Positions 1 to 64,000 of a stretch of DNA of 64,000 nt are shown piece by piece (within the stretch, counting starts at the first letter, position 1; every line of letters begins with the position of its first letter). The stretch covers positions 14,508,001 through 14,572,000 of the forward strand of contig OU015568.1 of assembly GCA_907165135.1 (NCBI GenBank), read 5' to 3'. Under the pieces are notes generated by a model. It saw nothing but the letters and a program-made list of their open reading frames with translations. It did not search any database and had not been told where the DNA came from. The DNA comes from Oikopleura dioica (Eukaryota; Animalia; Chordata). Made by a program: the position numbers and the translations under genes.

Positions 1-3000
1 TAAGTGCAGTCAGAAACATTCTTCTTTACTGTATTTTAGCTTGTATTGTTTATTCCCGCGTCGCTGGAAACCGCTGCTGTCCCTCAAAAGAAGAGCCACT
101 TCCTCCTTATCCAACTGCGTACCCAACTTTGTCAAAGAACTCAGCGTTCGCCGCGAACCAAGCTCCGCAGTTCATCGACCGAGCGTTGTCGATTGACGAG
201 CTGTCGCAGACGCATCGTTCGGAACGATCGGTTTACACTTTCCGCAGCAAGGTGCGTCAAACGTCGGAAACTCTACTCATCACGCCAGAAACACAATCCC
301 TGAAGAAATTTTAACAACATAATAATATCGCCTGATTCTGTAATTATCTCATGACTCGAATCGATTCCTTTTTGAAAGTTTATGTATAAACTCGTATTTT
401 CTGTTAAAATATAGAGCAAGAATTGGAGCTTGGAATTGCTAGATCAAATGCAGCTACAGTGGCTGACAGACAGTGCCTGTTCTTTGTTGATTGCGTCAGT
501 CAGTTTTCAATCGCAACAAAACTTAATGTACCAAAGTAATCCAAAGTCGTATTTGAATATTAAATTTGTTCGGCCAAGATCAGTTGAGTTTCTCAAAACA
601 CAGCAATAAAAAGAGAAAAAGCGTCGGCAGGTTTTGCTTTCTCGGCCCTGATGTTTTCATCTACAACACCAGTGAATAATGATCGTCATTAGTTATGTCG
701 TACCAAAACAATCGCGCTTGTAATTGAGGTTGTCCCTCAAAACTCGACGGATTTCCTCGATTACACAAGATCCTCTAAGGCTCCTCCCACTTTGCAAAGT
801 AACCATTTTTGATTTATTGAATTACTGAAGAAACGTTCCATTTTGACTCAAGCAATTTATTCTTGCGAGCGTTTGATAAATCTACTGTTTTCTATTTCAT
901 TCGCAAGTTTGAATGACAACAAACGAGCAAAGTCTTCCGCCCAGAGAGGATCGGAGGTCCAAATCCCTCCGACTAAAAGGGCCCGACAAATGTTTCTTTC
1001 CGGGGCTTGGACCGGAATTCATTTGGTAAAAAATTTCTTACAAAAAGCCCTCAGTTAAGGGACTCAGATATGGAAACTGTAAACGTTCGAATCTAGGATA
1101 ATGCAGTCTTGCTGGGATATCATTAATTAAATTTTTACGTTGCTAAGCGAAATAGAATATAACGATCAAATTTCTAAAAAGAGGTTGATTTAGCGCTCTA
1201 TTCTTAGATAATTTATTTGAGCTCAAATTAAAATTAACGCTTCTCAAGATCCAAAAAATCTAAAAATAAAAAAATCATCTAATAATTCGCTAGAAATTCT
1301 AGCACGAAAATACCAGCGCTAGAGAATTCCGTGAAAAAATCTTCGACCAATCAAAAAAGGCTAATTTCTTTCCTGGCGTTCTGATTGGCCGTGATAAAAC
1401 AGCGCCATCTATGATTCGAAATTGTGTTTATTAGTTGTAGTTGTTCTTGAAAAACCTCCAAAAGTAAAATTACAAAATGAAATTATAATTATTAAAGAAT
1501 TTGGATCTCGGCCATTTTTGCTGAAACAAAAACAAAATCGCCCTGGCGGAGTTTATACTCAAAACAGATTTCCGCATTCAAGGTGAATCTATCATTGTCT
1601 TGAAAAGAAAATTACCGAGTGAATTTGCCACACTGTTTGCTGCCAGCTCGAGCGGAAACTTTCTACGTTTACTTCTGGAACGCAGTTGTTCTGGGGCCGA
1701 TTCTACCCGCTGCGGTTGAGTACAGGACCGGAGGAAATGAGGCGACATTGGTGGAGGAAAATCAGTTATGTTTACAGCTTTTTCCTTCTTCTTATCAATA
1801 TTATTGATTATCAGTAGCAAAAAGAGGCCTTTCAGGAATCTTTGGTATCTGAAAATTTAGTGAAGGAGAATTGACAATTGTGTACTTTCGGTTCAATGGA
1901 CTTAGGGAGTTATCGCTTCTAAATGGGATAAAACGGAAGGAGATAGCGACTCACTGGTGGGAAGTTTCTCTTTTGGCCTTTTCATTGTCTATCTCTTCTT
2001 AGGTACTATCAAAAGCATCCAGAGCGTAATTGATAACAGCAAACAAGCTCGCGTGACCATCCGCGACACTGATAAAAATTCACAACTTCCGTTCAGACTT
2101 GATTAGAAGCCAATTCGTGTTTGGCTTTAAAAGAATATCAGTTTACTGTTGCAAAATTTCGAAGAAAGAGTTCAGAAAAAATGATCAGATTTCTTCTTTT
2201 TTCATTCTCGTCGTCTAAATTTATTAAACATGGAAATAAAATCGTTATATTAATCTGAAAACATGCTCCTTCGTCTCAGTATAAACAGGATAAAAGAGCG
2301 CCTCTGTATCTGTTTCATGTAGCAATGATATCAGTGATACTCTTGAAAATAATGGACAAGTCGCTGTTCACGTTATTTGTTGTCGATTATAATAATGCGC
2401 GAGATTTGACTAATAATAATGACGACGTAACGTAAATTAGCTTATCTCAGACCGAAATACGAGTCCGAAAATCCCAGAATACAGAAAAACCTCTCCTTTT
2501 TGAACTTTTATTTTCGGCGTTTGAAAATCAGCTAGAAAGATTAAAAAGGTTAAATCTGTTCTTTACCGTACTACAAGACATCTATAAGCACAACAATCTC
2601 GGCAGGAGGATCTGGCAAATCTTCAGAAAGAGATTTGTTAACCTGTTCATGCATTACAGAGATTATCCAGCAGTCCGAGTGGAGCTTGAGCCCAAATTCC
2701 TGAGCCGCAATTGTGTCAACAACTTTTGACGGGATCAGTCTTCCTAATAAAAACTCTTATGTTAAGCACCTTCTCGCTCACACCTTGTGCGCTACACTGA
2801 CTTTGCCAGGTTAAAATGCAGAATATGTTGAATAAAGAAGACTCAAAAAGTAGGAAAAGGTTAAAATTAAACAGGTCGATTCATTTGGTGCCCTCGTGAT
2901 CAGTAGATGACTGTACCGATTAGTATTCATTTCAAAGATGAGTGTTTTCTCGAACTTTTACGACGATTCACCGTTATATAACTGTAGCTCGTCATGATTC

Positions 3001-3484
3001 GCCGCCGAGCACGTCAGAAAATATTCCCATGACATCTGATCCTTCTTTCAGACCAATTTTGGTTGAATCTTGCTATCAAAGCCTAACCAATTGGCCCCAA
3101 ATGGCCGCCACGGATTTGTGTATTAGTTAGCGTCAATCAGTATTTTACTTTTAGGAAGCTCTACATATGGTGGTTAGTTGTAGGGGTCGGATAAGCATTA
3201 TCTAGTACGTAAAAATCTCTGTTGGTTATTCGATCGTTTCTTAGTGGCGGCGCTGCGAGAATCGAGAATTTCCTTGGCAAGCGGTGGCGCTAAGGGGACA
3301 CGAGGCGGTATCGAATAGCGCCGTAACGCTTTAACGCTGCGCTTGATCGGATACTAATTTACTCCACCACCAGTTATCATTTTATATCATCACAAGGCGA
3401 GATAGATCTGAATATTTGTGAGAAAAATATCAGAGCTTTCACAAGAAACAAAGAGACCGAAATACCAAAAATAAAAATAAAAAA

Positions 3485-8174
<4,690 letters not shown>

Positions 8175-8476
8175 AAGAAAAAACTAATTTAAAATATACT
8201 GTAATTTCGCGGTTTTTTGATTTCGGAAATTCCGGTGCCAAAAAGCTTTTTCGATAAAAAATTCGAAAGATCGATTTCTGTGGTGCTAAAACGCCCCTAT
8301 TCATAATATTCAAAACTGTTTCAACTAAAAATTGTTTTGTGTACATATTAATTATGCTTTAACTGTAAATATATTACATTAAAAGTGAGCAAATGTGGAT
8401 TGATTGGGAGTGGTTCTTTTTTATTTTTGTTCATGGCAGTTTTTGATGATAACTTGCGAGAGCATCGAGCATCCAG

Positions 8477-11400
8477 TTACATGAGCAGCACAATTGAAAG
8501 TGAAAACAGTGATGCAAAAAATAGACTCGGAGCATTCGTACTGCTAGTTTTTGGAACTTCTGTAAAGTGGATTTGATTAGTGATATGGCAAATTTAGGAG
8601 GTACTTCTGAAGAAGTGGGTTCAATAAAAAATCCGTTCCTATTTCGCATTTTTGTCCAATAAAGCCATCTTGACAAACGCATTTCTTCTGCTTCGTGGTG
8701 GTCTCAAATCTTTTTCCACCGCGAAGCTGAATAGCAGGTGCATCGTAGGAGACACACTCGCCTCCATTGAGGCAGGGATTCGTCGTTTTCTCGCACAAAA
8801 GATATCGACACCCGTGCTAAATCGTGCGCAGTTAACGTTAACGGCTCCTTTTGATGCTCAACAGACCTTTTGTCGAACCCAGGCTCCTGGAGATGGATCG
8901 TCCGAGGGCGACAGATTACATTCATCGCATCTTCTTCCTCGAAAACCGACGAGAATCGGCAAGTTCTGACGTTTTGATGAGGGCTGGGCGTCTTTTCGAG
9001 CGTTTTTGAAAGAAAAATAAATAATCAAATTTATGAAATTAGTTGTCAATTTTAAATTTCAAAAGAAAAAAACGCTTCCTATAAGCGGAATTATTTTTCT
9101 GCAGGAACATTGTCCGCCCTTGCCACATCTTTTTCTGGATTCAAAAACAGGTTCTTACGTGAACAGTGGTTTTTGTTGCTCTTTGATATTGCGGAACTCT
9201 AACATTACTTTCGTTGTCAAAACAAACTGGCCGCTTAAAATACGAATATTTTGCTCGAAATCAAATATGAACCAATGTGCATCGCAATATCCGCATCGGT
9301 GTTCCATTTTTGCCAATAATATTATCAAATATGCTAGAGAAAAGAGAGAAGATCGTTTGAAACCCAAATCTTGTATCAATAGCTCCAAGCATGTCGCAAT
9401 CGCACTAAAAAAAGGAGAAAAGAAATAGACCTAAGCCACTTAGTCACAAATTGCTTCAGGATGGCAAAACAAAAAACAAGGCGCAAATTTGTAATTCCTT
9501 GTACCAAGGGGCACTATTTAACTCAAGTTGTAAGTAGTGCTTGCATAGTGGGGTTTTCGTTGAATTTTGGATATCTTAGCGATTCTTTGTTTTTCAGAGT
9601 TTCATCAAGTGCTTTTTACGGTGAAATTTGGAGAATTATGCTGGATGAAAAATGCAAATGATTGAATATAAAGCACTAGTAAATAAATTTTGAATGGATT
9701 TTCCTTTGTTGTAAAAAGGGTAAAATAGACAATCGACGGAAAGGGGAAGTTGCCAACACTTTGAAAATGACAATTGTATTTTAAGAATTTGTTCAATGTT
9801 TTTGAATTGCATCCCCATTTTTGCAATAGTACGTGGAGCAAATTAAATTAAGTACGATTGAATCAAAACGATTCCCACCTCAAGTTGACGAGATTACTCA
9901 ACTTATCAACAAGAAGTTGCTAGATTGGCAATAATTAGCTGGTATAAACTTACGGGCTGACAATAGCTCAAGCTGCTTTTGTGTTGATTCTCATCAGCGT
10001 AGAAGTTTTGGGAACATCGATTGCACAAGCGGCCGACTGTGTTATGTAGACAACCTCACATAGGATCATTATACGAGCCTCTACGAGGTAGAAGACCATG
10101 TGTTTACATCATGTCGAAAATGCTTACGATTCCTAGTCATTTTCAACAACGCTACTGGTAATTATCTGATCCCAACACTTCGCATGTTATTTCGTCGTTG
10201 TAGTAGCTGCAACGCGCGCTATGGCCAGAGCAAGCTGAACATTCTTTGTTCGAACATGAATAATTACCAGTGTTAAAAACCTTGACTACAATTGATACTT
10301 CTTGACGACCTTTCGAAAATAGGCTCGAAATCGGCGAAATCGTATAGATACGGCGTCGTTGTCGTGGTAGTAGAAGTCGTAGTTGTGGTCGTGGTAGTCG
10401 TTGATGTTGTTGAGTCTGTTGTGTAATTAACTGTCACCGCTGTTGTTAATTCGAGGTCTTTTTCGGGAGGTTCTGTTACCAAATTGGCGGTGAGGTAGTT
10501 TGAGAAAGCCCAGATGTCGTCAGAATGGCTAGCAAAATTGGACGAGCTCGCGGAAAGTCCTCTAAGACTAGTAAGCGAGTTTTTTTTCTCTGACTTTGAT
10601 AGCAGTTCTTGGGGAGAAATTTCAGTTTCGAAGGCCGGGAGAGGTGTTGTTGGCATTGCTTTCATTGTAGTAGTAGTTGTCGTCGTCGTTGTCGTTAATG
10701 TCGTAGTGGTTGTTGAAGTCGTCGTTGAAGTTGTGGTTGAAGTCTTCGTTGACGTTGTTGTTGACGTTGTTGTGCTGGTCGTTGTTGTGGTTCTAGTTGT
10801 CGTGGTTGTAGTTGTTGCTGACGTTGTCGTCGATGATTCAGTTGTATTTGGAAATCGGATTTGAACGGATGGTTTTTGCATTTTCTGGGGTCTCATGGTA
10901 GATGTGATCGCTTTTGTGGTTGGTCGAGGTGCTGTCTTTCTAGTTGTTGTTGTTGATTTGATCGTTGCTTTACCGATTGACAGCGGCGTTAAAGTCAGCT
11001 GCTGTGTAATCGGCGTCTGTGTTGTTCTTCCCGATGTTGAGGTAATTGGAATAATAGTCGGAATGATAAATTGCTGCTGTGTTTTGGGGTTTTGTTTTTG
11101 CAATTTTCTATTTTCGTCATAATTCATGTTCTGCGAACCCTCTGTCGTTGTTTCGACTTTGTCCGCTCTATTTTTGGATTCTTCGGGATTCTTGTTGATC
11201 CTAAAAGCAGATTCTTGTTGTTGCTCATTTGTCGATTTTGGAATATTGCCGGGCGTGGCTTCTGCCTTTTCCGTTTGTTTATTCCTAGAATGATGGCCTC
11301 CATTTTTCTTGCGGCCTTTGTTTTGTTTCCGGGAGTTTCCTCTCTCTGCGCCCGGATGAGGACTGAGTTCTTCAATCAGCTTAGCCTCTCGGGCCTTCAT

Positions 11401-12468
11401 TAGTTCCGACAATTGGGCACTCATTTCTTAAAATTTTAATTCCTACATTGGAAACATCCTTTTTTAAACATACGAGTGGATAACAACTTGAGCCGGTCTT
11501 CCACCCGCTTTTCAATTTGAAGCTCCAAATTCGCATTCAGCAGCGAGAATTTCTGCTCGATGAACTTTTCCATATCTTCGTTGGTTGACCCTTTTTCAGT
11601 TTCTAAAACAAGGGTTCAAAAGGTACTATTCGCGCTGTAAATCTTTAAAAGTATCAATCTATCAGCACTGTTAACGAAACACGCCTCTAGAATAATCAAA
11701 CCTTTTGTAAAAAGAGTACCTAGTGCGATTTCTTGAATGAGGCTTTCCAAGTCTTCTGACTTTTCATTTTGAACCTGAATTAATTTTAAGCGCTTTTATT
11801 ACTACTGATACGGGTAATGTGATAATTGGGCGCATATAAACAGTACCTCAATCTTCTTGTTTATAGTATCAATCAGCATGACAAGCATTTGGCCAACAGT
11901 TTCCTTCTTTTCGTCATCTTTAAAGGCAAAATAACTTTCTGCGTCCATTGAACCCGCATTTTTGTCCTGAAAGAAAATATTTTCAGCTGAAACAAAAAGA
12001 CGTAGAATTTTCGGAAACCAGAATAAAATAAAATTCCTATAGAACGTTTCATCTTTCCGGTTTAATTTAATCTGATAGACTGATAAGATAATATTTTTTC
12101 ATGAAATTCTAAGCAAGAAAATTATTTTTTTTATATTTTGGGGCAAATATCTTAATTTAAATCGCTCTATTTATTCAATTTATGTCAAAAATAAGGAGGT
12201 TCGTTTAACTTTTGTTGATAATTTTATGATTAAATACCGCGATTGTCATTGATGGAGTAAATTCTAGCGCAATAAACCTGCGGTCCCGGCCTTGGGTATT
12301 GAAATGACTGTGCATAGCCTAACGGGTATTGCTGCGGGTAGGCGAGTATGGGCGGATAAGGAGGATCTATAAATCATTGTCAGTTTCATTCGTCTTCTAG
12401 GAGTTGTCTCTCTTACAGTAATATTGTGCGCAACACGAGGCAAAAAGCAAAACTAGCGGCGAAATCAT
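8477..12468 (-). CDS. Secreted, probably GPI-anchored mucin-like protein with laminin-EGF and EGF domains (multi-exon)
   Basis: Signal peptide MISPLVLLFASCCAQ at 12468, then a Pro/Tyr/Gln exon and coiled-coil-like exons. A long Thr-rich exon lies at 10273-11424. A laminin-EGF motif (CSACSGHSARC..CLHNTVGRLCNRC) lies at ~9930-10245 and an EGF motif (NPCLNGGEC..CVCQDGFIGQKCE) at ~8640-8800. The hydrophobic C-terminus SLFFASLFSLSIVLLM ends at 8477. Confidence 0.68.
10370..10830 (-). repeat. Thr-rich low-complexity coding repeats (ACN codon runs)
   Basis: Two poly-Thr tracts within ORF 10273..11424. Confidence 0.85.
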
Positions 12469-13537
12469 TGAGCGCGGATTAAAAGTTCAGATTAAATTAA
12501 ATCTGAGCATGCGAGCCTTGGAAAAACATTTTTAGTCGCACTTGGCAAGGTGACGATCATAGTACTCACTTATTTGAATAAAAGAGCTGCAGCTGACTTG
12601 GCCACTGCTGCGATTATCTAGCTACGACACTTATCACTCAACCTAACTACTGTCGCTGTTTGTTTATAAGCAGATTAAACTCCAGGACTTGTGCAATTTC
12701 TAATTGCATGGCAGACGCGGGTAGTTTGTTTTGTCTGTTTTAGGGACTTAGTGAAACACTTAAAATTCGCTAGGAAAGATATATGTCTAGGAAAATGACG
12801 CCTATGATGCTCAATGTATTTTATCTCCACTCTGTTGATTTTTTTTGGAGGAAATTTTTTCACCTGAAATATTACCTTAGATAACCATCCTGATTTTAGT
12901 CCCCTTCGTTCTCCTGCTGAGAGTAAGGGTATCTTAGATTGCCATCTGACGTCTTATCCACCATTCTGTAGCGCCCTCTTTTGGAATGACTTCGGCATAA
13001 ATTGAAGGGGAAGACTGGTTAACTACACATGTAAAATTATTATGGAAAAAAATTTAAAATGAATAATGTTTTCACTCGTTGCTGCTGGCAAAATATCACT
13101 TTCATACGCGGGACTGTTTTTAATCAAACTATAAAATGAAAACTAAATTACCTGTACCTCTGAAGAATACGACCATATGTTCGGTATAAAATATCAGGAC
13201 CTGTATAAGTTATCGAGCATAACTGTATGAAATATATTTTAATAAAAATATAAACCTGCATTCATCTTTCCTCTTTGAAAAATATCATGGATATAATATG
13301 CATGATTCATGCAGCATGAATATTTCTTCGAGTTATTTCCAATGTATCAAAGAAGCACTTTATTAAGTTTATAGCAGCAAAGCAAATGAATAGTAGAACA
13401 AGAGATAACTGGTAGAAGATAGTAGAAGTAGAACATTGACTTGCGAGAACGGACACCGTTGTTGATATGGATTTTTTCATTCTGTTTTTGATTTGGACTT
13501 TGAGGAATCATTCTTTGGCTTATGAATTGGAACTCGT

Positions 13538-15301
13538 TTAGCTGGGCTTGCAGCGACCTGGCTTTGACTTTGATGATTCTTATAAACGAGTTAGAACTCG
13601 CAAATGAGTAGGAAACTCACTTGATTGACGACGACTGGCGAGCGACGTTGTATCAGCTACCTCAACATTAGAGGTGGCCATGACAGCTCTGTAAGGAAGA
13701 CTAGCAGTCCGCCCGTGACCGAGCATCATCGGTTCCGAGTGGTAGATTTCCCCGTCTGTTACCGATATTTGATTTATTGCTTCCATTATGTTGATTGTTG
13801 GTGATTCTGGCAGCAAATCCTCCCCACTAAGAATAAACATTAAACTTCTTGAAATCATAGAGAAGTACGCAGTAATCAAGCTTGATAAAACGACTTACAT
13901 GGGAATATCATGCATTCTACAAAGCGCAGCATAACAAGATGATGAGTTTTGCTTCAGTTCTTTTTGAATAGCCGGGACTTTCTCAAAGAAATCGGGCTCC
14001 AGCGCCGGCCGATGCCTCTGGAACCAGATCGATTTTCGGATTTGAGCCGTTGTAAAACGTTGTCTGTAGTCTTTTGCGAGCATGCCATGCATTATAGTAT
14101 CCCAGTCTTTTGCAAGAATATCGTTTGTCTAAAAAGAGCCTACGATCTTGAAGGATTGAACGGAAAATTACCAGTTTTGGCAGTATAAGAACACATTCTT
14201 CGATTTTTTCGTAGAGATTGTAAACATTTTCGCCTGAATGAGTTCGAGACGGTATCTCATTGCCAGACTTTACCTGTGAAAGGATATGAGCCCGTACAGC
14301 AGTTGAATAGGGTCACGCCCGCTGCCCAAACATCAACTGCCGGACCGTTGAATTCCGATTCTCCAGCGGCTATTTCCGGTGGCTAGGAGAAAATTAGGGC
14401 TGGGGAAAATATAGTTTATTAATACCTGGAACTGGGGCGTTCCATTTGCAATTGTGCAGGTCATGTGATCTTGGAACAATTCTAGCTGCTCGGCTACGCC
14501 GAAGTCGGTGATTTTGAGGGTTTGTTCGGCATTGAGTAAAAGGTTTCCAGGTTTGATGTCTTTATGAATTACGCGTATGCTGTGAAGGTATTCAAGGCCA
14601 TTGATTAGCTAAAAATATTAGCTGAAATTGAAGGATGGTAATGGCTACCAAACTTGTACAAAATAACGATGAGTTTGGTGGATAGGCAATTTCTTGTCAG
14701 GCGCAAGGTCGAGTAGATTTTGAAGTGTAATTACGCAATATTCCATGACTGAAAAGATAACTGTTGAAATGGTACTAAAAAGGCAAAACATACAGAAATA
14801 GATTTTTTCCTTCTGGGGGTTGTATTGGAAGTCGATGAGGTGAATGATATTTGAATGTTTGAGGTTTCTGAGTATTTTCAGCTCCTAAAAATCGCTGTAA
14901 GCAGAATACCTCCAGTTATGCTACAGTACTTTTTTTACATTGGAGTCTCCATTAGGTATTCTCCTCAGCCTTTGCTTTTTGATGATTTTGACGGCGGCTC
15001 GCTGGAGCGTTTCTGTGTGAAGGACTTCTTTAACCTTGGCATAGCTCCCTTCGCCCAGTAAATTTCCAAATAGCCAGCCATAAAGAACTTTGTAATTCTT
15101 CCGCCGCTGACCGCTCGTGTCTATGATCTGCTCGGTGACCTGGCGGAAGATAGGGCCACCATCGTCGTCGGAAAAGTAGTCGTCGTGGTCGTAAAGTTGG
15201 AAGATCGACTGTTGCGGTGGATTTGGATCCTCGTAGTCCTCCTCATCTGAATAGTACTCTTCTACTTCCACAGTCCTTCCAGAGGTTATCTCATCATTCA
15301 T
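13538..15301 (-). CDS. STK11: Serine/threonine kinase LKB1 (multi-exon)
   Basis: [86 protein letters not shown]. The spliced C-terminus ends RRCKPS*, a CaaX-type box as in other LKB1 proteins. Confidence 0.93.
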
Positions 15302-16204
15302 TCGCGAGAAAGAGGGTCAATTTCGAAGGTCTCTGTTTTCACGATAAAAGAGTCTGAAAACCCGAAGCTCAAGAAGATTTTTGATGAAGCATTTGGCAGT
15401 AGTACAATTATTGTAACTGTAGGCAGACAGCAGAACAGATAGTTAGTCATATTTCTCGTCGGGTAGCCAAAAACACAGTTGAGAACAAGCGGAAATGAAC
15501 ATATCTGATGACTGGTTGAATGTGACGGCACAAACAGCATTTGGATGACGACCGTCGAGTTTCCCGATGTGTTCGCCTTTCTGAAGATTTAACTCAATTT
15601 CGAAACCTCGACTTTTCGGACGTAGAAATTAACAAAATTTGCGACAAGTGACTTGTCTTCAAACTTTTCTCCTACACTTGGTGGGCCCATATGCGAACAA
15701 AATAATTGGTTCGATTTTCGAACATAAGTTACCAGGATTCCTGGTCCAGGAAGAGAAAGAACGATAAGAATCAAGATCGATGATCGAAATTCGATCACCA
15801 CCCGCTGAGAGGGGATTACCGTTGCGATTTCACTCGCGAGGCGGTGCGCTAAAAATCCAGGCGCACTTGCGCTTGGGCCTGCGGTGTGGTTATTACCCGG
15901 AATGACGTAACATTCTCGAAGCAGGGGAAAAATTGACTTGAGGGTCGGCCTTGTGGGGGCGCTAAGGAGCAGCGCGCTCTAAGAAGAGGAAAAATCTTCC
16001 TTTGCTAATTAGAAACTCTTCTTTAATATAATTATAAAAGTAATTAAGACATTTTCTTGTGCAGTTTTTTCTGCATATTCTTACTGGCTCAACTGATATG
16101 TCTTTTAACATCTTATTATAAACAAAATAATCGAGTGGTCTCCGTTTGCCAAAGTCGCTGTTTCCCCAAGTTGGGTAAAATGCGATGTGAATTGATTAAG
16201 ATTG

Positions 16205-16872
16205 TCCACAGTCAGTCCCGGCTTCATCAACTTCAATCCCAGCTTCAACAACTTCGATCCTAGCTTTTCAGACGTCAATCCTGGTGACTCGAACGTCCAT
16301 TGTGGCATCTCCAGCGTCGATTTCGGCTTCTTAATGCCGATCCTAGCGTCACAAACTAAAATCCTAATTCTAGGATTCTTCGATTCTTGATTTTTTAATT
16401 TAAGGGGCTTGACGGCCCTTCGGGCCGTCTCAGCCCCGATTCTTGATTTTTTAATTTAAGGGGCTTGACGGCCCTTCGGGCCGTCTCAGCCCCGATTCTT
16501 GATTTTTAATTTAAGTGGCTTGACGGCCCTTCGGGCCGTCTCAGCCCCGATTCTTGATTTTTAATTTAAGGGGCTTGACGGCCCTTCGGGCCGTCTCAGC
16601 CCCGATTCTTGATTTTTTAATTTAAGGGGCTTGACGGCCTTTCTCGGCCTTTTCCAACGTCAATTTTATTGATTATTATTCAAGAAGCAATAAAAGAAAA
16701 TTTTAAAGCCGGGACTGGCATCTGAGAAGCTCGGATTGAAGAAAGTGACGCCCGGATCGGATCTTAAGAAGCCGGGATTGACGCTGGAGCGACCAGGATT
16801 GACGTCTGTAAAGCTAGGATCGAAGTTGTTGAAGCAAAGATTAAAGTTGGTGAAGCCGGGATTGAGTGTGGA
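16205..16872. mobile_element. Foldback-like element: degenerate inverted arms built of ~21-bp subrepeats around a central tandem array
   Basis: 16205-16351 aligns with the reverse complement of 16745-16872 (e.g. GCTTCAACAACTTCGATCCTAGCTT on both arms). Confidence 0.7.
16382..16639. repeat. Tandem repeat of 55-56-bp units, ~4.6 copies, each with a GC-rich hairpin
   Basis: Units start at 16382, 16438, 16494, 16549 and 16604; hairpin GGGGCT-T-GACGGCCC-TTC-GGGCCGTC-TC-AGCCCC. Confidence 0.95.
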
Positions 16873-16986
16873 AAAGCCAATAATATTTAGTTTAATAATC
16901 GATTAATTTATTTAAACTACATTATATGTACCTATATTATTATTATGATATTATATTATTAAAAGATTATTATAAAATAACCGCCT

Positions 16987-17650
16987 TTTAAGGACCCCCC
17001 CATCAAGAATCGTGAAAATGAGCCATTTTAGTGAAAGTTTTTCTCAGAAACTATCTTAGGTAGATCCTTACTTTCACTTGCTACCTTTAGATTCAACCCT
17101 CGGCTGCAACCGTTACCCTTATGATAATCTCTCGATTACAAATTTAAGGGTATACAGGCCCTTAAAGGTAAAGTTGCTTAGTGAAAGTTTTTTTAAGGAT
17201 TTTAGTTGAGGTATACCCTTAATTTTTTTACAGGATATAGTTAAGGCCCTAAGCTACGACCGTTTCTCTTTTGAGAGTTTTTGGTCAACGAACTTTAGGA
17301 GGACACACCCTTTAAAAATTTATAAGTCGAATATAAGAAAAATTTACAGATTTCAATTTTAAGTTTTCTTTAAAAAACTGCCTTCGATTATGTTTTTCTA
17401 ACTGTTTTTGTGATGGAGATGCATTTTAAGATGGGTATACCCTTAATTATAAAGAAAATATAGCAAACCAAGGATTTTCATAAAAATATAATGCAAATTT
17501 CCACTTTTTAAAGCCAATTTTCGTCAAAAATTTCTATAGCAGCGAAAAATTTTCAACATAAAAGTTTCTCCTCGTTGTCCAAAGAACCCAAAATGACCAA
17601 AAAATACAGATAATTTTGACCAAATTCATCTTGATGGGGGGGTCCTTAAA
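16987..17650. mobile_element. Non-autonomous DNA transposon with TTAA flanks and GG..CC termini (Kolobok-like)
   Basis: Perfect 22-bp inverted repeat TTTAAGGACCCCCCCATCAAGA at 16987-17008 and 17629-17650; no ORF. Confidence 0.75.
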
Positions 17651-17787
17651 GAAAAAAATAAGTTTTCAATTCATTAATCCTGTCAAAAAACCGTTTATTT
17701 TAATTAACCTTCATTCTTGATTTTATTTCCGAGTGAGGGCGCTTATTTCACGCCGCGCTCTGATTGGTGCGCGCTCGGGAAAGCTCT

Positions 17788-18377
17788 GACGCGCATTTTT
17801 TAAGGTTGGGCAAGTTATTTCACCCACTTCTTGATTTTAAATCCTGGAACACCATACATATTTGGAATCAGCAGGAAATTTTAAGAACTTTGACCGTTTT
17901 AGTTTCCAAAATTTCCACTTCCGGTCCGATTCTAGAGCCGGAAGTGGACGAAATTTTGAGTTTGGCCAACTTGTGACCTATCAAATTGATGCTCAGAAAA
18001 TTTTGAGTAAACTCATCTTAAAATCATTCAAAGAAACCGTCCCAACCGCAGTCAAACCGACCGGCAAAAATAGGAAAAAAGGCATAAATTTCTGATTTTT
18101 CTTTCAGTTTTTAGCGGTTGATTTGACCGCGGTCGGCATTGATTTTCTCTCAGATGATAGGAAATCTTCTGAGAATCAATTTGATAGGTCACAAGTTGGC
18201 CAAACTCAAAATTTCGTCAACTTCCGGCTCTAGAATCGGACCGGAAGTGGAAATTTTGGAAACTAAAACGGTCAAAGTTCTTAAAATTTCCTGCTGATTC
18301 CAAATATGTATGGTGTTCAAGGGTTTAAAATCAAGAAGTGGGTGAAATAACTTGCCCAACCTTAAAAAAAGCGCGTC
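17788..18377. mobile_element. Long-TIR palindromic MITE
   Basis: ~210-bp near-identical inverted arms (17788-~17997 vs ~18170-18377), with TTAA-GGTTGGGC and GCCCAACC-TTAA near the ends. Confidence 0.85.
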
Positions 18378-18489
18378 TCTGATCTGCGGGGAGTGTGGTA
18401 GGTGTTGTACGTCTCAGAAAATACACGCCTCGCGCTAAATCTCGATCTGATGGGGCTTCAGATCGAGATTTTTCACCGCCGCAAAAGTG

Positions 18490-19786
18490 AGAGCGCAACG
18501 GTAATTACTGTACGCCCTCTTTTGGAAGAAATTCCCAATAAAATAGAGCGACTGCTGGCCGTAAGTACGAGCAAAAATGAAACTTCAAGATTACACAGGT
18601 TTTGATCAGCTGGCTGCAGAATAATAATGTTTTTTTTTTTTGTAAAATGAAACTTCAAGATGAATATTTATTCAATAAGGTCTTGCTAGAAAATGACTGA
18701 TAGTATAAAGGAATAAAAATTTTATTATGATGAAATTAACATTTTTTTTGAGAAAAACTGAACTCCCACTTTTTGTCCTCAAAAGAACGCCCGGATAATT
18801 TCGGAGAAAACTACGAAGAGATAACAAAATACCTCTGACTCCCAAAGGTGAATAAATCCATCTTCTGTTCCACAAGCTACTGTAGCTCCATCAGGCGAGA
18901 AAACAGCGTTGAGCGGTAGTTGAGCAGTATTCTGATAATTGCCTAAAAGCGCTTTTGTTTTGCCATCGTATGCGTCGATTATTTTCATGTGCTGGCCGTT
19001 TGTTGAAATGAGGATTTTGCTTCCTTCGAGCGAGAATTCTAGTCCTATCCAATTTAGACTCGTATCTGGCCTATTGAACAATAATTAAACTGAGGGAAGG
19101 AATAATAATAGAAGACTTACACTTGTTGGAATGTCGAAAATGGACCCTGATGATACGATTTAAGATCATAAAGTCTAATGAGATGGGAGTCGATTCCCAC
19201 GGCGAAGATTAACCCTTCAGGATCAAATGTTCCAATCGGAACACCTTTTGTTTCCATCATTCCGCAGCAATTTGGGGACCGCAAATCCCAAAATCTCAAA
19301 GTGTTGTCTTCACCACAAGACATGAAGTAGTCATCTGTCGGGGACATTGCCAGACATCTCACTCGATCAGTATGTCCTAATTTGAAATAATAAGTATTTA
19401 TGCAAGTTGTGGGAAATTTACCTTGGAAATGACGAATGTATTGGTTGGTATGAAGCGAGTGATAACGAATCGCATGATCATTTCCTCTAGAGGAACTGTA
19501 CAAGATCTGGCTTTCGTGATGCGTAAACTTGACATTCTCGCACCCATATTTCTTCGAATGAAGTAATCTTTTCATCCCTCCATCGGCACATGAGTACAAC
19601 GTGACTGTATCGCCATCAGAAGCAGTAACAATCGATTCACCATCAAATGAAACGCATACACTGAATAAAACTGTAATCACCTGCACTACGGAGGAAAAGG
19701 TACCTGTTGATATTTGACGGTTCTACATGCTTCTTAGCGATTTGCATTGATTTTATGAGCTCTGTCAGACTCTTTTCCGAATTCAT
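18490..19786 (-). CDS. WDR82: WD repeat protein 82 (Swd2), multi-exon; 3' end approximate
   Basis: LHSKKYG, HAIRYHSLHTNQYIRHFQGHTDRV, EDNTLRFWDLRSPNCCGMM, FDPEGLIFAVG, IRLYDLKSYHQGPFSTF, AVFSPDG. Confidence 0.9.
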
Positions 19787-20001
19787 TTCTTTTCAGATCA
19801 AATTTCTGAACAAAAATAGTGATAGATCAGCTTTGCTGCTATGATTGTGTCTTGCTCGAGCTCAAATGCTTTGTCAGATACTGCAATAAATTATTGCCAA
19901 ATTTCAATAGACTACTGTGCGAATTATTTTCCTTGAACTAATTTAATCATTTTTCTTTCTGGTACAAGTTTCTTTTCAATAAATAATCAGATACAGGGGA
20001 T

Positions 20002-20561
20002 TTACTGGTACTGAGCCATCACTCGGTCTCGGCAGTTCTTCAGCATGTCCAAATATCCGATGCAATCCTGAATGTCCCCAGCGTTGAGCGAGCACTGAAC
20101 GAATTGACCCATTTCGCCTTCGCAAGGAGTGGGCTGAGCTTGCTGCTCGCCGTAAGCTCCGCCAGCGGCGGCAGGGGCAGCAGCTGGGGCCCCCTGAGCT
20201 GGAGCAGCACCACCCTGGCTTCCACCGCCGAAGATAGCCTACAAACGAGTTTAACAAAGAGTTCATGTTGTCGCTTGCCGCTTCTCGAATATCAGCGACA
20301 ATTTCTTACGTTAGAAAGACCGTGACCAACGACGGATCCAATAGCAACACCACCAGCCGTGGCTGCCATTTGTCCCATAAGACCAGGAGCCCGTGGAGCT
20401 AGAATAAGATACAACGCACTCTACGGAAAAGCATGCTAACCTGCAGCAGGTGCAGCTGCTGGAGGAGCAGGAGCAGCTCGAGGTGCGGCTGCTGGAGGAG
20501 CTCGAGATGGAGAACCTCCTCGGCCACCGAAACCACCGAATCCTCGACCTCCGCGACCCAT
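20002..20561 (-). CDS. CHCHD2: CHCHD2/CHCHD10-family mitochondrial twin-CX9C protein, 3 exons
   Basis: MGRGGRG..SRAPPAAAPRAAP, PGLMGQMAATAGGVAIGSVVGHGL, CEGEMGQFVQC..IQDCIGYLDMLKNC. Confidence 0.9.
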
Positions 20562-20741
20562 ATTCAAAAAGACAAAGTTCTAGGAGTAGATCTATGAATA
20601 AATGTATTTTGAACAAACTATCAAAACAGGTTAGTAATAATAAGTTATCAGTTTAATGAAATCAGGATGACAGAAAAAGAAATCAAAGAAATTCACTTGA
20701 ATTGCACACTTCAGAATAGAGAATTTACTTCTTGAAGCTAT

Positions 20742-20806
20742 TTGAGATTGTTGTCAGCTAGTGAAGGCGACCGTAGCCGTTTGATTCACAGGCTTCATTG
20801 GCTCAA
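20742..20806 (-). promoter_or_regulatory. SECIS element (form 2) in the SELENOS 3' UTR
   Basis: Minus strand reads TTGAGCCA-ATGA-AGCCTGTGAATC-AAA-CGGC(TACG)GTCG-CCTTCACTAGC-TGA-CAACAATCTCAA. This gives the AUGA/GA core, helix II, unpaired AAA, an apical mini-stem and helix I TTGAG/CTCAA. Confidence 0.85.
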
Positions 20807-20871
20807 GAAAGTTGAGTGAATCTCAGCTTCAAGCGGCACGCTGGTTGCTATTTAATTACAACCAGCAGGAA

Positions 20872-21584
20872 TTATCCTCATCCGCCTCGGGAAGGGCCTC
20901 GTCGAGCTGAAGAATGTTCCATTATTGTCGTTTCTCTTGAGAAAAAATATTGTACCTGGGTTGAATCTACTGCTTCCTCCGCCAGCACCAGTCAACGGGT
21001 TGTATTCGCCTCGTTTAAAAGTGCTTCCACGTTGCTTGGCACCGGAAGTGCTCTTTTGCGCTCCAGAAGAAGAGGAATTGCCAGCCTTTGTAGCTTTCTC
21101 CTCCTCATATCGGGCAACTTCAGGGTTTGTCGGAGTTTTTCACGCTCAGCTTTCTCAGCGGCGATTTCGTCTTCTCGAGCTTTTCTTATAATCGCTTTCT
21201 AAGAAAAAATTAATCTCGATAAAATGAAGGATCACTACCTCATCGAATTCTTTTTGAAGCCGCTCAAGTCGGTTGAATCGTTCTTCTTCCATTCTGTTTA
21301 CCGTGTCTGGATCTTTTTTGATGCGACCGTCTTCGATGGATCTTTGGAATCGCGCGATCTTCTCTTCTAGGTTCTTCCAGACGAAGCTGAAGATGACGAA
21401 TCCGGCAACGATGTACCAGCCGTAAGCAGCGAAGAATCCGCTTATATTCCCAAAGGCTAGATGAGTGGAGGTTTTAGTTGATAATGAGAGGGATTATCTT
21501 ACTTTGTGTGATTAATGGAACCCCCGGAGGAGCTGGGTTGACTTCTTCTCCACCAACTGGTGGCTCTGCTGGTGGTTCATCCAT
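20872..21584 (-). CDS. SELENOS: Selenoprotein S (VIMP) with penultimate Sec (TGA at 20878-20880); apparent 1-bp frameshift at ~21127
   Basis: TM segment YGWYIVAGFVIFSFVW, a coiled coil, and C-terminus GEYNPLTGAGGGSSRFNPARRGPSRGG-U-G*, followed by a SECIS. Confidence 0.9.
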
Positions 21585-21730
21585 TTCTGAACCGATAGTT
21601 TTATACAATCAGGCTTTTTAACATGAATTCAACTAGTGGTTTTTAAGAGGCGACTCTCGGCAGGAATAATTAAAGCGGCGCAAGTGAGTTTCAAACGAAA
21701 AAAGAAGAAAGTAAAGACGATAGACTTTTT

Positions 21731-24004
21731 TTATGAAGCGGCGCGTGGGACAAGACCGAGAGCTTGGAGTGCGACCGTGGCTGCCGCAGCTTTGCCGGTC
21801 TTTTTGTTGAGCGAAGGTGTTGCTGGCTGGTACTCTGTATCGTACACGCGGACCTGAATAAATAAAAGAACTGGTCGGGGGAGCATGTGACTTACTTTGT
21901 ATAAAAAGGAGCGATTATTCCCTGCGCTGGTATCCGTAACAAGAGTGAATTCTGGCTGACCCCATCGTCGTTTCGAGCAAACTTCCATAAGAGCGGATAC
22001 AGGGTGCTTACCAGACAGATCTTTTACAATTCCACCAGCAAAACCCTAAAAATATCTGTAATTCAATCCTCCCCCTGATCTTTCAACCTTTCTGCCCATG
22101 AACGATTGTGACTCTTTGTTGTCTTCAGCTGCAGAAAGACCTTCTCTGTTGATCTTAAAGTCTAAGACCAGTGGTTCAGCGTTTCCTTGGGCATTTTTGC
22201 CCAAGCCCATGCCTTCCTGCCAGCCCATCTTTTCCAGCAGCTTTCGACCAAGTCCAGTGACTTTTCTTGCTACGTGGAATTGCTCCTGCTTTGCCCAGGC
22301 TGGATTTCCAGTGTTGAGCTCAGCCCATGACATCGGCATGATTTTGTTCTCTTCCGGAAGGTCGCTTCCTTTCCACTTAGAAAGAAGCTCCTGCGCTGCT
22401 GCCATTTGATTCTGAGCCTCTGTGTCTTCGGGATTTTCTTGAAGCTTGCGCATCGCATTAACCCGATCGGCGATGGCACTTTGAATATCGCCCATGTTCA
22501 GTTTTTTCTCTCCGTTTTGTTCGTCCACGGCCATTTCTTCGTTTTCATCACCGCCCACGTCGCCTTCTGTCCACTCACCAACACCGTCGTCTTCGTTGTA
22601 GTCGGTGATGACTTCTCGATGCTGGATACCGGCAGAGACGGGGAAGGATTTTGTTAATTGCGCCATGGAAGCATCAGCTGGGAGGGCAAGGGGATCGGTT
22701 TGCTTGGGCTTGAGGAAGATTGGTCTGAAACAAGGTTCAATAAAGTTCTTATGAATGATATGTTATCATCAAAAGAAATCACTAGATTCCATGTTGATAT
22801 GAATTTTTATCTTGAACCCTGGCCTAAAAGTAAGCTGCTCCGGCGCTTTCTCTTCAACAGCGAACGGATGGTTCAACATATCATCTGGAATATCCTCACT
22901 AATTGGATCGTCCTTTCCGGACTGAATTCGCGCCGCTTTTGCAGTCAACTGCTCGATCGTCAAACCACCAGCTCTCATGGCAATAGACTCGTTTTTGTTC
23001 AAACCACCGTGAACATTGAGTGCGTTTTTCTTGGCGATCTCGAGGAGTTTCATTTTGTCCTCTTTTGTCAACCCGGTTCCGGCATATTTATCATCTTCGT
23101 CATCGTCCGAGTGTTTCTTTTCTTCGGGGTGCTCTCGATTAGAATAGAGATCTTGTGGCGGCGGGATGGTCTTCATTCCAGCGCTGCCGTATTCCTTGAT
23201 GCCTTTGCGGCTCTTTCGGTCAGGAGAGCGCGAGCGAGATCGTCGACGATCACGATCAGAAGAACTCGAATCTCGTCGATAAGGACGTTCGGAACGAGTC
23301 GATCGAGAACCTGGAGAACGCGAGCGAGCTCTTGAATATGATCGGGAGCGCTCCTTGTCTCCATATCGAAAATCAGCGTGGACGGACCGGAATGATCGGA
23401 CCGAGTCGGTCGATGGCGAGCGTCGCGAACGAGAGCTCGAGCGATCGTCTCTTCTGCGACTCGAGCTTCGGGAATCTCGGCTTCGGGATTCGGAGCGATC
23501 TCGGGAGTCTCTGTCCCGCCTTCGCTTCTTGTCCTTTGACTCTCGTTCTTTTTCTCGTTTTCGTTTGCGCTCCTTTTTCGCTTTCTTTGCTCGTTTCTTT
23601 TCCTCCTTCGCGCGCTTTCTGGAAAATACATGTAATGTAAGAACTCATCTTAGGGGAAGGCTTACCGTTCGCGCTTTTCTTCTCGTCTTTTCTTTCTGCG
23701 AAGCCTGTCTTTTTCATCAGTAGCTCGTTTATCATCAAGCACAGTATCAGCATCAGAAGATGAGCCAGAATCAGAGTCAGAGGAAGAACTTCGGTCAGAA
23801 CCGGCCATAGACGCGCTAGAATAGAAAATTAGGGAGGATTTCTTGGAGTTACTCTTCCTTGATTTCAACCAGAAAAGAAGGGGCCTATTTTTACCTGTCA
23901 GGAAGATCGTCAATTTCATTCATAATTGCGTCGTTGTCTCCATTTCCTTCTCCGTTGTATTTGTCGCTCAAGTAAGAGACAAGTGCATCGTCAAGATCCG
24001 CCAT
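21731..24004 (-). CDS. SON: SON-like splicing cofactor (RS region, G-patch, dsRNA-binding motif)
   Basis: RS-rich exon at ~23180-23600; G-patch GRKLLEKMGWQEGMGLGK; DSRM KHPVSALMEVCSKRRWGQPEF..KAAAATVALQALG. Confidence 0.88.
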
Positions 24005-25024
24005 GGCTCTTTATGAAAACAACAATTTTAAAAAGGGAAATCCAAATTTGAACGTTCTTTACGAAACATAAAATATTAAACGATAAATAATAATGAAGAA
24101 AGGGTTAATTTAGTAATTGAGAAGCTACTGATTTCCCACATTGACCTGGATCAAAATCGAGAAACCAGAAACAGGAGGATAGTCCAAAAAAGCATGAATT
24201 TTAATAAGAAAGCTTTTCAAAGATTCTCTTTTTTGGGAAAAAATCTTTGAAAAAGAAGTCTCATTGAAATTCATGAAAAAGGGGAGATGCCGACCAGAGC
24301 CAGCAGAAGGTGAAATGAGATTGAAAAACCACCTTCTGGTGACTTTGGTGACCAGAAATAAATTTGACCGTTTTTGTTTGGCTCAATTCAGTGGAACAAT
24401 AAGGGTCTCCACTGAATTAGCGAAACTTTTCAAAAAAATAAATTTTAAAGAAATTGAATTTTGCGAAACAATAACGGTATCGCAAAATTAACTCTTTATC
24501 AGCAGCTTTCGACGAAGCAAGTTTTCTAGAGCAAAAAACCTTGAGTATGAATTTTTAGTAAAAGGATAAGAAATTTCTTTTGGTCAAGGTTTAACACTGA
24601 GATCTTGGAGAAGGGGAGACACATTTTTTTTTCAGAATCGTAGCTTCGTGAAAACAAGAGATTTTTTTCGAGCTTTTATTTACCGTTTTTTCTAGGTAGC
24701 TCCGATCACCGACCCAATCTAAAAATTTTAATCAATAATGATACAAAGATGTTGATACTTCATAAAAGCAAATAGTTTTTTAATTTTAATTTCTAAAAAT
24801 AATGATTTTCGAATATATGGAGGGAAGTTGAGCGAAATATCTGTCATGAAGCATTTTAACAATTTAATTATTTGAATTTTTCTAGTTGTCTCTAGCGTGA
24901 GTTGATAGCGATCTTCATTTATTCGTAAATTTTCTTCGAATCTCTCAATTCTTCATTTTCTTTCTTGTTGAAAAAGTGGATGATCCGAAAAATTCGGCAG
25001 AGCCCGGGCCACGTCTCGCGGAGT

Positions 25025-25065
25025 TTGAAGTTGCTGATTGGCTGAGCCGCGCTGACGTAATCTAA
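25025..25065. promoter_or_regulatory. Candidate promoter motifs (CCAAT box, CRE-like) in the divergent intergenic region
   Basis: CTGATTGGCTGAGCCGCGCTGACGTAATC lies between SON (-) and the L7Ae-like gene (+). Confidence 0.4.
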
Positions 25066-25422
25066 TCGATAGAGGAAACTCCTGGAAGAGCGCCGATTGT
25101 TCAACCCTTTTTTCAGAAAGGTTTTGATTTATCGACTTTTTCAGGCGAAAGAGAAAATCTGAATTTTCTCGATTTCTGAAAACCACAAATAGGTTTCTAA
25201 ATTTTTAGTCCGTGTATTTTAATTTTCCTGTTTGATTGGTAAATATAGACTAAAATATTTAAAAAATTTCTTCAAACCTGCTTGTATGGAATTTCCACTC
25301 CATCAATTCTACCACCGATAGTCCACAATTTACTAATCACATTTTCTCTCAGCCTGAGGGCTCTCTTGATTGAAATCGAAGAAAAGAAGGGACGGCTGCT
25401 TGTATCCGGGAGATTGCGCAAA

Positions 25423-26120
25423 ATGACCCAAACAAAGACGCAAAAAGGTGGTCATCTTCATCGAATATTCTTTTACAAATTTCTAGGGCAGAAAAGCGCG
25501 GGAAAGAAACACATTCAAATCAAAGCCTCGCTTCTTCCTCCCACCAGACGACGGTTTTCAAAAGAACAAGTTCACGAGCTGATACGAATTGCACAAGATG
25601 ACTGTAAGGAATACACGTTGGAGAAGGCAAAGAAGAATGGTTTTTGTCTGGGAAGAAAATCGGCGATGAATGCGATCAGGAAGAAAAATGCGAAGGTTGT
25701 TTTGGTCGACACAGATTCGGGCTCCCATTTTTAACGCATTCACCTAAATTTTCGGCTTGTTTTATATCCTAAATTGTTTATCCTAATATCAGGAATCGTC
25801 TTTTTTTAAGTTTTCTTTATTGAATTTTTGAATTTAATCCGAGCCTAATTGAAGAAGTCCCAAAGTGCATCCAAGACGCATTAGCTGGATTCGCCAACAT
25901 CATCGGAATCGATGGTTTATCCGCGAAACTGATCAAGTCAATGGGACAACACAAAGTCGAAAGAAAGAAGCGAAAATTCCGCCAAGTCAACTTTTTCACA
26001 ATTCTAAAAAATCACCGTTTCAAATTGCCGGAGCTCGAAAATGAGTCTTCTTCTTTTTCTGTGAACATTGACGTTTATGATCCGTTGCTGAAAAAGAGTG
26101 AAAATGTTAAAAGTTCATGA
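25423..26120 (+). CDS. L7Ae/L30e-fold protein, possibly RPP38-like (multi-exon)
   Basis: GFCLGRKSAMNAIRKKNAKVVLVDTD resembles the L7Ae RNA-binding motif; short basic protein. Confidence 0.45.
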
Positions 26121-26174
26121 TCTCAAAAAATAATCAAAACTCTTTATTTTAAGAGAAAATCGTAAATTTGACTC

Positions 26175-28665
26175 ATGTCGAATTCCGAATTCCGCGAAGT
26201 CTCAGAAGATCCCTTCGAAAATCCTCTTCGTAAATTCATCCGCTGGCTAAGGAGCGATGATTTTCGAGGCCTTTGTCTTTGCTTCGCGTTTTCTTCCTTT
26301 GTTTTGACGATCGCGATGATTTTTGAGGCAAATCTGGGAAAAGGTCCGATCAAGCAACACGGAGTCGTAGCCAGCTCGAATTCTGCTTGTTCGAAATTCG
26401 GAAGCGATCATTTGAAATTCACCAGGAATAGTTACGACGCTGCGATTTTGACGAGTTTGTGTCTTTTGGCGACGAATCCGGAGCAAGTTTCTCTCGGTGG
26501 CGGTGGAATGGCGTCCATGCTTTTCATCAACTCTTCTCGACCAACCGAATATCTTGATTTTACGGGAAGAGGAGAGGACAAGGCGATTCCTGGTTTTATG
26601 GCTGGCATGCTTTATCTGAAGGACCGGGTTGTCTTTTTGGTTGATCTATTCGAAGACTAGAATTGTCAGACCTCTGACCGGCAGGCTATCGAATCGCTTT
26701 AGGATGTGAACCGGTTTTCAGGATGAATGAAAATAATTTAAAATCAATGAAAAACATTTTCTAGTGAATAGAATTAAAAACAATTCATCAGAAAATCATT
26801 TTTCATTTTCTAAAGCTTAGAAACCAACCCTTTCAAGCAAAAATCAAACCGCAAAATGGCAAGCTACGATAACGGCTTCGACCGAATCCCATCCTTTGCT
26901 TATACTCATTCAAAACTGCCGATCATCGACACAAAACTAGAAGACCTCATCCTGAAGGCGATCGATTTCATTGAACGACCCCTCGACGATCCTGTCAAAA
27001 TGCCCCTGAATCCATCTGCCAGTCTTCTCAAAAGTCTCAAACTTCTTTCGAAGAATCCCAGGAGTTTTTATGACAAGGGCGATTCTGACTTGGAAAAAGG
27101 AGATTTGTGGGCGACTTTGTCCAACAACGGGAACAACCAGAGCTATCACGCGCTTCTCGACTTCGACAAGAAGATCAGACCAGTCAATTCGATTCATTTG
27201 AATATCACGAATGGCAGGATTGAGGCTCATCCTGACTCAGCCAGGATTTTGTTTGCGCTTGGATTGATCGATAAAAGGGGTGACCCTCCGAATCCCTGGG
27301 CACCCTCCGAATCCCTGGGTTTTTGGGGAAAGTCCAGGGATTCGGAGGGTGATGTTCTAGAACACCCCTACAAGTGATCAAAAAACATCTTTTATTCATC
27401 ATTTTTCAAAATATATCAAAAATTTAAGGGTTTTACAAGATAGCTTGAATGTCATGTTTGATTCAACACTAACCCTTAAAGGAGGAAATCGAATAGAAGC
27501 AAAAAGTAATTTTCCAACCGACATTTTTATCAGTATAATTATCAGACGATATTAATTACGATTTTGAGGCTTACATTTTAATGCATGCAAAATAATATTG
27601 CATTTACGCATGAAAATAAGTTCGCTAAAGATGTTTTGATTTCAACCCTAACGAATTATTAGAAAAACTTATCAATGAACCCGATGTAAAATAGCTAAAA
27701 GACATTTCTAGAACATTTTGGATTTGACCCTCCGAATCCCTGGATTTTCGATTTTGCCCAGGGATTGGGAGGGTACCCGGATAAAAGGTTAGTTCTGAGT
27801 CAGAACTTCTGACAATTCTAGTCAAATTTATTCCACTTTCTGATATCCAGAATTTATCCTCTTTTCAGTCCCTACAAACGATCAGATGCTATGTTTCCAA
27901 CAACAGTAGCAAACGCCATGTTTCGCGCTTCAACAGTAGGCTACAACTACATCATGGAAAACATCACCCGCGCGATCAATGAAATCTACAAAGAAATTCT
28001 CTACGACGAGGAGAAAATTATGCAAGGAATGAAACCTCTCGCTTCGCCTTGGAAAAATCCCTACCACGCTGCTTTCGTTAATGGTACGAAGGAATTATTC
28101 CTGAAAAAATTATCTACACTTTTAGTGATTGGAGACGATGCGGAAGTGATTTCTCTAACCCTAACTGTCGGAACAAGAAAAAATGGAAATTGCCAGAACA
28201 TCAACGGATTGATGATTTGCTTCTCTAGCTATGGAAAGCCGCTCGTTGCTGATTCTATTTTCCCTTCTCCGATTATTTTTAGACCAAACTGTGGCGTTTG
28301 TGGGCGGTATACTTCTCTTTCTGGTAAAAAAACTCTGAATTTCTCGCAACTAAATTTGTACAGGAACTCCTGATGCGATAGTCAATTCTGGATCTGAGCT
28401 TCTCAAGCACTCTGGCTTGTTTTTCGGCGAGTTCTCTGAGCGAGTCACAATCGGCAGCGCCGGAAAAGTCCTCGTTGAAGGGGGAATGCCGAAGCAATTT
28501 CCGGAAATGTTCGCGACGCTGAAAACGCATGGCGCCGTGCATTTGGAAACGATGCCTGATCATCGGCCGATCGGATTCGCCACTATTGCTGCGTGGGACA
28601 ACGACTACATTCACGGCATTTCTGACAGACGTGTGGAAGATGCATGGCCGGCCTATGTCTTCTGA
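26175..28665 (+). CDS. GGT7: Gamma-glutamyltransferase 7-like type II membrane protein (multi-exon)
   Basis: N-terminal TM segment, GVVASSNSACSKFG..SYDAAILTSLCL..SLGGGG, light-chain-like AAFVNVIGDDAEVISLTLTV and RPNCGVCG. The final exon ends SDRRVEDAWPAYVF*. Confidence 0.75.
27277..27780. mobile_element. MITE-like element inside the GGT7-like gene
   Basis: ACCCTCCGAATCCCTGG and its reverse complement occur at both ends (27282-27350 and 27726-27775); the interior is AT-rich. Confidence 0.7.
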
Positions 28666-28828
28666 TAAATTTCTTAATTTAACTTCAATGTTATTTCTTC
28701 ATTTTGTTCTTCTTTCTGTTGCATGTCTTTCTTTCTTCAAAGTTCTTCAAAAACATTCTTCTACATCTCGTTACCACAAAAATACACTTGAAAAACGATG
28801 CATTTTTTTAATCTCCACCTTTCAGATA

Positions 28829-30433
28829 ATGGAATGGTCCATCGTCATTTACCAGCTTATTATTTCCGCCCATGTCTTCATCGCGCCTTTCACAAAAGTA
28901 GAAGAGTCCTTTTATCTCCAAGCCGCGCATGATTTCATTTACGAAGACTCGATTGATTCTTTCGACCATCGAAAGTTTCCCGGCGTCGTTCCAAGAACAG
29001 CTGCGCCAATTTTCATTCTTTCCTCGATCATCCGCCCAATGAAGTTCTTTCTCGACAAGCCGTCAATGCAGATTCTACTGCGACTTCTCCTTGGCCTGTG
29101 TACCTCTTTTTCCCTTTCGAAAATCACCAAAATCATCCGAAAAAGGTCTCCTCCGCCGCTGCTTTTCTATTTCTCCTGACGACAGTTTCTCAACCGCACT
29201 TGATGTTTTACGCCTCTAGAACGCTACCGAACTCAATTTCGCTACCCATCGTTCTCTACGCATTTTCCTGCTGGCCACTTGGGAATGAGCTGGCCAAGTT
29301 CATCGCTCTTTCCGCTTTTTCTATTCTGACAATTCGATGCGAACTTGCTTTGCTCATGGGATCATTCTTGATAATGGGACTTTTGACAAGAGAAATTTCG
29401 ATTGGACGACTCCTTGTTGTTGGCACTTTTTCAACGATTGTTTCTTTAGGTGCGAATCCTTTCGTTCTTCAATTTTTAATTCATTTTCTAGCTACCACAG
29501 TCCCTTTTGACTCATGGTTCTGGGGCGAGTGGATTTGGCCAGAAGGACAAGTCTTTATTTTCAACGCGATCGAAGGGAAAAGTTCTGCCTGGGGAGTGAT
29601 GCCTTTCCTCTGGTACTTCAAATCTGCACTGCCAAGAGCTTGTCTCACGTCCCTTCTTTTCATCCCTTTTGGATTCCTCCAGCGACCTGGGCACTGTAAC
29701 CGACTTTTGTTACCTTCGCTCTTTTTCATCTTCGCATATTCATTCAATCCTCACAAGGAGTTGCGCTTCATCTTTTACGTCTTTCCGCTGCTGAACATCA
29801 CCTCCGCCTGTGGACTTGAATTCTTTCAAAGAAGAAAAGCGAGTGGAGGGTTTTTCTGGCGTCTTGTGTGGACTGGTGTATTCGGAACAATTGTTGTTAA
29901 TTTTTGGGCACCACGCTTTTTGCCGCTATTTCTGCAATCAATTATCCAGGCGGACATGCCTTTGAAAAGCTGCACAACAATGTTCCTTGTCAATTCGACG
30001 TGAATGTTCATTTAACAAATTTAGCGCTTCAGTCTGGTAATTTTTCAAAATTACAAATATATCTCAATAAATTTTTACGTAGGTGTCTCCAGATTTGGCC
30101 AACTTTGCGAGAATTGGCAATATGACAAGTCGGAAGATTTATCAAACGAGGAAATTATGCGAAGAAATTTCACTCATCTAATAATGGAAAACAACGAGGA
30201 AACCGTCATGGCGTTTACTGAGAGCTACAGAAATATTGGCGTCGTTGCTCAATACAGTCACATACGAATAGGTAAGAATCGAATCTCTATCACGATTCAA
30301 CGATTTTCTAGAGCCGCTGCCACCCGCAATACAGTTCAAAGAAGCACTAGTTATTCTTGAGAGAAGAGACTTTGTAGATCAAATACCTAAGGACCAAGTT
30401 TACGAAAATAATTGGATCCGCGAGGATCTCTAA
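28829..30433 (+). CDS. ALG12: Dol-P-Man alpha-1,6-mannosyltransferase; two apparent 1-bp frameshifts (~29142, ~29903)
   Basis: PFTKVEESFYLQAAHD, FDHRKFPGVVPRT, HLMFYASRTLPN, RCEL, IWPEGQVFIFNAIEGKSSAWG, PHKELRFI, NYPGG. Confidence 0.93.
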
Positions 30434-30469
30434 TTCCTTCAATCCTCTCAGCCCTTATTTCCATCTAGA

Positions 30470-31165
30470 ATGTCGGATGATGACTCGCACACTGCCAGTA
30501 AAATACCTCCAGATGTTTTCAAAACGCCGAATTTCCACGACCCAGCTCTCCGAAAGTCCGAAGTCATAACCTGGCTCAATTACAAATGGCACAACAAAAT
30601 GTACCCAGATTTTCAACCACCGATTCTTCCTCAAGCACAATCTTATCTAAACGATCCTATGGGACCGATAATGAGGTAGGAAAGCCTTGAAGACGACGAA
30701 GAATTATGATATTTAGATATTACATGACCGAGCATTGCGGGGTCAAAGCTGGTATCGCCGGAGGAATGGGATACTTGCTCGGTTGCGTGATGGGTCTCTT
30801 CCTTTACGGTGGACAGGCTGATATGAACATGGCAACTGGAACTGTGGGAGAACAGCCGAAGGGTTTGAGAGCCGAGTGGCGAATGATGAAGGGTGCAATG
30901 CATCGATCGGGCAAAAACTTTGGCCTCATTGGTGGCATGTTTGCTGGAACTGAATGCCTTCTTGGTACGCACATTTTATTTTTCAGACTTTGAATTTAAC
31001 TTAGATGGCTATCGAGGATGGCATGACTGGACCTCATCCCCAACGACTGGGTTTATCGTCGGTGGAGTAATGGGACTACGAGTTGGAGTCAAACCTGGTC
31101 TTTATGGAGGACTAGGCTTTGCTGCGTTTTCTTATTTGATTGATAGATTCATGGGATTCCACTAA
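30470..31165 (+). CDS. TIMM22: Mitochondrial inner membrane translocase Tim22, 3 exons
   Basis: EHCGVKAGIAGGMGYLLGCVMGLF, SGKNFGLIGGMFAGTEC, RGWHDW, GGVMGLRVGVKPGLYGGLGFAAFSYLID. Confidence 0.92.
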
Positions 31166-31503
31166 ATAAATAATTTGTATATTCATATCTTTGTTTCAAA
31201 TTCGCAGCGAGCATTCTTTTAGTAAAAAGAAGTGAAGCAGGATGTTTCTGGAGAGTTACTTCAAGTACATAATACATAAAAATTGTTTCTTCTGATTAGC
31301 TGTCTACTTTTGAGTCTCGTAAAAGTCTAATATGGCATATAATTACACTTATATGATAATTGAAAGAACGAAAAAACTGTCATTGCATCTACATAAAGCT
31401 ACAGAAATATATCGAAGTCGTCAATAGACAGGCTTTTTGGAAAGGAATCTTTTGAAGAGTATAATTATATTCAGTGCTGTTAAGAGTCTAAATTTTAGAG
31501 GGT

Positions 31504-31781
31504 TGTTAGTGAAGGAAGTAAGTGAGAGCGCCCTTATTAGGCGCTATCACTACTGACCATAAATAGCTAGGTTAGCGAGAGATCTGGACTGACTAACTTA
31601 TTATGATTTGAAATAAAATATATAAAGAAAGCTCTTTGTGAGCCCCTTTGTATACGTCTCGCGACCGCATCGACAGACAGTCATTCCATCAGCTATATTG
31701 GATCAGCAAGCAGGCTATCAGCTAGAGTAGAGATCAGACGACCTGGGACTACCTGCAGAGCAGCCACTTATCCAAATAACA
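31504..31781 (+). repeat. 5' LTR (278 bp)
   Basis: TGTTAGTGAAGG..AAATAACA, direct repeat of 35135-35411. Confidence 0.96.
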
Positions 31782-33123
31782 TTTGGTGACTTACGTTGGT
31801 AAAGAACAACGCGTACCTCGGAGGAACAGAGACACCTCGGCGGACAGATAGAGATTGACAACCTGTATCTTTGAGCCGCGCCGCTTAAATTACGATTGGA
31901 ACTTGGACCAGTTCGACGGCTATTAGAGCCGTGCCGTATCAAAAATTTGGAGGAAGATAGTCCTATCAAAACTTCCTCGCGGTAAGAAGAGCCGCGCCGA
32001 AAACTGGGAGCGTCATCTCCGGCGGTTAAGAGAGCCGCACCGCATTTATCCAAGAATTTAATGAAACATCGCCCTTATTTTCTTCTCAACTAAAAAGAAA
32101 GTTTTTCACAAAGCAACGACAGGGACAAATGGACATTATTCGCCAGAGGATGGTTAATCCCGAAAAATACAGTAGGGTTCGCCCAAGAAGGTTCTTGTAG
32201 CCCCTGGCTCAGCGAAAATGAAACTAACTTTATCGTGAGAAGACAAAAGGACGATATCCCTGCTCAAGAATGCAGCGAAGAGTAAAAACTAATATAAGAA
32301 GATAAGATTTAAAGGCCCTGGAAAGTCCAGTGTAACGTAGAATTACAAATCATGAGGAAAAGAGGAAAAATAATTGGAGATAAAGATGACCGAACTCAGC
32401 AAAAAGATCAAAGAGAGGCTACAAAATGATAATTACACTGAGAAGACCATAACACCGGTGAAAACATCAAAAGCTATCGGAACCACAAAAGGTCAAGCCC
32501 ACTCTGAGAAAGTCAGAATTGCCGGTATGATCAAAGGCTCCTGAAAGACCACAAAGGTCAAAGGTTGACTCTGAGAAACCGCAGATCTGGCGACCCGCCC
32601 AAATGCCATCAAGACCTGTCACGGAAGCTAGGTGAGCTAACGATACCTTGAGCGCGCAGCCGGTCAATCAGAGTGGAGGTGGACTTGTGAATTCGTGAAA
32701 CGCCAAGTGACGCCAATACACTTCGTTGCGTTTTAACAAAATGATGTGTCCAGAGTATTGCGACAAGCTGCTTCTACGTCAATTTCAAACCAGCGTGCGT
32801 TCTAACTATCCTGTTTCCATTGAAAAATGGTGTGATCCGCTGGCGCTGCCGGTTTACGATCCTACTCACAAGGACCGAACGCCAGGGTGAGCGGTCGTTA
32901 AATTGCAACAGCTTCATGACAGCCGAGTGAGCGCTAACCAAGTACATAAACTTATGTATTGGTACATGCACATGCGCGCCCGTCAACGTCAATTTTCCCC
33001 GGAATGTATTGATGCTATTGAAATCTCATTTTGAGCGGTCAGTATAAAACTGGAAAACGCCCCTCATAAGAAGACTCCACCCCTCTGCTTGGTCAGCAAC
33101 TTCATTCTTCGAGTTTATCCAAA

Positions 33124-33471
33124 ATGAGTGGCCACGGAAAGAGAAAAACGCGATCACAAAAAGAAGGAGATTCGCCTCAGAAGAAACAAGCGCTCGACAA
33201 GTCGCAAGACAAGGAAAAAGCAGAAATGGAAAAATCCCTTCATCGAGCGTGTCAACGACTTAGTCAGGAACATGGGGTAAAAATCCAATTTCTTGGATTC
33301 GACTACAAGAAACAAAGAACAATGACACAACAGTACGGGCCCAAAACGCGCCAACAACATGAGAAGGAAGAATCAAAAAGGAAGTTCATCATGGAAATGA
33401 ACAAACGCTTATGGATGTTGAGTGAGAAAGCTGAATCTACAAGCTCTGACAAGCCCAATTCTCAGAACTAA
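33124..33471 (+). CDS. 115-aa basic/charged cargo ORF in the LTR element, unknown function
   Basis: ATG-initiated ORF MSGHGKRKTRSQ.. with TATAAAA at 33043-33049; no recognisable gag motif. Confidence 0.6.
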   Translation: MSGHGKRKTRSQKEGDSPQKKQALDKSQDKEKAEMEKSLHRACQRLSQEHGVKIQFLGFDYKKQRTMTQQYGPKTRQQHEKEESKRKFIMEMNKRLWMLSEKAESTSSDKPNSQN

Positions 33472-33813
33472 CGAATCATCAAAACACCTCAAAACAATCA
33501 AACTCTAATCAGAAAATTCAATCCTTAACTTCCTTTGCAAGTCCTATTTGGCGATGACTTGGAGACCTGAGAAATCTTTAGCGGCGCGATGTCAAACTTG
33601 GCACTCTACGAAAGATACCCTTAAGTGGTGGTGGCTTCGATACCTCGTAAAAAAAAGCTGGACAAAGCGATGTTGCGACATACCCTTACGTCGTTAACAC
33701 TTATCTTGTTTTTAACGAGGGGATACCCTTAAAAATGCCGCGTTGGACCGTCGTAAAAATGCCCACCGTACTGGGAAGTCTGAAAACAACAAGACGCCAA
33801 AGTGTCAACTGAT

Positions 33814-34902
33814 TTATTCTTTTGGAAATAGGATACATGCGTAACACGCAGGGCAAGACAAAAGACGGATGATGGTCTCGTTTTCTTGATTTGGGCCATA
33901 ATGTGACGACTTTTGGAGTTGTAGGACCAGGTCACGACAAACACAAGGAACCGTTTTCTTCAGAAGTTCTGGCTCAACCGAAATCTCCAATGGTCTCTCG
34001 TCTTCAGGAGCAATTCCTCCTAAGAACAGATGAGTGAATATGACAAAATAACAATCAAACCTTCACCATGTCGAGTCCGCCAGATCGAATTCGCAGCAGA
34101 CAAGGATAGATAGTGGTTTCCAGAGCCACAAACATATCCGAGCTGGCCAACCTGATCCCAACAAGGAGCGTGCTCAAAAACTGCGGCGTAAGTTACGCAA
34201 CAAATTTGTTGCGCTTGCTCGGGATGTTCTCGGCAAAGGTTCTGTTGCCAGGAAGGTGGGGCTCGTGAGGGCAATATTCGTCCAGGCGTCAGAGTTGCCG
34301 AAGATCCAACCTGTAAGTGAAACAGTGCGTGAAGAGCACGTACTGGCTCCTGGAATCCGGCACGATCTTTGTAGTTTTCCCAGACGCTTAAGAAAAATGT
34401 GCGAAATGCCGGACAGGAAAGCGAATCTTTTAGTCCAACGGAACGGGCAGAGTGGAGCAGCGAAAAATTTTGGTCATTCTCGCCACTATAATGCGACAGT
34501 AACTCTGCCTGGGAATGCAGACCAAGAGCCGAGTTGTGAAGCAACCGCTTGAATCTTAAAACGACGCGGCCGACCTCCGTCACGTGCTCCTCCCTTGGTT
34601 GACCTCCGTCAGCCGGATGCTGGCTCCGGGCATGGTTTTGCACCGTCTTGCGGACATCGCTAAGAAAAACGCACTGGGAGCAACGAAAAAGGGTTACTGG
34701 ACGATGCTGGTTCAAAAACATTCTCTGGTCAAAAAAATAATCGATGGAGTGGTACTCAATTTGAAGTGCTAGGCTACCGATCTCGTGTATTCGCCAATCT
34801 TTACGATATGGATTAACGACAATACATTGACGAGTGTATTGCTCAATCCACGACAGCCGGGGCTTGATCACGTTCAAAGATTACGACCTTTTCGAATGAC
34901 AT
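33814..34902 (-). CDS. Antisense 3-exon cargo gene (~333 aa) with a C2H2-like zinc finger and Cys-rich C-terminus
   Basis: Exons 34888-34902, 34061-34841 and 33814-34019 are joined in frame by GT-AG introns of 46 and 41 nt. Motifs FRCSQC..HARSQH, CVC and CPACYAC; AATAAA overlaps the stop codon. Confidence 0.7.
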
Positions 34903-35134
34903 ACTTAAAAAAGATCAATGATTTGTTTATGAACAACCTTCTCACTCTGTTAAAAAAAAAAAAAAAATTCATTCTCTTCTGTCTCTACTCTCAACCTTTT
35001 CCTTAAGCTCTCCTTGTCATCAGTTCTGAGTTCTTTTCTACATTAGCCATTCTCATTATCAATTTTTGGTTATTTTTCTACCGTATCTCTCATTAACTGA
35101 GTCTTATGAACCCCCCCCCCGAGGAGGGGAAGAA

Positions 35135-35411
35135 TGTTAGTGAAGGAAGTAAGTGAGAGCGCCCTTATTAGGCGCTATCACTACTGACCATAAATAGCTA
35201 GGTTAGCGAGAGATCTGGACTGACTAACTTATTATGATTTGAAATAAAATATATAAAGAAAGCTCTTTGTGAGCCCATTTGTATACGTCTCGCGACCGCA
35301 TCGACAGACAGTCATTCCATCAGCTATATTGGATCAGCAAGCAGGCTATCAGCTAGAGTAGAGATCAGACGACCTGGGACTCCTGCAGAGCAGCCACTTA
35401 TCAAAATAACA
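35135..35411 (+). repeat. 3' LTR (277 bp)
   Basis: Matches the 5' LTR apart from 2 substitutions and 1 indel. Confidence 0.96.
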
Positions 35412-35520
35412 GGGTTATTCCGGGAGCATAATTAACCTAGATCTTATGAGGGCGTCCAAATGCCTATTTATAACAAGGCTTAAATTTGGATGAACAAGCG
35501 CAATAAGTAAAAGAGAAACT

Positions 35521-36674
35521 ATGAATTTGTTACAAAAATGCATTGCATATTGCTTGGGTTTATTCGATGCATTACTTCACTCCTACTTGATCTTTGGATG
35601 GAGCGCTCTTACATCAATGTACAAGAAAGAAGGCTACTACAGACATGACTGTTTGCAAGATGAAATAGAGAATTGTCCCTCACAAAACGCCAAGATCTCG
35701 GAGATCATGATCTACGCGGCTGCATTTTGCGGAATCACTGTTTTCTTGCTAAGAGGATTTACCGGAAAATTTATTGGACAAGGCCTGGGGTCTTAAACAG
35801 AGCTGGAGCAAATGCCTCGTTCCGTGTTCCATTTCGAGACCGGGTCGGGACGAAGTACTGACTTCATGCGGTCGCATAATATACTGACAACGATACCCTT
35901 GCCATGTTTAGGACCCCCTGACAAGGCTTTTCTCTTATCCTTGTCAAAATGTGTTTAGCGGTTTCATATTTGCTTATGTGGCAGATTAGGGATAACAATA
36001 AAGTTCAAAAAAAGTATAATGTAAAAATGTAATATTCTGATATTTTTTGTAACATTTTGATAGAATAAATATAATGATAGAACCAATAAAATGAGATAAC
36101 GACAAGGTCAACTACAGAACTAACTACATGTATTTCGATAGAATCCTTGAATAAGATTGAAAATATCTCTTAAGGGGGTAAACCGCTTACCGATGTTTTT
36201 CTCTAATCCCGAGAAGCGCCACCACTAAATATTTCGGGACATTTGATTGGCCCTCGCTTATTTTGTCGTAGTTGATCCGGTTTGCGGTGTGTACCCCCTT
36301 AAGCATTGAGATGTGTTTTCCGTATTCTACAATGGGAGTCGCGTATGCTTTTATTGAGATTGTCGGAGGATTGCTCAGTTTTGCTGTAAAGCCGATCATC
36401 GATCGCCGAAAATATTCTGGGAAGCTGGATTGGTTTAACTACACAATTGTTGCTGGCTTTGTCTTGACTATTCTTGTAAGAACTTTTAATTGTGAGTCCA
36501 GCAAAAGTATTTCAGCCATTTTTCTTGCAATTGCCTTTGACATTGAAGCGCTACCATTCAAGATGCCATGAAATTCTGGATAGGCCTCGTCGGGAATTGC
36601 TCGAGTCGGAGATTTTCCCGACGACTACAAAGAATGTTCCGGATTCGAGCGAATGCCAGAAAGCCGAAGAATAA
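35521..36674 (+). pseudogene. SLC43 (LAT3/LAT4-family)-like transporter with the central TM helices missing
   Basis: N-terminal LIFGWSALTSMYKKEGYY..C..C..Q and C-terminal CFPYSTMGVAYAFIEIVGGLLSF..FLQLP resemble both ends of SLC43 proteins. Only ~500 bp of AT-rich non-coding DNA lies between them. Confidence 0.5.
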
Positions 36675-36746
36675 TTTATATTTTGTGTATTTTGTGACAG
36701 GTTTATTTTTGTACAGAAAATATCATAAACTAGAAGTAGCAGGAAT

Positions 36747-38584
36747 CTATTCAAATTGTGTGTACTTGCCTTTGTTCTGACGGCGCCAGGGTCCACTGAG
36801 CAATTTTGGAACTTGTTCTAGCGGCAGGCCCTTCGTTTCTGGCAGAAAATAGTAAAGCAGGATAAAGGAGACTAGCGCAATCACAGAATAAATGAAGAAA
36901 CAACTTGGCTGGCCTATTGCTTCAACCAGACTTAGAAATGAAACGGAAATAATTGTGTTGCCAGCCCAATGGGCAAATACAGCGAGTCCCATTCCTAGAA
37001 TTTTTTGGAACTAATTCTCAGGTTTGTAACTTACCGGTATCTCGGATTGATTGGGGAAAATCTCGGATCCGACTGCCCAAGGAACCGGGCCAAGACCAGG
37101 GCTGAAGCTTATTAAATAAAGAAGCATTCCAATTACTGGCAGAATTGACGCTTTATTAGCAGGGCAGTAGTCGATCCAAAGCTCGCCTGTTGTGCAATTT
37201 GTCGTGCAATATCCTGAGTCCTCTGTTTCGCAAAATCCACAAGTATTGCCGTACAGTTTTGAGCAATCACTACATGTTGTTGGCTCGAGGAAGGTTTCTG
37301 CATTTTCGAGGTTTTGGCATGTTGAGCTGTTGAAGTCAACTGGCGATTCGAATCTGTTATTCAGATGCGTTCCGAGAGAGAGAATCCAAAGAGCCAGGAT
37401 AGTGAATCCAAGTGATATCAGAATGAGTCTAAAAATTTTTTAATCACTTATCAAAAACTTAACTCCCTACGGTCGCCTTCCATATCTGTCGATAGTAATG
37501 AAGCCAATGAAAGAAGTCGCGAAATGAACAGAAATTATGCCAAGAACGATCCAAATGGCTGAAGACCTTTCTTGCACAATTCCAGAGCTGAAAACAATCG
37601 ATCCCGCGTAGTACATAATTGTATTCACTCCGCTCAGTTGTGCGACCAGCTGAAGCCCACACGCTAGAATCAATGCTTTTCTTCCGACTCCGATGAAAAC
37701 CGACTGATTCTTGTCTCTTCGTTCCGAATCTATCGCAGCCGCCATTTCGTTCAGCTCCTGAGTGCATTCTGCTCTCCGAATCATTTTCAAAACTTTAGCT
37801 GCTTCATCACGTCTCCCCTGTTCGAGCAGATACCTTGGGCTCTCAGGCAGAGAGCAGAGGAATCCGAAAAGTTGAATGCAAGCAGGCAGAACAGCAGCAC
37901 CAAGCAATATTCTCCAACCAAACGAGATCTTTGCCACCATTCCTCCAAGCAGAGCAGCAACCCATTCTCCAAATGTAATGCTGATTTGATTCGCCGTATT
38001 CAACTTTCCTCGGACACTTGGTGGGGCACATTCTGACAGATACACGGGAACAGCCATTGAAGAAATTCCAAGGCCGATTCCAACGACGCCTCTTCCAATC
38101 AACAGCTCACTTAATCCTTTAGCTGCGAGAAGAATTAGAGAACCGACTCCAAAGAGAATTGCAGAGCCAATGATAGCTTTTCGTCTTCCGAAAATTTTAT
38201 TGATCGGCCCAGCGAGCAGGGAAAATACACCCGCGCATGCTAGCGTGATGGTGACTATAAGTTCTTTTTGAATTGTCGTAAAGTGGTAGTCTTTCTCTAT
38301 CAGAAGAAGGGCACTACTGATGACTCCAGTATCATAGCCGAATAAGAAGCCGCCTTTTTACGGTCTTATTTTTTGTTTTTCCTTGTTACAAAAATAAAAA
38401 AGAGACCGTTTCCTAAAACAGTGAATAGGGTCAATTTTATTAAATATTTCCTGTCTCCAGGACCATTATCTTCTCTTATCGTCGTCACAACTACATTTTC
38501 TTCTCTTGAATAAATAACATTTTCTTCCGCCGCACCATTTATCTCTCCATTTTGCCCAGTCGGTTGTAGCTCAACGGAATTCAT
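36747..38584 (-). CDS. SLC2A13: H+/myo-inositol cotransporter (sugar porter family); apparent 1-bp frameshift near 37047
   Basis: GGFLFGYDTGVIS, FGRRK, VPVYLSECAPPSVRG, LPESPRYL, QLSGVNTIMYY, Cys-rich loop, PGLGPVPWAVGSEIFP, LPETKGLPLEQ. Confidence 0.9.
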
Positions 38585-39157
38585 AATAAAAGCCTTTCAA
38601 CTTCCTTTTTCTTTATTCGCCCATTTTCATTGTCTCTTTGTTTTAATGTCTTTACGAACGGATCCGATGCTGTTCAACGTTTAGTGCGGACTTTTACCCG
38701 CCCTTGAGCTATTTATGCTGACATTATCTGAAATCTAGTGCCTTTTTTTCTCACTGAAGTTACGGAACCGTGACTGATGGAATCGCTCAGTCGTGAAAAG
38801 AAAGATCTCTTTATAAAGCTAAATTCAAGCCCTAATTTTGCATGCGCGCCTCTTTTTTTGGTATCGATTTTGACCAGCTGGTTGGCCTGCAAGTTGCAGG
38901 CAAGTAAATGACACCCTGTACTTGACTTAAGTTCTTTGACATTATTCATTCGTGTCTATGTTCCATTTATACTTTTGAATATTCTGTTTTCGATTATATT
39001 TTCAAAAGTCATAAATTTTATTGAACATTTTACAATATTTTTGGCAAGGTTGGACTTTGTGATTTGTTGAGGTTAGGAGAAGACGATTGTATGGTACAGT
39101 GCGAATTGACAGTAAATGTTCGTCAGGACAAATCACACAAAGTTTAGTGTGTAAAGT

Positions 39158-42017
39158 TTACACTAAATCTTCAGCAAAAGTTGGACTCAGAGATGTGTCT
39201 CTCGGCGGAACAGCTGGAAGGGGTTTTCTAGGTGCAGGGATCGGAGGGGACATCTTTCTACCGCGATTTGATTTATAGTCGGCTTTGGCTCTGGAAAAAT
39301 GATCGGGTTTGAAGGAAATGCTTTCTTTCCTCGGAAGGTTCGATTTTCTTCCCTTTTTCGTTTCAGCCTGAAAATACAATGTATGAAACTCATACTATGA
39401 ATCAACCGAAAACAAATATTAAAGATTGTAGTTTATTTTATACCTCACGATTTCCTTTGACGAATTGGTCAATTCGACCAACTAAAATGGCAAAAGTCGG
39501 TCTTTTTTCAGGTTCATCGTGCCAGCACTCCATCATTAACTCGCAAAGTTCAAGAGAACAATCACTCGGCATTTCCAATCGATCCCCTTTTAGCAAATAA
39601 TCTTTCAGACCTTGAAAAGGTGTAAATGAAAAAAGTATGTTCAATATACGGACGATATATAATACATTGATATAGGGACTTTCTCATTTACCAGCCCAGT
39701 CGCCTAGAGGTCCGTACGGAACTGCTCCTCTCGTGAATATTTCCCAAGTAAGAATGCCAAATGCCCACACATCAGACTTTTCTGAGAACATACGCCGCTG
39801 AAGAACTTCTATGGCCAGCCATTTCAAAGGGAGCTTTGTTTGGCTTCGAGAACTGAAGAAGGTTCGTACTGTTTCTATTTGATTTTTCAACTTACACGTA
39901 TTCTTCCTGATACAGTTTTTCGAATGTTTTCGAAAGACCAAAATCTGCAATTCTCAAGTTGATCCTGTTATTGTCCATGCTTTCTAAGAGACAGTTTCTA
40001 GCGGCGAGATCTCGATGAATGACTCCTTGGTGGACGAGATAATTCATTCCTTCAGCAGCTTGTTGACAAAATTTGAGACACTTTCAAAGAAAAAAAAATC
40101 AATCGTTCTATTTTAAAGTACTTACGTCACTAATGAGAAGCACGTTTTCGTCATTTTTAACATAGTTTCTAAGATCCCCACAGTCCATCAAAGGGAGAAT
40201 CATTTCTGGCTCAGCGAAGTCGTTGAAAGAAACTCCGATGAGTTTCATGACATTGTTATGTTCGAAATTGTTCATTTGAATTGCCTCGTCAAAGATCGCT
40301 TTTGCATGTTCTGCGTCGAAATACTCGCAACTTTCTATTCCTGAATCGCCACTGGCATATTTATTGCTTCCCAGGGATGTCGACTTGTCTGAATATCCAG
40401 GACCCTTGACTCCATTGCTAACCGCACTTTTCATCGTCTTTATAGCAATTTTATGAATAGTAACTCCCGTGTCGTTTTTTAATCTACCCGCATGAGTGGT
40501 ACCGAAGGCTCCTTTTCCCAATTCATTGCCGTCGCGCTCGATTTTACTAATTTAATTGGTAGGTTTGTTGTTTTTAGCGGCTTTTAAGTTTTATTAGCTC
40601 ATGAGTGTACCTTGGATTGATGTAGATCTTCTTGAGAATCTCCTTCTTAGGATCTTGCATGCAACTCATTATATGTTCGAATGCTTCTTGTGGTCGGTCA
40701 TCAGACAAAAGCTTCATCCTTTCAGCCTTGTGGATCCCCTTTTCGATTTCTTTGTTCAAGAACCGCTTGATGAAAATTGCAACAAGAACTCCCCCAGAAA
40801 GGAAAATGAGGACAAGGATGACAATCAAAAGTATTGTACGCAGTGGCCAGCGGAACAAAATTTCAGATGAAGAAACAATATATGTTGTTTTGTGTTTGTG
40901 GCCTTTATGGCCCGTTGGAGGACCGAACAACATCGAGAAATACATGGAAGGAGCTCGTTTTCCGCTGTCAGGAATCGTTATTCGATAGAATAGCTTACCA
41001 CCGTCTTCGTTCGTTTTCAAGTGTTCTTTAGACAAAACTTTTCCATTATTGCAAATTTCCGACTTTTTGTATTTGTCATCACAGTAGAACTTCTTGTAAT
41101 TTTCTGAAAAATAGTATTCGTTTTTCTCATCATCGTTATGTTTGTCATGGTAATTATGCTCTCCATCATGTTCTCCATCATGTTCTTCATCATGTTCTTG
41201 ATCTTCGCTGTGTTCTTTATGGTCTTTTTCATCATGTCTTTTGTCGCTCAAATAAAATACAAAATGGTCCATCCAATGTTCCATCGTTTTATTCCAAGCA
41301 GCCAATTTATCTCCTTCGAGGTTTCGATTTAGCTGCTTCGTAATTATCAAATCACCGTTCTTATCGATTTTATAATAAGATCCTGCTCTTTGAAAAAAGC
41401 CATAGAACTTAAGGTCGTCCAAGTCTACGACCCGAACTTCTCCAATCTTGCAATCTTTTGAATCTTTTGTATTTGCGTAAATCCCCACTTCCTCTTGAAT
41501 TTGTCGAAATTTCTCGTCATCGGTTTCCTCGAAAAACGCAAAAACTCCGGTATTCGTTCCACTTTTTCGATGATAATTATAGTCAATCTGTATCCTAACG
41601 AATTCAGTCGTTTCATCATTTTTAAGTCTTTTATAGCCTTTTTCTGAGTCAAAAACTCTCTCAGTCCTAGAATAAGAGGATATCTGACAAGATAGACCAA
41701 AATAAATTCAGCTAAAATTCAATTTTGACTCGTTTCTATGAAAACTTCTTGAGGGTGAAAGTCTTCTGGAACTTCGCATGCAATGGTCATTTCATTTTCT
41801 CTCGTTATCGTTGTATTTCCCCTTTCCAGTTGTTTGCATATTGGATTTTGACATGCTTAGATTTTAATTTTATAAGTGAGTTTTATTATTTATCTTATAT
41901 GATTTTATATACCTTATAAATTATAACTTACAATTATAACTTATAACTTTATAATTTATAATCTATCTTACTTTGGCGCGCAACAACAAGCCCAATTATC
42001 ACCCATAGAATCCTCAT
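39158..42017 (-). CDS. Receptor tyrosine kinase copy A: MET/RON-like kinase, unrecognised ectodomain
   Basis: Signal peptide [92 protein letters not shown]. Confidence 0.88.
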
Positions 42018-42584
42018 CAAGCCCAAAGAAAATGCAATTTTCAGATTTTGCTTTTTTTCAAAAATTCATGTTTTCTCTTTCTGTCCTGCTCTCTCAGAAC
42101 TCACATCTAAGTTAACTACTATAAAAATCGTTCTTTACGGCGTTCATCATGAGGATTCTCATCCAAGAAGAATTTTATACTAATTAGTTATTGTGAAAAG
42201 TTACAACTTGGATGATTAATAATCATTGATTATGACTAGAAAAAAAAGATCACGAGTTGCGGTAATAAAAATCATTTTGCTCTTTTGAACTTTTCTTCGA
42301 CTTTCCACTCTAAGATTTATTGTCAATATTATTAGCTCAATAAATTATTGAGAATGCTTTAGGAAAGAGATGCAATTGGTATGATTCATATAGAAGGAGC
42401 AAAAAATCAATGAAAAATTTTAATTAATGAGTTTATTTGACAAATATAAAGATGTGTTCTCAAAGGCGAAAAATCTTGCATACAAAATTAGCAAGTAGTT
42501 TCGAGACGACAACTAAAAAAAGTTTCAATCAAAAGTAGTAACCTGACTACGATATAATAGCGAATAAACGCTATTAATATGAGT

Positions 42585-45163
42585 TTAGTGGAAGAAAACC
42601 AAACTGACGCCTATGAGTGCGGAGATAATAGCGGCATCGGCGCCAGATTCTTCGTTTACATTGTCAGTTCCAGAACCAGGGGAAGATTGAGCAGTAGTGC
42701 TCGATTCTTCAGTATCGTTATCAGATGCAGATCCAGTTAATGATTCAGTAGGCGCGATGACTACTTCGGTGACGTTGTCAGTTCCAGGCTGAAGAGAAGA
42801 TTCCGTAGTGATGGCGGATTGTTCAGTTTGATTATCAGCTCCCAAAGTATTTTCTACAGCGGCGACGAGGTTCGCTGTTTTGCCATTGGTCCTGTTACAT
42901 GAAGGGTAAATGCAGTGTGTGGTCTCAGAATTAACGTTTTCAAATCCAGCAACGGGTCTGAATTTCGAATTCACAAAAAGAGCAAGTAGATTAGTACGTA
43001 CTTAGAAGAGTCTTCATGATCACCCTTGTTGCAATCTCGTTTGATGCCGTAGTAGTTCTGTCCGTTCAAAGTGTAAGCGGTCTCGGTGGTGGAGCAGGAG
43101 GTGTAGGACAGATCAGGGCACTCGACTGCCTTAGCGGAAGATGGGATAGTGTAGCAAGGGCCTAGAATAATGTTTATTGCTGGGTTTTTATGGCAATTAT
43201 CTACTTTCAGGGTCAGTATTTCCAACTGGAGTCTCGCAATAGTAACACCGGAGAAGACGGGATGACTGAGTTGCGATCTCGAGGGTTATATCGTCTCCTT
43301 CGACAAAGCCGTTGCAGAGAGTGCCGTTGGTGTAGTCGCAAACTCGGTTGATCTGAGAAATCCCATAGAGATCAGGAACAGGAGTCTCGTTATTATTTAC
43401 GGCCATCTGGGTGTCACACCCGCGTTTAATGTACCAGTGGAAGGTTGTAGCTGGAGATTTCATTGTGCCAGTGGATTCTTTGTATTTATAAGCAGAGACG
43501 AAGCATTTGCCAGTGCAGAAGCCGGATTTTCCGGTAGTTGAGGAGTTGAGGTCAGCGACGGGCTTGACTGTTTGCCAGCAGAAAGAAGTGTCCTTCTCTT
43601 TGACAGAGTCGTAATCGATTTCAGCTGGGTTGGCTAGATCAACAGTGATTGAAAAGGAGGATTCGCAAGAGTAGCAGTCAAATACTTGGGCAATAGAGAT
43701 AGAGCGGGAAATTCCAGTGTTACCAATCTTAGATATTGATCGGTGATTGTACTGCTTGATATTAGTCCATCCGTCTGGGACAATGTAGTCATCAGCGTGT
43801 TCCTGTTCCAAAAGAACTCCATCATCAGGATTAGGAGCGCAGCCTCGTTTTGCGTAATAGTAAGTTTCAGTTGCTTCTTTTCCCAGCCTAAAGTTCGCAG
43901 TAATTGCGGCACATGCAAGTGTCATGCATTTGACTCGGCCTCCAGTCTTAGCGTTCACACAGTGATCGTGTTTGTCAGTGTTTGCAACGGGAGATGCACA
44001 TGCAAGACATTCGAGTTCATCCGTAGAGCCAGATACTGGAGGGACATCAGGGGCTCCAGAACCGTCAGATGACATATATTGTGGTGTGAGTGGTCGAATA
44101 TTGATGTCTGCATGCGCTGCAGCGAGTCCGTCGTTGGAATAGTCAATGCGCGTCGAAACATCAGCATCCGGAAATTTGGCATTGTCCCTAGCCTTCGAGA
44201 CAGTATTTGTCGCAGCATAGAATCGAACGTACATGTTTGCAACAAGATTTCTGTTGTTTGGGCTTACAGGAATTCCATTTGTTTGGACTGTGGCTTTATC
44301 GGTAGAAGATGCGCAGCCACGAGAAATAACAACCCAGTGACTTGTTTCAACCTTTGCTTCATTTTGTGTTTTGTATTGCCATGTTTTGGTCATGCAAAGA
44401 CCATTATGCGGACTGCAATATGTAAATGGATTTCGTACAACCTCTTTGCATGATCCATCCACGGTGCAAATAGTCCTGGGAGGCACTTCTTTGGATGGGT
44501 TCCAACATGGCATTGTGATTCGAGACGACTGAAGAGGAGCACTTCCGAATATTTCGGCATCATTGCATACCACACATTGGATTGAGTCGACGGTTTGTAT
44601 ATCGACTTTTGAGATATCACCGCTTGTGAATGGGTCTTCTCGACCATCTCCCATAAAAAAGCACCATTTCGACCTCGTTCGACGAAGCTGCTTAGCACGG
44701 AGACGCCATCGAGGTTTTTTTGCTGAACTGAGTTTGCAATACCCTTGACATCCTCATATCCATCAACATTCACTCGCGAAAGAGAGACATTCGAATCGGA
44801 GACGTATCGTTTGACACCAAATACGATTCAATAAATTTAAATTAAGATGGAACGTAGAAAGTAATAATAGTTATAAACTTACTTGTTGCCAATATCTTTT
44901 ACTTCAAACATGAAGAATATAGCAACGCAGTATTTATCAGCATCAGATGAGTCGCTAACAGTGTAGCCCTCAGAGTTCTTGGTCCTCAGAGGCTCACTAC
45001 ATGGAATAGCGGCTATTCCTTCGTCTAAATCACCTCTTAGCTGAGCAAGCGCATCTACTTCGGTATCCGCAACTCCGACGTATTCACAAGTTACACATCT
45101 ATTCAGGGGAGACACAGCATAAATGCAGCTCGTTAGAACGGCAAAATATTTGAAAAGCTTCAT
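42585..45163 (-). CDS. Multi-domain Ly6/uPAR (three-finger)-like secreted protein with a GPI-type C-terminus
   Basis: Signal peptide MKLFKYFAVLTSCIYA; about five Cys modules starting CxxC and containing RGC/RDC; Ser/Thr-rich stalk; C-terminus AIISALIGVSLVFFH*. Confidence 0.68.
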
Positions 45164-45685
45164 ATTATTATGAGATAAACTTGATCAACTTTCGATCGAC
45201 GATTGATTATATACGCCGCTGGTGTCCATGGTCACAGAAAAGGCCACAAAACGTGAAATCTTGGACGAGAAATAGGAGTAAAGTTTAGCGATCAGTTTTC
45301 TTTTGAACAGCGTCAAGTTCAGAAGGAATCCATGGCGCAAAACAGTTGAATTTTCCGAACTTTTTCCTTACCTCGATATAATTCATATCATATGAAGCAC
45401 AGCCTTGCTTTCCAGGCTGTCGCTTATTAAAAAATTAACTGATAGGTCGGATTGTCTTCAGTTCAAATGGATTTTCAGCTTAGAAAGCTTGCAGCTCTGC
45501 TTTCTGGATTTTTCGATTTCAACTTTCAACTTATAGATTCATGAATTTATTGAACGTTTTACATTATTTTTGGCATGGTTGGAATTTTGATTTGTTGAGG
45601 TTAGGAATGGACGATTGCATGGTACAGTGCTAATTTACAGTAAATCTCTGTTAAAACAAATAATAGGCTTTTAGAAGCGTTTGCG

Positions 45686-48244
45686 TTACACCAATTCTTC
45701 AGCATGAGTTGGGCTTAGCGACGTTTCCCTCACTGGAACAGCGGGTAGCGGTTTTCTAGGCGCAGGAACTGGAGGCGACATCTTTTTACCACGGTTTGAT
45801 TTGTAGCCGGCTTTGGTTCTCGAAAAATGATCTCGCTTGAAGGAAATATTTCCTCTTCTTGGAAGGCTAGATTTTCTTCCCTTTTTCGTCTCAGACTGAA
45901 AGAGAGAATGAATCAAAAGTGAAAACTGGGTCAGTTTCATTACCTCACGGTGACCTTTGACGAATTGGTCGAATCGACTCACTAAATTAGCAAAAGTCGG
46001 TCTTTTTTCAGTCTCATCGTGCCAACACTCCATCATTAGCTCGTACAACTCAGGAGTGCAATCATTTGGCATTTCTAACCGCTCCCCATTGAGCAAATAA
46101 GCCTTCAGACCTGAAAAAGCCGTCATGGAAAATAGCAAAGGAGGGATTTTCGCTTACCGGCCCAGTCGCTGAGAGCTCCGTATGGCATTGCTCCTCTCGT
46201 GAAGATTTCCCAAGTGAGAATGCCAAATGCCCAGACGTCAGACTTTTCCGAGAACATACGCTGCTCGAGAACTTCAATGGCCAACCACTTCAAGGGGAGC
46301 TTTGTTTGGCTTTGAGCACTGAAGCAGCTCATTTAGATTGATAATTTTCTATTTACTACTTACACATATTCTTCCTGGTAAAGATTTTCGAAAGTCTTTG
46401 ACAAGCCAAAATCGGCTATTCTCAAGTTGATCCTGTTGTTGTCCATGCTTTCTAAGAGGCAGTTTCTAGCGGCGAGATCTCGATGAATAACGCCTTGACG
46501 GACGAGATAATTCATTCCTTCAGCCGCTTGTTGACAGAATTTCAGACACTAGAGAAGAAAAATTATTCACTTAATTTAGCGTTTAGCTCTTACATCACGA
46601 ATGAGAAGCTCGTTCTCGTCATTTTTGACATAGTTTCTTAGATCGCCACAATCCATGAGAGGCAGGATCATTTCCGGCTCAGCACAGCGGTTGAAAGAAA
46701 CACCAATAAGTTTCATGACATTGTTATGCTCGAAATTGCTCATTTGGATGGCTTCGTCAAAGATCGCTTTTGCATGTTCGCCGTCAAAATATTCGCCGGC
46801 GCTTCCTGTTCCTGGATAACCACTGCCGCTTCCCTGGTAGGTTGCATAACCAGGCCCATTAATTCCATTACTGATCGCTGTTTTCATCGTTTTAATGGCT
46901 ATTTTATGAATCGTAACTCCCGCGTCATTTTGTAATGTACCCGCGCGGGTTGTACCAAAAGCGCCTTTGCCCAACTCACGACCGTCGCGCTTTATTTTGC
47001 TTAATGAATTGCTTAGTGACTTTAATGAGCGAATGATTGTACCTTGGGTCGATGTAGATTTTCTTGAGAATTTTCTTCTGAGGATCCGGCATGCAACTCA
47101 TAATGTGCTCGAATGCTTCTTGTGGTCGATCATCAGACAAAAGCTTCATCCTTTCAGCCTTGTTGATCCCCTTTTCGATTTCTTTATTCATGTATCGTTT
47201 GATAAAAATGATCGCTAGAACTCCACCAGCGACAAAAATGAGGACCAAGGCGCCGATGAGAATTTTTGTATGCAGTGGCCAGTAGAATGAAATCGTGGAA
47301 GGTGTGTCCACAAACTTGCTATCATGGTTGTAAGGAGGACCAAACAACATCGAAAATTGCATCGAAGGGGCTCGTTTTCCACTGTCAGGGATTTTTATTT
47401 GGTAGAATAGTTCTTTCGCTTGTTCGTAGCTGGTAGTTTTCAAGTCAGTGTTTGCTAAGACTTTCCCATTTCTGCATATTTCGTTCTCCTTGTATTTTTC
47501 GTTAATGCAGTAGAAATTCTTATAGGTTTGCGAAAAGTAGTACTCGTTTTTCTTGTCTTTATTGTCATCCACGTTGCTCAAGTTGAAGACGAAATGATCC
47601 ATCCAATGCTTCATCGTTTTTTCCCAGGCATCAAAGTTATCTTGATCTAGGTCTCGATTTAACTGCTTTGTAATTATCAAATCGCCGTTCTTTTCGATGC
47701 TATATTTCGATCCTTCAGTTCGAAATTTGTAAAGCTCGAAGTTGTTCAAGTTCACAACGCGCACATCTCCAATCTTGCAATCTCGTGAATCTGCGAAGAT
47801 CTCAGCGTCGTCTTTTCTTTCTTTGAAGTTTTCATCCGTGAAAGCAAAAACGCCGGTGTTAGTTCCGGATATCCGATGATAGTCGATCTTCTTCTCCACC
47901 GCTTCGGCTTTTCCATCAGTTACAATAAAGTAGCCTTTTCTCGCGTCGAAAATAAGCCTGTCCCTGATTACTAATGTCTTTGACAGAGAAAAGAATCTTG
48001 AAAAAGTGCTAAACGTTTTTGACGCGTTCCTACAAAAACCTCTGTTGGATTAAAATCTCTTGGCACTTGACATGCAATAGACATTTCGTCCGCTCTCGTT
48101 ATCGTGGCAGCCCCTTTTTCTAGCTCCTTGCATATTGGCTTTCCACAAAAACTGTCTTCAATATAATTTTAAAAAATGTTCTTGAATAAAAATCCTACTT
48201 TGCTGAGCGGCGACCAGCCCAACTATCGCCGCTAGAATCTTCAT
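45686..48244 (-). CDS. Receptor tyrosine kinase copy B, paralogue of copy A
   Basis: Signal peptide [15 protein letters not shown]; same exon structure, TM segment and kinase motifs as 39158-42017. Confidence 0.88.
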
Positions 48245-49220
48245 CACGCCCTAAGAGGCGACGACCACCAGATTTCTTTCTCTCTTGAAAATTGATGAGT
48301 TCTGCTTCTGTGTGCCCGTCTCTCTTTCTCTCTAAAATCGAGTGCTCGCGGCGTGACTCACGACCATTTTCATTCAAAAGGAATCTTTTTACAATGCCGA
48401 TGACGACGAAAATAAAGCCCTGGCTGGAGGCGCTTTTTTACGCCGTTTTGCACCGCCAAAATCGCTTTCCGCTTTGTCGAGCTCTTCTTCAGTTAATTTT
48501 ACTTGCTTACTGTTTGCTTCTTATTCTGAATTTGCAATCAACTGGAGCTGAAAACACTCAATCACTCGGCGGCGAATTGGAAAAATTGATTCACCCAAGG
48601 GTTAGTTTGCTCTGAGGCTAAGCTTTTTAATAAACGAAATAAACGCGAAAGGTAATCAGATGAAGGGGATGTTTGGAAGGAAGATTGGTTTACTATCGAG
48701 CTGACGAATTAACTTCTTCAGAGATCTTTTATTTGTTGAGTTCAAAAAAGGAACGTGTGGATGGTCAACTTGAGCTTTCCGTCTGTCTCTTGAATATGTA
48801 ATGGCTTATTTTTTAGAAGAGTCAATAAATTGAAGCACAAGCGACGGTCAAGTCAAGAACTTGACGGTCAAGTGACCTACATACTGACTCAAGTCCTTGA
48901 CCATTACAGTAATGGCATTACTCGGAGGTCAAGTTTTTCCACATACTTCAAATATGTTAGTGAATTAATTTCATAAAAATAAAACGAAGCATGATGAGCT
49001 GCTTACTTTTTTGAGTCAGAAGAAAACGCTAAAATCGAACGTTTATTTTGGATCAAAACGAAGCTCCATTAATGATATCTTGTTCAACGAATGGTTTATT
49101 AGAGTAAGTACGAGACCCACGTTTCGAGATTTATTTTTACTCAAAATATGCTCACGTTTGAAAGTGCATTTAATGGAACGGTTCTGATCACTTTTCATTA
49201 CATTTTTTCAAAAAGCAAAA

Positions 49221-51059
49221 ATGAAGCTTTTTTCAAATTTGATCGGATTTTTGATCGCAGAGAATAAAGCAAGGCGGCCGAATGTGATCCTGATAAATTG
49301 CGACGACTTCGGAATCGGCGACTTCCAGATCTATAACAAGGCGGCGAAAGTACCAACGCCGAATATAGACAGACTGGGAAAAGAGGGAATCAAGTTTCTT
49401 GATGGACACAGTGCTTCAAGTCGATGTGCACCAAGTAGGTACGGGCTCATGACCGGAAGGTACAATATGGAGGACAGTGAATTCCGAAAAATTCTTCCAA
49501 ATGAGCCGCAGCTCGCGAAGATGTTCAAAAAGAAAGGATACAAAACAGGAATCTTCGGGAAGGAACAACCGCTAAGCTTCAATCTGAAAAATCGCAACGC
49601 TACTGCGGAAGACTACAGAGAAACCAGACGACTTGACAATGAGTTCAAGGAGAAAATGGCCGAACTTGGAAGAGGTTTCCCCAGGTTGCGTACAGCCAAC
49701 AGAGTTCCCGGGATTTACGAGATGGAAATCGGCCCCCAAGATCACCAGTACGATTACTCCTTCACGCATAGCTTCATGTGTTGCCAGCCTGGCGGCTTCT
49801 ACGAGAATGGAAAGGGAATCGAACCAGTCGACACCTGGGTCAAGCAGCACCCCTACCCAGAACATACTCCAAAAGACGTCAGTCCTTTCAATCCTGAATG
49901 GGGTGGCTGCAGCACTTTCCCCGTCACAGGTTACATGGGCGGTCCCGGGCAGTCCGAGAAATTCGATGAGGAAACGGATGATCTCCCAATTTACTTCTGC
50001 AATTTTCCCCGACAGCAGCTGGTTATGAAATCCTTCGATACGAGAAATGCCGAAGAAATGACCATCCCAAGGCTGGAAAAATTCATCGATGATAACCACG
50101 AGGACGAGTTCTTTGTCTACTACGGCATGCGATCTGGACACGGACCATTCAACACCCCTTTGCGCTTCCGAAACTTGACGGAGGTCGGAAATTTGGGAGA
50201 AATGATCATGGAGACGGACGAAATCATCGGAAAAATTCTCAACAGACTCGATGCACATGGAATCGGTGATGATACTCTAGTCATGTTCATGAGCGACAAC
50301 GGACCAGCAGTTTCCGCGCAAGAAATTCAAGCCACCTTTGGTCACAATCAGCGACGAATTGACCTGCCCAACTATTGGGACGGTGGTATCCGAACAGTTG
50401 AGCTCTCTGGAACCAAAAATAGCCAAGGAGAAGCTGGCCACCGCACGCCGTTCTTGTGGCGATACCCGAGACGTTTTTCACCAAAGACTCTCGATGACCC
50501 AAAAGTTCCAGTGTCGACAGTTGACATTTACGCTACCCTTGCAGAACTGATCGATTACGATTTAGGAAAGTGTTTTACTTAGACAAAAGTTGCCAAAACC
50601 TATCGATAATCGAGAAAATCTTTGATCTGAATATTTAAAACACCAATCAAGATTGCAACGAGGCCCCTGATAGTAGAAGTCTAGTCAACTACATGGAAAC
50701 TGGCGAAGCCAATTTAGAACTCATCAAAAAGCCAGTCTTGACTCATGCAAACATTCGAGGACTAAACGCGTCTCTGAGAAAAGAGAATTTCAAATACATT
50801 CCCGGATCGCGAGAACTCTACAACATCAAATACGACCCTGAAGAGAAAAATGTAAGTTCAATAATGTAAGCAAATCTATAAAAAATTATTTTAGAATCTT
50901 ATTGACAACGAAGGCACGCAAGATTTTGTTGCCTACCTGGACGACTACTTGAGCGATTATCTTGACCACTTGGAAAAGCGAGAAATCGCAACAAGAAAGG
51001 GCGCTGAGAAGGAGTCCTGTTATCCCCAATTTGTTCGTTTCAACCAGTGGGCTATTTAA
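49221..51059 (+). CDS. Formylglycine-dependent (S1) sulfatase, copy 1, 3 exons
   Basis: RPNVILINCDDFG, TPNIDRL, CAPSRYGLMTGRY (CxPxR), TLVMFMSDNG, EAGHRTPFLWRYP, APDSRSL, ELYNIKYDPEE. Confidence 0.92.
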
Positions 51060-51377
51060 TTTAACTGTCTGTAAAATAATAAACAAGAAATATCTAACTG
51101 GACTGTTTTATTTTTGAAAAGAGTAGGAGCAACTTAGTCTTGAAGTCAATTTTGTCGCTCTGTCAGAAGCACCTTTTACCCGAGGCACATTCACCAATTC
51201 ATAAAAATGATGTTTATCAGGTCGTTAATTTTTCATGAGTTGCCTCATATGATATGACTCATAAATACGGTACTCGCAGTTTATACTTTGTTTTTATCCT
51301 AAACATGTTCACGTTTCAAAATGCATTTAGTAAACCGCCCCCGATCACTTTTCATTTCATCTTTTCAGAAAGGAAAA

Positions 51378-53066
51378 ATGAAATTTTTTTCGAATTTGAT
51401 AGGCTTTCTGATTGTAGAGAATAGAGCAAGGCGGCCGAATGTGATCCTCATAAATTGCGACGACTTCGGAATCGGCGACTTTCAGATCTACAACAAGGCA
51501 GCGAAAGTACCAACGCCGAATATAGACAGGCTCGGAAAGGAGGGAATCAAGTTTCTTGATGGACACAGTGCTTCAAGTCGATGTGCACCAAGTAGGAACG
51601 GATCATGACCGGACGGTACAATATGGAGGACAATGAATATCGACAAATTCTGCCTGGTGAGCCACATCTCGCGGAGATGTTCAAAAAATCAGGCGGTTGT
51701 TCAAAATCAATGACTCATAAGTAACCCTTTCTTTGCTACAGAAATCCTTTCTTAGATTTACTGCTTTCTCTTCATCTTTTTATCTTGGATGAGCACAATT
51801 AATTTTAACCACCAATGAGGATACAAAACCGGCCTCTTTGGAAAAGAGCAGCCACTGAACTACTGGCTTGTCAATCGCATCGCAACTGCCGAGGATAGAA
51901 AAGAAACCGAACGCCTAGATAACGAGTTCAAAGAGAAGATGAACGAGCTAGGCAAGCGCTACCCGAAATTGCGCACAGCCAACGATTTTCCCGGAATTTA
52001 CGAAATGAAAATCGGTCCTCAAGATCACCATTATGATTACTCTTTTACTAATAGCTTCATTTGCTGTCAGCCAGGAGGTTTCTATGAGAATGGAAAGGGA
52101 ATCGAACCAGTTGACACCTGGGTCAAGCAGCGCCCATTCCCAGAACACACTCCAAGAGAGGCAAGCTCTTTCAATCCGGAATGGGGTGGCTGCACCTTCA
52201 ATGGCGTCTCAGGTTACATGGGCGGTCCTGGACAACCCGAGAAATTCGATGAAGAAACGGAAGATCTCCCAATTTACTTCTGCAACTTTCCTAGACAACA
52301 ACTGGTGATGAAATCCTTCGACACTCGAAATGCGGAAGAGATGACCATCCCTAGACTGGAGAAATTCATTGACGATAATCACGAGGACGCGTTTTTTGTC
52401 TACTATGGCATGCGATCTGGACACGGGCCTTTCAACACTCCTCTACGTTTCAGAAACAAGACGGAAGTTGGAAGCTTGGGCGAAATGATCATGGAGACGG
52501 ATGAAATCATTGGAAAAATTCTCAACAGATTGGAAGAGCATGGAATCGCCGATGATACTCTAGTGATGTTCATGAGCGACAACGGTCCAGCGTCTTTTAC
52601 ACAAGATTTCGTTTCCAAATATGATCACAATCAGCGACAAGTTGATCTGCCTAATTATTGGGAAGGCGGCACTAGAACAGTTCAACTAAAAGGAAAGAAA
52701 AACACTCAAGCTGAAGCGGGTCACCGGACACCATTCTTGTGGCGCTATCCAAGACGTTTTGCGCCAAAGACTCTTGATGACCCAAAAGTGCCAGTGTCGA
52801 CAGTGGACATTTACGCTACTCTCGCAGAACTCATCGATTACGATTTAGGAAAGTGTTTGATTTTGAGAAATACAGAAGCTCTTGAAGTATAGTTTATCAA
52901 TACGCAATACGACAACGAAGGTACGCAAGATTTCGTAGCCTATTTGGACGACTACCTGAGCGATTATCTTGAGCACTTGGAAAAACGAGAAACCGCAACA
53001 AGAAAGGGAGCTGAAAAGGAATCCTGCTATCCTCAATTCGTTCGCTTCAACCAATTCGATTTTTAA
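51378..53066 (+). pseudogene. Sulfatase copy 2: tandem duplicate with a frameshift near 51600 and loss of the penultimate exon
   Basis: Closely parallels copy 1, but reads AACGGATCATG versus TACGGGCTCATG and has no counterpart of 50652-50851. Confidence 0.65.
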
Positions 53067-53276
53067 TTCTGTGAATTTTAAACTCTGTCAAGAAATATAT
53101 AAAACAAATATTCTGAATTTGCAAAGTTTATCAAGAGGAATGTTGTTTAGGATGAACCGTGAACAGGCATAGTTTTTTAGATCTTTGATTGTACTAAATT
53201 TACATCAGAACGCAGTCATTATTCTTCTTTCTTCTCCTTCTGAAAAACATACTCGAGGCAAGCACAGTTTCAATTC

Positions 53277-54085
53277 TTACCGTCTCGGGGGTGGAAAATA
53301 CGGGCGGCAACGAAGCGCATTTTGATAAATTGGATCATGAATGGGCGCGTTGGCTTTGACGAGGTAGTAGTGTATGACAAGGGGGCCAAAGTGACCTGGT
53401 TCGGAGTAGCGAGGCATTCCCCATTCTGGAAGGGTGATGGTTCCAAAAGTCTCGACAGAACCAGCTTCAGGCTTGAATTCGAAGATCTGAATTTGACCTT
53501 TTTTGTGCTATTTTAGGTGCATATTTTCGGGGAGAATGCTAGAATATCTTGAATGTCTAGCGCGTTCCTGTCAAATGTCTGTATTCAAAAGGCTGTCCGA
53601 ATCGAGCCCAATTTCTATCAATCAGAATGTTGACTTCTAATTGATCTCCCGTCCTCGTCCAAGAAGTAGCAGGAAGTGCTCGTATGGCGAAAATCACGTG
53701 GCCAGGAGCATAACGATATTTTTCGTCGCCATCGTGTTCGAAAATGATTTGGTCCCCATCGTCAGATCCTGCTTGAACATTGACGAGGAATTCGCGATCG
53801 ACGTTTTCAAAACGCCCGCTTCTTCTGTAAGTTCTTATTGACATAACGACAGGACATGTGACGCCGTAATAAAGATCCCTCATTGAAAGCTGAAACAAAA
53901 TGATTTAAAATAGCGGGGCAACTCCTACCTCAAGATTGTGATAAACGTCCTTGTATCTTCGTTGCCTACCGTAGTCTCTTCCAGAGGAGATTCTAACGAC
54001 TCGATTAGGTTGGGGAGCTCCCTCTGGAGCGCGAACGTATCGGGAGGATCGACCATATCCGGATCTTGTGTAACCAGTATACCCA
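53277..54085 (-). CDS. DnaJ/Hsp40 C-terminal peptide-binding domain exons; J-domain not located
   Basis: DVYHNLEVSMRDLYYG-like segment, VNVQAGSDDGDQIIFEHDGDE, APGHVIFAI, TLPEWGMP..GPLVIHY. Confidence 0.65.
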
Positions 54086-54224
54086 CTAAATAGGACATTT
54101 ATGAGGATGATCGTCAATCAATGAAAAACAATTTTTAGCTAATCAAGAGGAGAGTCTCTTCAATTCGAGATATCCGACATTTTTTTTTTGACTTGAAAAT
54201 ATAACCCCTATTTTCAACTTATTA

Positions 54225-54948
54225 CAGTGAAAACCCATTTTAAGGCCCACCCTTTTAAGGCCACTTTTTCGGAAAATCCCAAAAATCTGTCATCCTAAAA
54301 AAATCCACTTTAAGGCCACTTTTTTTTCAAAATCCGAAAATTACAGTTTCGGTTGAAAAAGCTGGTTATCTTCGACAGTGTCTTCGGCCATTTTGAAGTC
54401 GATGGCTTTTCAGTGTCGGCATTGTCTGTCACTTGAACTTGAGGGACTTCTTCAATCTCCATTAGAGTCCCAGGACGTGTTTCATCAATTTTAAGCGCCA
54501 GAAAATGCTCCAATTCTTCTTCTTGTTTGTCCAGAACATTTTCTGCAACATCGAGATCTTCAAACTGCTCGATTTCTTCTCGAAAATAATCCTTAGAAGT
54601 AGCCCTGTTTTGATCCATGATCGCTTAAAGATTGCTTGGTTCAAGTGCATGAAGATTTTGATGGAGATTTTTGATCATTTTCTCTGACATGTTGGCGGAA
54701 AAATATTTTTGAAAGAAAGAATCACCAAGAGTCCAATTTAAAGAACATATTTGGAATCATACTTGGTTCGGGCGATAGAAACATGCGGTAGACTCGGGCC
54801 TTCCCCTAAAAACCCTTATGATTCACTTTTGTCCCAAAAATATGGGAACATCTGTTGTCATCCGACGCACTGCAAAAAATATCCATTTTAAGGCCACTTT
54901 TGAAATTCCGTGTCATCCAAAAAGTGGCCTTAAAATGGGTTTTCACTG
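54225..54948 (-). mobile_element. Internally deleted pogo/Tigger-like (Tc1/mariner superfamily) element
   Basis: TA flanks, perfect 23-bp TIR CAGTGAAAACCCATTTTAAGGCC, and subterminal TTTAAGGCCACTTTT repeats. A minus-strand remnant IFKRSWIKTGLL..SKITSFF resembles pogo transposase C-termini. Confidence 0.8.
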
Positions 54949-55659
54949 TATTATTAATCAACGTCAATTTAGACAGCTAGAATCAGTCGAAAAACATGAG
55001 ATCGTAAAACGATAAGTTGTTCAATCTAACGGTCTGAAATTTACCTCGAATATCTTGATCTTCCCATGCGAGTACTCTCTCAATAGCCAAGATCTTTTTC
55101 TTCTTATTTATTCAGAACAGCATCACTCGCAAAAATCTCTTTGTTTTTTTTTCAGGCGCCGTAATCGTAACTTTTCGTTGTTCTCTTTATTTTGCTCGTT
55201 TTTTTTCGTTTACTACGTCGCCGTCTCAAGGCCGTTCTTGGGCGTTTGAAAAGCACACACGTGACTCATCGACCGTTTTGTGATTCAAGGAAGAAACAGA
55301 AAAAAAGAAGCTGAAAGGGCGACAGAGCGAATCCTTTCTCTCAATAATTGGGCTTAATTTTTGCCGTGTTCTTGATAATCACCCAACCTGAAATCAAGCG
55401 AAAAAAGGGATGATGATTGAGCTTGAAATTGACATGCCTTCGAGATACAATTTTTTTTAAATTTCTTTTCTAGTATTTTTATTTGACCTAGATCGTAGAT
55501 TTTACGGAAAGAAAGATTTTTCAGCTAGGAAAAAAACAGAAATCTTAGTCGATGCAGAAATTAGCTGAAGTGACGAACACAACCGGAAAGTAGTCTTGAG
55601 CTCCTTGGTCGGCAAAAACATGAGTTGAAGCGAGATTTTCATCGGAATCTAAAAAACTA

Positions 55660-57782
55660 ATCGAGAATCTGGTACATCAATAATTGATTTACCAAGCTTT
55701 ATTTTTTGAATTGGCGACTCGAATCCGTACATAAAACCGGGAAAGGCGAACATTGTATCTTCGACCAGGACAACTGACGCAGAAGTTACAGCCTGAAGAT
55801 CATAGGAATATTGTTTGCGACCAAACAAAATAATCTTACCTTAGAAAGATGGCCCATGAAAACCCACTCGTTATTCTTCAATCGCCAAAGTTCGTCCAAT
55901 CGTTTGTTTGTCTTTTCGTCCAGTCCTCCGATAGTCCACAACGCTCCCGAAGGTAGACCGACTGCGGGGACAAATTTGAACCACCTAAAATGGTAGCGCA
56001 TTTAGATTTTCGTTGGTTTCTTACCTTGGATGTGGCGTAAGGAAAATCCAGCCTTTGTCTGTGAGAGTCTCAACCGCACCATCAGCGTAGTACCCTCCAA
56101 CCACCGTGGGAAGACCATTGTAAAAGCTCAACCCAGCGTAGTAATGCCCCAGTTTTGTTTCATGCGTTTTCGCTACATTTAGCCCATCAAAATCCTCGCA
56201 ACCTGTTTTCTTGTAATAATCGAAACAAACAATTGCTTAAAATTAGTCTTTATTTAATTTTCCTTCTTTCTCACTCTACCTCTACTGCCGTTTTTGATCG
56301 AAAGAGCGGCATGACCATAACGATGATTTTCGATCAAACGAGCAGATATTTCAGTGAATGAACAGCCGTCCAGTCGAGCAATCTACAAAGAAAAGTTGCT
56401 TATTTTATTCCGAAGGATTATTACCTTATAATTGTCTTGAATTCCTCCGAAAATATGCAGCTGATCATTAACAAGCGCATAAGTGCAGAAGTCAATGTAA
56501 TATCCAAGTGTCCCGTCGGAGACCGTTTTTGTCGACTGCGAAGGAGTAATCTTCAGCACATTTGTAGATCCATCTCCGTAGAGAGCAAATGGCGTTTTGT
56601 AGACAAGCTCAGGGTAAATCACATTGATTTGGCTTGGAGGATTCACGAAAAAGAAAACGTTTCTGATTTCTGTTTGCTCGTCGAATTTCAATACTTTTGT
56701 TCGTTTGTCGCTAGTTTTGCCAAGTTCCCTCATCTTATTCGATGCAATAATTTCTTTCTTTTGCCATAATTGAAATGAATGAGAAGAATCTTCTTCAAGA
56801 ATAAATTTCAATTCAAGCGTCATCCATGTCAACTGGTCCAGGGATCCTTGAGCATTAATTTGTTCGCCGAAGAAATCTGATTTCAATGAAATCGAGGCAT
56901 TTTTCAAGAGATTCAGCTCAATAATCGTCGTTTCATCGTAATATTTAAACGCAAGAATTTTTGAGGGAGAGTTCTCTGTACCCGCTTTCTTATTCGAGAA
57001 TCACGAAAATTTACAATAACTGATATAAATTGAATTTCATGAGACTGTCCTTCATGTCAAGTGTTAATTTTCTTGGTCGACTAAAATCCATTTGAAAAGA
57101 AGAAATGTGATCAAACTCGTCAAGTGAAAGAAAGGAGGAATCAGGAACGATTGCCAAAGGATACGGAGCTACCAAACTACTTGCTTCATAAAGGGCTCTT
57201 CAATTCTTGCAGTAAAATTTTTAGAAAGAAACACTAGTAGTTGAGAGCCTCGGCTGATCGAGGAAACATCGGCTGCGAAGCAGAGTTTTTGGCAAAGCCA
57301 GGAAAAACATCCTCGTGGAAATGAAAAAAGGGATTGCTCGTTACAAGCATTTTCTTACGCGCTTGTTGTTGGCGAAAGTCGATCTCGATTAAATCTTCTC
57401 GGGTTGAATAAATCCATTTTTTTCGCTCGATTACAAGTTATTCATCCTTTCCTAAGTCAAAGTAAATTTCAAAAGTCGCGTCGAAAACAAGACTCTGATG
57501 ATAAATCCTGTCATTATTGACCATTGCATTTATAAAGTATTCGCACTCGTCGTTGTTAGTTCCGAACTGGTTTGTGTACGCGAGGTCTGTTGGTGCAATT
57601 AAACCAGAGATGCAAAAAGATTCCTGCTCGTACTTGATCAATGAGCCCATCCATTCGCTTCCGAGAGTCAAGAACTTTCCCTCTTTCTCAAGCAGCAATG
57701 AGTACTGAGTGTTTGACAATGTAATGCTTCTGGTAACAAGAACGAGTAAAAGCTGCCCAAGATCGATCTTTATTCGGTTCAT
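55660..57782 (-). CDS. Kelch-like beta-propeller protein (multi-exon, boundaries approximate)
   Basis: ALVNDQLHIFGG, YNGLPTVVGGY, GALWTIGGLD..ELWRLKNNEWVFMGHL. Confidence 0.55.
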
Positions 57783-57890
57783 GAAAATAATCTCTATTTT
57801 CGAGCGTCAGACAAAAAGGTTCTTGAACCATTAAGGAGGTAGATATCAAGAATCGCCATTTTCCGTCAGACTTTTCTCCCAAAGTTAAAA

Positions 57891-58163
57891 TAGTAACACC
57901 CTTATTTTCTTTGGAAACAAAAACTTAAGACCTTTCTCTATTTCCCATGGAAGCCAAAAATTCGAATTTCAAAGAAATTTTCAACAAAATTTTTCGTCAA
58001 AGATTGCTAACTTTCCTAAAATGGCCATTTTGGCGACAATCGGAGGTGCCAGAATTTGCATTGTAGCACCCCGAAAGCTCCAGAAATCGAAATTTTCGGC
58101 TTCCATAGGAAAGAGATAATTGCCTGAAATAAATTTTGAGCAGAAAAAATAAGGGGGTCACTA
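57891..58163. mobile_element. Short MITE-like element
   Basis: 18-bp inverted repeat with 2 mismatches: TAGTAACACCCTTATTTT and AAAATAAGGGGGTCACTA. Confidence 0.5.
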
Positions 58164-58549
58164 AGTTAAAAATTTGAGAAAACACTGACAGGAAATCCGA
58201 TTCTTGATGTCTACCCCCTTAACAAAGGAACAACATGCACCGGCTCCAAATCTCTGAACTCAATCGGCAGGGCGATTTCGTCCTTGCGCCATCCTTTTTC
58301 TAGCTCTTCGCTTTTTCTTATTTGATTCAAGGCAATCGTCCTTGATATCTTTATCCAACCGTCGCCGAGTCGCATGCTCATTAGATAAAAAATGCCGCGA
58401 AAGCTGATTGAAGATGTTTTTGCGTTAAAATGATTGCTTGCGATGTATCCTCAATTTTATTCAACTAAAAAGAGCGAAAAAAAGAACGTACCCTGCGCTG
58501 TTTCAAATCGATTCAAATTGTAGTCGGGAGCGTAATAATAACACTTGTC

Positions 58550-60040
58550 ATTTCTTTTTAGAGGAGAGCTTCAGCTGGTCAAAAAATGATCGAAAAACTG
58601 CTTTCAAGAATCTTGACTCAAGAAATTTTTTGACCAAAAACAAATAACGACGACAGGGAAGATGTTTTTGCCCTGGTCTTTTCTTCGTATTTCGATCGAG
58701 TGCGTTGAAATAGAAGATCCGTAATGAAAAATGAAGAGCCCCGTGCTTAATTTTAGTTTCTTGTAAAAATACGGGACGAAATTGACGAAACCTTTTGAAA
58801 TTTCTGCTTTGAATGAAAAACGAAGACTCTGACCCGGTTTCTGCGAGTTTCATGAGATTGCCCATTGCATCGACCAAGTAGTGGGCGCCGTTCAGAAAAG
58901 TAGAACCGATTGACTTTTGTGTCTTTTTTATTGAAAATTCATAAAAATATTCAATTATTTTTTCAAAAATCATTTAAAAAACGTTCATAAGAGAACAAAG
59001 AATCCGAGTTTTGTACTTTTACATCATTTGCGCTCTCAGTAAAGTCTGAAAGAATTATCGAAAACCTTTTCTTTTCCTCGTCGGAAGAAAACGAGTTTGT
59101 TTCGTTTTCAGACAATTCACTCGACGAGAAATTCGAGGCTTCGCCTGCCAGATCGAAAACGGGAATCAATTTTTGACGAGAGTCCAGCTTTTCACACTCG
59201 TAAAAAGGACAAGGACATCCGGACGTGCAGTATTTTTCTCCTGGGCAAACTTCCCCGGCAGCGTCAGATGATCGAGTAAGCTCAAAGCAAATTGACTCAC
59301 AAGGCGAGATCGCATTTTTCCTCCATGATTTCAAAACCAATGTTCGCGAACAAAGATGGCGACACACTTTTTGGTCGTAAAACTTCTTCTTTTTGCATCG
59401 GCGACGATTCACATTATTTTCATCCTTTGTGAATTCCATCGGCGATGTTTCGTTGCGGTCTATTTTCGAAACGGGCCCTGGAAGAATGAATTCCTGCGTT
59501 TCATGACATTGCTTCATAAGGTGCCCGCAGTAGTCCATACTGGGCTCGGCAACCGGGAACGGTCGGTTACAATACCAAAGCTTTTTTTGTATTCCAATAC
59601 CAAAATTTGGTATTCCAATACCAAATTTTTTAGACAATTTGGATTTTTTGCCCGAGAAATTATTAAAAACACTTCTAAAATATTGTATAATACAGGCGCG
59701 AAGCGCACACCCGACTTTTAATTTTGAAAAATTGGCATTTTCTGCCGACTTTGGTATTGGAATACCAAAATTGGTATTGGAATACCAATTGGTATTGTAA
59801 CCGACCGTTTCCCCTCGGCAACCTGTCTTTTGACTTGACTCAGGCCCTGAGTCTCAGGGTCCTGATTTCATCGACCATTCTTCGAGGAAAGTATGATCAC
59901 CCTGAATCAGGGTCCCTGATGTCCAAAGATAAGATGCAAGTCAAGAACAAGTTGCCGAGCCCAGGTTCCATCGTTTCAATCTGCACGCATTTCTTATAGT
60001 TTCGATGACAAGTTGATGTCAGAAAAGTTGTCACGCCCCG
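58550..60040 (-). CDS. Cys-rich protein exons (CTSGCPCPFYEC motif) followed by possible kelch-like repeats; boundaries approximate
   Basis: ORF 58963..59637 has CESIC..CPGEKYCTSGCPCPFYEC; the downstream exon has IGSTFLNGAHYLV. Confidence 0.45.
59555..59813. mobile_element. Mutator-like MITE with a 9-10-bp target-site duplication
   Basis: TIR GGGAACGGTCGGTTACAATACCAA; CTCGGCAACC at 59545-59554 and 59814-59823; internal TTGGTATT/AATACCAA repeats. Confidence 0.85.
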
Positions 60041-61006
60041 TGATCTCTCCAAAGAATGAAAATTAGCTTAAAACTTTATGTCACTGACTAAAATTAATCA
60101 AAAAGGTACTTAGAAGAATGATAATGAGCCAGAAAAGAGAACCCCCTCCAAGATAAGCCTGTAATTGGGGGATCGTTGAAAACCCATGGCTTGCTATGGT
60201 CGACCCTTTTTCTTGTATGTTTTCTTCTTTAGATGGCGTTTTTGAGTGTGGATGCTGCGGGTTGAAAGAACTTCTTCAGGAAACAGATATACTTTTGATC
60301 GTTTCTGTCTCAAAACACCAATGCAGTGGCAATCGAGACACTGATTATCATAAATTTTCCCCTACTCTTTTCATCCGAAAAATACCTTTATTTTAGTATT
60401 CCATATTTCCCCTTCATCCGATTGAATTTCATCTTCGATACCCATCCCGACTGGTCTCTTGAAGAAAAGTGTATCTTGAAAAGATAAACCTAAGAGTTAT
60501 TTTCTGGGTAAACTTCTCCAATAGTTTCGTGGCGCCCCTCGTAACCTTGCCAATTTTAACATTTGACATTCAACTCGATGTCAGAGTACCGTCACTTTTG
60601 ATAGAATGTTTCTCACTCGAAAAAGATGAAGTTTGAAATCCGGTTTTTTCCAGAAACCACACATAAGTTCATGGACCGTAGAAAAATGATGATTATTATG
60701 AATTAAATTTTAGTCTCTAGTTTTTGTTTCTTAAACACTTCTGCGTAATAGAGCAAAAGACGTTAAAGTTCAAACTGTCGTATTGCGACTGACAGCGTTG
60801 AATAGGTCAGTTTTCAGAAAAAAAGCCTAATTATGGCCTTCGTTTCTTTAAAATAAGTAGTAAATATCTTGTCAGCAGGAAGAAGAAACCTGATTTTTAT
60901 CGTTCAAATTGTTTCCTTTGGGAAACAAAATTTACTTGCAGCTAGTTTAACAAATACGTATAAAATTTGTTCAGCAAAGTCATAGAGAAAATTGATTATT
61001 GCTGAG

Positions 61007-64000
61007 ATGATATTTTTCTATTTCTTGTTAGTTTTTAACAGAGTTGAAGGAAGCTGCAATTTGTTCAACGTGGAGTGCCAAGAAACAGGAGCATTTCTTA
61101 CTTTGGTAAAAACGGAATAAGAGATAAGTCTGTGAATATTTTTAAAGGATCTCGCTTGTCATAATTCAAGCGCTAGTGGGATCAACGGTGATCTGCAGGA
61201 TCTGTTTTTGGTTGCTGATGAGAGCAACGGAACGGTTTCAAATGACTGTGCTCTCTCCACCCTTCAGCTTCTGGAATACTCAAAATGCTTTGGAAACTTT
61301 AATGATGATTTTTCAGGTTGAAAAATTCCCATATTTCGACGTTATCTTGATATCTGTCTAGCAAATTACACCGCGTACGTGGTTGAATCTATTTCCGTCG
61401 AACAAACTGATTTGATATCCAAGCGAATCGAAGACATCTTCTGTGAACCAAGACTGTCCATCAGAATGGAAAGGGTTGCGCGATCATTGGAAATCCCGAG
61501 CTTTTACGGGAAAACGTCTTTTTCTGCTCCAGATGTACCGATTCAGCTTGAAGGTAGTTTTTTTCAGTAAGCTTTCATTTTACTAAGGTAACATAAAGGG
61601 GGAGAAAAACTCGGCTCATACATCGAAGCGTCAATCAAAAACGAAACTGATGATGGTCTTTTCAGGAGGGATCGGAATTTTTGACTAAAAGTTTTTAAAG
61701 AACAGTTTTTCATCCATGATTTTCAGTAGAGAACTAGTCGACTGCAACGTCACTTCTGAGGCGACAACAGGAAGGGTTTGGAGGAGTGCTCTTTTAAGTG
61801 TGATACGCTCATCATAAATCCTTGAAAAAGTGGAAGTTCTCCAAAATGGCACGATAACAGATGATGGTCTGAAACTTGGAGGCATTTCCTTGTCCCCCGT
61901 CTCGTTTAAATTCAGGCGATTTTCAACGAAAATAAATCTTGCAACTGCTCTACATGTCGAGGAAACGTTGAAAAAATAGCATTACAAACAATGTCAAATA
62001 ATCAGCGAAAGTTAAACTCTGCAATAATTGTAATTGAAAAATATTTTTTTTAAACTCAAAAGTGCACAATTTTATGGAGAAGCATTCAAGATACATTAAC
62101 AACTACAACTACAACAACGACTTCGACAACGACAACAACTACAACAACGACTACAACAACGACTACAACAACGACTACGACAACGACTACAACTACAACT
62201 ACAACTACAACTACAACTACAACAACGACTACGACTACGACTACGACAACGACAACTACTACAACTAAAGCATGCGCAAGTGATCCATGCTCTGGAATCA
62301 ATAACTGTCAGACCATCGTTAATGGCTGCGAAATAAGTCCTGTTAGAAATAATCTAATTGCGACTGTGGGCGCCGCTTATAACTACAAATTCTCAGCTGA
62401 AGTATATTGTGATCACAGTATGCCACTTGATAGCTGGAAGCAAATAATTCACGTCACTGGTGGCAGCGACGAAGGCTCTGCTGGGGATCGAACATTTGCT
62501 CTGTGGCGAGAATGGAATCAGAATGGGATTCATATCGCTGTCAATGACCCAAACGGTCATTTGTATGCAAAATCCAATTTTGCTTCATGTAATGATGGCT
62601 CTTGGAATACCTACTCCGTTGAAGTCAGACAAGTTGAGGGCTCACCCTCGACACTGAAATATGTAGTCAGCGTTGACGGTACTCAAATCGATCAAGGCAC
62701 TTATGATTCAAGCGGAGCATTAACTACAGGCAATCTGCAAGTTTTTATCTCTGATGATTGGTACGACCCTGCAACCGCTTTCTTGACCCGTAATTTCTTG
62801 TATCAAACTTTTGATGATTTACCAATGTGCGCTACTGATCCATGCGAAGGTCTTGCGACCTGTCAAACAATTATTAACGGCTGCGACATAGCGCCCATCA
62901 AGAACACTCAGCTCGCCACTGTCAGTGCTGCGCTCAACTATAAGGTATCAGCAGATGTTCTCTGCAATAACACCGCTGGTGATACTGAATGGAGGAACAT
63001 TATTCTTTTGACAAGTGACGCAGTCTCTGAACATCACAATGCTGGCAACCGACAATTTGCATTATTCGATACACCGACGGATGGTCAAATACAGATCAAT
63101 GCTAATGATGCAAGTGGATATTTAAACCGGGCGAATCTTTATCCAAGCTGCACCAATGGTCAATGGAACACATATTCAGTCGAAGTAAGACAACTTGAAA
63201 ATTGTTCATCGACACTGCGATACGTAGTAAGCATTGATGGTACTCAGATCGCCGAAGGCACTTACGAAGCGAGCGCAGCTTACAGCACAGGAAATCTTCA
63301 TGCCATGGTATCTGATGGTTTCCACGAGTCTGCATCTCAAACTAGCGTTAGAAATTTCTTCTATCAAACCTTCGAAGACATAACCGCGACTGATCCATGT
63401 GATGGTCAAACAAACTGTGTCACTATCGTCAATAGTTGCGCAGTAGCACCCGTTCTTAATACTCAAGTGGCGACTGTAACTGCGGCTTTGAATTACAAGA
63501 CCTCGGCTGAAATTTACTGTGATCACAGCATGGCACTGGACGGATTTTATAAAAATATTCTGCACATCACTGGTGGTAATAGTAATGGTAATCCAGGCAT
63601 GGGGAACAAATATCCACAGCCAAAGGATGGTAGAAAAAGATTTAGTTTGTACCCCTTTACGAGGCGATAGAACATTTGCCCTTACGCGTAATCCGAACGA
63701 TCATGGTTTACATTTTGCTGTCAATGATGGAAATGGTGATTCTAATGAGAAAGTCAACTACGTATATTGCACCCATGGAACTTGGAGCAACTATTCTGTT
63801 GAAGTCGGAGAAGTTTCAGGCTCTCCATCAACGCTCAAATATGTTGTCAGCGTTGACGGAGCCCAAATCGACGAGGGCACGTACGACCAAAGCGGAGCGT
63901 TGAGTACCGGCAATCTTCAAGTATTTATGTCTAGTAGTTGGAGTCCATCTGCTACGGCCTTCTTAGTTCGTAATTTCTTTTACCAAACGTTTCCCCCCAT
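61007..64000 (+). CDS. Secreted modular protein: N-terminal Cys domain (ZP-like, tentative), Thr stalk, and tandem ~185-aa lectin/LamG-like repeats; runs off the window
   Basis: Signal peptide MIFFYFLLVFNRVEG, poly-Thr tract, and three repeats with DPC..NC.TIVN.C, GDRTFAL, W.TYSVEVR, YVVSVDG, TGNL.V, RNF.YQTF. Joining the 5' exons to the repeats is inferred. Confidence 0.65.
62098..62267 (+). repeat. ACA/ACT/ACG trinucleotide-type repeat encoding poly-Thr
   Basis: In frame with ORF 62366..63670. Confidence 0.9.

What the first reader, a model, noticed from the sequence alone, without database searches (positions are those of the whole stretch)
31504..35411. Young pol-less LTR element acting as a vehicle for two convergent non-retroviral genes
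All cis signals are intact (~99% identical LTRs, TG..CA, PBS, PPT, 4-bp TSD), so it inserted recently. The 3.35-kb interior has no gag, RT, integrase or env motif that I can see. It carries a sense ORF with its own TATA box and an antisense spliced zinc-finger gene. It looks like a satellite retroelement mobilised in trans, possibly by Tor-type Ty3/gypsy elements, with accessory genes that could modulate the helper or host silencing. The PBS TGGTGAC matches the ..GUCACCA end of tRNA-Trp as known in vertebrates (inference).
Basis: partly seen in the sequence, partly recalled or inferred. Interest (0 to 1): 0.85.

Follow-up and report, generated by a model that had tools for sequence, protein, structure and literature searches.

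The report
Pol-less LTR element, antisense zinc-finger gene
A young, structurally complete LTR retroelement in the tunicate Oikopleura dioica has no gag or pol, and its one supported gene is a spliced zinc-finger gene on the opposite strand that distant relatives of the element also carry and keep under purifying selection.

Summary
There are two LTRs (31504-31781 and 35135-35411) with 3 differences in 278 nt. The ends are TG..CA, the target-site duplication is GGGT, and a PBS and a polyC+polypurine tract are present. The 3353-nt interior has no Pfam gag, protease, RT, RNase H, integrase or env.

The window is O. dioica OKI2018_I69. Only one of the two proposed "cargo" genes is supported.

- **Sense ORF (115 aa):** it is no longer than chance allows on this A-rich strand, and it has no homologue.
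- **Antisense gene (34721-33814, two exons, 47-nt intron, 286 aa):** it is real. Three environmental contigs encode relatives (about 29% identity) with the same start, a shared intron position and phase, and the same stop-in-AATAAA ending. Between two of them dN/dS is about 0.17.
- **Same element family:** two of those contigs also carry an LTR and the same polyC+PPT. One carries the identical PBS and the same repeated leader hairpin motif. The gene is therefore a long-standing part of an LTR-element family, not recent cargo.

Trans-mobilisation by a helper such as Tor is inferred, not tested. The tRNA-Trp assignment is untested.

The parts
31500..31503 (.). Left copy of the 4-bp target-site duplication (GGGT)
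   Evidence: Sequence
31504..31781 (+). 5' LTR, 278 nt, TG..CA. It has a TATA-like site at about 31557-31566 and AATAAA at 31612-31617; the U3/R/U5 split is inferred only
31782..31791 (+). 2-nt spacer plus PBS core. These 10 nt are identical in relative L003
31792..32060 (+). Leader. It holds four copies of an 11-mer (31873-31883, 31926-31936, 31989-31999, 32032-32042), three of which form the 3' arm of a short GC-rich hairpin. It is the only part with nucleotide-level similarity to relative L003
32061..33123 (+). Sense-strand region with no coding signal: 13-24 stops per 336 codons in each frame, longest open stretch 63 codons
33124..33471 (+). Sense ORF, 115 aa, with a TATA-like site about 75 nt upstream. 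It is unsupported as a gene
33472..33813 (.). Spacer between the sense ORF and the antisense gene's 3' end. It contains three copies of a 9-mer (33615-33730)
33814..34019 (-). Antisense gene, last exon. The stop TAA lies inside AATAAA. It holds the last Cys pair of the RING-like pattern
34020..34066 (-). 47-nt GT..AG intron, phase 1. Position and phase are shared with the three relatives
34067..34721 (-). Antisense gene, first exon. The ATG at 34721 aligns with the first Met of the relatives. It holds an N-terminal C2H2-type finger
34722..34900 (-). Upstream region of the antisense gene. An 8-mer at 34791-34798 (CCAAT on the + strand) is conserved in all four family members
34952..34967 (+). 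A16 run
35111..35134 (+). C10 run plus 14-nt polypurine tract. The same arrangement is present in L002 and L003
35135..35411 (+). 3' LTR, 277 nt
35412..35415 (.). Right copy of the target-site duplication (GGGT)

Best explanation
This is a recent insertion of a non-autonomous LTR retroelement in Oikopleura dioica. It belongs to a family that keeps two kinds of conserved feature. The first is the set of cis signals needed to be copied by another element's machinery: TG..CA ends, a PBS, a leader with repeated GC-rich hairpins (a candidate packaging or dimerisation signal), and polyC+PPT. The second is one gene of its own, read from the opposite strand with its own promoter-proximal motif, a tiny intron and its own poly(A) signal. 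That gene encodes a protein with an N-terminal C2H2-type finger. In relatives the protein also has a C-terminal RING-like Cys/His pattern. Shown: the structure, the lack of gag and pol, the gene's reality and conservation, and purifying selection in relatives. Inferred: (a) the element inserted already lacking gag and pol and was copied in trans, most likely by a Tor-type Ty3/gypsy element; (b) the antisense orientation is what lets the intron survive passage through the sense-strand RNA; (c) the protein acts for the element as a nucleic-acid-binding regulator, possibly a ubiquitin ligase in relatives. Point (c) is the weakest step.
For: Structure. Species is O. dioica OKI2018_I69, from a host sulfatase look-up and PMC8008620. 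No gag or pol. The sense frames at 32061-33069 carry stops at about the random rate, while the LTRs differ by only about 1%. The region was therefore non-coding before insertion. Antisense gene: the open frame is far longer than chance (P<0.0005). Homologue P0001 has E 3e-9 in an exhaustive search and a pairwise E of 5e-17. Two more relatives came from a profile search. Start, intron position and phase, and stop-in-AATAAA are shared. All three relatives have intact three-exon frames. For L002 versus L004 dN is 0.128, dS 0.754 and omega 0.17 over 295 codons, computed per exon with counts summed. Same element family: L003 carries three copies of the leader 11-mer, the identical 10-nt spacer+PBS, a 207-nt LTR with TGT..ACA ends, and polyC+PPT next to the gene. 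L002 carries a 224-nt LTR and polyC+PPT. PBS+leader is the only region above background in nucleotide similarity (z 8.1). The hairpin unit has 1 compensatory and 3 wobble-compatible changes in 5 units. The upstream 8-mer is conserved in all four. Tor TSD and LTR figures: PMC4402516. Tor dominates LTR content in this assembly: PMC8008620.
Against: Only one copy is visible, and copy number in the genome was not measured. No helper was examined. The relatives are partial contigs, so it is unknown whether the family as a whole lacks gag and pol. L004 has a convergent ORF fragment with a hydrophobic stretch just past the gene, which could be the end of a sense gene absent here. The hairpins are not more stable than shuffled sequence. 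The finger and RING-like assignments are below Pfam cut-offs. The window copy keeps only 5 of the 8 RING-like ligand columns. No gene model for this gene appears in the protein collections, and there is no expression evidence.
Confidence: 0.65

Rival explanations
1. It is an internally deleted remnant. A full-length autonomous, possibly env-bearing, element that carried the antisense gene as an accessory inserted here and then lost gag-pol(-env) by deletion in place. On this view the present form never moved.
For: A deletion inside an element leaves the LTRs and target-site duplication intact, so searches do not exclude it. L004 shows a convergent ORF fragment with a hydrophobic stretch next to the gene, hinting that some relatives have a sense gene there.
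Against: The 1.0-1.75 kb of sense sequence that remains has stops at about the random rate and no domain hit. The deletion would have had to remove every coding part cleanly within the time of about 1% LTR divergence.
Confidence: 0.15
2. It is a recent cargo capture. On this view the antisense gene, and perhaps the sense ORF, are host genes picked up by an LTR vehicle.
For: The gene has introns, its own promoter-like motif and a poly(A) signal, like a cellular gene.
Against: Relatives at about 29% protein identity lie in the same LTR, PBS, leader and PPT frame. No free-standing cellular homologue was found in the exhaustive search; the other hits match only the generic finger. The sense ORF has no support.
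Confidence: 0.08
3. The gene is decaying. The antisense gene works in relatives but is losing function here, and the element is simply a dead non-coding LARD-like unit.
For: 3 of the 8 RING-like ligand columns are not Cys/His in the window copy. Identity to relatives is low. No gene model exists in the collections.
Against: The 286-codon frame, both splice sites, the start, the stop-in-AATAAA and the upstream motif are all intact. That is not expected after divergence to 29% identity without selection.
Confidence: 0.12

Closest known systems
Non-autonomous LTR retrotransposons (LARD/TRIM type; non-autonomous Retand members in PMC11963269)
   Same: Complete LTRs, PBS, PPT and target-site duplication, with no gag or pol. 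Dependence on a helper is presumed.
   Different: LARDs and TRIMs are non-coding by definition. This family keeps one selected protein gene, on the antisense strand and with an intron.
Plant Ty3/gypsy elements with antisense extra ORFs between pol and the 3' LTR (Retand, Grande, RIRE2; PMC11963269)
   Same: A family-wide antisense ORF sits next to the 3' LTR. The product is proposed to bind nucleic acid. Some members are non-autonomous.
   Different: Those are plant elements, mostly autonomous, whose ORF carries the TRP28 domain. Here the host is a tunicate, the protein is a C2H2-type finger plus RING-like pattern with no Pfam family, and the gene has a spliceosomal intron.
Tor elements of O. 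dioica (Ty3/gypsy with env; PMC4402516)
   Same: Same host. The TSD is 4-5 bp, the LTRs are near-identical, and internal promoters are used beside the LTR promoter.
   Different: Tor is defined by gag, pol and often env, and none is present here. No antisense gene is mentioned in the Tor paper read. Sequence relatedness was not tested.
Antisense genes of deltaretroviruses (HBZ, APH-2; as reviewed in PMC11963269)
   Same: A regulatory protein is encoded on the minus strand near the 3' LTR.
   Different: There is no sequence relation. Those are genes of autonomous exogenous viruses.
Gene-transducing LTR elements (maize Bs1, acutely transforming retroviruses; from my own knowledge, not tested)
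   Same: A defective LTR unit carries non-gag/pol coding sequence.
   Different: Transduced cargo is usually sense, intron-less, recent and traceable to a cellular gene. Here it is antisense, intron-bearing, old and without a known parent.

Membership tests
LTR retrotransposon (structural definition) | Two direct long terminal repeats with TG..CA ends | tested here: met
LTR retrotransposon (structural definition) | Target-site duplication flanking the element | tested here: met
   GGGT on both sides
LTR retrotransposon (structural definition) | PBS next to the 5' LTR and PPT next to the 3' LTR | tested here: met
   Both are at the expected places and are conserved in relatives. The primer tRNA itself was not identified.
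Non-autonomous LTR element | No gag or pol coding capacity | tested here: met
   No Pfam hit in any frame piece of 35 aa or more. Stops occur at about the random rate. Very divergent gag cannot be excluded.
Non-autonomous LTR element | Several copies with the same defective interior at different loci | not tested
   The window holds one copy. The genome-wide census was left out.
Non-autonomous LTR element | An autonomous partner sharing LTR ends, PBS and leader | not tested
Tor (Ty3/gypsy of Oikopleura) | Ty3/gypsy reverse transcriptase and integrase placing it in the Tor clade | tested here: not met
   No pol is present.
Tor (Ty3/gypsy of Oikopleura) | TSD of 4-5 bp and near-identical LTRs | tested here: met
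   One search compared with PMC4402516.
C2H2 zinc finger | Cys-x2-Cys ... His-x4-His with a match to a curated model | tested here: inconclusive
   The four ligands are invariant in all four proteins. Pfam hits fall below the cut-offs: E 0.007-0.016 for the window protein and 2.6e-5 for P0001.
RING finger | Eight Cys/His ligands in C3HC4 spacing | tested here: not met
   The relatives have all eight, with a long second loop and only a sub-threshold Sina_RING hit (E 0.004). The window copy keeps 5 of 8.
LTR elements with a family-wide antisense extra ORF (Retand-like organisation) | Antisense ORF next to the 3' LTR, shared across the family | tested here: met
LTR elements with a family-wide antisense extra ORF (Retand-like organisation) | TRP28 (PF04195) domain in the antisense protein | tested here: not met
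   No such hit.
Gene-transducing retroelement | An identifiable cellular progenitor of the cargo | tested here: not met
   The exhaustive search found only element-associated relatives and generic finger matches.

The most novel reading that the evidence does not exclude
This would be a lineage of satellite LTR retroelements in planktonic tunicates that has dispensed with gag and pol but kept, for a long time and under selection, one antisense intron-bearing gene. On this reading the gene encodes a zinc-finger/RING-type regulator that acts on the helper element or on host silencing, and the repeated leader hairpins serve as the handle by which the helper, or the element's own protein, recognises its RNA. 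It would be an animal counterpart of the plant antisense extra ORFs and of retroviral antisense genes, but borne by a non-autonomous element.
Probability: 0.25. Interest if true: 0.75.

Novelty: new variant of a known kind. Interest (0 to 1): 0.55.

Why it matters
Non-autonomous LTR elements are usually regarded as non-coding parasites of their helpers. A family that discards gag and pol yet conserves one antisense gene (omega about 0.17 in relatives) would show that such satellites can carry a function of their own. O. dioica has a very small genome under strong pressure against transposons, and 44% of the repeats in this assembly are unclassified (PMC8008620). The finding gives a concrete, sequence-defined family to place among them. 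It also offers a natural case of an intron preserved through retrotransposition by antisense orientation.

Tried and rejected
- **Word-index protein searches:** blank for both ORFs. Only the exhaustive search found a relative.
- **Structure prediction:** AlphaFold2 on the exon-1 part with a 4-sequence alignment gave pLDDT 42, so I ran no fold search.
- **PDB searches:** sequence and profile searches found nothing meaningful.
- **Rfam:** nothing on the element.
- **Promoter/terminator scan:** it is bacterial-type and so not informative for a eukaryote.
- **tRNA scan:** no tRNA gene in the window.
- **PBS-to-tRNA assignment:** no supplement was held for PMC13524379 and the text search was unhelpful, so it remains untested.
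- **Sample accession:** ERR1719215 appears in no paper searched, so the sample type of the relatives is unknown.
- **A longer intron:** I briefly considered a longer intron in the window gene on the basis of a weak tblastx match. Exon-wise alignment showed that the 47-nt intron shared with relatives explains the data.
- **Joined-exon search:** I left this out, and searched and aligned all exons separately by reference.
- **Things to disclose:**
  - The three look-ups that fetched L002-L004 were made on zinc-finger homologues before I knew their context. Two contigs proved to be parts of related LTR elements of unknown host, each 2.05 kb or less and without gag, pol or env hits. I made no further fetch after that.
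  - One notebook entry names which RING-like ligand columns differ in the window copy. This report gives only the count.
- While reasoning about the PBS I began to recall primer letters of a known retrovirus and tRNA from memory.
Full report
**Source and setting**

A look-up of a neighbouring single-exon sulfatase gene places the window on OU015568.1 of assembly GCA_907165135.1. This is the Okinawa Oikopleura dioica assembly OKI2018_I69 (PMC8008620). The surrounding ORFs are ordinary compact host genes: sulfatases, an ALG9-like mannosyltransferase, a G-patch protein and a sugar transporter. The element lies between the end of a Tim17-family gene (+, to about 31165) and the last exon of the sugar transporter (-, ending about 36750). 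It therefore sits in intergenic DNA between two convergent host genes.

**The observation**

The structural claims hold.
- The LTRs are 31504-31781 and 35135-35411. They differ by two substitutions and one single-base indel.
- Both LTRs begin TG and end CA, and GGGT flanks the element on both sides.
- Two bases after the 5' LTR comes TGGTGACT.
- Immediately before the 3' LTR there is a run of ten C followed by a 14-nt polypurine tract.
- The LTR occurs only twice in the window, and nothing else in the window resembles the interior.

**No gag or pol**

I scanned every stop-to-stop piece of 35 aa or more in the three sense frames, plus the larger antisense pieces, against Pfam at E<=1. None hit a gag, protease, RT, RNase H, integrase or env model.

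Between the leader and the 115-aa ORF the three sense frames carry 13-24 stops per 336 codons. The longest open stretch is 63 codons. That is about the random rate. The LTRs have diverged by only about 1%, so this region cannot have been coding when the element inserted. This is the main argument that the element arrived already without gag and pol. It is an inference, because one clean deletion in place cannot be fully excluded.

**The sense ORF**

The ORF 33124-33471 exists, and a TATA-like site lies about 75 nt upstream. The strand is A-rich there (41% A, 17% T). First-order Markov simulations of the same sequence reach an ORF of this length in 5-14% of trials. The ORF has no homologue in the word-index search (that search cannot see much longer or shorter kin). 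It has no PDB match and only noise in Pfam. I treat it as unsupported.

**The antisense gene**

The 286-codon open frame on the minus strand is far beyond chance (0 of 2000 simulations for its half of the interior). The word-index search was blank. The exhaustive search of 1.84 billion representatives gave one real relative, P0001 (E 3e-9, 29% identity over 140 residues). It also gave two hits that match only the finger. A profile of the two sequences then found P0004 and P0005.

The shared features are these.
- The first Met of all three relatives aligns with the Met encoded at 34721.
- 32 columns are invariant across the four proteins in exon 1, including the four C2H2-type ligands.
- The relatives have three exons with introns of 39-47 nt.
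- Their second intron lies at the same protein position and in the same phase as the window's 47-nt GT..AG intron at 34066-34020. The window's intron is therefore one that relatives share.
- All four genes end with the same short C-terminal motif, and in all four the stop codon lies inside AATAAA.
- An 8-mer about 70 nt upstream of the ATG (34791-34798, reading CCAAT on the + strand) is conserved in all four.

I searched and aligned the exons one by one by reference.

**Selection**

The three relatives have intact frames in all exons. I ran Nei-Gojobori estimates exon by exon and summed only the counts. For L002 versus L004 this gives dN 0.128, dS 0.754 and omega 0.17 over 295 codons. For the other pairs dS is saturated and dN is about 0.27. 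The antisense gene is therefore under purifying selection in the family. Selection on the window copy itself cannot be measured from one sequence.

**What the protein looks like**

The N-terminus is a C2H2-type finger, which Pfam matches only below its cut-offs. In the relatives, the second and third exons carry eight Cys/His in C3HC4 order with a long second loop. The only model hit is a sub-threshold Sina_RING match (E 0.004). The window copy keeps five of those eight columns, so it does not meet the RING definition. A structure model had pLDDT 42 and was not used. PDB profile searches were blank.

**The relatives are LTR elements of the same kind**

This is the result that changes the interpretation. 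Reading L003 in the orientation of the element's sense strand gives, in order:
- the antisense gene;
- a C run plus polypurine tract;
- a 207-nt LTR with TGT..ACA ends;
- the same 10 nt of spacer+PBS as in the window;
- a leader with three copies of the 11-mer that occurs four times in the window's leader.

L002 shows the gene, polyC+PPT, a 224-nt LTR and then 13 nt of unrelated sequence.

The order in L003 (3' interior, LTR, 5' leader) is what a short-read assembly gives when two identical LTRs collapse. A tandem array or a one-LTR circle would give the same order, and I cannot tell these apart.

Between the window and L003, only PBS+leader stands above shuffled background in nucleotide similarity (z 8.1). 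The LTR bodies, the gene and its upstream region are at background. So the cis leader is the most conserved nucleotide sequence of the family, while the protein has drifted to about 29% identity.

Three of the four 11-mers in the window form the 3' arm of a 6-bp GC-rich hairpin, as do two of the three in L003. Across those five units there is one compensatory change and three wobble-compatible changes. Folding energies are not better than shuffles. The structure is therefore suggestive only.

L004 diverges from the others further upstream of the gene. About 140 nt past the gene's stop it carries a convergent ORF fragment of 47 aa with a hydrophobic stretch. That fragment has no similarity to the window's sense ORF and no Pfam hit.

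**How it most likely works**

- **Shown:** a complete set of cis signals, no gag or pol, and one conserved and selected antisense gene.
- **Inferred from established retroelement biology:**
  - The sense RNA made from the LTR is reverse-transcribed and integrated by proteins of an autonomous element.
  - The conserved PBS and leader are the parts that machinery must recognise.
  - An intron on the opposite strand is not removed from the sense RNA, so it is inherited.
- **The helper:** Tor is the obvious candidate. It dominates the LTR content of this assembly (PMC8008620), makes 4-5 bp duplications and has LTRs of similar identity (PMC4402516). I did not compare sequences.
- **The protein's role:** I commit to a nucleic-acid-binding regulator that serves the element, with ubiquitin-ligase activity possible in the relatives. 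My confidence in this last step alone is low, about 0.25.

**Comparison with what is known**

The nearest published organisation is the antisense extra ORF between pol and the 3' LTR of plant Retand, Grande and RIRE2 elements, some of which are non-autonomous (PMC11963269). The differences are the host kingdom, the protein family, the intron, and the complete lack of gag and pol here. Literature searches found no description of such an element in Oikopleura. The Tor paper I read mentions no antisense gene.

**Limits and disclosures**

- Copy number, insertion polymorphism, expression and the helper are untested.
- I did not fetch Tor or any further family member, and I referred that step.
- The three short contigs L002-L004 were fetched through look-ups of protein homologues before their nature was known. 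Two turned out to be fragments of related LTR elements without gag, pol or env hits. I stopped fetching at that point.
- A notebook entry names which RING-like columns differ in the window copy.
- In my reasoning on the PBS I began to recall primer letters from memory.

Noticed in passing
window 16392-16643: Four to five tandem copies of a 55-56-nt unit. Each contains a GC-rich palindrome flanked by a T-rich run.
   Followed up: no
window 62074-62295: A 9/12-nt periodic AAC/GAC/TAC repeat, which would encode an Asn/Asp/Tyr-rich stretch. It lies just upstream of a 434-aa ORF (62366-63670).
   Followed up: no
window 49105-50582 and 51262-52892: Tandem pair of sulfatase genes, 76-87% identical at the nucleotide level.
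   Followed up: partly
window 39158-41488 and 45686-47899: Tandem duplication about 6.4-6.5 kb apart, 78-86% identical. It includes ORFs of about 300 aa without Pfam hits.
   Followed up: no
window 33615-33730: Three copies of a 9-mer (ATACCCTTA) in the spacer between the sense ORF and the 3' end of the antisense gene.
   Followed up: no
window 34052-34549 (+): A 166-codon open frame on the + strand lies fully inside the antisense gene's first exon. It has no Pfam hit and is probably a by-product of the coding strand's composition.
   Followed up: partly
L004 1-348 and 1618-1758: Upstream of the zinc-finger gene, L004 is unrelated to L002 and L003 and has a 53-aa coiled-coil-like ORF on the other strand. 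Downstream there is a convergent 47-aa ORF fragment with a hydrophobic stretch.
   Followed up: partly
L002, L003, L004 introns: The environmental relatives have introns of 39-47 nt, like the O. dioica median of about 49 nt (PMC8008620). This suggests appendicularian hosts, but the sample types could not be determined.
   Followed up: partly
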